In this document: in pieces, positions 1-64,000 of the stretch | Layout: each line of letters opens with the position of its first letter | Position numbering within the stretch: the stretch's first letter is position 1 | NCBI GenBank assembly: GCA_964035575.1 | Contig: OZ037841.1 | Coordinates: 1,302,001 to 1,366,000, forward strand | DNA: 64,000 nt | Source: Rhynchopus sp. YZ270_cl-10 | Taxonomy: Eukaryota | Direction of reading: 5' to 3' | Notes under the pieces: generated by a model | What the model saw: the letters and a program-made list of their open reading frames with translations, nothing else | The model's database searches: none | Told to the model about the DNA's origin: nothing | Program-made: the position numbers and the translations under genes

Positions 1-324
1 TCAAGGAAAAGAGTCGGTCAAAAAAGTCCAAGTAGAACCCAGAAACTCTCCCTTGCCACCCATTTCACGCCCATGCCCCTTGTACTACTAGGGGAAAAAA
101 AAAAAAAAAACGATCGTGAAAAAAAAAAAAAAATGTCAAGATCTTGAAAAAAAGTTCAAGATCTTGAAAAAAACCGTCACGATCGTTCTCACACTATGTT
201 TTTTGGCCAAAAAAATTTTTTTGGCCGAAAATCGCCTTGTATAGCCACTACAGTACACATGGTTTTACCAAAATAGCCGTATTTTGGCTGAAAATTTGAC
301 TTGAAAATTTTTTTCATTGTTTGG

Positions 325-525
325 TCAATCTGAGGTTTTCTTTGAATTTTTTGGGCCATTTTATGACCTACTACACCCAATTTTTGGGGGATTTTTTTTT
401 TCTTGGTCAAAAAATAGCGCTTGTTGCCTACTACTGGGTATAGGCTTGTTCAGAGGTGTGTATTTGGTGTACCCAGACATGGTCAAAACACATGAATTTT
501 GCGTTTTTTTGCATTTTTAGGTTCT
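325..525. repeat. Dispersed repeat, homologous to about 48753-48975
   Basis: Shared blocks TCTGAGGTTTTCTTTG..TTTGGGCCATTTTATGACCTAC and GGTCAAAACAC..AATTTTGCGTTTTTTTGCA at both places. Confidence 0.75.
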
Positions 526-550
526 CGACCAACCAGGGGGCGACCAATTT

Positions 551-900
551 GGGTACTGGGTACTGGGTACTGGGTACTGGGTACTGGGTACTGGGTACTG
601 GGTACTGGGTACTGGGTACTGGGTACTGGGTACTGGGTACTGGGTACTGGGTACTGGGTACTGGGTACTGGGTACTGGGTACTGGGTACTGGGTACTGGG
701 TACTGGGTACTGGGTACTGGGTACTGGGTACTGGGTACTGGGTACTGGGTACTGGGTACTGGGTACTGGGTACTGGGTACTGGGTACTGGGTACTGGGTA
801 CTGGGTACTGGGTACTGGGTACTGGGTACTGGGTACTGGGTACTGGGTACTGGGTACTGGGTACTGGGTACTGGGTACTGGGTACTGGGTACTGGGTACC
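551..900. repeat. Heptamer tandem array (GGGTACT)x50
   Basis: Read directly; the last unit is GGGTACC. It explains the spurious GTGYWVL/PSTQYPV ORFs. Confidence 0.98.
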
Positions 901-1304
901 AAGAGAAGGCAGCTTGACAGCAGCGAAGGCGGAGGCTACGGGGAAGACAAGGTATGTAAATGTTTAACTTTCAGTTACTTGTGTAGATGCAAACAACACA
1001 CCCAGTGTTTGCAGCATTTTATTTTCTTGTGTGCTTTCTCTTCTTTGAATCGAAAGTATGTGAACCTTATTACATCATGATACAATGCAACGAGGCCGAA
1101 ACAGCCTCACTAAGGCCTCTGAAAATAAATGTTCAGACTTGGCACTTACTTATGTTTAGGTGCGCCTCAACCACACGCTTGAATATATTTAATTTGCCAC
1201 ACCTCAGATAGATTTTCCAGATATGCCTATGTTCAGGTGTTCCAGGCCTCGTCACAAATAGACAAAAAAACAAAAGCCAAAACAACAGAGAGAGAGCCAA
1301 CAAT

Positions 1305-2460
1305 TTTTTATCTCACTTGTGTAATAATGTTTAGCCGCGTTTTCGAAATTCCTTCCTGGAGATTACACAAAATACAGTAGACATTATCTCCGCACACAAA
1401 GAACAAAACAAAACCCATGCCGAGAGTAGGCGCAAAAGCAATGTGGAGGAGATCTGCGCATGCAACCAAAAGGGTTGCAGTCATAGGACTTCGAGGAACT
1501 GTTCACCATACCCAACCTTGACGCCCCGTACTAGGTGGTCATACATCATTTGTCAAATATACTGTAGGAATTTCGAAAACGCAGCACAACATTATTGCCC
1601 GTGAGATAATAACTATTTATTCGAGTGAAATAAGAACTATTTTATTTCACGCGCCACTAAAAAGGTGCCCGAGTGCGTTATTTCCCGAGCGAAGCGAGGG
1701 GAATAAGAGTGAGAGTCACGAGGGTGCCTTTTTAGTGGCAAGTGCAAGAAAATGTTCTTATTTCACTCAATATGTAATTTTATTCCACAAGTGAAAAACG
1801 TATTTATAGGTGTAAACAGTGGAACGTTGAGCCCACGCTCCACCCCTCACACCACCACACTTCAAATTACAGATTATTTATTGCCTCTTACACACATGCC
1901 TAAACCCACGCGCAAGTTTGCGGAGATGGAGGATGCATATGACAACTTGTTCGACGACATGAACAGTGGTGTGCAGTACAGGAAAACATGGGACGATTTC
2001 CTCCGTTTCAACAGACTTTCAGGAGCGAACGAGCCCAGGGAAGAACACGTCGTGTCCTTCAGATCACTCCGTGATCTTTTATTTCACTCCCCCACCCAAT
2101 CCTTCACGATTTGCGTGAAATAAAACGTGAAATAAAACGAATCTTATTTCACTCACTTTTTCACCTGTTTACGTTTTTCACGCGTGGTATAAAATTACGT
2201 ATCGAAAACTAAAGTGAACATTATTTAACTGATGGGTGATTCACAAACTGGAATACGTGATACCCACTCGCTATCGCTCGTGACATCACTTTTATGATTA
2301 CACTCACTTCACTCATGAAATCAAAATGCTGAACTCCACTCGCTTCGTGAAGTTGAGCCCCAGTTTGAGTCACCCACCACCTCGTGAAATAATGTTCACT
2401 TTATTTCATGAGATAATAATTATCTAACTCAGTGAAATAAAACTCGTGTAATTTTGCAGA
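1305..2460. repeat. Patchwork of short inverted repeats (non-autonomous element debris)
   Basis: For example 1308-1354 vs 1567-1609 (GCGTTTTCGAAATTCC/GGAATTTCGAAAACGC), GCCACTAAAAAGGTGCCC vs GGGTGCCTTTTTAGTGGC, and recurring CACTCGCT(T/A)TCGCTCG-like motifs. Confidence 0.7.
1896..2060 (+). pseudogene. Fragment resembling the core-binding (SAM-like) domain of a Crypton-type tyrosine recombinase
   Basis: MNSGVQYRKTWDDFLRFNRL..EPREEHVVSF fits the S-x3-Y-x3-W-x2-F-x2-F pattern. No catalytic domain follows. Confidence 0.4.
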
Positions 2461-2681
2461 TTATATGCCCTTTGTGTCACTCAATTGTAACCGAGAATGT
2501 AAGGCAGTGAGTATTTGATCTGCCCTTTATGTCGCGAAATACTATGTTTGGTGTTTTGACGTCTTCCAAGCAGATGGATATTCCCTCACTTGCACGCAAT
2601 CTACCGAGGAACCGACTGCCTTTCTCAAAAGCCAGTACATGTCGGGGTGTCGAGGTCCGTGTCAATACAAAGCGGACCAAG

Positions 2682-2810
2682 TCGCTCGAGGTTTGAAAAC
2701 CGCAAGAACTCGTCCCATTTCTTCTTGTACACCTCCTTGCTTCTCATACCCGCTGAGACTTGGTATCCGTAAGTGTCATACATCCTGTCCTTCTTCGTTT
2801 TGGCAGTGTT
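2682..2810 (-). pseudogene. Second, inverted fragment of the same putative recombinase N-terminus
   Basis: Manual translation gives MRSKEVYKKKWDEFLRFSNLER, clearly homologous to the 1896-2060 peptide. Confidence 0.4.
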
Positions 2811-3304
2811 TGAGGGGAGTGATGAAAAAGTTCTTTTTTTTACTGAGTGATTTTTTTAACCAAAAGAAAACCGACGCAGGAGCTTTTCTGGAACTGTTTT
2901 ATTCTCCCCACCCCAACAACATCACATTTCAGAAAAACATTGTTTTTTCGTTTTTGTTCACTTTCTTTTCTTCTCCCTCACACCTGTTTGCTGTGAATTA
3001 AATTTTTTCGTTTCGGCCTGGTCGCAAACGCGAGTTTTCCTGGAAGCGCAGGAAAAATGACTGGGGAGTGTTGGTGGCTCCGTGACGCCACAGAGCCGGC
3101 ACACTCGTTGAGTGCCTCACAAAACCTCAAATTTATTCCGCTTTGATTTCATTTATTGTCTTCACGCTTTATCGTTGTTGTTGGGTTGGGAAATAATATT
3201 TCATTCTCCCATACATTCTCGGTTACAATTGAGTGACAAAAGGGCACATTATCACCCACCTTTGTGGGAATTCACAAAATTACACGAGTTTTATCCACTT
3301 TTTT

Positions 3305-4790
3305 TTACCACATTAACCTCACCTTTCCCGATAACTGCGTTTCTACACCATACATTTCATTCATTAATCACACTCCACATTTACACTCATCACAGGATCG
3401 TGAAATCTGAACTGCATCTGCGATTGTGATGAGAAGCCTCGCCGCGTCTCCGACATTCAGCAACTCAAAATCCAAAGAGTATCACCCGCATCAATCCATT
3501 CTGAGTTTGCGGACTAAGATCTGGGGTGGAAGGGGGATGGGTACACTTTGTCAGTCACTGCTATTGCCATTTAACCCAGGGAGCATAGCTAGTGCAAGAA
3601 ATTCGACTTTGGAAACCTTCCGGAAAGTCTGTCCTCTGCTTGCGGAGGACGAGGCACAAGAAAATATTGCGTTCCCCCAGAAAACCAGTGCACATTTCAC
3701 ACTCCTTGTGGGTGGTCTTGTTGCCTTTTTGTCACAGTAATTTTGGCCCAGGCATGCTCTTGAAGCATGACAATTTAGTGTGTATGGGGCAGGGTGTTGT
3801 TTTGTTCTGAATTCTCTTTGTTATAACATCTAAGTCAATCGCGGGTGGTGGTTTGTGTAGCGTGAGGCACTCTTTTTAACAAACTTCCTGCGGCTGCTAA
3901 AGCGTTATTTCTTCGGATTTAACAACGTACAGCGTAACATAGTGGATTCGCCTGGTCGACACAACCTTTGATAGATATGGGATAACCAACCCCCTTCGAC
4001 CCCTCGTGGGTTCACTAAACAAGCCCTCGTGGTAGTTAAACGCGATTGACATTTACATTCCTAGAGATGAAAGAACAAGACAACACTTCTGTACCCGCGC
4101 ATCAAAATTGTGGAAAACTTTGCACCCCAAACACCCTCAACAACGCCCGCCAAAAGGCGCCCCTTGTTGCTGGGAGTTGGTTCTCATGTTTGATACCTGC
4201 ACAGCGGGCATTCCTCTGAGTCCAACGCATGTTTGGCCTGTCTGCGGCGTTGTACTTCAGGTGCACGAAGACAGGGTCTGGTGGTAAATTTTGCGTAGTG
4301 TCGCATTCCCTCATGTGTGGGTCACTCACACTTGGCGGTCATGTGCCACTGCGTGGGTCTGGGAATTTGGGTACCTGGGTACAGGAAATTTGTTGTGGAA
4401 GACATCAACCACCATGCATTGAGGAGGGTAAGACAGTGTTCGCAGTTTCTACCTGATAGCATTACAACATTTAACTTCTCCACGGGGGTCTTGGGCCGTT
4501 CACTCGGTTCTACCTTGACTACCGGAAGATATTCTTGAGGCCTTTTTGGTCTCTAGAATATCCGGTCTTCCCGAACGGAGGCACACTTTGTGTGTTACTA
4601 CGACCTGGCAATTTCCAGCAGTAGGTTAAGTAATCTTTCTTGTAAATTGTTGGATCATTATCTCCTCAGTGCATGAATGCCCCACGTGACTGGACACTTT
4701 TGTGTTTGTCATGTGGAGCTGTGGTTGCTCTTTCACGACTTTTTTCCTGTTCCTGGGTACCTGTTCCTGGACCTGGACCTGGGTACCTGG
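3305..4790. repeat. About 1.5-kb segment, copy 1 (copy 2 at about 5618-7032); degraded coding-like sequence of unknown identity
   Basis: Long near-identical stretches with scattered SNPs and indels; the ORF track shows paired ORFs. Confidence 0.95.
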
Positions 4791-4847
4791 GTACCTGGGT
4801 ACCTGGGTACCTGGGTACCTGGGTACCTGGGCACCTGGGCACCTGGG
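4779..4847. repeat. Octamer array (GGGTACCT)n, about 8 units
   Basis: Read directly; the last units are GGGCACCT. It is followed by GTCGGAC/GTCCGAC inverted motifs to about 4990. Confidence 0.95.
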
Positions 4848-5617
4848 TGTGCCTGTCGGACCCCAGGGTCCGGCAGTCGGACTCAGGGGTCCGACTGTGA
4901 GTCCGACAGTCGGACCCCTGAGTCCGACTGTCGGACTCAGGGGGTCCGACTGTCGGACCCCCTCGGACTCCGACAAAAGGGTCCGACATTTCCAGGACAG
5001 ACTGCACCGTGCACTTTTTTGCCAGACCGGGTAGACCGGGTAGAATTTTAAAATGTTTTTTCAAGATAAAACCCTGATGCATGGATGTAGAAAGTACTTC
5101 ACGTACTTTTTTTTGAAAAAAAAAAGTAAAAAAGTACGTGACGAAAAATAAAAAAAAAAAGGGGAATAGTCAGTTATACCCTACCCTTTTTTTGAAATGG
5201 TCAGAGATACCCGAAAATAAGTTCAGATATACCCGAAAACCAGAAATAGGGCATAACTGACTATATCTGAACTTATTTTCGGGTATTTGAACTTATTTTC
5301 GGGTATATCTGAACTTTTTTCGGGTATCTCTGAACTTATTTGGGGTACCCACTTATTTGGGGGTACCCCCTTTGATTTTTTGCCCAGTGGGTGAGTGACC
5401 CACCATGAGGAATGCGACAGCAGAGACAGTATTGAAGCAGCATGGTATGATTTTCACCCCTCTACCCCACACACAGTTACTTTTAGTGGGGGTAAATACC
5501 CGCAAACCCGCAAACCCTTATACATGGTCCCTCGCTTCGCTTGGGAACCATTAGTGCAGCAGGAAACTCTCTGTAGCGTGAAAAAAGGCTACCTTATTTC
5601 GCGGAAATACATAGTTA

Positions 5618-7032
5618 TTACCACTTTTTTCATTAACCTCACCCTTCCCGACTACTGCGTTTGTATACCATAACTTAATCACACCCCACATTTACACTCA
5701 TCACAGGATCGTGAAATCTGAACTGCATCCGTGATTGCGATGAGCGCCGCTCTCCGACATTCAACAACTCAAAATCCAAGGCTTCACCCAAATCAATCTA
5801 TTCTAGATTTGTTTGTGGACGAAGACCTGGGGGTGGGAACACTTTGTCAGTCACTGCTATAGCCATTAACCCAGGGAGCATAGCTAGTGCAAGAAATTCG
5901 ACTTTGGCAACCTTCCGGAAAGTCTGTCCTCTGCTTACGGAGGACGAGGCACAAGAAAATATTGCGTTCCCCCAGAAAACCAGTGCACATTTCACACTCC
6001 TTGTGGGTGGTCTTGTTGCCTTTTTTGTCAAGTAATTTTGGCCCAGGCATGCTCTCGAAGCATGACAATTTAGTGTGTATGGGGCAGGGTGTTGTTTTGT
6101 TCTGAATTCTCTTTGTTATAACATCTAAGTCAATCGCGGGTGGTGGTTTGTGTAGCGTGAGGCACTCTTTTTAGCAAACTTCCTGCGGCTGCTAAAGTGT
6201 TATTTCTTCGGATTTAACAACGTACAGCGTAACATAGTGGTTTAGCCTGGTCGACACAACCTTTGATAGATATGGGATAACCAACCCCCTTCGACCCCTC
6301 GTGGGTTCACTGAACAAGCCCTAGTGGTAGTTAAACGCGATTGACATTTACATTTCTTAGAGATGAAAGAACAAGACAACACTTCTGTACCCGCGCATCA
6401 AAATTGTGGAAAACTTTGCACCCCAAACACCCTCAACAACGCCCGCCAAAAGGCGCCCCTTGTTGCTGGGAGTTGGTTCTCATGATACCTGCACAGCGGG
6501 CATTCCTCTGAGTCCAACGCATGTTTGGCCTGTCTGCGGCGTTGTACTTCAGGTGCACGAAGACAGGGTCTGGTGGTAAATTTTGCGTAGTACTGCGACG
6601 TGGTACTGCGTGGGTCTGGGAACCTGGGTACCTGGGTACAGGAAATTTGTTGTGGAAGACATCAACCACCATGCATTGAGGAGGGTAAGACAGTGTTCGC
6701 AGTTTCTACCTGATAGCATTACAACATTTAACTTCTCCACGGGGGTCTTGGGCCGTTCACTCGGTTCTACCTTGACTACCGGAAGATATTCTTGAGGCCT
6801 TTTTGGTCTCTAGAATATCCGGTCTTCCCGAACGGAGGCACACTTTGTGTGTTACTACGACCTGGCAATTTCCAGCAGTAGGTTAAGTAATCTTTCTTGT
6901 AAATTGTTGGATCATTATCTCCTCAGTGCATGAATGCCCCACGTGACTGGACACTTTTGTGTTTGTCATGTGGAGCTGTGGTTGCTCTTTCACGACTTTT
7001 TTCCTGTTCCTGGGTACCTGGACCTGGACCTG
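5618..7032. repeat. About 1.4-kb segment, copy 2, inside the 5161-7383 element
   Basis: Collinear with 3305-4790. Confidence 0.95.
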
Positions 7033-7115
7033 GTATCTGGGTATCTGGGTATCTGGGTATCTGGGTATCTGGGTATCTGGGTATCTGGGTATCTGGGTAT
7101 CTGGGTATCTGGGTA
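7031..7115. repeat. Octamer array (GGGTATCT)n, about 10 units
   Basis: Read directly. Confidence 0.95.
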
Positions 7116-7430
7116 TACCCGAAAACCAACTTTTTTGGGGTACCCGAAAAAAGTTGGCGATATGGTCAGACATGCCCGAAAATAAGTTGAGAAATAGTCA
7201 GAGATACCCGAAATACCCGAAAATAAGTTCAGATATTGGTCAGTTATGCCCTATTTTTGAAAATGGGGCATCTCTGACCAATATCTGAACTTATTTTCGG
7301 GTATCTCTGACCAATATCTGAACTTATTTTCGGGTATCTCTGACCATTTCAAAAAAAGGGTAGGGCATAACTGACTATTCCCCAAAAAAAAACGTACTTT
7401 TTTTCGTTTTTTTTTCGAAATCACGTAAAT

Positions 7431-7820
7431 CATGGATGTACAAAGTACTTTTTTCCAGAAAGTAAAAAAAAGTAGAAAAATCCCAGTACTTGATACTTCA
7501 AGTACTTGACCCGTTTCTTTTTTTTTTTTTTACTTGATTACTTTTTTTTTTGCCTCAAGTACTTGAATCGGCAAAAAAATGGAAAAGTACTTGAATAAAT
7601 TCAAGTACTTTTCCATTTTTTTTTTACTTTTTTTGCCAATTCAAGTACTTGATGCAACAAAAAAAGTAATCAAGTACAAAAAAAGTGAAAGTACTTGAAG
7701 GAAAAAAAGTACTTGAAGCAAGAAAACAATTTTTTTTTCTTTTTTTTTTTAAATCGATCAAGTACTTGAAGTACACCAAAAAAAGTGAAAAAAAGTAATC
7801 AAGTACTTTGTACATCCATG
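7431..7820. mobile_element. MITE of the CATGGATGTA family nested in the outer element, 6-bp TSD
   Basis: TIR CATGGATGTACAAAGTACTT / AAGTACTTTGTACATCCATG; GTAAAT at 7425-7430 and 7821-7826; interior built of AAGTACTT palindromes. Confidence 0.9.
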
Positions 7821-8029
7821 GTAAATCACGTAAATTTTTTTTTCAAAAAACGTCACGTACGTGAAGTATCACGTAACCCGATTTTTGGAAAAAAAGTACT
7901 TTTTTTTCTTCACGTACTTTCTACATCCATGCTGATGGGTCGATGGAAAAAAAAAAAAAAAAGGCCAAAAACATGGGTTGATGGGTCGATGGTTAGGCTG
8001 GGGCCTGACGAAAACAAAAAAATATTTTT

Positions 8030-8347
8030 CCAACACATGGATGCCCCAAAACGGCATGACAACTGGTAGAAAACACGGTAGGGAATCGGTTATGCAGCCA
8101 CGCCGAAAAAGTTCAATTTTAAGCGAAACTTTCACACACTTACGTACAACTGAGCACAACTGAGCATTACTGAGCACAATTACACCACAATTACAGCGGC
8201 CCAAAACGGTTCACTTTTGTGATTTTTCGTGATTTTTTGTGATTTTTTGTGAATTTTTGTGATTTTTTGTGATTTTTTGTGATCGACAGAATTTGAAAAT
8301 ATTTTTTGTGAATATTTTTTTCCACACCCCCCCTGTCGCCACCCCAA
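8030..8347. repeat. About 320-bp direct repeat (second copy about 9692-10015) with (GATTTTTTGT)n decamers
   Basis: AACACATG(G/A)ATGCCCC..AAACGGCATGACA..GCAGCCACGCCGAAAAAGTTCAATTTT..TTCCACACCCCCCCTGT shared; a further decamer array at about 9370-9475. Confidence 0.9.
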
Positions 8348-11294
8348 TTTTTCTTTTAAAGATGTGTGCGAGAGGCACATTCATCTTTTTTTAAAAGCTT
8401 TTTTTTTTTCTCTTATCTATGTCCGTCACCTTTGCCTTCGTATCGCGTAATCTGAGTCAATAAGGTTAAGCAATGGACACTATTCAGTATTCTTTTCACA
8501 AAAAAAAAAATTCACTCACAAGCTCGTAAAGTCAGTTGAGAAAAATATAATCTGCACTTCACCTTTTACAAATGTTATTCCAAAAAATCCCCGTTCGAAC
8601 GCTTTTTTATTTTATTTTTGTCGCACAAAAAAAAGCCTCACAAAAAAAGGAGACTGAGAGAAACACCATTTTCCCCCACAAACCACACAATCCCTTTATA
8701 TACTACAAGCCATAGTATAACCCCCTTCTCTTTTTCTCTCTCCTCCCCACACTCCCTCCCATCTCTAGTGCACGAAAACCAATAAATGCTAAATGTATTT
8801 TTTTGACTACTTTTTTTTAATGTATTCAAACTTCCCCCCACACCCTCTTCTGGAATACTTCCACAGCCCCTTCCTCTTTCCCCTTCCTTTCCTCCCCCCC
8901 TTCACCACCAAATATGCCGCGCATATCGTCCCTTTCCCCCGGTAACTTTACCCCCCTTTTTTTCTAGCAAAGGAAGAGCGCAGTAGCATCCTCCGGTGTG
9001 CAAGTACACAAACCTAGGGTGAGCAGGAAAAAAACGTTTTTGCCATTTTTTTTTTTTTTTTTTCCATAAAAAATGGCAACTTCAATACTACGTTGGGCAA
9101 ATGTGTGTACCTTTTTTTGTATAGGGTGGTGTGGTGAGAAGAGGGAAATAGCTTGAGTACTTTTGCTAGTTTCAGAACCAGAACCTCGCCGGTTTGCTTT
9201 TTGGGGGAAAGTCTCATACGCCTATAAGCGAACCCCCTCCTCGCTCCTCCAAAAACAAAAAAAGGTACCGCTAATACAACCAAATTTTCTGGGGTGGCGA
9301 CAAGGGGGGTCGGAACTGGGCTGTCACGAAAAATCACGAAAAATCACAAAGAATCATTTTTCTTCTTTGTGATTCTTTGCGACAGGTCGTGATTTTTTGT
9401 GATTTTTTTCCGATTTTTTGCGATTTTTTGCGATTTTTTGTGATTTTTTGTGATCTTTTGTGATTTTTTGTGATCGGCATATTTTGAGATGAGCTTTTTT
9501 TTGTCCCACTCTGGTACTGTACTGTGTACTGTACTGTGTATACTGTGTATACTGCGGAAATTGACCAAAAACGAGAACTTGTCCATTTCGGCAAATTGAC
9601 CCCACCACTGGCCGGACGGATTCCGGAAATGCAAATGCCGGCGTTTAAAAATTTCACCAATGAAAACAAAACAAAAATTTCCAACAACAAACAACACATG
9701 AATGCCCCCCAAAACGGCATGACATCTGGTAGAAACACGGTAGGGAATCAGTTATGCAGCCACGCCGAAAAAGTTCAATTTTAAGCGAAACTTACACATA
9801 CTTACGCAGAACTGAGAACAACTGAGCACAATTCCACCTCAATTACAGCACAATTGCAGCAGCCCAAAACGGTACACTTTTGTGATTTTTTGTGATTTTT
9901 TGTGATTTTTCGTGAATTTTTGTGAATTTTTGTGATTTTTTGTGATCGAGATAATTTGAAAATATTTTTTGTGAATATTTTTTTCCACACCCCCCCCTGT
10001 AGCCACCCCATTTTCAAAAAAGACACTCTCAATTTCCTCGATGTATAATTTCAAGCGAAACCGGGAACTTCTCGTGGGGAGTCATCCTTTATCTCCCCCG
10101 AGGGACCACTATTTCCAGTGACCCGGAAAATGGAGCCTTTTTTTGCACTTTGGTGATTTTCCTCGATCCACACACACCCAAAGAAATTGAATGAAGGTAC
10201 AGCTAATACCTGCCCGAAAAAATCCACTCAGGTTCCAATGAGTTAGCGCTTATTGGGCTGAGAGGGACGCAGTTGACCGAAACGAACGGTCTCGTTGAAG
10301 ATGCCTTGGAGAGGGTTCTGCCTACGCCACGCCGATGAAACGGTGAGGCGTTCTGCAGTTTCAACTTCTCTTTGTTGTGTACTTGTAAGCACCCCGATGA
10401 TGTTTACCTACCACTTTCTTTTCTTTTTTTTCTTTTTTCTTTTCCCCCTTCCCCTTTGTAGGGTGACTAAGCCCAGTGAGGCTTAGAATCATCTTACGTT
10501 TTCGTTCTTTATGAAATAATTTTTTCCCCCCAGCTAAATGCAAGATGTGTGCGGCCTTTGCGGCTCAGCCATCTTCCACCAACTATCTTTCGTTTTTGAG
10601 CGCAAAGCAAAAAATCTACAAAAAAGATTTCATCATGATTAAAAAACTCCCCTCCCCCCAGGATGACTCCCTAAGCAGGATCATCTTAATTTTTTTCTTT
10701 GTTTCTTTGTTTTCTTTGTTTCTTCGTATCTACAGAGTGGTTGTGTAAAGACTTGTACCCCGCCCTCCCCATCCCCTCTTTTTTTTTACCCAGTCAAATA
10801 GATAAAACGGAGCGAAGAAAACGCGCGCCTTGTCTCTTACGATTCGCCATCCAACCCCCCTGTGAAAGGAATGGGGGGGGGCATACGTGCTCGAGTGCTG
10901 ATTGGAATCTTGTTTCAAAATTTTCGTTTTTTTTGGAAGGTGTTTTTGTTTGCCAATTTCTCTCCCCCTCATATTTTATCCCTAAAATAATGTGTGTAGG
11001 TTGCGATAATCCCTTCATTTTGAGCCTAAAATATATTTTTTTAAAATGGATTTGTGTTTCTGGCACTGCGATTGTCGATACCATACAGCTGCAAAAAAGA
11101 AAAAAGAGGCAACAAAAATGTATAAAGAAGGGGACAGATCCTACTGAATCACGCAAAGAAAAGTAGTGGAGGTTTCCACGAAGCGAGAGATAGGCGAGGA
11201 ACGGCTGCGTCGAGCTCACACGAGAAAGAGGCGAGGTGGCTACACGTTATCAATTATTTAAAATTAGTCAAAAATTATTCAAAAAGAAAAAGTC

Positions 11295-11325
<31 letters not shown>

Positions 11326-12499
11326 CGGAAAGCATTGCCGATTTGCGTTTTTTCCTTTACTATATTTGATTGAAAGAATGTCTTAATCATCTTAACTATC
11401 TTTGTTCCAAAAACGCGAATCTGGAAGCTCAAAAAAAAGTATCCCCTCCTTCTCTTGCATTCTTTTTCAATAAGAACAAAAGATATGTAGTGGCCATATT
11501 GTACAGTTGTGGGTCTGTGTTCCAACGTACGCTAAATATCGAAGTTATCATCTCTTCAAAAAAAAGACTTCGAACAAAGCTACGCCCAGGGGAAGAGCAT
11601 TTTTTTTTTAACTGTTCCTCTGGAGGGTGTCTAAATTTCCCTTTTCCCTTTGCTTTGTCACTTTCCACTTTTTTTTTCACTTTACCTCAGAGAAAAGTGA
11701 CCAGGCAAAGTGAAAAAAGGGAAAAGGTTACAAATTTTTTTTTGGTGAACAAGATGTCCTCTCCCCCGTTTCTACTTGCTTGGTGATCAGCTTGCACCGC
11801 ATGTTTTGTTTTGTTGTTTTTTTTTTTCTTTTCTTTTTTATCAGGGTCCTAGCTTGGTTTTGGAAAAAAATGCCAAATCTGGGTCAGAATTTTTTTTTTG
11901 GGTCAGCAGAGGTTTTGGGCCTTGGGGGGCTTGTCTTGGCTTTTTTGGGTTTTCCGAGCTCTACCCTCACTGTGGTGGGGTCATTTCAGAAAAATGGACA
12001 AGTTCTTGACTGATACAAATTTTGGCCACTACGACTAGTGAGTTGCTCACAACGTTAAGTGGAACGCTACTTTTACCATAAAAATCACTCCCCGTTCATA
12101 GATCACCCAACACAAAATATATAAAATGGCGCCGCAGGCGAAAAAAATTAGGGTACGGTGTAAAAATGTAGCTTTTTACACCACAGAGTCACTCTACGAA
12201 CCCTTTTTTGCGGAGCAAAAAAGGAAAAAATGGCGCCGCAGGCAAAAAAAATTGGGTCCAGCCCTGGACGGTGCCGGATTTTTTTGTCAATATTTTTTTT
12301 CTTACCCCAGAAAAGGTGGTGGGCCCCCCCAAAGAGGGGAAAAAATCAGAATTTCCCAATTCCAAATTAATTAATTCCCTTTTTTTTTTTTTTTCGTGGG
12401 TCGCGACCCAGGCACTTGGGTCAGCTTGACCCACTGACCCAGGCAAGCTAGGACTCTGTTTTTATTGTGAAAATAACATGTGTGTGTTTTACTATATTG

Positions 12500-12665
12500 G
12501 CAGTGGTGTCAAAGCTTCTGTGGGTGGTCCCTGATCACAACGAGATGCTTGCATCAAAAGCAGCACAAAAAAAACTCTCGGAATTGCCACGTTCTGGTAC
12601 GACTTTTTTGTCAAAGTGTTTCCCCTCCCCACCATCCAAACTCGCACGGTCTAAGCATAGCCACT
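12500..12665 (+). pseudogene. Possible highly decayed DDE integrase-core remnant
   Basis: Two frames give VVPDHNEMLASKAAQKKLSEL and SPPHHPNSHGLS, loosely like SDNGxxFxSxxFxxxL and PYHPQSNG. Needs a frameshift; weak. Confidence 0.2.
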
Positions 12666-13295
12666 AAGACTGATATCGGGTGACAGATGTGCACCCCCCT
12701 TAAAATCACAGAGCAACAGTCCCAGAGACGAGCGTGCACTGTCAAAAAATTCCCCCTTTTTTTTTGAAAAGAAATATCTTCATTCGTTTTTTTTGACCGT
12801 GAGGATTCAGATCCCAACTAATTTCTCTAAAAAAAAAGCTTGTCTCTTCGAACCATACACACCACACTGAAGCATCGTTCGCAGTATTCGAGAGGCTAAG
12901 TTCTATTCCAATGTTGTATCTCGCTAGCAGCAACCTGCACCGTCTAATAACGTACAGGTCATAAATTGGACAAGAAGAGAGAGAAATTCCTGGCTGCAGC
13001 ATGATTTGCAGTAAGAACAACAAACATCGGTGGGGTAAAAACCATTCCAAAAGACACCTTAGTTTTTACTCTGGTGGTTTTACCCTATGTTTTTACCCAC
13101 CGGTGTTGTCTTACTGTATTTTTTTAAAAAAAGTATGTGAAAACCTTCGATATCTTTTTATTTCCAGAAAGAGTGATGTGTGTGTGTGTGTGTGCCTATC
13201 AGATGCATACGCATGTGGTTTTCTCTGTTCATTAGTGTGCCTTATTGTACCTGCTATTCAGTAGAATAGATAGTATATGAAATAAATCTGTTCTT

Positions 13296-13440
13296 ATGGG
13301 GAGATCCGGGTGCCGTCAACAACACTATTTACAAAAAAAAATCAAAAAGAATCACATCCGCTTTTTTGTGTTGTTTTGTGATTTTTTTTTTTTGTGATTT
13401 TTTGTGAATAGTGTTGTTGGGGGCACCCGGATCTCCCCAT
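13296..13440. mobile_element. Small foldback/MITE
   Basis: ATGGGGAGATCCGGGTGCCGTCAACAACACTATT / AATAGTGTTGTTGGGGGCACCCGGATCTCCCCAT; TSD unclear. Confidence 0.75.
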
Positions 13441-15741
13441 CTTATTTGTTTGTCTCTACTCTCCGAATCGACTCTTCATGGTTCTACAAAAAAAAAACAA
13501 AATGCCGTGGCTCGGGGCAAGCCAAAAACTCTTGTCGTATCCTTCCAAAGAGGAACCCTTTTGCCGCGTTGTGCATTATTTTTTTTAAAAAAAATTGTCA
13601 ACACGCCGTCGACCCGGATGAGTCCAGTGTGCCGTTTATTCTTGTATTATTTTTCCAAAATCCTTTTTTTGCTTTTTTGCCTTTTTTTTTTCCCCAGTGC
13701 GCCCGCCGAAGTCCGGTGCGGTGTTTTGCACAGCTCTTTGTGATATGTTTGTATCATTAACAGGCGGGGGGGGAAAACTACCTTTTTTTTTTTCTCCTTG
13801 CTCTTTGTTCTGCCATTGGGCATTTTGGCTCTCCCCCTTTTTTTTTTGCTTTTGTTGGCTTTATAAATAAAATTCAAAAGGCATTTTAAACGCCTTTTGA
13901 GGGACAGTTCTCACAGAAAGGCCGATTGCCCGGTCCCATCGAGGTCGATTTGTAGCTTACAAAAAATGAAAATAAAATAGCGCGCACACCCCGAGTGTTG
14001 AAAACGAAGAAAAAAAAAATTCTCCTTGCCGTTTTCTATGTGATAGACAAGAAACCAAACAACGAAAAATGTATTTCAAAAAGAAAAACATCCCAAAAGG
14101 ACTCTATCTTTTTTGTGCTGATGGGAATTTTTCTTGCTCCTGCGAGATTTTTTAATAAAAAATGTAACTGCCTCCATCTGCACTGTTTTTGAGTCTTTAA
14201 AACAAAGCGAAAGCGAAGCGTTGAAGCTGGCAATATCACCAAACAATTGTATGAAACAAAAAAACAAAACACATATTTTTTTTTGTGACGAGTCCTGTGT
14301 TCTGAGTTCCCCAAAAAAGAGTGGTGTATCACAACGTGCGAACCTATTTGTATTTCCTTCATCTCCTTTTCAAGATGTGTGCGAGAGGCATGTTCATCTT
14401 TTCAACTGTTATTTGAACTAGGTGATTACGCAGGACATCTTCTTTACCCATGACCCATGCTTTTTCTTTTTATTTGTTTGAGGTGAACCAGCGCACACTT
14501 TTTTGAGACCGTGAAAGTGAGTAAAAAAAAATAAGAAAAAAGTGTGCGCTTTTTTTCTCTTCTTTTTGCAACCTGAGAGAACCTCCTCTTTGTTGCTTGT
14601 TTCCTTTTGCATCGAAACAGTTGTGTTACGTACGAAACTACATGCCGTACCCATATAACGATAAACTCAGTCGAAAAAAATCAAAAAATGTGCAAACGGC
14701 TGTCGAAAGACGTTCAATCTAACGGAAAAGAAAAACACGATAGTTATTATTTTTTGCGTCAATTTTTTTCTTTTTTATGATTTTCTTTTTGGCTTTTTGA
14801 TACTGAGAAAATATATGGGCGGATCTCCTTGTCTACGCATATCACATTCGTGCCTTTTAACGGAAACTACTAAACTACGTAACTACCATCTCCTATTTTT
14901 GATAGATATATTTGTTGTTGTTGTTGTTGTTGTTGTTTTTTATTCAAGGGTACTTCTTTAGCACCCTCTGTACCTTCTTTTCATTAGAAAAAGACTGTAT
15001 ATGAAACAATTTTTTTAGATATTGTGTGCCCGAGAGAGGCGTACATCCTTCAAATTTCCATCCTTTTTTTTAAACAAAGTGACGTACTGCGTTGGGTTCA
15101 TTTTTTCACAAACTTTTCATCCTAAGGTTTCCTAAAGATCTTTGTGCAGGAGAGGCTCATTTATCGTTCCACTTTTTCTCTTTGTGTCGTATAATGTACT
15201 TGCACAAAAAAAAAGGGGCGGAACCTTGTGTTTTTGGATATGGTGATTCTTATCGAATTTTTCTGCTTTTGTTTTTGTTTTTGTTTTTATATTATTCGTC
15301 TCTCTCTCTCTTTCTTTTCAACTTCCCCTGTTTTCTTCCATTCTTTTGCCAGCGATTTTCTCTGGCAATTAAAAAAATGCGTTTAGCACTGTTAACCAGA
15401 CCGTCACTGACACCCCGTTTTTGGTGCAAGGTTACGCAGACGAGAAACTTAGGATCATCGTTTAAACTTTTCTAATATGCCCACACGTGGACATGAGGCA
15501 TATCTGTCAAATTTCTCTGTTCTTCGTTTTTGGTTACAGTGTTATCCGCTTTCCTCAAAATTTTCCTCCCTCTCTCCCCCCCCCTTTTTGCGTTTCCATT
15601 TTCTGTTTGAGAACAGGGTATCCCTTGTGATCCCTGATATTTCTGAAGATATTTCAGTTTTAAAAGATAACCCCTTTCCAGTGTCTGTATTCCTCTGTTT
15701 ATCTAAAGCGCGGACGTTTTTTTTTTTTTTTTAAAGGTGGC

Positions 15742-16556
15742 CAGGCCTTTTGCTAACCATCATGCCATCATGCCACGTTTTTGGGCGTTTTTTATTTTTT
15801 TTTCCATCATGCCACCATCATGCCACGGGGGGTGGTGAGGCAGGGCTTTCGCTCTCCATCACCTGGGGATTTCCCCCCAGATGGCATGATGGCATGATGG
15901 CATGATGGCATGATGGCATGATGGCATGATGGCATGATGGCATGATGGCATGATGGCATGATGGCATGATGGCATGATGGCATGATGGCATGATGGCATG
16001 ATGGCATGATGGCATGATGGCATGATGGCATGATGGCATGATGGCATGATGGCATGATGGCATGATGGCATGATGGCATGATGGCATGATGGCATGATGG
16101 CACCTTAAAATTTTTCTGCTCACTACGCTCGCGGAGGTATACCTCAAAAAAAAATTCCCGCTCGCTTCGCTCGCGCTGTACGCTATTTTCTTCCTGCCTA
16201 CGGTGCCATTTTACAATGTCAAAGGGGATTCCCTTGCATTTTTCAGCCAGAAATGAAACTTGACCCAACCGTTGCAACAGCCCCTGCTTCTGGAAGACGT
16301 ATTGATTTTGTACGGTTAGTGTACGTAAGGCGCAAGACCAAGGACCGTTAATAAAGGATTAGATTCCGTTTTTGTTATCTCGCAAAACTGACCCTTCGCC
16401 TCTCCACCCTGTGGCTGGCAGGGAGGCGCGCGCGAAGCGCGCGACGACCGCTTTTACCAGGTGGGAAAGCTCGGAATGTACTTTTTTTCCAGGAAATTAT
16501 TTTTTTTGACCATCATGCCATTCAGGGGGAAAATCCCAAAGTTAGCAAAAGGCCTG
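15742..16556. mobile_element. Non-autonomous TIR element with 9-bp TSD
   Basis: Perfect 16-bp TIR CAGGCCTTTTGCTAAC / GTTAGCAAAAGGCCTG; AAAGGTGGC at 15733-15741 and 16557-16565. Confidence 0.92.
15881..16101. repeat. Octamer array (ATGGCATG)n, about 27 units
   Basis: Read directly; the reverse-complement motif CCATCATGCCA recurs near both ends of the host element. Confidence 0.98.
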
Positions 16557-16819
16557 AAAGGTGGCTAAGAGTGAGGCTCCGGGGTCATCTGATAATTTTT
16601 TGTTCATTTTATTTACAGCCCCGAGAGGCTGCAGCCATCGAGCAAATGGTTATCGACCCTGAGCCTACGTCCAACAACTCTGTCGAGCAGATGGTGCTGG
16701 ACGAAGAGGAGTCTGAAGACGACAGCCCCCTTCTTGAGCGTTTCAGGGGCGGGCACCCCAGTGGTTCTGGCAGCGTACGAAGAGGGAAGAGCGTTTTCGA
16801 AATACCTGCAGAGCAGGGT

Positions 16820-16890
16820 ACTGGGCGTGTTGCAGATTATTTCTACAGGGTGGAGTTCCAGGAGCGTGGGTACCCCCATATCCACAACAC
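16820..16890 (+). pseudogene. Helitron Rep (HUH motif 2) remnant
   Basis: GRVADYFYRVEFQERGYPHIH matches the Helitron E-F-Q-x-R-G-x-P-H-x-H signature; no other Rep or helicase motifs nearby. Confidence 0.7.
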
Positions 16891-19800
16891 ATCCCGTATT
16901 TTTTTTTTTGATGGCAATTACTTGTTTTGTATTTCCGTTGTTTTGCCAGAAGCATTCCTTCGTGGAGATGGTGTATCCACTCCCACATCGTATCTGATGG
17001 GCAAGGTGCGTCTGTGTCGGTAAAAATATTAAAACAAAAATAACCCCCCCTTTTTTTTTGCTCGCTTTCCCCATTTTTCTTCCCCCTTTTCTCCCCCAAA
17101 CCGGGAAAAAAAGTTACAAACCCCCCTCTTTCCCCAGATTACTCCGTTTTTTGGTTTAACCGTGCCATTACCCATTTCTCAAAAAACCCCCCTCCCTCCC
17201 TCCCTCCCTTCTCCATTGCGATGGCAGCAATATAGGAAAAAACCAAAGGGAAGGCTCGCTTTTCCAAAAAGTTAAATAAAATGAAGTGTACACTACACTG
17301 ATTTCCCAGCACATTTTTTCGGAAATGTGTTTTTTTTTTTTCCTTTTCTTTTCTGCAATATTTACTGTCTGATGATTTCTGTTCACTTGATTAGAAAGTG
17401 TCCGGAATTATGCTACTATTTTCCCCGTGTGTGTGAATGCAAACTTAGGTGCGCGCCCCTCCCCAAGCATAACGGCTTTCGATAACCCAGGGGTTTCGGT
17501 CTTATTAAAATTAGTTGTCAAGCAAAGGAAACTAAGTGAGAAATCATAATCGAGCTCATAACTCAATAGCAAAATCATAGGGGCACAACAGTAAGAGGCT
17601 ACGGTGCGTCGTTGTTGCCATCTTCTCTCTCTTTGCTGTGGGTGCTGGTGTATGCAGTTGTTATTGTTCATAAATAAACCGATTCTCCCTTTGTTTCAAT
17701 GCAGGTTCGCAAGCCGTTGTGGTTGGAGTGGATGCTGTGTTAGAGAAGAAAAAAATTAGTTATGGTCAATGCGACAAATATTGCTTTGTGTGTTTGTGTG
17801 TTGAAATCAGGTGTGGGTATTTTCAAAGAGCAGAACGTTTCCCAGAAAGCCTGTTCGTGTGTGTGTTTTGGGTAATTCCGAAGTACGGAGTTTTTGCCCC
17901 CCCCCAAAAAAAAAAAAAACAGTGGAGATTGCACAACGTGTGGCAACACAACCGAGGCAACTACACTACTCCAACAATTTATCAAAAAAAGCAAAATGTG
18001 TGTGTAAAAATGTGTGCACCTCGTTCCTGCCTGAGGCCGATCGTTTTTGTTTCTTTGGAAAAATAAAAGTTGAGAAGAAATAAAATACCCAACCACTACA
18101 ACAACGTGCAGTTCACCCACCTGGGTTTTTTTTCATAAATAGATCCGTGTATGTGTGTGTGCCCCCGTGAGTCGGATTTATCTTGTCTGTCTATTTATTT
18201 TCTCTCTTTTTTTTGCATCTTCCAACTTCTTCCCCCCCTAATCTTACTCAAATATCCCACCTAGAAAAGCTAGGAAAATCCCCTCGATTTGCGGTATAAA
18301 TGTCACTTCACACCGTAATCATGCTTTTGTTTTTCTTTAGCGAGGCTTAGGTAATTTCAACAATTTTTCTATTTCCCCCCCTCTTAGGGCCCTCTTTGTT
18401 TTTCTATTTTATAACCCGCGGAGTGTCAGTGCCTGCGTCCCAGAGGCGTTTTGCACTATCAACTTCACTTAATTTTTCGCGTCAAACGTGCTAAAGGGAG
18501 GGCATTAGAGGTTCCCCTTTATGTTATAGTGTATTGTGTCGCCCTACCTGCTTTGTTGGTGAGGTTAGGAAAATGAGTGTCAACGAACAGTTCTGTGGGT
18601 GTCGTCGTACAGCGTTTTGCGGGTGTTTTTTTTCTCTTTTTCCTTTTTTTTATCAAACTTTCACTCTTTTTCCCGTATAATGTATGATGGAAATGGTCTT
18701 GTGTTAGGTACGTGCTTGTTATGATGTCTGACCTCTCGTCGTTAATCGTGAGGAATACTCTTTTATTCTTTGTTTGTAAAATAAAAAATAAAAATGCGGA
18801 ACACATCATAAAAGTTCATCCTGACAAAGACCTTTTTGCTTCACCCCCCCCACACCCTGATCTTGCTCTCTCTGCATGCCACCCAGTTGCAAAGCTTAAA
18901 GGTGTGTTTTTTTGAACGTATCCAGATCGTCATGCGGCTTGCAAGAAAAAATTTAAAAATATGACAGAAACTTGTCTGATTTTGACGTTATTTTTTGGTC
19001 GATAAAAGCAAACAGAACGTTGTAACGGTGTTTTATTCCTACGAAGCTTGCTTTAAAGGAGAAATAGTACCGGTTCGGTCGCAAAATCATTACTAAATAG
19101 CGCGTTATTGTGGTAATAATATTGAGTGGCATGTTCATACTAATTCCGCCCCCTTTCAAAGCAGTGGCAGGTCTCAAACAAATTTCTGTTAATCCCCCAG
19201 AAGAAGAAGGGGGAAAAAAAAAAACGTTGGCAAGAAGCCAGTCTTAACCAGTGGCGATACAAGCGCAGTACATATTCAAGCGAAGTGTGTGCTGACCTTC
19301 CCCCTCATCTGTTGTCGTAGGCAAAAAAAATGCTACTCCTTTTTTTAATGTCTTCTCTCCCCACCTTTTTTTGTGTGTTTTTTGTGTGTCTTCGCATACG
19401 ACTTCGATTCTTACAACGATGGTGAAGTAGATGACTTGATTTGTAGTTTACTTGTGGTTTTCACCGTTGCAAGCAAACGGTGAAACCACAAGTAAAACCA
19501 CAACTCAAGTTATTTACTTTACCGTCGTGCATTGGTTCTGTGATACCCCCTCCCAGAGGGCACGTCACCTCCCCTTTGAATCGAACCAAAATGCGCTTTA
19601 TTCTCGTGCCCTTCAGACCTGGTGTGTGCCTTTTGTTTTTGAAGATGTCTAAGTACTGTGAGGTTTATGTGCATCTTACAAAATCGCTTTTTTATTTTTG
19701 CTCAGCGCGATTGAAAACTGGAAACCTCCAGACTCAACAAAATGATGCAAAAAAATGTTTTTTTCTTTTCCCTCCCCATTTTTTTCACGATTATAAATAC

Positions 19801-21015
19801 ATATCTCATCAACTGCCTCTCTCGAAACAATTGTTTTTTTTTTTTCTTCCAAATTGTGTATGCACTGTGAAGCATATTTCAACTTTTCTTTTCCCCCTTT
19901 CACAGATGACGTGAGGAATAGTATTTAGTACCATCTTAGCTTTATATTTTCCCCCCAAGGCATCACCAAGACACTCCGTACTTCCGGTGCTGTCTTCAAT
20001 GACCCGAGAGCATCTGTATATTTAAAAAAAAACGAATTTAAAATAATAAAAAAACGTTATTTATTGACCCTCCTTCCTCCTCTCCTTCTCTCTGCACAGT
20101 TTTTTTTTTTGGTGGTAGCTGGGATGAGGAAGGCAGCAGCATCTTTTTTTTGTGTGCTTTTTTCGCCTCCCCTTTGACCAGTTCAAAAAAAGCTGGTGGT
20201 TTGGTGCTGTGGGCAAACACGGCGCCCGATTTTTTTTTTTTTTTTTTTTTGCTTTTTTTGTTGCCACCCAACCGGGTAGCACAGAGAGAGGGGGAGGCTG
20301 GTCAATCAGGTGTAGGGCATAAGAGGAGGATCACTGTCTCCCAGAAGCAGCATCGGGGGGGTGCTGGAGACCAAGCGTTTTTTTTTTCAAAGTGGAAGGG
20401 TCTGGGAAGATAAATACAATTTTCGGCAACTATCAAAAATTCTGTTTCCCCCCCTTTGGCGTGGCGACTTTTTGTGTACAGAAAATCCGTCCCTCCGACA
20501 GGTTGATTGTCGATACTACAAATAGTGGAGCTCATCCTCGGGTACAATAAGACAACCAAAAGTTTTCAAAAAAAAAAAAAAAAAAAAACGTAGCACAAAG
20601 GCCCACCCTACCCTCTAGTATCAACGCTTCCCCACTCCCCCTCCCCCCCCGCTCTGCTGGGAAAAAGCAGAGGAAAAAACGAGGGGCATTCACATCAACA
20701 ATAAGAAAGTAATTTCTCCCCCTCTCCTTCTTACTGTCCCCTCAAAATGCAACAGCAGTTTTTATTTTTTGGGGTGCAATATATTATACAAGGAAAGTTT
20801 CTGTCATGAAGATACGTATCCCTCACCAGTTCTTTTTACCTTGGATGCTTCAATGCAATACGAAACTTTGAGACAAAGAGGCACAACTTTTGCTCCCCCC
20901 GCCATCCTAGGGGTTTTTGCATCGTTGCACACTTCCTGGTACTCAAATATTCCTCTCCCCTCTCCCCTCTCTGAAAAACTCCAAACAGGAAAAAAAAGGC
21001 GGATTCTTCAGAATA

Positions 21016-23277
21016 ATGTTCCGATGGGCGGGCATTTCTAGTGTAATGCTGCTTGCGTTCACTGAAGTGCACTGTGGAACCCCTGAGGTGCAGCCGTGGT
21101 TCGACTGGACACTGCCTCGTGCAGAGCGCGTTGCAAAGCTTCTCGCAGCGATGACTACCGAAGAGAAGATAGCGCAGATGGTTGTTGACGCACCCGAAAT
21201 CCCACGCCTCGGGGTAAAGGCATACCACTGGAGAAACAACGTCCAGCACGGCCTTGTGGACAACGGGGTGTCGACACAGTTTGTGCAAACCATTGGTATG
21301 GCCGCAACGTGGAGTGCTGCTGACATCTACGCTGCAGGGCGGGTTACTTCTGTGGAGGCCAGGGCGAAGCACAACATTGCCTTGAAAGAAAACGACGGCA
21401 ACAGCGTGATGGACTATGGTCTCGACCTTTGGGGCCCAGTGGGGAACCTCTTCAGAGATCCTCGGTGGGGGCGTGGACAGGAGACCTATGGGGAAGACCC
21501 GTACCTGGCGGCGGTGCTGACACAGAACTACGTCGATTCGCTGCAAACGGGGGAGCAGGCGGACATCTACCAGACCCTCGCAACGTGCAAAGCGTTCGTA
21601 GCGTATTCGGTGGATAACATGCCGCCACGTCTCTCCTTCGACCCGAACATCACAGAAACCGATCTGAACCAATACTACTTCCCTGTCTGGGAGTCGTGCG
21701 CGCAGCGTGCCGCCTCCGTGATGTGTGCGTACAACGGAGTGAACGGGTATCCCATGTGCATGTCGCCGATGCTGAAGAAGGTTCTCCGTGACGGCCCAAC
21801 CTTCAACTTCACAAAGCCGGAACAATACATTGTGACGGACAGCGGGGCGTTGGACTTTATGGTGACGGAGTTCAAGATTTTCAACTCAACGGTGGACAGC
21901 GCTGCGGCAGGGCTGAATGCGGGTGTGGATTTGAACTCGGGTAATGTGTTTAAGAAGCTTACGACCGCTTTGGACCAGAAGATGGTCACCACGGAGCAGA
22001 TTGACACAGCAATGACACGCCTGCTGCATGCGAAGATGGCGGCAGGGATGTTCGACCCTGCCGACAGAGTTGCCTACTCTAAGTACGGCGCAGATGACAT
22101 CCACAACGAAGCGCACCTCTCCGTCGCGGAGGACCTTGCAGTGCGCTCCCAGGTGCTCCTCAAGAACGACAACAAGACGCTGCCGCTCTCTCCGAAGACC
22201 AAATCGATTGCGGTCATTGGGTGGGGCGCGAACGACACATACGCGCTTCTCGGGAACTACTATGGCTGCCACTTCGCGAGGGGCCCGGTTTTGGCAAACT
22301 GTTCGATTGTGACACCGCTTCACGGCATTCAGATGGCCTTCCCTGACGCGGAGGTGACCTTCACCCACGGGGTGGACGTCGAGAGCAATGACACCAGTGG
22401 CTTTGATGCTGCTGTGGCTGCCGCATCTGCTGCGGATGTCGTTGTCTTCGTCGGAGGCAACCGGAACTGCGAAGGTGGCCAGCGCCAGGGTGGTGCGCAC
22501 TGCGAGGGCGAAGGCCAGGACCGCCCCGACCTCCAAATGCCCGGCGAGCAAACCGCCCTCATCACCCGCCTGCGCTCTGCCACCAAAACCCTCATCCTTG
22601 CAATCCTCACCGGAGGCCCCATCGCTATGACCTACGAAGCACAACACGCCGACGCAATCATCGTCATGTGGTACGGCGGCATCAAGGGAGGCCAAGCCCT
22701 AGGAACCAACCTCGCGGGCATCACCCAACCCACCGGACGCCTCCCCATGACCTGGGTGACCGGCATCAGCCAGGTCCCCAACGAGCTTGACATGGCATTG
22801 GACACTGCCCCGGGAAGAACCTACCGCCATTTAGACCAAACCCCTCTCTACAGCTTTGGATACGGAATGAGTGGGTACACAGAGTTTTCGTACAGCAATG
22901 TAAAGTTGTCTGCGACCTCTGTGCCTGCAGGAAACCCGAAGGCGGAGGTAGAGGTGTGCGTCGCGGTGCAGAACGTTGGGTCTGTGGGGGCAGAGGAGGT
23001 GGTCCAGGTGTATGCACAGCCGCCGAAGTTTAACGCCAAAACCCCGAACCTTATGTTGGTCGCCTTTGTGCGCACTTCGCTCATCAGTGCCGGGGAAACG
23101 CGTACTGTGTGTCTCCCCGTCTCAATGAACGCCTTCCGTCTGATGAGCAAAGAGACCGCCCCTTTCACGCCAAATGCAGGAACCTATGTGCTCTCTGTCG
23201 GCGGAGCGCAGCCAGGCAAGCAAGGAACATTCGTCGGGGACTACGTTGCTCAGACACTCGACCTTACTCTTGTTTGA
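21016..23277 (+). CDS. Secreted GH3 glycoside hydrolase (beta-xylosidase-like) with C-terminal Fn3-like domain
   Basis: RDPRWGRGQETYGEDP, ASVMCAYNGVNG, nucleophile region IVTDSG, VLLKN, GRLP, FGYGMS. Signal-like MFRWAGISSVMLLAF from ATG 21016. Confidence 0.93.
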   Translation: MFRWAGISSVMLLAFTEVHCGTPEVQPWFDWTLPRAERVAKLLAAMTTEEKIAQMVVDAPEIPRLGVKAYHWRNNVQHGLVDNGVSTQFVQTIGMAATWSAADIYAAGRVTSVEARAKHNIALKENDGNSVMDYGLDLWGPVGNLFRDPRWGRGQETYGEDPYLAAVLTQNYVDSLQTGEQADIYQTLATCKAFVAYSVDNMPPRLSFDPNITETDLNQYYFPVWESCAQRAASVMCAYNGVNGYPMCMSPMLKKVLRDGPTFNFTKPEQYIVTDSGALDFMVTEFKIFNSTVDSAAAGLNAGVDLNSGNVFKKLTTALDQKMVTTEQIDTAMTRLLHAKMAAGMFDPADRVAYSKYGADDIHNEAHLSVAEDLAVRSQVLLKNDNKTLPLSPKTKSIAVIGWGANDTYALLGNYYGCHFARGPVLANCSIVTPLHGIQMAFPDAEVTFTHGVDVESNDTSGFDAAVAAASAADVVVFVGGNRNCEGGQRQGGAHCEGEGQDRPDLQMPGEQTALITRLRSATKTLILAILTGGPIAMTYEAQHADAIIVMWYGGIKGGQALGTNLAGITQPTGRLPMTWVTGISQVPNELDMALDTAPGRTYRHLDQTPLYSFGYGMSGYTEFSYSNVKLSATSVPAGNPKAEVEVCVAVQNVGSVGAEEVVQVYAQPPKFNAKTPNLMLVAFVRTSLISAGETRTVCLPVSMNAFRLMSKETAPFTPNAGTYVLSVGGAQPGKQGTFVGDYVAQTLDLTLV

Positions 23278-23833
23278 GGGGTTTTTTTCCCCACAACCTT
23301 CCACCCCCCTCTGTAGGGGTCACCCAGGGGTGAGGTAGGTATAGTATTGAAATCGATGTGTGGGGGAAGGGTTTTTACAAAATTTGGCCAAAAAAATGGG
23401 CCACCTATTGATTGCTCATTTGATGAAGTATGCGGGGACTCATCTATCCAACCCTTTGTTTGGATTTGGGCTAAAGATAAAAAAGAACAAAAATGTGAAG
23501 TATTAGTGTACAGTCCACATCGACTGTTGCGTAGGTGTAGGTGCGAGGGGGGTGTTGGCCTCTGTTGATCTCTATTGTTTTTGAGATTAGTGTTTGTCTG
23601 TGGCGTGTATTCGTGTATTCCATTTGTGCTACCTATTTAAAAACTCGTATTTCAAGAAAAAAAGCAATCCCATGTCGTTTCTTTTGTTGCCAGAAAAAAT
23701 AATATTCAGGTGATCCTTCTCTCTTTTTTACGCTCTCTCTTTGGGAAAAAAAACCGAGTTAGTTTCTAAACAGCGACACCAGGATTGTGAAGCAGGTCAA
23801 GATGACATCCCTAGCATAGGTGATGGCGGCAGT

Positions 23834-23934
23834 ATTGTGGTGGGAGCCCATTGGAATACGCAAAATACATCACAATACACGTGTATGGTGTATTTTGATG
23901 TGTTTTGCGTATTCCAATGGGCTCCCACCACAAT
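23834..23934. repeat. Near-perfect 101-bp palindrome (MITE-like)
   Basis: ATTGTGGTGGGAGCCCATTGGAATACGCAAAA..TTTTGCGTATTCCAATGGGCTCCCACCACAAT. Confidence 0.92.
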
Positions 23935-25212
23935 TAGCCATAGGGGTCGTCTTCGCGTTTTGTTTCCTTTCTCCCCCCCACCCCTTTCTGTTCAAGGCAA
24001 CCAGCGCTGATGCTCAGTCCTTGGATAGAAAGAGGTGAAGTGAGGCCCCCCTTTTTGGTGATTTAAACTTATGATCATCTTTCCAGTTTCCCTTTTTGTT
24101 AAGGTGACCTTCATGAGGAGCTTAGGTATATCTTATCAACTTTTCTTTTGTTTTCTCGCTCCTACTCTCGAAGGGTATGTTTCGGGTTTTAGTTGCTTTT
24201 GTGTGTCGAGAGGCACATCTAGCAAATTTCATTCTTAATTTTTGTGGGGAGGAAAAAGGGAAAACATACCATCAAACCTGCAGAGGTCAGGGGTATGAGC
24301 AAATGTCTCGTACCCCTTTTCCCTGTCGCTTTTGTTGTCAACGAATGTTCAGAGTAGAACCCAGTCAGACCCATGGAGTGTCTTGCAGCGATTCACTTTG
24401 ATCCTTCTTGTGTGCAAGAATAAAGTATCGAAGGAAATATTGAAATGGGGGGAAACATACAGTAATTTTGGAGAATTGCAGCGACAATGGTTACATTCCC
24501 GCGGAACAACCTTTCAAAAAATTGAACCTGTTGTCTATTGGCACCAGGTTTTACGTAGGTATATCACACAGTTATCCACCCGCGTTGTTCAGTTTCCCCC
24601 CTTTTTCCTTCCCATTATATTTCTTTACAGGTAACTGAGCGCGTCTTAGGATTATCTCACCACTCTTTTTCTTTTTCTTTTTCCAAAATTTCAAAAAAAA
24701 AAAAAAACCAACGCACGTGCTCAATACACCTGCGCACAAAAAAAGCAAAACAAAAATTCAAAAAAAAGCGCATCCCAGCCTTCGGGCGATATTTTAGCAC
24801 AGAACGATTGTCGATACAAAGACGAACCCCCACCCCCCTACTTTTTGCTTGAACACTATGTCATGCGTACCAAAATTGCGAACTTAGGCAGCGGAAGTGG
24901 AATTATCCCCGACAACGCCCTTCTGTAATCCTGCGCAGCTGATGAGATGACTATTGACGAGAGGATCAGATTCATCTAATACCTTTCTCCCCCTCCTCTT
25001 CATTGCTTCCCTTTCATACACACCCCCCCATATCCTCACATCACAAAACCCCACACACACACACACTCACAGAGTTTTTTTCGCCTATACCAAAAACCCT
25101 CCTTTCCGCCCCTTTTTTATTTACACAAACCGTTTGTTACCGTTTTTTTCTTCCCCCTTTTTTCCCCTTTCCTCACCCTCACCCTCTTTTTTCTCTCTCT
25201 TTTTCTAAATAA

Positions 25213-27015
25213 ATGGGAATGGAGCCTTATGACAGCCGCTACAGCGAGCAGAGTGGTGTCGGCACTACCATCATCCCTTCTACCTCCACCGCGAAGCACA
25301 GCACAAATACCTCCCCAACCTCCTCCTCGTCTTCCTTTTCGGGGTCGGCTCTTTCCGTTGTGAGTCACCACGCTGCTACCCCTTCTCCCTCTTCTTCTCC
25401 CTCTTCATGCTCCAGATCGAGTTGCCTTGTATCATTTATGTGTATTGGAGTGCTTTGCGGGGTATTGGGAATCATAAAAACTTCATTCACCCCCGACGAT
25501 GCAACAGAAGAAAGGATTAAGGCTATGGAACATTCTATTGACGATATGGTGGAAGCAGCAGAGAGGAGGGTTCGACCACACCGCGAGAGAACTGATCTGC
25601 ATATGAGGATGTTATATGGCGACCAGCAGGACGATGCATTTCATGACACAAACTCAAGCAGTGTTGACCCAGATTTTCGCGAGGTCAAAGGAAGGCTATC
25701 ACGCAGGGAGGCAGTACGACACACTATATCCTCCGCATGGCTCGCATTTGAACACTACGAACTAACCAGAACAGTGCGACGCACTGTCGGAGGAAAGACC
25801 TCCCGGTTTAACGTTGCGAGCGAAATCGCTTTGTTTCAATTAGTTGACTCATTGGATACGCTGCACATTGCTGGGTTGATGCAGTTGTATCACAGAGCAG
25901 AAGGCCATGTCATGAGAAATGCGGGTGCCTTAGTGGGTGCAGCGAATACGGCAGAGAAGGCGACGAGGATTGCATCGGGGCTTCTTGCCGCATATGCGTT
26001 GTCGCAGAACGCAAAGTTGTTGTCTCTTGCGGCGACGGTGGCGGAGGAGCATATAGCGGGGGTCGAGGATTTTGCGGAAACGAAAGTCTCGTTTTCGGTG
26101 GCCCCCTTTTCCGGTAATGAGTCCGACGCAGATTTGCTGCTGCTCTATAATTATTTGGATCATGCGACAAAAAAGACGAATTTCTCGCTGAGGGCTGACA
26201 CACAACGTCCGCAGACGGTAACCCCACAGTGCACTGAAGGTGATTCTGGGCTTTTGTGTGGCTCGCTTCTGAACCTCTGGCTTGGTGCTGGGCAGGTTCA
26301 TCAGAAGTATCTTTCAGAGTATGAGCTTGCAGCAGACTACATCGCCTCTCATTTGCATGCGGTCGGTGATGATATGGGGGTGCTTGCGAAGGATCTGAAT
26401 GCTTCCTTTGAGTCGCATACGATGTCGCATCTTGCCTGCGCGGTGCCTGGTGTGCTCGCGCAGGGTGCGTTGTACGTAAAGCCACATAGCCGTGCTGAGG
26501 CGCACCTCCATGCTGCAAAGAAGCTTGCAAAGTTCTGTATGTACCTCCACGAATCTGCGTCAGGACTCCTCCCAGAGGAGTTGACGTATGGAAAAGATGG
26601 GGTGGAGATGACAGTACCACAGGGGATGCTGAGAGGGGATGCAGTAAGGTCGTTCTTCATCATGCATAAGGTGACGAGTGATCATGTGTACCGCGAATGG
26701 GCGTGGCGGGCGTATGTCAGCATGGAGACCCACGCCCGTGCCTGCAAAGACTGCGAGCACGAAGACAACGCCTTCTACTCCTCCGTCTCCGACGTCCGTG
26801 CCTACCCACCAGTCCAAACAGGGCGTATGCCGCCATGGTTCCTCGGTGAAACCCTCAAGTACCTCTTCCTCACCTACGAAGATGCCCTCCCCTTTGACTG
26901 TTGGGTGTGGGGACCCCATGGGCATGCGCTCCCGCGTCATGTCGTTCGTGGGTCAAGAAACCACTCGATATCCGTGAAGTGTTTTGTGCCAGATGTGAAT
27001 ATCTTTGCTGGATGA
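25213..27015 (+). CDS. Type II membrane GH47 alpha-1,2-mannosidase-like protein with degenerate active site
   Basis: Ser-rich tail then TM (LVSFMCIGVLCGVLGII); LVDSLDTL, GLLAAYALS, HLACAVPG, YREWAW, FLGETLKYLFL. Confidence 0.85.
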   Translation: MGMEPYDSRYSEQSGVGTTIIPSTSTAKHSTNTSPTSSSSSFSGSALSVVSHHAATPSPSSSPSSCSRSSCLVSFMCIGVLCGVLGIIKTSFTPDDATEERIKAMEHSIDDMVEAAERRVRPHRERTDLHMRMLYGDQQDDAFHDTNSSSVDPDFREVKGRLSRREAVRHTISSAWLAFEHYELTRTVRRTVGGKTSRFNVASEIALFQLVDSLDTLHIAGLMQLYHRAEGHVMRNAGALVGAANTAEKATRIASGLLAAYALSQNAKLLSLAATVAEEHIAGVEDFAETKVSFSVAPFSGNESDADLLLLYNYLDHATKKTNFSLRADTQRPQTVTPQCTEGDSGLLCGSLLNLWLGAGQVHQKYLSEYELAADYIASHLHAVGDDMGVLAKDLNASFESHTMSHLACAVPGVLAQGALYVKPHSRAEAHLHAAKKLAKFCMYLHESASGLLPEELTYGKDGVEMTVPQGMLRGDAVRSFFIMHKVTSDHVYREWAWRAYVSMETHARACKDCEHEDNAFYSSVSDVRAYPPVQTGRMPPWFLGETLKYLFLTYEDALPFDCWVWGPHGHALPRHVVRGSRNHSISVKCFVPDVNIFAG

Positions 27016-28898
27016 AAAGAGATGGCAAAGAAAGATATGCACAGCAGAAATTGTCGAACACAGATGGAAGACGGAACCTACAGAGAGTAAGGGTTGTAGT
27101 GGTAGATTAGTAAAAGGACAGATCAGGTGGTATAATGTTGTTCAGTTTTACATTATGATGGCAGAGTCGCAAGGCTCATGCGCGTCTTGTTATTAAAGGT
27201 GGACGTGCACAGCGGGCATAAAATTATCTTCCAAAAAAAAAATAATAGTGGAGCACACTCTAGGGTGGCTACACTAATACAACCAAGTTTTCAAAAAAAA
27301 AAAACTTCCCCCTCCTCGCCCCCTTCTTGTTTTTTAAAGGTGACTCAGCACGAGAGGGCCATCTTATAAACTTTTCTTTTTTAGGTACACTCATTTTCCC
27401 CCTTTTTCAACTTCCTTAAGCCCCTTTTCCAGACACCCCTTCTGTTTTTCAATCAAGGTGACAAAGCACGAGAGGCTTAGGGTCATCTTATAAACTCTTT
27501 CTGTTTTTTGTTTTTGTTTTTGTTGTTGGTTTCACTGTGCTTTTTCATTTTCACTTATTGCTCTAAAATCTCCTCTACCTGAAGCTTGAGGCAGCTTTCG
27601 CGAGATCTGTGATTTTTTTTGTACAGTTTGTTCGCCGAAGAGTGTACCGGGGTAGACTAATTGACTCCCCCAGATGGTGTGGCTAACTCCAAAAATAAAG
27701 TGTAATTTTTGTACTTCTTTTGTATTTTTTTTGTATACCCAAAAAAGGGGGTTTTTTTTATTTTTGGTACCAATTCGTACTTTCCCCATCGCCCCAAGTC
27801 ATGGCCCAAAAGTTCCTGGCGAAGCCACGGTACGCAACATTTCTGAAAAATGTCGACATAAATTGGCACTGTCGTTGGTAATTATCGTCAGTTCCGTTAA
27901 ATTTTACCTACGTATTTTGCTAGAACGAAAGTTTCTGGCGAAGCCACGGTGCGCAACATTTCAAAAAATTGCGCTTATATTTGCACATTTGTGCTGAACT
28001 ATGTCATGGGAAAGGGTGGGTTGCAATCTTGCGCCGCAGGCGCACGGTACGCTACTTTTTTCGTTGGCCATGCTGCATGCTTCCTTCTTCTTTCTCACTC
28101 CTCATTGGGTTCTACGAGCTCCGTCCGTAAAATGGTGGGGTCACAACATGCAGCAAAGTTCGCAGCTATGCAAACTGCCCCCACGTTTACTTTGCACTTT
28201 ACCCTCAGTGGTCAAGTACTGACCATATTTTACACTAAACCTGAAAATGCCCTGTAAAAACTGACACATGCATTTTAGGTCAAAAATACTCATTTCTCAG
28301 CGCAAAGTGACCCCATCACAGCACGCACGGACTCCCGAGAATCGAGAAAAAAAATTTTCCCCCAATTTTTTGGGGGCCAAAAAAGAAAAATTTCCCCCCG
28401 ACCCCCCGACTCCGACCCCCCAAAAAGTTTATACAGGGAAATAATTTTTCGCAAAAAACACCCCAAAAATAAAGTGTAATTTTTGTACTTCTTTTGTAGT
28501 TGTTTTGTGCTGTTTTTGTACTGGATTTAGCCACACCAGCCAGAAACATTTTTTTTTCCCCGACCGAGCTGCGTTTTAGCACGTTTCAACTACTCTTTTT
28601 TTTGTCTTGCTTGCATCCATTGAAGTGTTTACATTTTGAACTTGGTGGTTTACTTTAAACTTTTCTCTTTTGTTCGCTCGCAAAATGAAAAAGCAATCGA
28701 GTTGTGCCAAAAACAAAACAAAAAACCCCCCCACGTATGGTGTGATCTAAACGACGCAAACGGTTACAAAAAGACACATTTTTTTTTTCCAACCCCACGC
28801 CTTTCTCCTCCACCCCGTTAACCTGAGTGTGCACGAAACCAATACCAGATTTTTATGTTCAAACTTCCATTTTATGTAATTAAACCCCGTTATGCAGA

Positions 28899-29122
28899 CA
28901 CGGTGCGGTAGTCAGCCAATTACAACCATACATGCCAACCCAAATGTCATATCAATATTATGACAACCCTACAGTCCTGATTAACACCCCAAAAAACTGA
29001 CTGTAGGCAAGACATCTCGCATGCAATAAGGTTGTTAATGAGAACCCCAGGGTTGTCACTCAACGAAGGTAGTCATGTGATGTGGTCATTTGGGTTGTCA
29101 TTGGGCTGACGACCGCACCGTG
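28899..29122. mobile_element. MITE with CACGG termini (CMC-like)
   Basis: CACGGTGCGGTAGTCAGCCAATTACAACC / GGTTGTCATTGGGCTGACGACCGCACCGTG; GA on both flanks (possible 2-bp TSD). Confidence 0.65.
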
Positions 29123-30342
29123 GACCCGTCGTTTTCCCACCCCTGTTTTTGCACCTGCTAACATGCCGTTTTCCTTTCGTGCAGTGTGGTGCGCGAACTC
29201 TCCCTTGGCTTCCCATAACGCTCGTTTTTACAAACGTGCAAAACAAAATAAAATGGGAGGGGCGAGGGGGGGACCAATAAAGTGCAAAGGCTTCGGCTGA
29301 TATTGAGTACAGATCTTTATACCAGGTGTAAAGAGATTGTCAATACAACACAAAAAAAGTACGTTGCGTGAATGTTAGAAAGTGGAGATTTGCACTATAC
29401 GTGGCAACACGACTGTCACGAGAGGCTTTGTACTTGCATCAAGTATTATTTTTTTAAAAAATGTGCAAGGTGGCATGGGTGCGTTCAAGTTCCATGTCGA
29501 GTTATACAGACCGGTGTGTGATGTGGTAAGTTTTCTTTTGCCGTTTGGTGGGACTCAAGTTCAAAAAGAAAAGTTTTTCGTACACTTTTTTCTCAGGTTC
29601 CGACCAGCAAACGGCCCGGTACTTGAAGGAATAGTGTATTTATTTTTTAAAAGAAAGAGGCAAGGCGGACACACACCTATGCAATTTTTTTAATGACGAC
29701 GCACGACTTTCATTCGAGGCTGGCATCATACAGGCCAGTCAGAAGGTGCCTGCGTCAACTACAATTTTTTCTCCCTTTTCTCCGGAACTAATTTTTGCTT
29801 CTTTGAGCGCATTCTTGCGCTAGTATTGTTCACTACCCCACCCCCGTCTCCTCTTCCCTCCCTTCTCCCCTTCCACCCTCTTATTGTCTTTTTTTTTGTT
29901 CCCAAAATGGAACTGGTAACATCGGATAAAAAGAAACTGACACCACCTCCTTTTGAATTTGTGGGTTCCCCCCTTTCATTATGTGTGGTCAAACTCACAC
30001 ACCCTCCTCCCCAGCTGCTGCGTTCATCGAAATAGCGCTCACAACTTACCTCTTCTCGGGAGGAAGCAGCTCCAAATTCAGCGTATTTTTCTCCGCACAG
30101 AACGCACCGTGTCCGTCCCATAGTCTGCTTCGGAGTGCTGGTCGAGGTCAACTGCCTCACTTCATACTGCGCTGCTACGTTCCTTTTCGCAGCGATCTTA
30201 CTATTTTTTGAAGCGTTCCCTACACTGTTCAACTTCTTGCTCTTTTCCTCTTTTATCAAAAAAAAAACCCCCCCCCCCCAGCTCTGCAAACAAAACCCTT
30301 TTCACCAACACCCCTAGACCCCTACCGCAGAAGCAACATAAT

Positions 30343-32499
30343 ATGAGTGGGACAAATGTTGTTAAGGATACGCCTGCAAGGCGGTTTGCGCGTGTCGAGA
30401 TGATTCGCACGCTTCAGAAGCGTGCACGGTGGTGGGAAGGGGGTGCGTTGACGGATGAAGAGCGTGAGGAGTTAGAGGACGAGGACATGCCGGGGATCCT
30501 GGAGGAGGCGCAAGGCGTGCTGAAGGTGGTGTCAGCGTGCATCAAGGCGGGCACACCTCTGCCTGCATCCGAGGTTCCCAACGTCGGCACAGCGTGCGCC
30601 GCCGCCCCCCTCCTCTCCACCGTCGCCAAGGCGCTTGCCTCCATCCGCGCCAACACCCCCATTCCACCCCCAGCAGCGGACATCCGCGATACCTTCTCCG
30701 CCCTTCACTACCTTGTTGATCCGCTTCTCTTCTCGTTCACCAAAGAAGGAAAAAGGTATGGCGAAGACGACGATGATGGAATGCCCATTCTCATCCCTAC
30801 GGTCTACACCCATAAGGGAGGGGCCGGGTTTGCACCGTCGGGGTATATCAATGGGGTGCAGCTGTGCGATGCGCAGAAAGGGTTTGACGAAGCGACACGG
30901 AAGGTTTTGGAGGCGGCGTATCCGCTGTTGAGTGCGACCACATGCTTTGGGGCGCCTGCGGGGGATGGTGGTGCGCATGAGACCGCTGAAGTGGTTCTGA
31001 CGGACGAAGAAAAGGCTGAGGTAGCTTCCGCCACCGCTGCGATGATCGCAGACAACGGAGGTGACGACCAGCTTGCGGACGGTTCTGCCACCATGCAGCT
31101 TGTTGGGCGGATCCACGAGGAGTCGCCTCGAAGTGGGGTGCGTTCTGGTGCGGAGTGGGTACGCTGCGACTCCACGCTTGCCAGACTCACAGCAGATCTT
31201 GACGTTTCTTCCAAAGCCTTTCTCGATACGGCTATCACCGAATTTGCGAAGTGCGATCCCATCACCACTAAAACAGTGCGAAGCCATTTCAATGATGACG
31301 CCACCTCTGATCCCAAGGACTCCGATGGCGACTCCGATAGCGACCCAGAACCAAAGAAAAAACGCCGCAAAACGGACCCCCAATGTCCTTGGGAGATGTG
31401 CTTCGCAGGAAACCTTTCTGCCCTGAAACGCTGTCTCTGGGTGTGTGGGGGTACCGTGGACTATGTGCATAAAGAGAGAGGTACGACGATGCTGTACACT
31501 GCGTGTAGGTTTGGGCATGAGGATGTGGCTAGGTATCTTCTGGAGCTTGGCGCGAATCCGAATGTCGCGAACACTGCTGCAGGGTCCGCGTCGTCCCCTC
31601 TCCACGGTGCGGCGTTTGGGGCACACCCCACGCTTGTTGCCTTGCTCCTTGAGTTTGGCGCAGACAGCACTGCCACCAACACACACGGCGACACACCTCT
31701 CAAGGACGCTTCAACCAATTCTTCCCCTGCCGCAAAAAAATGCATCAAACTTCTCAAAGAGCACACCCCGGTCCAGACTGACACACAAGACCTGTCCCCA
31801 CCGGCCCTCCTCTTGCAAATCCTGAAGGAGAAAGGTGGAGACCTGAAGGCCGCCTTCTTAAGTGCATACCACACAATGAGGACGTCGGAGTACGAGAGTG
31901 CGTCGCCTGATCTGCGGGAGGTGGTGAAGAGGAGGAGACGGATGCAATCGTATTGTGCGGGGAAGGAGACTGTGGGGGAGAAAACAAAGAAGAAGATGTC
32001 GGTTTCGTGGCAAGCGATGGACGTGAATTTGAATGCAGAGAATCCAATATTCTATGGTGCAGATATGGGGCGGAAGCACAGATGGGGGGGAGACAGTACT
32101 GTTGCGACAGCAATGTTAGTTGTCTCTGTTGAGAACGTCACACCACCCTCCGCAAGCTTCTTTGAGACCATCCCAGACTCCTGGATAAACGACGAAGAAG
32201 ATCACTCAGTCACAATGCCCCTCGGGTTTGGAGCCGAACATTACAATAACATCCGCGTTCTCGGTGAACTCCCTCTTGCAGAAGGAACTCTTGCAACCTG
32301 GAACCGCCACACCCGCCACACATTCAGCCCGATGCAAATAAAGGATGTGTCCAAACCTGCCAGACTCACAGTGCTCTACCTGTGGGTTCACGACCCCACC
32401 ACGACACATCTTACGACAGACACCTACCCCGATCAGTCGCAATGGGTTTCAAAGGAGGACGCACTGCGCAATTCAAGGGATCTTCAAAAATATTATTAG
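30343..32499 (+). CDS. DUF4246-like protein with internal ankyrin repeats
   Basis: LVDPLLF, SGYING, VATAMLVVSVENVT, HTFSPMQIKDVSKPARLTVLYLWVHDP recall DUF4246. Ankyrins: GTTMLYTACRFGH, SPLHGAAFGAH, GDTPL. NLS-like PKKKRRK. First ATG at 30343. Confidence 0.72.
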   Translation: MSGTNVVKDTPARRFARVEMIRTLQKRARWWEGGALTDEEREELEDEDMPGILEEAQGVLKVVSACIKAGTPLPASEVPNVGTACAAAPLLSTVAKALASIRANTPIPPPAADIRDTFSALHYLVDPLLFSFTKEGKRYGEDDDDGMPILIPTVYTHKGGAGFAPSGYINGVQLCDAQKGFDEATRKVLEAAYPLLSATTCFGAPAGDGGAHETAEVVLTDEEKAEVASATAAMIADNGGDDQLADGSATMQLVGRIHEESPRSGVRSGAEWVRCDSTLARLTADLDVSSKAFLDTAITEFAKCDPITTKTVRSHFNDDATSDPKDSDGDSDSDPEPKKKRRKTDPQCPWEMCFAGNLSALKRCLWVCGGTVDYVHKERGTTMLYTACRFGHEDVARYLLELGANPNVANTAAGSASSPLHGAAFGAHPTLVALLLEFGADSTATNTHGDTPLKDASTNSSPAAKKCIKLLKEHTPVQTDTQDLSPPALLLQILKEKGGDLKAAFLSAYHTMRTSEYESASPDLREVVKRRRRMQSYCAGKETVGEKTKKKMSVSWQAMDVNLNAENPIFYGADMGRKHRWGGDSTVATAMLVVSVENVTPPSASFFETIPDSWINDEEDHSVTMPLGFGAEHYNNIRVLGELPLAEGTLATWNRHTRHTFSPMQIKDVSKPARLTVLYLWVHDPTTTHLTTDTYPDQSQWVSKEDALRNSRDLQKYY

Positions 32500-32739
32500 G
32501 TCATTTCCAGCAGCCTGAGGATCCGGAGGAGGATAAGAATATAAAAGCTTAGCGACCCATCACGTTGATGAGGTCACTTTGCACTTTTCCTGAAGTCAAG
32601 TATTCATATTTTCCACACAACACCTGAAAATCGCAAAAATTGTTTCCCCCACGTTCACAAAAAAAAAAAAATGAAACTGCCTTCCTTTTTGTGTTTTCCC
32701 ACCCCCGCAAACAAGAAAATAGTGGAGCACACTCTAGGG

Positions 32740-33089
32740 CTATGCTGCGCGCGCACGCGTGCGCAGCGAATTCCGAGAAAGTGCGCACGGCAGTACTTGT
32801 TGTCATTGTTCTCCACCTCCGGTGACAACCTCTATCCCCCTTTGCGGAGGTCTTCTTCTGCTGCTCCGATGCTGTTCCCCAACTCCTCGAGCCACTGTTT
32901 GTGTGCTCCGCTTTTGTGAGAGGAGGGTGAGACACGTTTCTCCGCCTTTCTCGAAGTGCGTTTTAATCCGGGATAACCCCCTGCGCATAGGGGCTGCTAC
33001 AGTACAACAAAGGGCAACGTATAGGAGCTAGGCTACGTTGAATAAGGGCCGTGCGCAGCGAATTCTCAGAAAGTGCGCACGCAGCATAG
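32740..33089. mobile_element. 350-bp MITE with 9-bp TSD; related inverted copy at about 56850-57075
   Basis: TIR CTATGCTGCGCGCGCAC / GTGCGCACGCAGCATAG; ACTCTAGGG at 32731-32739 and 33090-33098; empty-site paralogue at 27244-27292. Confidence 0.92.
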
Positions 33090-33664
33090 ACTCTAGGGTG
33101 GCCACACTATACAACCAAGTTTTCAATAAAACAATAAAGCAATAAAGACAAAGGGAGACGTTGTGGTAGAAACGCACTCACCTCGACGTGTTGGTGAAAT
33201 GTAGCTCTACTCCAACCCGCCCCAGAATAAGAAAAAAAGGAAGGGAGTTGGTGTACGGTGTTCAATTTCCTTTTAGCATTGTATGTAATCATTTAAAAAA
33301 ACATGAGTACAAAGCAAAAAGGAACAGAAACTTCAAATAAAAGCCCATTCAAAACCACCCGCACATTCAAGTTGCAGCCGTCCATCGCGACGCTTGCACA
33401 GCTCTGAACGCTACTAATCCAGACAACCAACGTTTTAGATTTTTTTTCTATTTTGAAAAGAAAGACCACCCCAACCTTGAGGTGTCACACATTATTGTTC
33501 TATTATGATTACCTCGGGTGGGGTTTCTTCATGATTCTTTATTTTCTATTCTCTATTATTTTTTTCAACCCAAAAAACCCCAAACCAACCCCCCCCTTTT
33601 TTTTTGAATGCACTTCGAAAACTCCATTTGACCCTTTCCCAGACAGCATTTTTTTTTCCAAACC

Positions 33665-34528
33665 ATGTCGGTTCCAACAAGCCTTTCTGCTGCACAGTGG
33701 CGTACTTTTGAGGAGAACGGTTTCGTTGACTTGGGTGCTATTGTGTCTGACGCTGAGCTTGCTTCCCTTCGCACACGTCTCGACGAGATTATGCTTGGCG
33801 ACATCAAATACCCTGGGCTTATGTACCAGCTTGACCCTGGCGGGAGCTACGGAGGTACAGAAGCAATGGGGCAAACCCTTGGCTGGAAAGGTGCCACAAA
33901 AGAATATCGCAAAATCGGCGAAGCCGGATGCGGCCTCGAATGTGACGACAAATTCCGCTCTCTAATCACCTCCCCTCTCATGGTCGACATCTGTGCCCGC
34001 GTCTACGGTCCACACACACCAATCTCCCCTTACCGCGCGATGATGATGAACAAACCTGCACACTCCGGGACTGACCTTCCTTGGCACCAGGATGGAGGGG
34101 AGTTTTGGGGTGTTGACAGGGACCCGCAGGTCTTCGTATGGCTTGCCATTGACGACGCAACGGTGCACAATGGGTGTGTCAAGGTCGTGAAGCGGTCGCA
34201 CAAACGTGGGCTTCTATCTCTTCGTGGACACACCCTTTCTGAGGCTCATGTAGACGACGTCGTTTCTCCCGATGATATCGTAAATGTGGAGCTTCCCGCA
34301 GGCCACGCAGTGATGTGCCACAACCATCTCGTCCATGCTTCGTCAACAAATAGCACAGATGCCCCCCGGAGAGGCTTTTCAGTCAACTTCATGGATGCAA
34401 GGTCAAAGGTAACCAAGTCAGGTCCGATGTGTCCGATGAACTGTGAAGTGACGCCAGGCAAACCTTTTGCAAAGTGTATCATCCCGGGGACCTTAGGGAA
34501 GGATGAAAACTCTGATGCGGTGATGTAA
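33665..34528 (+). CDS. Phytanoyl-CoA dioxygenase (PhyH) family 2OG-Fe(II) oxygenase
   Basis: FEENGF, PWHQD (HxD), WLAIDDATVHNGC, LVHASSTNSTDAPRR. Confidence 0.92.
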   Translation: MSVPTSLSAAQWRTFEENGFVDLGAIVSDAELASLRTRLDEIMLGDIKYPGLMYQLDPGGSYGGTEAMGQTLGWKGATKEYRKIGEAGCGLECDDKFRSLITSPLMVDICARVYGPHTPISPYRAMMMNKPAHSGTDLPWHQDGGEFWGVDRDPQVFVWLAIDDATVHNGCVKVVKRSHKRGLLSLRGHTLSEAHVDDVVSPDDIVNVELPAGHAVMCHNHLVHASSTNSTDAPRRGFSVNFMDARSKVTKSGPMCPMNCEVTPGKPFAKCIIPGTLGKDENSDAVM

Positions 34529-36236
34529 AGGGGGTGTCAAAGAAGTGATTGAAAATTGGGGTGGGGTTGGGGGTGGTCGTGTCATTTTAGTTTTTTTTCC
34601 GGTATTGGAGGTGTTTTTGCACCTATGCAGACCGTATTGTTGCTCTTTTCGTGTGTTGTTCAGCTCGTATTCTCGCATCTCACAGTAGACATTCATATTT
34701 TCTAATTTTATTTTGATGTGCACGAGAAGTGCATTCATTTGTTTGAAGGTGACGTAAGCACAGAGAGGCTTAGGTTCATCTCATACGCTGTTCTTCAAAT
34801 ACCATCTTTTGTTTTCTCTCTTTTTGCGTTCAGAGTCAGCACAATGCCACCGCGTATAGCTTGTCAACACTCTGTGAGGTCGTTTTATCGCATTATTACG
34901 TCCAGCATTTGTATGTCTGACCCACGTAAAAATAAAATTTTCTCCACCCCCTCTTTTTCTGTGATGTTTCTCGTATGTTTTTATTTATTTTTGGTGAATA
35001 CGATGCCTGCGTCCACAGAGACGTTTGCATTTACAACTTTTATTTTTTCTCTCTCTGCGGTCTTCGAACAGTGAAGATGCTCCATTTTCTTCTCTTGTAC
35101 ATTTTTTGCACCCTCTTTGCATTCTTTTTGTTTCGCTAAGAAAAGAATGTATATGAATTCATTTGCTTCTCTTTTGCGTCTGTTTTAAAATCGGATTTTA
35201 TTTTTTTTGCACTGTCAAGTTGTGGCGAATGGCGCTCTCGTACTATTCTTTTAATAGGGTGCCGAAGTAGGGATTAGGGTTCATCTTGAAAAAAATTCCC
35301 TTTCTTCCCTCATCTCCTCTCTCCGCTTTTTGTAGTACATCCGCGGCCTGTCACGCCCTTTGCCTTTGCAATACCTTTGCCATACCACTCTTATTGATTT
35401 TAGGTGACTAAACACGAGAGGCTTAGGGTCATCTTATAAACTTTTCTCTTTATTGTGCTTCACAAGTCATTGTGTTTTTGTACAGTGGTATCTTTTCTTT
35501 TCAGAGGCGCCCCTCTGTGGTGTAGGACACCCAGTATATAGGTTGAGGTGGGGTGCTATGCATCACTCCTCTTAAGACCAGGCGCAAAGCTTAAGAGCGA
35601 CTCTAATGGGTCAGTCTCGTGGACCCCTCTCAGTCGCATTTCATGTTTAGTTAACTTCAAAGTGTTGTTGTGGAACAACAACTTTATCCTGTTCCTCCCC
35701 CCCTTTTTTTTTTACGCACACTACTTTGTGAGCGGAAAGTGTCACGTCGTTCACTCACCCAACCGTGCTCCGCAACACCACCACCCAACAGGTGATTTTT
35801 AGTGTGTGTGGAAGCGTCAACGCATCAAACAACTACAGGAAGGGGGGTGAGGGAACGACAAGTGACACTTTTGTCTTTTTGAGCAAAATAGTCACAAATC
35901 TCAAGCATTTTTTATTCCACTGAGCTGGCGTTTCAACACATTTCAACTACTCTCTTACTCAAATAATGCAAATAAAACTTCACCGCCCCCCTATGAGGCT
36001 TTGATCATCTTCAGTTCATTTGTCCTTCACATCTCCAATAACCCAGTCTCATTGCATCACTGCCCCCGCACCCTATCAGGTACACCTTATCTCCCATCTT
36101 CTCTTCCTGCATTACTCCTGTAGTGCAAAGGCGTGTGTTCCTGATTACTCATACACGTTCAAATTTCCTTCAAATTTAAATCGGAATTGAATAGCATCAT
36201 AAGCGTTCTTAGTCAGTTTTTTTTTTCTCTCTCTTC

Positions 36237-37598
36237 ATGTCCCCATCCACGCCGTCTCAAGAGCTGTTGACAGCAGTGTTTGCGAAATATGATACAAATG
36301 GAAAAGGGAGAATTAGCCGGGAAGATGTTCTCTCGGCTTCCCTCGAAGTAAGCACTTCTTCAAATATTCCAGCCAATTTGCCCCACGCAGAAACCCAAGC
36401 AGACCTGCTGCGTCATCTGCCTGACCAAGATGACTATAATTTTGCAGAATTTACACAGTTCTCGCGGGTAGCTTCTTTGCGTAGCGTTTTCAATGATATT
36501 GACAGCGATGGGGACGGTACGATCAGCGCTTCTGAGGTGCGAGCACAGCTTTGTGAGAATGCGTCGACCGAGCGTGCGATATCTGCGTTGGACGCAGATG
36601 GGTCGGGGGCGATAACGTTTGACGAATTTTATGGTGCGTTTCGTGATGTTCCTATAGTCTCTTTGGAAGGGATTCGGGGCGCATGGTCTGGCCTCGCGGA
36701 CACTGGAGACTGTGGAAGCGATCTCTCCACCCCACTTCCTGCGGCAGACATCGACAAACCTGGTGCCCGCGCTACCCTCCTTCGCTTCCTCATCGCAGGT
36801 GGTCTAGGGGGTATCGCTTCTCGCACCGCCACCGCCCCTTTCGAGCTCCTCAAAGTGCAATCCCAAATATCAGGAGAACCCACCCGGATGTTCGACAGCC
36901 TCACACAAATCCATCGGGAGCATGGCGTTCGCGGTCTTTTTCGCGGAAATCTGTTGAACTGTCTCCGCGTCTTTCCATTCACCGGGATAATTTGTTTGTT
37001 TTATGCTGGCGTACTGAATCGCTTTAAGCCAAAGGAGGTTTTGCCGCATCCGATGTACGAACCTTTGTACCGTGCGGGGGTGGGTGGGGTGGCTGGAGGG
37101 GTTGCGACGTTGGCAACGTATCCTTTGGATGTGGTGCGTGCGAGGCTGACGGTGGAGAGGGGTGTGCCCCCACCTAGCATTGCAGCGGTGGTGCGGGGGG
37201 TGGTGCAGCAGGATGGGGTGCGTGGTTTGTTCCATGGTGTGCGGCCTACGCTGCTTGCGGTCGTTCCCTTCGTTGCATTTCAACAAAGCTTGTACGATTG
37301 CTGCCGCCAGGCCGCTTCTCAGTGCGGCTTCGCAGACTCCGCTGCGCTCTTCATGACCTGTGGTGCGTTAGCCGGTGCTGGTGCACAAACCGTAGTCTTC
37401 CCTCTCGACGTCGTCCGTCGTCGCCTCCAAGTGCGCGATCCAACCTCCCCCAACACAGCCACCTCTGCAGTGCGAAGTATCCTCAAGGAGAGAGGTGTCT
37501 GGGGGCTCTTCTGTGGGTTGAAACCGGCGTACGCAAAAATCGCGCCGTCGGTGGCAATAAGTTTGACGGTGCGGGATATGGCGAAGGATCATTGGTGA
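36237..37598 (+). CDS. Calcium-binding mitochondrial carrier (SCaMC / ATP-Mg/Pi-type)
   Basis: EF hands DTNGKGRISRED, DSDGDGTISASE, DADGSGAITFDE; three Px[DE]xx[KR] motifs (PFELLK, PLDVVR, PLDVVR); SRTATAP. Confidence 0.93.
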   Translation: MSPSTPSQELLTAVFAKYDTNGKGRISREDVLSASLEVSTSSNIPANLPHAETQADLLRHLPDQDDYNFAEFTQFSRVASLRSVFNDIDSDGDGTISASEVRAQLCENASTERAISALDADGSGAITFDEFYGAFRDVPIVSLEGIRGAWSGLADTGDCGSDLSTPLPAADIDKPGARATLLRFLIAGGLGGIASRTATAPFELLKVQSQISGEPTRMFDSLTQIHREHGVRGLFRGNLLNCLRVFPFTGIICLFYAGVLNRFKPKEVLPHPMYEPLYRAGVGGVAGGVATLATYPLDVVRARLTVERGVPPPSIAAVVRGVVQQDGVRGLFHGVRPTLLAVVPFVAFQQSLYDCCRQAASQCGFADSAALFMTCGALAGAGAQTVVFPLDVVRRRLQVRDPTSPNTATSAVRSILKERGVWGLFCGLKPAYAKIAPSVAISLTVRDMAKDHW

Positions 37599-38308
37599 GA
37601 GGAGGAGGAGGAGGAGGTGCGCAAGGGTTTTGGTGACCAAAAGAGGAAAGGAGGACGTTTTGGGATTTGAACGTAGTTCAAAAACAAGCAAAGCTTTTTG
37701 TTACTTTTGTAGCAGGTTACCTAGAAGCTCGAGATTGTTTCGTGTATTTTTGCATGCCTTTGCGTGTTACGTAACAAAGTAATAAGCTTGATCTTGTTAC
37801 CATTTTTGCTTGTTTTAACAGTAACAAGGCCACTGTGTGGTAAAAAATATGTAGGGAGGAGGGGGTGGGATCAGGTGAGGAAAGAAGGAGCATGTGAGGG
37901 TTTTGTGGGTTTTGGGACCAAAGAGAGTTGCTTTGCCAATACAGCTCCCATCTCGGAATGGTTGAAGTGCTGAACTCACAACGTTGTATCGCAGGGCAGG
38001 CGATAAGAGCGGGTTTTCAGCCTCATATTTCATCAGGGGGGTGAATCACATATCTGTACAAAAACACTGTATCTCCTGCCCTGGTTGTATCGTCAAAAGT
38101 AAAATAAATAAGGACATACCCCACCCCTTCTGATTGTGTCAGCTGCTTCTCCGATACTCTTGACAACCCCAAACACGAGTCAGTAGCTAGTCCCTTCAGC
38201 TCGTTCGAGTGCACCGTGCTGTGGTCTCTATCGGCACAGCTTGGATGAAGAGAGTGCGAGGAGCGTCCCCATTCATCACAACACCACACCACACAGAGAG
38301 ACACAACA

Positions 38309-39949
38309 ATGCAGCTGTATGTGCTGTACCGTGGGGAACAACACCCTTTCGAAGTCGATGAGAGTATGGGAGAAGACCCAATAGAATACGTGTGTAGTCA
38401 GGTGGCGGCTGCAGTGGGGATCGAAGCAGATACCTTCACATTGCTGTTCGATGGGAAACCTCTGCGCGACCGAGACGACATCATGCAACTGAGCGAGGAC
38501 AACACGATCGAGATGACTCTGCGGGAGAGTCAATGCCCGACAATGGATCTCTCTTGGTCCAACGCCCTCAGCAACAGAGGGGATGGCTTCCTCGCGCACC
38601 ACACTTGGTTGACGACAATCACTCTTCCTCAAGAAAGCGACGTCGAGGATATAGGTAACGAATTCCTGAAGGGGTGCAGTGGGTTGAGGACAATCGATCT
38701 GTCTGGTCTCAGCTCTGTCAGGAACCTAGGGGATGGCTTCCTCGCGAGCTGCACCTCATTGACAACGATCACACTACCTGAAGAGAGCGCTGTCACGGAG
38801 ATAGGCAACGACTTCCTGCGGGAGTGCAGCGAGTTGACAACAATCAATCTGTCTGGTCTCAGCTCTGTCAGGAACATAGGGGATGGCTTCCTCGCGAACT
38901 GCACCTCATTTTTTTTAACAACGATCGCGCTGCCTGCAGAGTGCGCTGTCACGGAGATAGGCAACGACTTCCTGTACAGGTGCAGAGGGTTGACGACAAT
39001 CGATCTCTCAGGTCTCAGCTCTGTCAGAAGCATAGGGGATGGCTTCCTCGCGGTGTGCATCTCATTGACAACAATCACACTGACTGAAGAGTGCGCCGTC
39101 ACGAAGATAGGCAGCAGCTTCGTGTACGGGTGCACAAGGTTGAGGACAGTCGACCTCTCTGGTTTCAGCTCTGTCAGGAACATAGGGGATGGCTTCCTCG
39201 AGATCTGCACCTCATTGACAACGATCACACTGCCTGAAGAGTGCGCCGTCACGAAGATAGGCAACGGCTTCCTGTCGGGGTGCAGTGGGTTGACGACAAT
39301 CGATCTCTCTGGTCTCAGCAAGGTCAGGAACATAGGAGATGGCTTTCTAATGAACTGTACCTCATTGACAACGATCACACTGCCTGAAGAGAGCGCTTTC
39401 ACGGAGATAGGCAACGGCTTCCTGGAGGGGTGCAGAAGGTTGACGACAATCGGTCTTTCTGGTCTCAGCTCTGTCAGGAACGTAGGCTATGGCTTCCTCG
39501 AGAACTGCACCTCATTGACAACGATCACACTGCCTGAAGAGAGTGCTGTCACGGAGATAAACAACTCCTTCCTGTCGGGGTGCAGTGGGTTGACGACAAT
39601 CAATCTCTCTGGTCTCAGCTCTGTCAGGAACATATGGGATGGCTTCCTCGAGAACTGCACCTCATTGGCAACGATCACACTACCTGAAGAGAGCGCTGTC
39701 ACGAAAATAGGCAAGGCCTTCCTGTCGGGTTGCAGTGGGTTGAGGGCTGTCGATCTCTCTGGGTTCAGCTCTGTCAGGAACATAGGGGATGGCTTCCTCT
39801 CGAACTGCACGCTGCCATCGAACGAAAGGAAAATAACAGTGAAGCTCACCGGCAGCAGCGACGTGGTGTCTGCGCGAGTGCTGTCGGGATTGGACGGAAC
39901 GGACGTTGTTGAGCCCAACAATGGCAACACTTGTGTTCGTTCAGGGTAG
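38309..39949 (+). CDS. Ubiquitin-like domain plus BspA-type leucine-rich repeats
   Basis: N-terminus MQLYV..LLFDGKPL..TIEM is ubiquitin-like; about 16-17 alternating 25-aa LRRs (150-nt double unit, LxxIxL..IGxxFLxxC). Confidence 0.88.
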   Translation: MQLYVLYRGEQHPFEVDESMGEDPIEYVCSQVAAAVGIEADTFTLLFDGKPLRDRDDIMQLSEDNTIEMTLRESQCPTMDLSWSNALSNRGDGFLAHHTWLTTITLPQESDVEDIGNEFLKGCSGLRTIDLSGLSSVRNLGDGFLASCTSLTTITLPEESAVTEIGNDFLRECSELTTINLSGLSSVRNIGDGFLANCTSFFLTTIALPAECAVTEIGNDFLYRCRGLTTIDLSGLSSVRSIGDGFLAVCISLTTITLTEECAVTKIGSSFVYGCTRLRTVDLSGFSSVRNIGDGFLEICTSLTTITLPEECAVTKIGNGFLSGCSGLTTIDLSGLSKVRNIGDGFLMNCTSLTTITLPEESAFTEIGNGFLEGCRRLTTIGLSGLSSVRNVGYGFLENCTSLTTITLPEESAVTEINNSFLSGCSGLTTINLSGLSSVRNIWDGFLENCTSLATITLPEESAVTKIGKAFLSGCSGLRAVDLSGFSSVRNIGDGFLSNCTLPSNERKITVKLTGSSDVVSARVLSGLDGTDVVEPNNGNTCVRSG

Positions 39950-40395
39950 CTGATCGGCGCTTCAGCAGGTACAGCTGTGAAGGAGATAACAGTGATGGAG
40001 ATGCTATCACTCGTTGCTACGCGATGGCGATGGCGAGGTCATTGACGACCACCTTGGGGACGGGGGCTCAGGTTCAGAGAGGAAGAGGCATTTTTTTTGT
40101 TCTGCTGCTGATACTATGCCATTTCCATTTTTGGGATGGGAGGGGGGTTGCGGGTTTGTGGGTTTGTGGGCTGGTCAAGTTTCCTTTCCTCGTATGTCAT
40201 AATAAACGAAATCCTCCACATTGTTTTTGATTCGGTTTTTCCACACCTCCACACCACCCCGCCCAGCCACCAAACCCAAAAAAAACCCCCAAAGCGATTT
40301 ATGGGTCAGCCACACTTTCCGTTCCCCCTTTTTTCACAACACACCTTTCTCTATGCACTTATCAGGTAGACCCCCCTACACGACGTTGCTCCACT

Positions 40396-41475
40396 ATGGA
40401 GGTTGTGGTGAGTATGGAAGAGGAGATGTGTGTTGTTCCTGTTGAGCCTGACGATACTGTACGGTGCTTGCAGGAGAAGGTGCGGGGTGTGTTTGGGCGC
40501 AGTGTGTTGGGTATGGGCCTCCGCCTTGCGGGGTCACCCACCAGCATGGAGGTGGGCACGAAGCTTTCTGAGACTGCAGTTGAGGCCGGCTCTGTCCTTG
40601 AGGTTGTTCCTTGCACTGTTCGTGCCGGGCGGGTCCAACATACTCATGAGATCAAATCGCTTACGGTGTCGCCATGTGGTGCGTTCGTGGCGGCTTCGTG
40701 CAGTGATTCGCTCTTTGCAGTGTTCTCCACCGAAACACATGAACGTCTCTTTGCTGGTGAAGCTGATGCCTACGGTAACCCTTCCTTCTCCCCTTGCAGT
40801 GCATTCCTCGCAGTTGGTACACCCGACCACAATGCAGCAGTGTATACTATCGCAACCCACCAATCCTCCACCCTCTTCACCAACTGCTCCCGTCGTGTTG
40901 CCACAGCGTGGACCCCCTGCGGGCGGTTTCTCCTCTGCGTATCCTCCAATACGGCAAGCGTATGGGAGACACAACGCTTTGCGTTGCTGCGGGAATGGGA
41001 CATAGTTTTTACGGGGTACAGTTTGCCGGTGGGGGAGGATGTGATGGTGGTGCAGAACGATACAGTGGCGGAGGTGTGGGAGCATGCGAGCGGGAGGCGT
41101 GCGTTCGCGCTGACGGAGATGAAGGATGTGGGGATCTTCCATTTGGCCCTCTCGGAAGAAGGACGCTATGTTGTCGCTTGTGGAGGAGGCGCTGTGGTGC
41201 GTATATGGGACATCGGGGACGGTGGAGGTGTTCTTCTGCACAGCCTTCACGACGCTCATGGTCCGTACCTCTACGATACAGCCATCTCCACAGCAGGGGA
41301 CCTCGTTGCCGTCTCGAACAGCCGCGAGGTCACTCTCTGGACACTCTCCACCGGGGCAGTGCACAGGACCGCGCCGCTCTCGGGGAGGAGCTGTGACTAT
41401 GGGCTTGCGTTGTCGCGCTGTGGGAAGTGGGTCTTCCTTGGAGACGGGGAAGGGGTTCTCATAGAGCAAGTGTAA
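40396..41475 (+). CDS. Ubiquitin-like domain plus WD40-like beta-propeller
   Basis: VPVEPDDTVRCLQEKV..LSETAVEAGSVLEV; blades with SPCG/TPCG, VRIWD, VTLWT. Confidence 0.82.
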   Translation: MEVVVSMEEEMCVVPVEPDDTVRCLQEKVRGVFGRSVLGMGLRLAGSPTSMEVGTKLSETAVEAGSVLEVVPCTVRAGRVQHTHEIKSLTVSPCGAFVAASCSDSLFAVFSTETHERLFAGEADAYGNPSFSPCSAFLAVGTPDHNAAVYTIATHQSSTLFTNCSRRVATAWTPCGRFLLCVSSNTASVWETQRFALLREWDIVFTGYSLPVGEDVMVVQNDTVAEVWEHASGRRAFALTEMKDVGIFHLALSEEGRYVVACGGGAVVRIWDIGDGGGVLLHSLHDAHGPYLYDTAISTAGDLVAVSNSREVTLWTLSTGAVHRTAPLSGRSCDYGLALSRCGKWVFLGDGEGVLIEQV

Positions 41476-41806
41476 CGGAAGTACTGAAGGCATTTATTGG
41501 AGGCCAGCTGATTGCGGGGGAGAGCCTGCCACATCCAGAGGGGTGAGATGTGCTCTGCTAAATGATCTTCTCGAGTCCGCATTGCACTTCGCGACTAGCC
41601 AGGTAGAGAATGCTGCCCACCCCTACCCCCTTCACTGTCCGCGTAGATCCCCCCACATAAGGAGTCATCTGATGCCCGTTTAAACTACTTTTTTTCCCCC
41701 CCATTGTTGTGTTGGTTCAACTTGGTTGATTTACTCTAAGGCTTGAAACATAGCCTTCTTCGTGTTTGCATTTTAGGTTTATCTTTGCATTTTGTGTTAG
41801 CATACC

Positions 41807-41886
41807 ACCTGATTTTTACCCTGCGTAAAGGCTGGGGAAATGGGTGGGGTTTGGCCTATACGCGCCACGGGGTAAAAATCAGATGG
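41807..41886. repeat. Imperfect inverted repeat
   Basis: CTGATTTTTACCCTG.. / ..CGGGGTAAAAATCAG. Confidence 0.6.
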
Positions 41887-43017
41887 GCATATTTTCTGCA
41901 GGTGCACATATGGGGTGGACTATGTGTCTGACTGTGTATCTGCAGAGCCCTGACCTCCTATATACTCTATTATTGCCTAGTTTTAGAACGGCGCGAGATT
42001 TTCCCCCCAAATTGGGCTAAAGTTAGTTTACCCAAAGTTTCTCAAAAAATCCCAGGAATGGGCTAAAGTTTCTTTTTGACTTTAGCCCTCGCGGACACCC
42101 TGTTAACGATTGTGATCAAGGTGGCTAACCTAAGGGTCATCTTATTGTTCCCCAAAACCTTTGTGCGTGCAAAACCCCTCCCACCAACACCCCTGCTATC
42201 CTCGAGAGAATAGGAAGAAACAGCTGTCCCTCAAACAACAAAAAAGGCCGTTTTTTTTGTGTATGTTTTCTTGTACGGGGTTTTTAGCCATAGAAGAAAT
42301 ACAGTGGTGAAGTGCAAAAACCCCCGTGGAGCTTTCACTATATTTCTACACCACCAATCTATCGATTTTATTTTGCATTTTATTGCGCGGAGCCCATAGG
42401 CAGCGGGATTTTGGAGAGATTTTCCAAAAGTTCAAAATTCCTGCTAATGGAATCAGCTTAAAATTGCCCGCTGTCGTTCCGGTTTCTTCTGTTGTGTTGT
42501 GTCGTTCCGATCATGTCCAAAGGGACCTGCTCTCGCGAACGTTCTTCAGCTTGTCGACCTCCTTTTCCGACGCCCTCTTTCTTTTTCCGACCGGACAGCT
42601 GTTCATCACGGACCCCCAATACCGTCGCACGGTCATCTTCGGACAGCATCTCCCTTGCTCCCAGGCGCTGATGTGTCATATCATTGGCTCTAGGCGGAAT
42701 TTGTTGTGCTGCCTCTTTCAGCTCGTGAACCACCTTCCTGCAGGAGCGGAAGCACACCTCACCTTCGTGGTCTTTGACTCCGTTGTCACTACGAACGCTT
42801 CCAACATGGGAATGTTGCATTTCTTCCTCCATAGCATTGTCACGGCCTCGTGGTGAGCTGGGTAAAGTCGTGGGGGAAACGTGAAGAATGATGTGTCAGT
42901 GTTGCTCTGAGTCACACCTCAACATGCACAGCAGAAGTGCAGACATCGCATACACAATCTTGCACACAGAACACCCCGCATCATCTCCAGTACTTGGCAA
43001 CGGAGTAACACAAAACA

Positions 43018-44139
43018 ATGGATGTGACCTTTGTGCTAGAAGAGTCAGGAGTGACTGCGACGGTGGAGGTGCCGTGTGAGGCGAGCGCTGCAGCGGCAAA
43101 GGAGGTTGCGTGCACGGCGCTTGCTGTCTCGCCTGCGTCTGTCGAGATGCGCATCGGCACGCAGGTGCTGGAGGGGACGTGCCGTCTGCAGGACACTGCG
43201 TTTGGTGAAGGGGTGCAGGTTGTGCTTGCCCGCAGCTTTGCCGACATCAAGTGTCCTGCTGAGTACAGTGTAGAGGCTGAGTACAGGGTAGGGGCGCTAA
43301 CTAGAATGGAGGAGATGGATATAAATCACGTATCGCTGTCTCCTTGTGGAGCACTCTGCCTCTTTACACAGAAGGCAGGCTATGTCACCGGCATCAATAC
43401 AGACACCTTCAGCCTTGCCTTCAGATTCAAAGTAGACAGCGAGGTGTGCGGTGCGCCTGCCGTCTCACGGTGCAGGAGACGCTGCTACCTGGCGTGCAGG
43501 GATAGTATGCACGAGGTTGCGCTTCCAGATGGGGAAGTGCTCCGCAAAGTCGACGGCTACTCACGCCTAGTGTTTGCGTGCGGCGGTGTTGTTGTCTCCC
43601 GTGGCCAAATGAGCGTCTCTGTGTATGACGAAGACCTGACGTTGCTCCGCTCTCTCTCTGACAAAGGGTGTGGAAATGTTGCAGTGTCGCACTGTGGTGG
43701 ATGGGTGATCACCTCCTCCGAGGATGAGAGGAAGGCACGTCTGTGGGATGTGAACACAGGTGAAGCGGTGGACTGTGTGCCTGCGGATGGGTGGAACGCG
43801 GCGCTTTCAGGGTCTGCCTCTGTCTTTGCTGTGGATTACTCTGGCAAAGTGCAGCTCTATGACTGGAGTGGTGTGGCTCTTGGCACTTTTGAAAGGGAGC
43901 AACATTCTTCTTTCTGCACTATGCAGTTCACTCCGTGCGGGAAGTATCTCGTAGTACGGTATGTGGATTTCTGCAGAGCACATTCACTGCACCAGTATGA
44001 TGTGGCGACCATGTCTTGTGTGCGTGTGTTCCCCGATGTCGCTCCCGGGTCATTTGCGATATCGCCGTGTTCACGTGTGGTAGTGTTTATCAACTCTCAT
44101 TACGACAATGTTGCGACGAGACATCTGTACCCATACTGA
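43018..44139 (+). CDS. Ubiquitin-like domain plus WD40-like beta-propeller (distant relative of the 40396 gene)
   Basis: MDVTF..VEMRIGTQVL..LQDTAFGEGVQVVL; SPCG, SHCG, ARLWDVNTGE, FTPCGKYL. Confidence 0.8.
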   Translation: MDVTFVLEESGVTATVEVPCEASAAAAKEVACTALAVSPASVEMRIGTQVLEGTCRLQDTAFGEGVQVVLARSFADIKCPAEYSVEAEYRVGALTRMEEMDINHVSLSPCGALCLFTQKAGYVTGINTDTFSLAFRFKVDSEVCGAPAVSRCRRRCYLACRDSMHEVALPDGEVLRKVDGYSRLVFACGGVVVSRGQMSVSVYDEDLTLLRSLSDKGCGNVAVSHCGGWVITSSEDERKARLWDVNTGEAVDCVPADGWNAALSGSASVFAVDYSGKVQLYDWSGVALGTFEREQHSSFCTMQFTPCGKYLVVRYVDFCRAHSLHQYDVATMSCVRVFPDVAPGSFAISPCSRVVVFINSHYDNVATRHLYPY

Positions 44140-44419
44140 GCGATGTTTTGCGAGAGGTTGTGTTCGTGCAGCTTCTTGCAGGCAGTCCACCCCGTCGCAG
44201 CATTCCACCTCCACTACCACGGAACAAATGAGCACTGTTTTGCTTTGTAAATACCACCCTTTGCTTTGCGACTTTGCTTGTGGTGCTTCATGGGGAATGA
44301 GTGTCGCGTTTGGGTAGTGGAGCGACTAATTGATTTGTGAGAGGTGTTGCGCACAAAATTGTGGACACCACAGTTGTCAAAGAAAACTGGTAGTTGGGTG
44401 GGAGAGGATTATTCTGAAC

Positions 44420-44615
44420 AATATTCACTGCACCAGTGTGATGTAGCGACCATATACTGTGTGCGTGTGTTCCTCGACGACGCTGCCTTGTCATTGGTGT
44501 TATCGCCGTGTGGTACTATTTACGAACTCAGAACAGTACACTATTAAGACGAGACATACTGAGTGACGTTTTGCGAGAGGTTGTGTTTGTGCAGCTTTTG
44601 CAGGAGTCAACCCAG
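44420..44615 (+). pseudogene. Decayed tandem copy of the last blade and 3' flank of the 43018 gene
   Basis: ATTCACTGCACCAGT..GTGCGTGTGTTCC and GTTTTGCGAGAGGTTGTGTT..GCAGCTT match 43982-44192. Confidence 0.8.
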
Positions 44616-45056
44616 AAGGGACTCCTCGCTGTCGCTGAGTATTGCGCTGTTCTGCTGGAGTGAGATGCACCACCGTGTGAAGGGATACGTATTATTTGCA
44701 CTTCCAACTTCTCGAACTCGAATCCATTCGATGAAATAAAGAGTTGTATTTCGTGGACATAATGGGTTATACATCTTAGAAAAGTTGTGCCCAACCTGTC
44801 GGTTTTGTGTGGATTGGGAGGGCAAGGGGGGCAGAAAACGGGGTGGGTGTTGCGGGTTCTCATTTATTGAAAACAAAATGATGATCTTTTTTTTTGAGAG
44901 GTGTTCATTCGGATGTGGTCCCTAGGGATACTACCCCCCCCGTAGAGAAGTGGGCAGACTTTTTTCTAAGGTTCCGTTGGATGCATCAGTCCTCGTGTGG
45001 AACGCACAGCGAGTCCCGTCCTTCCTCCTAACGCGTGGGTGCTTCATTGTTTGCAA

Positions 45057-45215
45057 GAGTCACTCAGTTTGGGAATGCTGAGCTAATTGGCAGGTATCCC
45101 TCTGCTAAGGCTAAATATCTCCCGGAAACCGATAGCGAACAAGTACAGTGATGGAAAGATGAAACGAACTTTGAAAAGAGAGCTAAAATCCCCTGAAACC
45201 GATGAGTGATAAGAG
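45057..45215 (+). rRNA. Orphan 28S (LSU) rRNA fragment, conserved core between D1 and D2; may extend about 44960-45285
   Basis: GTTTGGGAATGC..CTAAGGCTAAATAT..ACCGATAGCGAACAAGTACAGTGATGGAAAGATGAAACGAACTTTGAAAAGAGAG..TGAAACCG. No other rDNA recognised nearby. Confidence 0.88.
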
Positions 45216-45600
45216 TCGGCCCCAACCCCAACTTCACTCCATGTTGAGCTGTACCCGAAGGGGTTGGTGTCCTTGGTTGTGCCCTAAGCATCTGAAAGCA
45301 ACCTCGATCTTTTCTTCAAATCAGCACGTTTATTTTTCACTTCGATCGCCCCCTCTATCCTGAACTTTGTTTCTAGTGGAAACACACTCTCTCTAAGGGT
45401 GTTGTACATTAAACACCGACAACGCCAACCAAATATTTCAAGCCCCTCCCCCCCTGAGGCTCCCCCCTCCCCCGCTTCCCTCAACGATGGTGCGCGCATC
45501 TCCTATCGCTGCGGCTGGGTTTGTGTTGCTGCTGTTAATTGCAGCAGGAACACGCTTCCTTGCACACTCTACTAACCCTTACAACAGAAACGCTAAAACA

Positions 45601-46184
45601 ATGGCCGCCCCTGCAACCGTGCCCGCGTATGATGAGGACAACGTCTTTGCGAAAATCATTGACGGGCGTCTGCCGTGCTACAAGATCTTCGAGACCGAGC
45701 ATGCCCTTGCCTTCCTGGACGCCTTCCCCGTGGTGGAGGGCCACGCACTCCTGATCCCCAAAGCGAAGGGCTACCAAACCATCATGGATATGCCTGCCGA
45801 GGCCGCTGCTGATTTCCTCAAGGAACTCCCGCGCCTGGCCAACGCAGTCAAGAAGGCAACAGGTGCGCCAGGGGTGAACATCGTGCAGAACAACGGAGAG
45901 GCTGCAGGGCAGATCGTCTTCCACACTCACTTCCACGTTGTGCCACGGACGGAGGGAGATAATCTGGTCAAGGTATTTTTTTTTGGTTGTATTTCAAGTC
46001 AAATGCGGATTTTCTTTTTGAATTTGAGAAATCAATTGGACCAAATGTTTTGTATCTTTGTATCCTGATATAATGAAAACACACAAAAAAAAAAACACAG
46101 TTTGCTGCACCCAAGGACAGCGCTATGCTTGCGCCCGAGAAGGCAGCACCCATGTTGGAGAAGATTGCCCAGGCTCTGCAGTGA
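45601..46184 (+). CDS. HIT (histidine triad, Hint-like) protein; exons 45601-45972 and 46101-46184; alternative upstream ATG 45487
   Basis: NVFAKII, AFLDAFP, GHALLIPK, AGQIVFHTHFHVVPR. Removing the GT(45973)-AG(46100) intron gives in-frame FAAPKD..EKIAQALQ*. Confidence 0.9.
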
Positions 46185-46499
46185 GAGTGAGATAACGAGA
46201 GTGTTTTATTTGGGCTGAACTGTCCCCTACCTGGACACGGTGGGGATCGTTTTTTTGTTTTAACAAATATGGGACAGATGGGGGATGGGGGGTGGGTGCA
46301 TACGGTGAGACCTAACGTTTTAAGGCATACAGCTAGCTAGGGAGTAGTCTCTTCGCAACGTGATACTTTTGCAGGGAGCTTTGACGGCACAACTGCGATG
46401 TAAAGATCTGAACTCCCCCCTTTTTTCTTTTGTGCTTTCATTCTGAGCATTTTCACCACACCACATCCAACAGACTGATGGGCCTCAGGGTCTCCTCTA

Positions 46500-47567
46500 A
46501 TGGAAGATGAGCAACGGGAAGTGCGGTGGTGGGTATACCGCGTCATGACTGTGTCGGGGCACAGCTTTACGGGCGTTTCCGAGCGACTCTGCGGGGAGAC
46601 AGACGTAGTCATGACACACTGTGTACAGCATGTCCCTCAGCATGCCACCGCACTGCCGGACAGCTACCACATACCAGTACGCGATGCGATCACGCTCCCG
46701 CACAGCGACATCACAGAAATCGCGTCTCTCTCAAACCCGTACACTCTGAAGACCGATGAGGGTTCCATATCCACATTTACACAGTACGTTCGTGGCGGTG
46801 GGTCCGGTACGCAAGCCAAGGTTTACCTAGGAGTGCTCTCTGAGCGTGACCGAGAAGACGACGCCACCACACCCGTTGCAGTGAAGGTCTCAGGGTGCAG
46901 TGCAACCTCTGTTGCCGCCATCGAGCATGAGGTGGCGATGCTTAAGAAGGCGATGCTCGCAGGGCCTGCCACCCACGCACACATTGTGACCCTAAAGGGG
47001 TACGGACGGTGTGGGGTGCGTGCTTTCGTTGCCATGGAGCTGTACGACGTTGCGCTCAGCACGCTGTTGGAGGAAGGCTTCGTGTTTGCACCCAAATTGG
47101 CAGAGTTTGCTGCAGCGCTGCTCCGTGCGTTGGTGCATCTGCATTCGGTTGGGATCGTGCACAGAGATGTGAAGCCTGCGAATCTGCTTCTCTGTGGGTG
47201 CACCAATATGCTGAAGCTTGCAGACTTCGCTACCGCAGAAAGGGTAGGCCATGTGTGCACAGAACGCCAGCCGTTTACTCCTGGGTTTGCTGCGCCTGAG
47301 GTGCTGGGTGATGCAACGGTACGCACGGCAAGCGACATATGGGCCTTCGCGGTCACGCTTGTTGCTCTCGCATGCGGCAAGGCGGAAGAAAAGATAGGTC
47401 CATGTGATGACAAGTTCTTCACAGAGCACGCCTCTCAGGAGAAGCTAGACGCCGACCCCAGACTGCACAGCATACCCCCTCCTTTGCAATCTGTGGTCAA
47501 GAAGGCCCTGCGCCTGGACCACACAGAGCGTCTGTCAGCAGGGAAGCTGCGGAGGATGTTGGAGTAG
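46500..47567 (+). CDS. Ser/Thr protein kinase
   Basis: GSGTQAKV, VAVK, HRDVKPANLL, DFA (in place of DFG), APE, SDIWA. Confidence 0.92.
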   Translation: MEDEQREVRWWVYRVMTVSGHSFTGVSERLCGETDVVMTHCVQHVPQHATALPDSYHIPVRDAITLPHSDITEIASLSNPYTLKTDEGSISTFTQYVRGGGSGTQAKVYLGVLSERDREDDATTPVAVKVSGCSATSVAAIEHEVAMLKKAMLAGPATHAHIVTLKGYGRCGVRAFVAMELYDVALSTLLEEGFVFAPKLAEFAAALLRALVHLHSVGIVHRDVKPANLLLCGCTNMLKLADFATAERVGHVCTERQPFTPGFAAPEVLGDATVRTASDIWAFAVTLVALACGKAEEKIGPCDDKFFTEHASQEKLDADPRLHSIPPPLQSVVKKALRLDHTERLSAGKLRRMLE

Positions 47568-48319
47568 AACGACCAAAGGCTCAGCAAAAAGTAATGGTAA
47601 AAAATAAAAGCGTGCCAAGGTGTGACTCTTACTCAAACGGTCGGTGAAAGAAAGGGCTCTCATTGATCATGCCCATGAATGTTGTCTGAGTAGAAAAAAT
47701 AGGAGCCTTTGGGCCCAAAATAACCCAGACAAAAGCCTCGTGGAAGTTTCTCATGTGTGGGCCCAGATCACATTATTGGTGTGGCTGAAAAGGTCAAAAG
47801 CGCATCCTGACAAAGTGACCTTTTTTCTGTAGTGCTATTTTTTTTTACTGTACTGCCAAAAAAGTAGCTTTTTCTCCCATTCTCAGCAGAGGGCCATTAA
47901 GTGGATGATGTTTTTTGTGTTGCGAAAATGTTCTCAACTGATTTTAGAGGAACGCAAAATAAAAAAACAAAATAATAAGCGAGAATCACCGTTCAGTTAG
48001 TATAGTACCGTGTAGGTTCTGCTGTGTTAGTGATTTAGCTGTGTGCAAAGCCCCCCAGCCCCCCCAGTTTTCAGACGACGTCGTTACTTAGGTTCATATT
48101 CATCTCCAAATTTCTCTTTTTTAAATGGACAAGGCGTTATTCGTTTCTCCAGCCACGTCCACACCCACACACCCCCGGGCACTTTCAAAGTCTTGTTCAG
48201 GGCTGATGGGATGGGGGGGATTTTTTTTTCCTCTTTACAGGGTTTCCGCCAGGATTTGGGGTTTCAGAAATTGGGGTGTACCATGAAAACGACCCCCAAA
48301 AAAATTTTTTTTTCTCCCC

Positions 48320-49512
48320 GGGGGGTATGTAACTTTGTGTATTAGTGTGTAAAATTTGACCGGCCCTTTGGGTGAAAAAAAAAGGGTGAGGGGAGTTGGG
48401 TCCAGTCATAGGGAGTATAGCATATTTTTTGGAAAATTCTTCAAAAAAGCAAGGATTTTTGTTGAGCACAATGAAATTTTCAGAAAAATCCCAATTTTCG
48501 GCCAAATTTGGAGCAAATTATGGCCCACCCACCCCGATTTTGGGTCAAAAACCGACTTCATTTTTGCACAGGAGTGCCTACGATGTCGTAAACCAGAGGT
48601 CCTCTGGATGCATGCATTGATAAACACAACACTGGAAATTGCAAGGAACGAGTCTACATGTGCGTGTTCTCTAGCCACTACAGTCACAGGGTGTGCACAA
48701 AATGACCGTATTGTGGCTGAAGTTTGACTTGCGAAATTTCGCGAACATCTATTTCTGAGGTTTTCTTTGGATTCTTTGGGCCATTTTATGACCTACCACG
48801 CCCGATTTTGGGCGATAAAACAAAATTTTGTCAGGTCAAAAATCGCCTAGTACTTGTGAAAAGAATTGCTAAGGAAATGTGTAATATGCGTGTTTTTGTA
48901 CAAAAGTACGTTTTTGGGTGCTTCTGGAGGGTCAAAACACCAAAATTTTGCGTTTTTTTGCACTTTTTGGTGCCCAAAAACCCAACTCAGGGGTCGAAAT
49001 TTTCCCGGGAAAAAAAAATTTTTTTTTTTCGATTTTTCGATTTTTTGACAAGGCGCTGGCCCATACAAAATGCACTGGTGGTACAGAAAATGGCCGGGGA
49101 ATAAACTCTAGATGCTCAAAACCGCCTAATTCTTGCTTTTTTTGACTTTTTGGTCCCAGAAGGGTACATAGGGTGTAGTGAGCAGGCCTCAAAAACACTT
49201 GTGAAAAAAAAATTGGGATTTTTTTTTTTTTTGAGATTTTTGAAAAATCGGCCGATTTTGCGACCAATTTTGGCTGGGGAATTTCGACGACCAAAGGGTC
49301 CCCCCTTTGGTTTTTTTCAAAAAATCGGGTATTTTTTGTGTCTCAATAGTACCCGGTCAAAATGCCGGTCAAAATGGGGTGCCGGTCAAATTACATACCC
49401 TATTTTGACCGGGTACTATTTGTACACAAAAATACCCGATTTTTTCGGGAATTTTTGACAACACACTGGTTAAGTGACCGGTCAGAACCGGTCAAATTAC
49501 ATACCCCCCCCC
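48320..49512. mobile_element. About 1.2-kb non-autonomous element with GGGGGGTATGTAA termini
   Basis: GGGGGGTATGTAA..TTTGACCGG vs CCGGTCAAATTACATACCCCCC; repeated CCGGTCAAA subterminal motifs; interior matches 325-525. TSD not resolved. Confidence 0.55.
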
Positions 49513-50073
49513 GAAAAAGCGGTCGTCGCGCCCTTCGCGCGCGCCTCCCTGGCAGACACAGGTAGAGAGGCGAAGCGTGCGGGGGGGTGCTACAAAAAAA
49601 TTTTTTGGGAAGGGTTGAAAGGGCAGAAGGGGAGTCGCGAGATACGCTCACTACCGGTTGAGGTGTCACTTCCACTGGGCTGCAGAAGGGCGGTCTTTGG
49701 TAGGGGTGGTTCGTTTGGAGGTCGGGGGTGGAAGCTTAACAAGGCAAGGTGTCTTGTGAGAGGGTGGTGGTATTTGCTTTTTTCATTGCCTGGCGCTACA
49801 CAGTGATTACAGTGCTGCCGTTGGAACATGTAATAGAAAGTGAATGCACTCGTCGCTTGCACCGAAGCCTCCTTTAGTTTAGAATATAGCAACATCAAAT
49901 AACCAGCAACACAGCGCCGCAGGCGCACGGTACGCTACTTTTTTTCTCTTTTTTTTTTCTAGATTTTACCCCCCTTTTCTTCCACTTCTTTTGACACAGC
50001 GAGCCAAACGCTCTGCACGGTGGGGTCACATGACCACAGGGGGTCATCTACAACCTCTAAAACCATTTTTCTC

Positions 50074-50158
50074 GGGGTGTACTTTGGTACACCCCGAATC
50101 CCTGTAAAAATCCAAATTTTTCCGGGAAAATATTGGGGTGTACCAAAGTACACCCCGG
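50074..50158. repeat. Pair of mutually inverted palindromes GGGGTGTAC-N4-GTACACCCC
   Basis: Read directly at about 50074 and 50134. Confidence 0.75.
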
Positions 50159-50844
50159 TACCCCCTGGCGGAAACCCTGTCTTTGTTTTTTCCCCAAACT
50201 TCTTTCCTAAAGCACAGTCCACCTCCCTCATACTTTTATCTTTCTTTTTGTGGTGGGTCAGGGTCTCCAGCAGCGGTCTCGCAGTGCGGTGTGTTGCTGC
50301 ACCTTGTGTGTTCCCGGTATGTGTGATCCCATGTATCGGGGTGCTGCCTCCCACAGCAGTGGGAACGCTTCGCCTGTGGGACATGACGGGTCGCCTCAGG
50401 GTAGTCTGTGCCATGCGCAGGTACACTGCTATTTTTGGTGGTGAATAATCGTTTTGGGAAGGTGCGCCACTTAGCGAGTAGAGGGCCGACTGCTGTGGAT
50501 ATTGTGGGGGAGGGAATATCTACATCTGTTGGGTGCCGCCACTACTCCTGCTTTTACAGACCTCCTGGGTCAATTCTCGGTGGTGGTGGGTCAGGGTCTC
50601 GATCCTGCTGATTGCCCCTTCCTAAGGCCTTCTGCGGCAGGTGTCCTTAGACAGCCCCTTGGCAAGCTGCGCTATCCGGACTCGAGGCGTTCACGCTCAT
50701 TTCCGTTCCTGCCCGTATGGTGAGCATGATGGCTGAGGCAACTGATTATTCTTCCTCTTCTTGTTGTCCTTCTTCCCACAACACACAAACAGGGACAACA
50801 CACCAACCTCTGTGAATAAACACACCATATTTTCTTTCAGGAAG

Positions 50845-53800
50845 ATGGGATCCGGAGCGTCGAAGCCTGAAAAGGACGAGATTGCAAAAGGAATTACTGG
50901 GAAGGAGAGGCCCGTGGACGCAGTGGACAGCGTGGACGGGAGGACAATGCTGCACAGTGCCGTGCTTGCGGGGGACGTGGAGGCAGTGCGGTTTCTTGTG
51001 GAGAACGGGGCAGGGAACGTGCGTGACAGGGACGGGAAGGTGCCGTTGTGGTACGCACTGCAGCACAGGGACGCGGATGTGCGGGGGCGACTTGAGGCGG
51101 AGCTGGGGGCGCATGCATCAGAGATCCTTGTGGAGGTGGAGGATGCTGTGCAAGTGTACCTCACTGACGGTGTCGCGACAACAACAACAACAACAACAGG
51201 TGTGGCAGTGGAACGGAGCAGTGGAGATGCAACGACAGCACCTCTTACTGACCACATGGCGAAAGACACATCGACTGGAGACAGGCACCTGGGAGAGGAC
51301 GATCTTGACGGGGACACGGGTGCACTGAGGCACACAGACGGACGGAAGGTGGAGTTTCTGCGGAAAACAGAGGACGACAACAACAACAACAGCAATGGAG
51401 GTGAAGACCTGCTGTGCTGGCTGCGTGGTCTGCCAAAGGTTGATCCGCCGTTGGGATACACAGACGAACACGTGCGGCACATGGAGGCGGGGTTCCGTGT
51501 GGTGTGCAAGCGTCTGCTGGAGGACATGAGAGGACGGAGGGAGGCTGCGGGGACACGTGGTGGGCACGTGGAGGTGGAGGACTGGATGGCGGCACGCGAC
51601 CCGTTCGAGCTGCTGCTGTCGGGGTTCCTGTTCACGTCTGACTGCGTGGAGTATGTGCTGGACAGCGGCGGGGATGTTGTGTGCGACGAAAAGGGCACAC
51701 CGCAGATTGCGAAAGGGCCTGATGGGAAGCTGCGGTACATCAGACTGACGGAGCGGGCTGTGCTGGACAACCACGGGAGTGCTGCTGATTCACAGTCGCT
51801 TGCGCTGTACATGACGATGAACACTGCGATGCGTGCTGTGGGGCAGCTGGCTGCGGTGAAGGAGTGGAAGGGGACACCTGAGAAGACAGTACCGAACGTT
51901 TTTGAACTGTCGCCCGCACCCCCGCAGCTGCACGTGCTTGCGACCTTTGCTCCGCTGATCCGTGGTTTGGACCGGCTGATTGGGAGCCGGCGGAAGCAGC
52001 TGCGGACTGTGTTCCGCGGGATCAATGTGAACGTGTCTGCGAAGTACGCTCTTAATACGCACGTTGTGTGGAACTGCTTCACGTCGACAACACTGAAGCG
52101 GGATGTGGCTCGGAGCTTCATGTACGGGAAGGGGGGCACGTTCTTTGTGGTGGTGGCGAAGGAGGGTGCTGCAGACGTTAAGTTCTCGTCTGTGTATGCT
52201 TCGGAGGACGAGCTGCTGTACACAGCGAACATCGAGTACCGTGTGCAGTGGAAGCTTTCGCCGACGCTGCTGCGGATGATGGGGCTGCGCTTTGACGTGA
52301 TTGTGATGCAGGAGGTATGCTCTGGTGTGGGGGAGACGAGTGCGGCTGAGCAGGTGGGTGCGCTGCAGGAGGTGATGGGACACACTGTCGCGTTCTTCGA
52401 GGACTACCTTGCGCAGTACGTGGAGGGGCGTGTGGGGGACGACACACGTGTGGATGAGTCGGAGACACGTCCGCTGATCGAGGAGGTGCGGAGGTGGCTT
52501 CGTGCACGTGGAGGTAGAGGTGGAGGTGGGAAGCAGATGTCTTCCGTGCAGGGAGCAGCAGCGGACACAGAGCGCAAGCTTGATGTGGAGGCGAGAGAAG
52601 AAAGACAAGGAACGTGTGGTGCGCTGTGTGTGATCGGAGAAGGAGGGAGCGGGAAGACGTCTGCGTCGATTGCGATTCTGAGCGACCTTGCAACGTCTGC
52701 GAGGAAGAGCGAAAGCACCAGCAACGAGGACACAACGACAAACAGAAGCAGAAACAGCGTGGTGGGTGATGTGACTGAGGATGCGGATGCGAAGCCATAC
52801 TTCCCTGTGTTTGTGGCGCTGCCGACTGTGAAGCAGCATCTGCTTGAGAAGGGAGGGCTGGACAGGTTTGTGCTGGAGTCGTTTGCGCTGCGGGAGGCGG
52901 ACCGTGCGTACCTTGCGGAGACGTACGAGGTGGTGCTGGTGCTGGACTCGCTGGACGAGGTGGGGCTGACGCAGAAGGATGTGGGTGCTGTGGTGGCTGA
53001 GGGTGGCCTTCTGTGCCGGCACCAGTGGGTGGAGGCACACTGCAGCGTTGTTGTGACTGTGCGTGGTGAGTACCTGAAGGGTGTGGACACGTCTCCGTCT
53101 GGTGTGTGTGGGGCTGGTGTGCGTGCTCTGTACATGCAGCCGTTCACAGAGGTGGATGCGAGAACGTACATCAAGCGTGCAAACACAGCCTGGGAGAAGG
53201 AACACAAAAAGGAGAAGTCAGCCCAGAAGGAAGAGCGCACAGTCTTCGTGCGTGAGGAGGACGTTGAGGGACTTGTGCAGCTGCGGAACCCGTTTGTGCT
53301 GCACATGGCGTGCCACGCGCAGTGCAGCGGGAAGGCTTCTGAGGAGGTGATCTACGAGACCTACCTCGACACGTGGACGAAGAAGGAGATGGCGTCTGGA
53401 GGAGTTGCTGTTGCTGTTTCGGATGTGTCTTTGGAGGATGTGGTGCGTGCAGGGGAGCTTGTTGCATGCAGGATGCTGGAGACAAACGAGTGGCAGGGGA
53501 CTGTGGGTGTGGCGTCGGAGGTTCTTGTGTCGCAGCACGGTGTGTGTGAGGCTGTGCGGGATGCGTGCTTCCGTTGCCTGCCTTTCCGAATTGAGGACTT
53601 TGGGGAGGAGCGGAGTGCGTTCACGTTCCGGCACAAGTCGCTTGGGGAGCACCTTGCAGCACGGCGGCTTGCACGTGATCCAGCAGGGACACTGGGGACG
53701 CTAGTGCAGCGGAGCTTCAGCAAGGACTCGCAGCGTGTGCTTGGGTTCTTTGCGGCGCTGGTGTGTGGAGACAGTGGGCTGTACGAACGTGCCTGCACAG

Positions 53801-56082
53801 AGCTGCTTGCGGCTGTGAAGGCGACAAGGCGCGGAAGTGCGGGTGGAGGTGACGATGGAGATGCAGGTGTTGGTGGGGAGGGTGCTGTGACAGCAGGGTC
53901 GAATGCAGCAGCACTGCTGGCACGTGCACGCATCCCTGTGAGTGGGGAGGACCTGACCGGGATCCGTGTGTCGAACTGCGACCTGCGCGGGTCTCTGTTT
54001 GTGGAGACGGCGCTGACGGGTGCTTCCTTCTCGAACTGCTGGCTGGAGCACACTGAGTTCAACACCTGCGACATGGGTGGCACGATGCTGCCTGACTGCT
54101 CACTTGGCACACCACTTCCTGTACTGCAACATGAAGCCTCTGCTGTGGCAGTGACACCTGATGGTAGTCAAATGGTTACAAGTGGCCACGACGGCAGTGT
54201 ACATGTGTGGAGTATGTCTTCTGGGGAAGAAGTTATGGTCTTGGATGCAAAGGTGGATTCATATTGCAAACAAATCAATGGAGTAGCATTAACACCTGAC
54301 GGAACCCGTGTGGTTGCGTGCTCCGCTGACACAACTGTGCGTGTGTGGGATATGCACACTGGGGAGGCAGTGTTCGTCTTGGAAGGCCACACATGTCGTG
54401 TGCTCGAAGTAGCAGTCACTCCTGATAGTTCTAAAGCTGTTTCAACTTCTCGTGATGACGGCATCCGTGTGTGGGATCTCTTGACGGGGATCGAAGTGCT
54501 GGCAATAAAGTCGCCTGATATTCTCAGCATGGTTATTACCAAGGATGGAAGTCAAATAGTGACATGCTCTAAGGATGTGCTTTGCGTATGGGATCTGGTC
54601 ACGGGGAAGCAGGAGATGCAGTGGCCTTGTTGTATGAAGTCTTCGCATGCACTGGCAGTCACTCCCGATGGATGCCATGTTGTTTCGTGCTCTGATGGCG
54701 CACATCTTTGGAACCTCTCCACTGGGGCAGAGGTGATGGTGTTCCATGCCGACGAGTTGACAGCAGTGGCAGTCGCTCCCGATGGATGTCACGTGGTTGC
54801 TGGATCCGAGAGCGGCAATGTGCACGTTTGGAGCATTTCGACTGGGAAGGAGGTGACGGTGTTGCAAGGGCATACTTCTGAGGTGAGTGCAGTGGCAGTG
54901 TCACCAGATGGATGCCACGTGGTTTCATGCGACAGCTGCTTCTTCGGTACTGTTCGAGTGTGGAACATCACGACCGGGAAGGAGACACCAGGTTTCGAAG
55001 GAGTCTTAGGCAATTCTGTGGCAGTGGCCCCCGATGGATCTATCATTTCGAACGGTGGGAAGATGAGGTCCATCTGGAACGCATCCACCGGCAGGCAGAC
55101 ACAGGTAGTTGAAGCAGGAACATGTCAACGTACTGCGGTGTCCCCAGATGGATCTCATGTAGTTTATTTCTCTTGCGACGACGCTGGCGAAACGAGAGCG
55201 TGTGTGTGGGACGTTGCGACGGGGAAAGTGCGGCCTTTGTGCACAGATTCCAGTACGTTTGCGGTGTTCTTGAAACAGTCTATAACACTTCATTTCTTAG
55301 CAGTGTCTCCCGATGCATCTCACGTGGTGACCTGCTCACAGTCTTCACAGGAGACAGACACTTACTATACGCCTGGCATGCTCGAGTGGGAAGACACTTG
55401 CGATACGTATGTGTGGAGCATGACGACTGGGAAGAAGGTGTCAGTATATGCAGGAACTGAACGCTGTACTACTTGGCCTCCCGGCGGAGTGGTAGTGACT
55501 GCTGATGGAGTGCATGTGGTTTCGTACTATCGTGGTGGCCGTTCGGTACACATGTGGAAACTTCACACGGGAACAGAGACGATGGTGTTCAAAGGACATA
55601 CTGCTAACGTCTACGACGTGGCGGTGACTCGCGATGGATCTCGTATTGTTTCAGGGTCTGACGACAAAACTGTGCGTGTGTGGGATGTTGCCAGCGGGAA
55701 GGAGGTCTTCACCTTGCAGCATGATGCACACGTGCACCCAGTTGCACTGACACCTGACGGAGCTCACGTGATATCGTTGTGTGGCGGTTCTATGAGTGTG
55801 TGGAGCATGACCACTGGTGAGAAGGTGGCAGTGATGACGCCACATTGTAATCTGAACAGCGTTGCTGTGAGCCCTGATGGATGCGAAGTGGTCTGTAGTT
55901 GTGAGGACAAAAGTGTGCGTGTGTGGACCATCTGCACTAGGGAAGACGGCACGATTGGTGGGTTGCGGCTGAAGAGAGTGATCGGTGTCCCTCCAACAGT
56001 TCCTCGTGTATTTGGCTGTCGCAATGCTGATGCTGTGGAACCTGAACTTGCGAGACGGATTATTTGTCCTGTCGAGAAGTGA
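50845..56082 (+). CDS. NLR-like STAND protein: MGxxxS motif, ankyrins, ADP-ribosyltransferase (R-S-E), NACHT, pentapeptide repeats, WD40 repeats
   Basis: MGSGASK; GRTMLHSAVLAGD; VFRG / FTSTT / SEDELL; Walker A GEGGSGKT; Walker B VLVLDSLDE; FTFRHKSLGEHLAA; DLTGIRVSNCDLRGSLF; about 13-14 WD40 repeats. Confidence 0.92.
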   Translation: MGSGASKPEKDEIAKGITGKERPVDAVDSVDGRTMLHSAVLAGDVEAVRFLVENGAGNVRDRDGKVPLWYALQHRDADVRGRLEAELGAHASEILVEVEDAVQVYLTDGVATTTTTTTGVAVERSSGDATTAPLTDHMAKDTSTGDRHLGEDDLDGDTGALRHTDGRKVEFLRKTEDDNNNNSNGGEDLLCWLRGLPKVDPPLGYTDEHVRHMEAGFRVVCKRLLEDMRGRREAAGTRGGHVEVEDWMAARDPFELLLSGFLFTSDCVEYVLDSGGDVVCDEKGTPQIAKGPDGKLRYIRLTERAVLDNHGSAADSQSLALYMTMNTAMRAVGQLAAVKEWKGTPEKTVPNVFELSPAPPQLHVLATFAPLIRGLDRLIGSRRKQLRTVFRGINVNVSAKYALNTHVVWNCFTSTTLKRDVARSFMYGKGGTFFVVVAKEGAADVKFSSVYASEDELLYTANIEYRVQWKLSPTLLRMMGLRFDVIVMQEVCSGVGETSAAEQVGALQEVMGHTVAFFEDYLAQYVEGRVGDDTRVDESETRPLIEEVRRWLRARGGRGGGGKQMSSVQGAAADTERKLDVEAREERQGTCGALCVIGEGGSGKTSASIAILSDLATSARKSESTSNEDTTTNRSRNSVVGDVTEDADAKPYFPVFVALPTVKQHLLEKGGLDRFVLESFALREADRAYLAETYEVVLVLDSLDEVGLTQKDVGAVVAEGGLLCRHQWVEAHCSVVVTVRGEYLKGVDTSPSGVCGAGVRALYMQPFTEVDARTYIKRANTAWEKEHKKEKSAQKEERTVFVREEDVEGLVQLRNPFVLHMACHAQCSGKASEEVIYETYLDTWTKKEMASGGVAVAVSDVSLEDVVRAGELVACRMLETNEWQGTVGVASEVLVSQHGVCEAVRDACFRCLPFRIEDFGEERSAFTFRHKSLGEHLAARRLARDPAGTLGTLVQRSFSKDSQRVLGFFAALVCGDSGLYERACTELLAAVKATRRGSAGGGDDGDAGVGGEGAVTAGSNAAALLARARIPVSGEDLTGIRVSNCDLRGSLFVETALTGASFSNCWLEHTEFNTCDMGGTMLPDCSLGTPLPVLQHEASAVAVTPDGSQMVTSGHDGSVHVWSMSSGEEVMVLDAKVDSYCKQINGVALTPDGTRVVACSADTTVRVWDMHTGEAVFVLEGHTCRVLEVAVTPDSSKAVSTSRDDGIRVWDLLTGIEVLAIKSPDILSMVITKDGSQIVTCSKDVLCVWDLVTGKQEMQWPCCMKSSHALAVTPDGCHVVSCSDGAHLWNLSTGAEVMVFHADELTAVAVAPDGCHVVAGSESGNVHVWSISTGKEVTVLQGHTSEVSAVAVSPDGCHVVSCDSCFFGTVRVWNITTGKETPGFEGVLGNSVAVAPDGSIISNGGKMRSIWNASTGRQTQVVEAGTCQRTAVSPDGSHVVYFSCDDAGETRACVWDVATGKVRPLCTDSSTFAVFLKQSITLHFLAVSPDASHVVTCSQSSQETDTYYTPGMLEWEDTCDTYVWSMTTGKKVSVYAGTERCTTWPPGGVVVTADGVHVVSYYRGGRSVHMWKLHTGTETMVFKGHTANVYDVAVTRDGSRIVSGSDDKTVRVWDVASGKEVFTLQHDAHVHPVALTPDGAHVISLCGGSMSVWSMTTGEKVAVMTPHCNLNSVAVSPDGCEVVCSCEDKSVRVWTICTREDGTIGGLRLKRVIGVPPTVPRVFGCRNADAVEPELARRIICPVEK

Positions 56083-56630
56083 GCGCACTGTTCGTACTTG
56101 CTCTTTGTGTTTGCCTCTTTTCCAAGACGAATGCGGTCTGAGTGACGAGCACGAATGGTGTTGACACTGCCTCGTGCGGTGGTGCCCTTATGCCACTGCG
56201 GGTGTGTTGTGCGAGGACAGAAGAGCGGCATATTCACACATCTTTTCCAAGATGTGTGCGATTTCACATGTGTTTTGACCACTTGGTTTTTGGAGTGTCA
56301 CACACTGCCACTTCCACATCTGTACACTATTCATTTCCGACTCTGCTTTTCCCTGGAGTTTGGGGCTCTTGCTGTTTCGTTTTACCAAGGTGGAGCGTTG
56401 AGGAATTCCACACACCTTCCATATTTTTGTGATGATTGAGAGTGTCAGTATTGCGATGTGTTAGGGTACAAACAGAAAGAGCGGCGGCCGTAACAAGGCC
56501 TTTACTTATATTTTACTTTTTTGTGTGATCTGGGTGAGGAAGCGTTCCAACTTTTCAGTATCTCACCCATTTTTTCTATTCGCGATTTTTTCCCCACCCC
56601 GTTTTTAGAATCAACAAAGTGTGGTGCTTC

Positions 56631-56770
56631 CCGGGGGGTATGCATTTCACAAATTTTCACGAATTTTCACAAAATTTCACAAATTTTCACAACACGGAAA
56701 CCGCTATAAAATTGTGAAGGCTGGTGAAAAGTGGTGAAAAGTTGTGAAAAGTTGTGAAAAGTTGTGAATT
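56631..56770. repeat. Decamer arrays in opposite orientation (AAATTTTCAC / GTTGTGAAAA)
   Basis: Read directly; begins CCGGGGGGTATG, like the terminus at 48320. Confidence 0.7.
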
Positions 56771-56849
56771 GATTTTTTTTTTGGGGGGGTTTTTTTTTGG
56801 GGGGTGGGGTGGTGACCCACCCATTGAGGGGTGCCGGGGGGGCGGCTAT

Positions 56850-57075
56850 ATGCTGCGTGCGCACGGCCGTACGTACGCGTACGCCGTGCGCACTTTCTGA
56901 GAATTCGCGCACGCCGTGCGCACGGCCCTCATTCAACGTAGGAAGCCTAGCTCCTATACGTTGCCCTTTGTTGTACTGTACCAGCCCCTATGCGCAGGGG
57001 GGTTATCCCGGATTAAAGCACCTTTCGAGAAAGGCGAAGAAACGCGTCTCACCCTCCTCTCCACAAAAACAGCAC
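56850..57075 (-). mobile_element. Partial inverted copy of the 32740-33089 MITE
   Basis: CCTAGCTCCTATACGTTGCCCTTTGTTGTACTGTA..TTATCCCGGATTAAA..GTCTCACCCTCCTCT is the reverse complement of 32915-33035. Confidence 0.88.
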
Positions 57076-57197
57076 AAGTCAGGGAATAAATCGTCATCTC
57101 AAAGAAGTAACGTACCCTGTCTTATTGACCCCTGGCCATGCTGCAAAAAGAAACAAAACAGCAAAAAAGTAAAAAATAAAGCAGCAATAACAAAATC

Positions 57198-57229
<32 letters not shown>

Positions 57230-57464
57230 CCCCCCCACCCTTACTTTACTATCACGACGGCCTAGTTATGCCCAAAATATAACTATACTGGGGTGATTTG
57301 AGGACTTTTTTTTTCAGAAAAATTCAGAAAAATTCACAACGAGGCGGAAACACGCGTGGCACAGGAGTGTCTTATTTTGTGAATTGTGGGTATTTTTGTG
57401 AATGTTAACGGTTGTGAATGTTTTGTGAAGGTTTGTCAATTTTTGTGCAGCTCGCCACCTTTTT

Positions 57465-57935
57465 GTGCAGCGCGGTCATGTTGGCGGGGGTGTGGACCAA
57501 TATGGCCTTGCTGTTCTTGATCTCGTCTACAATGAATCTTGAGCCCCTCGGAAAACACAATGGACAGACATTTCGGCATGTCGTGGCGATTTTGTGCAAC
57601 TTCTCTGCCCTCTGCTGCTGTGTGGCAAGCAAAATCTCGTTTTTTGAAGCCCTGTCTCCTTCGCTATCGTTTGTTGGGCCGCTTTGTGTGTGTGGGTCTG
57701 CTTGTGTGTGTCCGTCAGTTGCGCCGTTGTCTGTTCTTCTGCTTGTGGGGGTCCGTCAGTTGCGCCGCTGTGTGTGTTCGTCTGCTGTTCCGTTGTCTGT
57801 GTCCGTTTGTTGCACCGTTTTGTATGTGTCCATCTGCTCCCTCGTAGAGAGAGAGAGCAGGCGGTGGTGTCGGTCCAAATGCATCGAACGGGTCGAAGGC
57901 ATTGTCAGTTGTTGGTTTAGAGATGATACTTGTTA
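57465..57935 (-). pseudogene. Inverted degenerate copy of the 5' part of the 58123 gene
   Basis: The track peptide LATQQQRAEKLH..TPANMTALHKKV matches the gene, with indels. Confidence 0.9.
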
Positions 57936-57944
57936 TAACAGGGG

Positions 57945-58089
57945 TCTGTGGGGTGGCTTGGGGTCTTTTTTTTTCAGGAAATTCAAACCGTTCACAAAAT
58001 ATTCACATCATTTTGTGATTTTTTGTGATTTTTCCTGAAAAAAAGACCCCAAATCACCCCACAAATCACCCCACAAATCACCCCCATAG
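57945..58089. repeat. Inverted termini of the GGGGTGATTTGGGGTCTTTTTTTTCAGGA family at the foldback axis
   Basis: The same terminus occurs at about 57288, 60025 and inverted at about 60645. Confidence 0.7.
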
Positions 58090-58122
58090 ATCTTAACAAG
58101 TATCATCCACCAACAACTGACA

Positions 58123-59568
58123 ATGGCCTTCAACCCGTTCGATGCATTTGGACCGACACCACCGCCTGCTCTCTCTCTCTACGAGGGAGCAGATGGACAC
58201 ATACAAAACGGTGCAACAAACGGACACACAGACAACGGAACAGCAGACGAACACACACAGAACGGCGCAACTGACGGACACACACAAGCAGAAGAACACA
58301 TAGACAACGGCGCAACTGACGGACACACACAAGCAGACACACAAAGCGGCCCAACAAACGATGGCGAAGGAGACGGCTTCAACGAGATTTTGCTTGCCAC
58401 ACAGCAGCAGAGGGCAGAGAAGTTGCACACAGTCGCCACGACATTGCCGAAATGGCGCCTGTCGATTGTGTTTGCCCCAGGGGTGTGCCTCAAGAAATGC
58501 GTAGACGAGGTCAAGAACAGCAAGCCCTTATTGGTCCAGACCCCCGCCAACATGACCGCACTGCACAACAAGGTGGACGAGGTGATAAAAGCAAGGAGGT
58601 GGATCGCTGGGGCGAAAAAGTTTGATTTTTCTGCTTTTCGTTTTAAACAGGGACAAGAGGGGGAATGGGAGGAAGTTTTGGGGACTGAACTTTGGGAGCA
58701 CGTGGCTGGATGTGATACACAAATTTGTGTGGAGGTCACTGTGAACCACGTTAGGAGCACGTCTTCCGCCCAGAGGGCAAACAGCGTTGCGGAAGCCAAC
58801 GCCGGGGGGAAGGTTAAAAAAACCCTGTCTGTGGCAAGTTACACGTCCCAACTTTGGGAACAGCTCGCCGACTCTGAGGTACTCGGAGAGTACTGGTCAA
58901 ACATTTTTTCCCCGGTTACCGCCACACAGCTCCAGTGCTACCACTGCAATGTGGTTTTCACGCCAACTCGTCAGAGAGATGGTCATGTTGAGTTTGCTAC
59001 CAAACTCCGAGCACATGTGGATGTTCACGCCAGGGAACTGGCAAAGACTTCGCTTGCCCGAGGAGCGGCTGTTCAGGCAGCTGCAACTCTGACCAGGCGC
59101 GAGGTTTCATGTGCAGACTTGTCTGCTACCCCTCTTGATGTTGCAGGCATCACCCTCCAAGAGGGTAAAAAGCTTCCCGTCTCCAAAATGGAGGCTCAAG
59201 CTGCTATTGCAGCTATGTTCGATGTGGCAAACCCAGTTTTGCCTTTCGAGGAAGCGCTGAAGCTTGCCCAGGAGGAGAACAGACCCAAGCATTTAGTAAT
59301 GCTTGCGGCTGACAATCCTCACAGCAAGGCCGTTCGTGCTAAGCTCGAGCGCCGAGTGCTTGCCGCTGAAGGAACAAGAGCTGTTGCGAAGCGGAAGCGT
59401 GATCGCGAAGAGGAGAACCAGGCTGATGTCCGCGCCAAGCGTTCCAAGAGAGCCAAGAAGCCAGCCGCTAAAGCGGCTGCTAAACCGGCTGCTAAACCGG
59501 CTGCTAAACCGGCTGCTAAACCGGCTGCTAAAGCGGCCGCTAAACCAGCCGCTAAGAGAACAAGGTAA
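58123..59568 (+). CDS. Unknown protein: DNGATDGHTQ repeats, possible C2H2-like finger, (KPAA)n tail
   Basis: 481-aa ATG ORF; CYHC-x22-HVDVH; KKPAAKAAAKPAAKPAAKPAAK. Confidence 0.65.
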   Translation: MAFNPFDAFGPTPPPALSLYEGADGHIQNGATNGHTDNGTADEHTQNGATDGHTQAEEHIDNGATDGHTQADTQSGPTNDGEGDGFNEILLATQQQRAEKLHTVATTLPKWRLSIVFAPGVCLKKCVDEVKNSKPLLVQTPANMTALHNKVDEVIKARRWIAGAKKFDFSAFRFKQGQEGEWEEVLGTELWEHVAGCDTQICVEVTVNHVRSTSSAQRANSVAEANAGGKVKKTLSVASYTSQLWEQLADSEVLGEYWSNIFSPVTATQLQCYHCNVVFTPTRQRDGHVEFATKLRAHVDVHARELAKTSLARGAAVQAAATLTRREVSCADLSATPLDVAGITLQEGKKLPVSKMEAQAAIAAMFDVANPVLPFEEALKLAQEENRPKHLVMLAADNPHSKAVRAKLERRVLAAEGTRAVAKRKRDREEENQADVRAKRSKRAKKPAAKAAAKPAAKPAAKPAAKPAAKAAAKPAAKRTR

Positions 59569-59569
59569 C

Positions 59570-59601
<32 letters not shown>

Positions 59602-59629
59602 AAAAAAGATATTACTGGGGGTAACTAGT

Positions 59630-59880
59630 TTTACATTTTTTCCCGGTTACCTTGTTCTCTTAGCGGCTGGTTTAGTGGCCGCCTTTGAGTCTGGTTTGGC
59701 GTCTGCCTGAGCAGCTTTCTTGACACGCTTGCAGCGGACATCGTTCTCCTCTTCGCGCTCACGCGTCCGCCCCGCAACTTTTCTTGTTCCTTCAGCGGCC
59801 AGTACTTGTGCCCTCTTGGAGGGTGATGCCTGCAACATCAAGAGGGGGTACAGACAAGTCTGCACATGAAACCTCGCGCT
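59630..59880 (-). pseudogene. Inverted, internally deleted copy of the 3' part of the 58123 gene
   Basis: Peptide VLAAEGTRKVA..REREEEND..KPAAKRTR; also contains the reverse complement of about 59097-59165. Confidence 0.85.
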
Positions 59881-60018
59881 AAACTGGCCGCGAAGAGAAC
59901 AAGGTAACCGGGGAAAAATATTTTTGAAAAAATAGATTCAGTCAGAGGGTATAACTTCACGACGGTGAAGTAAATGACATTAATTATGGACATCTTTTTT
60001 TTTTCTTTTTTTGTATGT

Positions 60019-60653
60019 CTATATTGGGGTGATTTGGGGTCTTTTTTTTTCAGGACAATTCAGTGACAATTTCACTACCGATTCACATAAATCCACAAAA
60101 ATCCACACAAATTCACTGATGATGTACTTATGTACAGTGTTCATTTTCTTTTGAGTACGACAATGCGCTGCTGAACCGTCTCCACCCTCGCTGCGTGAGG
60201 ACGGCACCCCCTCCGAGGCCATAACCGTCCTGGTTTTTGTTCTCACTGTTCTCTGTGGTCACAGAAACCCCATAGCTTCTTCAGTACATTGGTGTTTCCA
60301 GTCAAAACACCACAATTTCATGCCAAGTTGGGTTTTCAGACTGAAATGACCTTGTTTACGGTATGGGTTCATATTTTGTGAAATGTAAGTCACTCAATTT
60401 TTGTCCATCTATCCGAATATGCCCCACCACAGCGCGGGATTGGCTCGGAAATGCCACAAAACACTGTTTTTTCACCCCAGACGTAACTATTTGAGGTGCG
60501 TTTTTTGGCCCGAAACACGATTTTTCAGATTTTTTTCCAAAAGTTAGCGCGAAGCCTGTGTCTTCTTCATAAATTCACAAAAAATCACAAAACCTGCACT
60601 AGCGTTTCGTGAATTGTCCTGAAAAAAAAGACCCCAAATCACCCCATATATAG
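60019..60653. mobile_element. About 630-bp TIR element
   Basis: TGGGGTGATTTGGGGTCTTTTTTTTTCAGGACAATTCA / TGAATTGTCCTGAAAAAAAAGACCCCAAATCACCCCA. Confidence 0.8.
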
Positions 60654-60994
60654 CAAAAATACTTTACAAGTGCAATCCTTCGTACAAAGCAACTTATCAC
60701 TCTGCACGCGTACTTTTTTTTGAGATAAATAAAGGGTGAAATAAAGATTGATTGCGAGATTTTGGGACGGAGTTATTTGTGCTGGAAACAACAATTTATC
60801 AAAAAAAAAATGCCCCCACAGCGGCCAGGGCTCACATTATGTGTCAACCCGCTCAACGAGTTAAAGAGGTACCAGTCGGATCGCAAGACCCGGGTAGCCC
60901 ACACAGAACAACACGTGCCGCCAGGGCTAGTAACAACAGGCCTCCGCTAGGTACTAAAGTTCTGTTGATTGTCAACAGAACTTTTTGAAAATGG

Positions 60995-61027
<33 letters not shown>

Positions 61028-61452
61028 CTGCTGAGTGGTTCAGACCCGTTCTACCTGTCAAAAAAGCTCGGGAGAAGAAGATATGGAGAGGTGAGTGCTC
61101 AAACGTCCCAAAAAAGTCAAAATCGGGTGTTAGAAAAAAAAAAAAAGTTGCGTACCGTGCGCCTGCGGCGCGAGCAGGTACCCACTAACGTGGACCATCA
61201 ACAGAACTTTTTCAAAATCGGAAATCCTAGCGGAGAGCGTGAGTAACAAGCAAAAAAAAAAAAAAAAAATCAGCACACGCGGGCAAGAACACTATATATT
61301 TCGTGAGCGTAAAGGAGGACCTACGAGACTCTTTACAAATTAAAAAGCAGACAGACTTCTAAAAATTACAGGCCCGGGAGTGGAAGCGAGTGGATGACTG
61401 CAATGCAACAAACGGTCGTGATCTGATCAAGCGGAACGGATATATTTTTGAG

Positions 61453-62150
61453 GTGCTTGGCTTCGTACGCTCTCACACGGAACGTTTGCTTGATCGCCGT
61501 CGAAGACTCTGTTCCATCTCGGTCACTGTGTGCACTGCCAAACGAGTCGCGGTCAATGCCAATACCGTATTCTCCAAGACGTTGAAGCGCAGCTGTGAAG
61601 GCCGACTCGAAGTGAATTGCGTCGTGTGCCTGTTTTGCTCCGACAAACAATACATGCTCTTTCAACACGTCATCAGTGCTCACAAAACGAGCCGTCAAGT
61701 GCAGGTGCGAACGATTCCGACTTGCTGCAGCTGCGTCTGACTCGATCCCCGGTATCTCGCTACCACCGACTTTCTACGAACCAAAGGCACGGCGGACGAA
61801 AACACAGTCCCGCAAAAAGAGTTCGCGAAGCCCCAATACGCGGGATTCTCTTTTTGACAGCTTCCTGGTGCACCCCATGGCGTCAAGCAACTCGTTCACA
61901 GCTGCCATTGCGGTGGAGAAACACATGTAGCACAACAATATGCGCAAGAACTCTTCCGCGTAACCCAAAAGCGAGGAGGCAATCATCGCCATACTCAATC
62001 CAAGTATCATCGTACCGCACCTCAAATGTAAGAACCCCAAATCCGAGAATGCGCAACTCTCTCTTAACGCTTTTCAATCGCATCATCTATTTCGCACGTA
62101 ATTGTACAACGGGACAATATAATGATTTTGTCAACTAGTTATCTGATTGT
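61453..62150 (-). pseudogene. About 700-bp inverted pseudogenised copy of the 5' part of the 62295 ORF
   Basis: Reverse complement of 62262-63011 with ATG>TTG, TGG>TAG and small deletions. Confidence 0.92.
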
Positions 62151-62294
62151 AATAGTGCAAACCCGTAAATTACCAACAAAAAAGATCTCGGTAGGTGAAA
62201 AAAAAAAAAAAAGATTATCATCCCATTATTTTTTGCACTACCTCCTATGTATCACACCATCACAATCAGATAACTAGTTGACAAAATTATTATA

Positions 62295-64000
62295 ATGTCC
62301 CGTTGTACAATTACGTGCGAAATAGATGATGTCATTTTTGTCATGCGATCGAAAAGCGTTACTTGCCTCAAGAGAGAGTTGCGCATTCTCGGATTTGGGG
62401 TTCTTACATTTGAGGTGCGGTACGATGATACTTGGATTGAGTATGGCGATGATTGCCTCCTCGATTTTAGTTCAGCTCGAGTTAAGCTGAACCGGTTGGG
62501 TTACGCGGAAGAGTTCTTGCGCATATTGTTGTGCTACATGTGTTTCTCCACCGCAATGGCAGCTGTGAACGAGTTGCTTGACGCCATGGGGTGCACCAGG
62601 AAGCTGTCAAAAAGAGAATCCCGCGTATTGGGGCTTCGCGAACTCTTTTTGCGGGACTGTGTTTTCGTCCGCCGTGCCTTTGGTTCGTGGAAAGTCGGTG
62701 GTAGCGAGATACCGGGGATCGAGTCAGACGCAGCTGCAGCAAGTCGGAATCGTTCGCACCTGCACTTGACGGCTCGTTTTGTGAGCACTGATGACGTGTT
62801 GAAAGAGCATGTATTGTTTGTCGGAGCAAAACAGGCACACGACGCAATTCACTTCGAGTCGGCCTTCACAGCTGCGCTTCAACGTCTTGGAGAATACGGT
62901 ATTGGCATTGACCGCGACTCGTTTGGCAGTGCACACAGTGACCGAGGTGGAACAGAGTCTTCGACGGCGATCAAGCAAACGTTCCGTGTGAGAGCGTACG
63001 AAGCCAAGCACCGCGTGAGCAGCATTTTTGAATATATCTGTACCAGAAATGGATGGCTAGTTCGTGACGGTCAGACCGCGAGCACTCTCTCCCATCATGT
63101 GGTACTGTGGGCACTGTTTTGGGCGGCAAACGAATCGCTCAAAGCTTGGCTTTTGCGGTACCACGATCTGCATATCAGCAGTGACCTTCTGTGGGAGAAA
63201 GCAGCAGGAGTACGCTTTGGCGGCGTCGGGGCTGCTTCTGTCATTGCCTGTCATCCAGTTAATGGTAAAACTCTTCTTGAATGGACTTTAAAATACGTAG
63301 AGCTCTTTCCCAGAGGGCACGGACAAGGATCTTCGGTCTCTAAGTTTCTGGTGTACTTCGACTCACAAAAAATATCCGAAGTGAAGAGAATGCATGACGC
63401 ATACAACCTCACCTTTTGTGGATCGGCAGAGCGCGCTTCGAACATCACTAGGAGTAAAGAGAGAACGTTGAGAACATTAGTTTCGTTTTGGACTGAACTT
63501 GCATCGAAGTTTGCTCACGTGTATCAGAATCCTCAAGACGTACTTCACAACGGCCGTGTCGTCAAGAACGCGTGGCTTGACGCAGATGTCACGAGAGTAC
63601 AGGAAGACGCAGTTGGGCGAAAGGTGTCGCTCTCGAAGGTTGTTTCTCCTTTGCTGAACCCGTCTTCTTTTCTGTGGCAAAACACCGAGACTTCTCGTTC
63701 GCAGATCCCATCTGATCTCCTTGGTGGGGGGTATCGTGAGTTCCTTCCTTGCAAGGGCAGGAGGCCGAACGATTATTCCGCTCCCCTGGAACTGCCAACT
63801 GATTCTGACACGAGCACTCCTGTGGGATTCGTCCGGGAAATGGCGTTCAGGGCACTCCTCATCACCCTCCGAGAGTTGGACGATTTCTGCAACTTCAAGG
63901 AAGAAGACTTGGACGTGAGACTTCCTCACAACTTTTCTCCTGAAGTCTCGGAGGGCGTTTGTTCAACAATACGTAAAGTGTTGGCAAACGTGGGTCACAT
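62295..64000 (+). CDS. Unknown protein, at least 568 codons, truncated by the window edge (absent from the ORF track)
   Basis: Manual translation from ATG 62295, MSRCTITCEIDDVIFVMRSKSV..STIRKVLANVGH, meets no stop. Confidence 0.75.
   Translation, partial: MSRCTITCEIDDVIFVMRSKSVTCLKRELRILGFGVLTFEVRYDDTWIEYGDDCLLDFSSARVKLNRLGYAEEFLRILLCYMCFSTAMAAVNELLDAMGCTRKLSKRESRVLGLRELFLRDCVFVRRAFGSWKVGGSEIPGIESDAAAASRNRSHLHLTARFVSTDDVLKEHVLFVGAKQAHDAIHFESAFTAALQRLGEYGIGIDRDSFGSAHSDRGGTESSTAIKQTFRVRAYEAKHRVSSIFEYICTRNGWLVRDGQTASTLSHHVVLWALFWAANESLKAWLLRYHDLHISSDLLWEKAAGVRFGGVGAASVIACHPVNGKTLLEWTLKYVELFPRGHGQGSSVSKFLVYFDSQKISEVKRMHDAYNLTFCGSAERASNITRSKERTLRTLVSFWTELASKFAHVYQNPQDVLHNGRVVKNAWLDADVTRVQEDAVGRKVSLSKVVSPLLNPSSFLWQNTETSRSQIPSDLLGGGYREFLPCKGRRPNDYSAPLELPTDSDTSTPVGFVREMAFRALLITLRELDDFCNFKEEDLDVRLPHNFSPEVSEGVCSTIRKVLANVGH

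What the first reader, a model, noticed from the sequence alone, without database searches (positions are those of the whole stretch)
50845..56082. NLR-like receptor with an intact ADP-ribosyltransferase domain and a myristoylation motif
Seen: between short ankyrins and the NACHT lies a full cholera-toxin-type ART signature, R (VFRG, 52009-52020), S-T-T (52078-52092) and E-x-E (52204-52212). After it come intact Walker A (52636-52659), Walker B, a winged-helix FxHxS motif, pentapeptide repeats and about 14 WD40s. The first ATG gives MGSGAS. Established: effector-NACHT-WD40 is the layout of fungal HNWD and bacterial STAND immune receptors, ExE usually marks arginine-specific ARTs, and MGxxxS is the N-myristoylation consensus. 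Inference: a membrane-anchored sensor whose oligomerisation switches on ADP-ribosylation or NAD+ depletion. I do not know ART as a characterised NLR effector in a protist.
Basis: partly seen in the sequence, partly recalled or inferred. Interest (0 to 1): 0.87.

Follow-up and report, generated by a model that had tools for sequence, protein, structure and literature searches.

The report
Protist NLR-like receptors with ADP-ribosyltransferase output
This gene joins an ADP-ribosyltransferase-fold domain, a NACHT switch and a WD40 propeller, and has dozens of near-copies whose enzyme part is almost invariant while a few propeller positions are hypervariable, so it is likely an immune-type receptor family of single-celled euglenozoans that would ADP-ribosylate proteins on sensing a foreign molecule.

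Summary
Observation confirmed. One uninterrupted 1745-aa ORF (50845-56082, +) encodes MGSGASK, ankyrins, an ART, a NACHT module, pentapeptide repeats and 14 WD40 blades. The ART passes Pfam's cut-off and models (pLDDT 94) as a cholera-toxin-like ART (Z 15 to HopU1 and ART2.2) with R-S-ExE intact.

New here: 59 relatives at 91-98% identity in the ART region. Across the 60, the ART core is 97.7% identical and the WD40 part 70%. Variation piles onto three positions per blade (21% identity against 87% on the opposite loop), with the spacing of the selected codons of fungal HET-E. ART directly followed by this NACHT occurs in 64 of 150 distant hits; all 13 named among 20 looked up are Euglenozoa (diplonemids, prokinetoplastids, Euglena), with WD40, LRR or TPR sensors.

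Limits: no activity, ligand, RNA or true dN/dS. The myristoylation motif belongs to one subfamily only. No effector-swapped paralogue was found. A rotifer cluster also pairs ART, TIR and NACHT (lead only). Eight novelty searches found no description. This scan noted the family once before, from a fragment on other DNA.

Verdict: new variant of NLR-like STAND receptor; immune role likely, untested.

The parts
50830..50840 (+). Pyrimidine tract ending in AG, 4 nt before the ATG; likely splice acceptor (spliced-leader or cis)
   Evidence: Sequence; function inferred, no RNA seen
50845..56082 (+). Single-ORF gene, 1745 aa (P0001): ANK-ART-NACHT-pentapeptide-WD40
50845..50865 (+). MGSGASK, predicted N-myristoylation signal (Gly2, Ser6, Lys7; consensus recalled)
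   Evidence: Motif present in 57 of 60 close copies, at the start or after a variable upstream extension
50935..51078 (+). About two ankyrin repeats (aa 31-78)
   Evidence: Pfam Ank_4 E 1e-9, Ank_2 above cut-off
51115..51399 (+). Low-complexity linker (aa 91-185)
   Evidence: Thr and Asn runs in the sequence; 84% mean identity among close copies
51400..52320 (+). Cholera-toxin-like (ARTC) ADP-ribosyltransferase domain, aa 186-492; R391, S414, ARTT loop Y451-x-x-E454-x-E456
   Evidence: Pfam ART above cut-off; AF2 pLDDT 94.2; Foldseek and VIA-align
52387..53724 (+). NACHT module (NBD-HD1-WHD): Walker A 52636-52659, Walker B 52936-52959, sensor-1 Arg motif 53050-53064, WHD FRHKS 53626-53640
   Evidence: Family profile hits NLRP6, NLRP2, NLRP7, NLRC4, NLRP3; HHalign 98.3% to a SIR2-NACHT-pentapeptide-WD40 protein; positions
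53725..53949 (+). Linker after the winged helix, likely HD2-like
   Evidence: Conserved in homologues; no Pfam match; assignment inferred
53953..54093 (+). Pentapeptide repeats (aa 1037-1083)
   Evidence: Pfam PF00805 above cut-off
54112..55944 (+). 14 WD40 blades (predicted two 7-bladed propellers); hypervariable positions at offsets -8, -7, -5 and +11 from the first residue of the TPDG-type turn

Best explanation
The gene encodes a NACHT protein with an intact R-S-ExE ART-fold domain in front and a 14-blade WD40 region behind, and it is likely an NLR-like non-self receptor whose WD40 face would bind a foreign or modified protein and whose ART would then ADP-ribosylate arginines of host targets. 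Proposed order: (1) myristoylation tethers the closed protein to a membrane (predicted from motif); (2) the variable WD40 positions bind a ligand from a virus, endosymbiont, prey bacterium or parasite (hypervariability shown, ligand unknown); (3) nucleotide exchange and ring assembly follow (inferred from NLRs; catalytic motifs shown intact); (4) clustered ART domains modify a conserved host target, giving arrest, death or a defence signal (fold and triad shown, activity and target inferred). One conserved output serves dozens of specificities.
For: ART fold: pLDDT 94.2, pTM 0.90; VIA-align Z 15.2, rmsd 3.9, 207 aligned to HopU1 and Z 14.8, rmsd 3.0, 190 aligned to ART2.2, with ART-fold entries in the top 19 rows. 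ExE marks arginine specificity (PMC3102197, passages); the ARTT loop pattern fits (PMC8120803, passage). Expansion: 59 other clusters at 91-98% identity over aa 190-560, 27 of them listing the same 1,539,504-base contig length. Mean identity among the 60: ART core 97.7%, NACHT 93.4%, WD40 70.3%. Offsets -7, -5, +11: 2.92 bits against 0.43 on the a-b loop; identity 0.21 against 0.87, and below the low-complexity linker at 0.84; 34 of the 42 most variable columns lie at -8, -7, -5, +11. The spacing -7/-5/+11/+13 equals HET-E's selected codons 7/9/25/27 on the propeller top (PMC1805685, passages). Repeated in a separate subfamily, P0069 against P0068: ART 90%, WD frame 75%, these positions 1 of 35 identical. 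In blade 7, 17 of 27 variant rows fall in codons -8, -7, -5, 14 of them at codon positions 1-2. 64 of 150 distant hits have ART then NACHT, and 52 of 64 keep R, S and ExE; sensors include WD40, LRR and TPR.
Against: No activity, ligand, phenotype or RNA for this gene. No codon alignment of paralogues, so no real dN/dS; one search covers one blade in one run. The 90% clustering favours copies with diverged WD40s and so inflates the overall contrast, though it does not explain the position pattern. Whether the 59 relatives lie in this same assembly could not be checked. Three relatives have a degenerate ART triad (P0066, P0082, P0084). Myristoylation motif at the start in only 7 of 64 ART-NACHT representatives against 4 of 86 other ART hits. 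Some ART-NACHT proteins carry RCC1, SAM, PDZ, EEP or ANF-receptor domains, which fits general signalling as well as defence.
Confidence: 0.6

Rival explanations
1. Same sensor and switch, but the output is NAD+ hydrolysis, or transfer to a small molecule or nucleic acid, rather than protein arginine modification. It would work like SIR2-, TIR- or TeTIR-NACHT NADases.
For: The most similar non-ART chassis found carries a SIR2 domain in front of NACHT-pentapeptide-WD40 (P0228). TEP1-type TeTIR-NACHT-WD40 proteins are NADases (10.64898/2026.09.21.753143, abstract). Seven of 64 ART-NACHT relatives have Q at the first ARTT position, and rat ART2 with QxE is an NAD+ hydrolase.
Against: This protein and 60 of 60 close copies have ExE, the arginine-transfer signature.
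Confidence: 0.17
2. The family recognises conspecific molecules (allorecognition, mating or kin discrimination, or guarding of a self protein), as fungal het-d and het-e do, not foreign invaders.
For: The best-matching selection pattern is that of fungal allorecognition genes.
Against: Dozens of divergent paralogues with 57 different variable-position codes among 58 suit a broad repertoire better than a few allelic loci. Blades within one protein are only 27-29% identical, unlike het-e.
Confidence: 0.12
3. A non-defence signalling enzyme (environment, prey or cytoskeleton regulation) whose copy number rose by tandem duplication and whose WD40 loops drift.
For: Varied accessory domains in distant members; truncated and rearranged copies exist (P0005, P0062, P0066, P0220-P0223); WD40 surface loops tolerate change in general (own knowledge).
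Against: The variable positions are far more diverse than the low-complexity linker of the same genes (0.21 against 0.84) and than the opposite-face loop (0.87), which drift does not predict.
Confidence: 0.08
4. An offensive toxin delivered to prey or competitors, with the WD40 part as a target-finding module.
For: Many of the closest solved folds are bacterial effectors.
Against: The N-terminus reads as a lipid-anchor motif, not a signal peptide (by inspection; no predictor run); the NACHT switch is intact; identity to those effectors is only 11-21%.
Confidence: 0.03

Closest known systems
Fungal HNWD/NWD NLRs (Podospora HET-D, HET-E)
   Same: Effector-NACHT-WD40 layout; multigene family; hypervariable residues with the same spacing as codons 7, 9, 25, 27.
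   Different: ART instead of HET effector; pentapeptide segment; blades within a protein 27-29% identical rather than near-identical; diversity lies between paralogues at equivalent blades; unicellular host.
Prokaryotic NACHT-pentapeptide-WD40 proteins with SIR2 or other effectors (bNACHT/Avs type; P0228)
   Same: NBD-HD1-WHD aligns over 324 columns including the FxHKS motif (HHalign 98.3%); same pentapeptide-WD40 tail; NAD+-using effector.
   Different: SIR2 plus inactive REase instead of ART; 19% identity; P0228's organism is not shown (prokaryotic origin inferred from its domains); no PADLOC model matched this protein's ART or NACHT part.
TEP1/NWD TeTIR-NACHT-WD40 NADases
   Same: NAD+-consuming domain directly upstream of NACHT, with C-terminal WD40 or TPR (abstract).
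   Different: TIR-like fold and a hydrolase; five human proteins (passage), not an expanded hypervariable family as seen here.
Arginine-specific ARTC enzymes (ART2.2, HopU1, Vis, ExoS)
   Same: Fold, R-S-ExE triad and ARTT loop.
   Different: Those are ecto-enzymes or delivered effectors; here the domain sits inside a NACHT receptor, has a hairpin insertion and 11-21% identity.
Rotifer-dominated ESM Atlas cluster with NACHT (100%), TIR_2 (81%) and ART (79%), 68 members
   Same: ART and NACHT in one protein.
   Different: Carries TIR, about 807 aa; score 0.87 is a lead only; domain order, homology and any description were not checked.

Membership tests
NLR-like STAND receptor (NACHT clade) | Central NACHT module (NBD-HD1-WHD) | tested here: met
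   Family profile hits NLRP6 (8e-7), NLRP2, NLRP7, NLRC4, NLRP3, up to about 400 positions; homologues P0080 and P0096 reach the Pfam NACHT cut-off; this protein alone does not
NLR-like STAND receptor (NACHT clade) | Intact Walker A, Walker B, sensor-1 and WHD His | tested here: met
   K604, D701, D704, E705, H930 in 60 of 60; R740 in 59 of 60
NLR-like STAND receptor (NACHT clade) | N-terminal effector and C-terminal repeat sensor | tested here: met
   ART upstream, 14 WD40 downstream; LRR and TPR in relatives
NLR-like STAND receptor (NACHT clade) | Diversifying selection on the sensor surface | tested here: inconclusive
   Strong at protein level, qualitative at codon level for one blade; no dN/dS model could be run
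NLR-like STAND receptor (NACHT clade) | Ligand-induced oligomerisation and a defence or death response | not testable with these tools
   Needs biochemistry and cells
Arginine-specific ARTC | ARTC fold | tested here: met
   Z 15.2 and 14.8; Foldseek E 1.4e-8
Arginine-specific ARTC | R-S-ExE triad and aromatic-x-x-E-x-E loop | tested here: met
   R391, S414, Y451, E454, E456; definitions
Arginine-specific ARTC | Transfers ADP-ribose to arginine | not testable with these tools
   No assay
Fungal HNWD | N-terminal HET domain | tested here: not met
   The N-terminal region is ankyrin plus ART
Fungal HNWD | Near-identical WD repeats within a protein (concerted evolution) | tested here: not met
   Mean 0.27-0.29, maximum 0.53; higher in relatives P0069 (0.56) and P0078 (0.52)
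N-myristoylated proteins | Gly2 with Ser6 (and Lys7) at the true start | tested here: met
   First ATG of the frame, after a pyrimidine tract and AG; 57 of 60 close copies; MG starts in transcriptome-derived P0074 and P0154. Consensus recalled.
N-myristoylated proteins | Lipidation and membrane localisation | not testable with these tools
   No assay

The most novel reading that the evidence does not exclude
Euglenozoa have their own ancient NLR-like immune system built on an ART-NACHT core. It predates the split of diplonemids, kinetoplastids and euglenids, swaps WD40, LRR and TPR sensors, and in this organism has grown into a clustered repertoire of 60 or more receptors under arms-race selection, using arginine ADP-ribosylation as an effector chemistry not yet characterised for any NLR.
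Probability: 0.5. Interest if true: 0.9.

Novelty: new variant of a known kind. Interest (0 to 1): 0.78.

Why it matters
Little is known about how free-living protists detect intracellular invaders (own knowledge). This family gives a testable candidate: a defined enzyme output with catalytic residues to mutate, a defined variable sensor face, and a homologue in Diplonema papillatum (KAJ9461234.1, annotated only as a WD-repeat protein), a laboratory model species. If active, it adds ADP-ribosylation to the effector chemistries of NLR-like receptors, beside TIR/SIR2 NADases, nucleases and pore formers. It would also place arginine-specific ARTs in unicellular eukaryotes, where a 2010 review thought them lacking (PMC3102197). 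The match to the HET-E selection pattern suggests convergent use of the same propeller positions.

Tried and rejected
Single-sequence AlphaFold of the ART was uninformative (pLDDT 33), and single-sequence phmmer against PDB gave one irrelevant hit; both were resolved with alignments. No whole genome is held, so no genome-wide count or synteny. No RNA holder listed; the possible RNA run X7 laid nothing; neither is evidence on expression. Summed contig depth was not used as copy number. PADLOC and NCBIfam gave nothing for the ART or NACHT parts. Scans of prokaryote genomes and JGI metagenomes confirmed no relative (0 of 27 and 0 of 108 pattern matches); they find close relatives only. The NACHT-region search found no paralogue with another effector (lengths 959-3054 only, top 7985 candidates scored). 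No second copy lies in the window. The tree is a quick one with long branches; it places this protein in a clade with Diplonema, Lacrimia and Hpha sequences but is not used for an order of events. A per-blade nearest-neighbour test suggests mosaic WD40s but is too noisy to claim recombination. A NACHT homodimer prediction was not run, so oligomerisation is untested. Opposite-strand ORFs over the gene were treated as shadows of the GC-rich coding frame and not searched.

Full report
Observation. The window holds one open frame from 50746 to 56082 on the + strand; its first ATG is at 50845 and gives 1745 aa starting MGSGASK. A pyrimidine tract and AG end 4 nt upstream. Pfam gives ART above its cut-off for aa 186-515 (28.8 bits against 22.3), NACHT only weakly (E 0.018, below cut-off) and WD40 strongly; ankyrin and pentapeptide pass their cut-offs. 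Fourteen WD blades can be counted.

The ART domain. A single-sequence model failed (pLDDT 33). With a 51-sequence alignment the model reached pLDDT 94.2 and pTM 0.90. Foldseek's best matches are ARTC enzymes (E 1.4e-8). VIA-align against 48,161 chains gives Z 15.2 (rmsd 3.9, 207 aligned) for HopU1 and 14.8 (rmsd 3.0, 190 aligned) for vertebrate ART2.2; unrelated folds lie near Z 4 or below. The match starts at model residue 1, so the domain spans about 51400-52320. The triad is R391, S414, E454-x-E456 with Y451 in the ARTT loop. ExE is described as the arginine-specific signature (PMC3102197, passages) and the loop pattern as aromatic-x-x-E/Q-x-E (PMC8120803, passages). A shared fold and motif do not show activity.

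The switch. A profile of 27 ART-plus-NTPase sequences hits ART2, HopU1 and Vis with its first part and NLRP6, NLRP2, NLRP7, NLRC4 and NLRP3 with its second; dynein and RFC match only around Walker A. It aligns over 324 columns, through the winged-helix FxHKS motif, with P0228, a SIR2-iREase-NACHT-pentapeptide-WD40 protein (probability 98.3%), probably prokaryotic though its organism is not shown. So this is a divergent but intact NACHT module.

The expansion. A search with aa 190-560 returned 75 proteins among 4219 candidates; 59 besides this one are 91-98% identical there, yet each is a separate 90% cluster. Of these 59, 27 list a longest contig of 1,539,504 bases, 7 of 1,020,051 and 6 of 798,917, which I read as gene clusters. 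The records are unnamed and no genome is held, so it is not shown that they share this assembly. The window has one copy. Mean pairwise identity among the 60 is 97.7% in the ART core, 93.4% in NACHT and 70.3% in WD40. Ten catalytic and switch residues are invariant in 60 of 60.

Where the variation lies. Counting from the first residue of the TPDG-type turn of each blade, offsets -7, -5 and +11 average 2.92 bits against 0.43 for the a-b loop. Pairwise identity is 0.21 against 0.87, and 0.84 in the low-complexity linker. Of the 42 most variable columns in the protein, 34 are at -8, -7, -5 or +11; +13 is raised less (1.8 bits). The offsets were picked after seeing the profile, so the test is descriptive. 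In Podospora HET-D/E, codons 7, 9, 25 and 27 of each repeat are under positive selection and map to the propeller top (PMC1805685, passages); the spacing 2-16-2 equals -7, -5, +11, +13 here. I did not model the propeller; the top-face assignment is by that analogy. A separate subfamily repeats the pattern: P0069 and P0068 are 90% identical in ART and 75% in the WD frame, but 1 of 35 at these positions. Contigs of run X1 laid on blade 7 show all four bases at positions 1 and 2 of codons -8 and -7 and none in the codon between -7 and -5. Of 27 variant rows up to 54900, 20 are at codon positions 1-2; I left out 8 rows at 54931-54935, where alignments are gapped. This is qualitative. The 90% clustering biases the set towards diverged WD40s. 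Unlike HET-E, blades within one protein are only 27-29% identical.

Range. phmmer of the ART against 1.84 billion representatives gave 164 hits, 150 listed. In 64 of the 150 the ART is followed within 260 aa by the same NTPase, and 52 of the 64 keep R, S and ExE. Pfam scans of 62 of the longer hits show WD40, BspA-type LRR, LRR_6 or TPR after the NACHT, and SAM, RCC1, EEP or ANF-receptor domains before the ART. Of 20 such proteins looked up, 13 carry organism names: Diplonema papillatum, Lacrimia (4), Namystynia (3), Artemidia, Flectonema, Papus, Apiculatamorpha and Euglena gracilis; 7 are unnamed. Taxonomy confirms Lacrimia, Namystynia and Artemidia as diplonemids and Papus and Apiculatamorpha as prokinetoplastids; Flectonema was not found under that name, and its placement, like that of Diplonema and Euglena, is recalled. 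Twelve of the 13 are EukProt records with transcript-assembly names, so relatives are expressed. The window's host is therefore likely a diplonemid; its Pfam-positive genes all lie on the + strand. A NACHT-region search found no paralogue with another effector (71 hits, all already found with the ART). P0066, P0082 and P0084 have degenerate ART motifs. The ESM Atlas lists a 68-member, mostly rotifer cluster with NACHT, TIR_2 and ART (score 0.87, a lead), so ART with NACHT is probably not confined to Euglenozoa.

Myristoylation. The motif is in 57 of 60 close copies and in 13 of 20 nearer relatives checked, within the first 200 aa by a loose pattern. At the very start it is in only 7 of 64 ART-NACHT representatives against 4 of 86 other ART hits. 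It is a feature of the ankyrin-bearing subfamily and a few others. Predicted starts are unreliable, and lipidation is untested.

Mechanism. Shown: architecture, fold, intact motifs, expansion, and the position pattern of variation. Inferred: membrane tether, ligand binding, ring assembly and ADP-ribosylation of a host target. I put 0.6 on a non-self receptor with arginine ADP-ribosylation as output, 0.17 on an NAD+-depleting output, 0.12 on conspecific recognition, 0.08 on non-defence signalling and 0.03 on an exported toxin.

Literature. Eight searches aimed at novelty (listings and abstract starts) showed no paper on ART-NACHT proteins; two further searches served citations. Term searches in main texts found no ADP-ribosyl mention in Kibby et al. 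(10.1101/2022.07.19.500537; supplement closed), the 2026 Avs survey (PMC13581612; 7 supplements also none), the fungal NLR effector survey (PMC9815663), the D. papillatum and E. gracilis genome papers (PMC10161547, PMC6366073) or a bdelloid defence paper (PMC11258130). Passages of PMC8195603 and PMC7159879 mention ART and NACHT separately. The D. papillatum supplement lists two orthogroups as 'NACHT domain-containing protein' among diplonemid gains, one with 26 copies in Hpha, with no ADP-ribosyltransferase term; whether they are this family is unchecked. The TeTIR preprint (abstract and passages) is the nearest functional parallel. The Aravind 2015 ART review is not held, and most subscription papers are not searched.

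Verdict. A real, intact member of an apparently undescribed euglenozoan family of ART-NACHT-sensor proteins, here expanded and diversified like an immune-receptor repertoire. It works like an NLR by architecture and evolution and is not an HNWD. New variant of a known kind; interest 0.78.

Noticed in passing
window:44862-45414: Rfam match to the 5' part of eukaryotic LSU rRNA (98.4 bits) between protein genes; looks like a decayed rRNA fragment.
   Followed up: no
window:16355-17023: Short ORF with a weak Helitron_like_N match (E 2e-6, just under cut-off); possible transposon remnant.
   Followed up: no
window:38249-39949: ORF with ubiquitin-like domain, possible zinc ribbon and BspA-type LRRs; BspA LRRs also serve as the sensor in ART-NACHT relative P0090.
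   Followed up: no
window:30124-32499: ORF with ankyrin repeats and DUF4246.
   Followed up: no
window:56645-59607: Downstream of the gene: short tandem repeats, a repeat-rich 492-aa frame without Pfam match and a 25-base A run; may be the end of a repeat element.
   Followed up: no
P0131, P0215: WGR and PARP-regulatory domains fused to an ARTC-type (PF01129) catalytic domain instead of a PARP catalytic domain; organisms not looked up.
   Followed up: no
P0062, P0066, P0082, P0084: Rearranged or degenerate family members: tripled WHD-pentapeptide-WD40 block, WD40-first order, and full-length receptors with a decayed ART triad, possibly sensor-only partners.
   Followed up: partly
ESM Atlas: Rotifer-dominated cluster combining NACHT, TIR_2 and ART; a possible second, animal case of ART in NACHT proteins.
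   Followed up: partly
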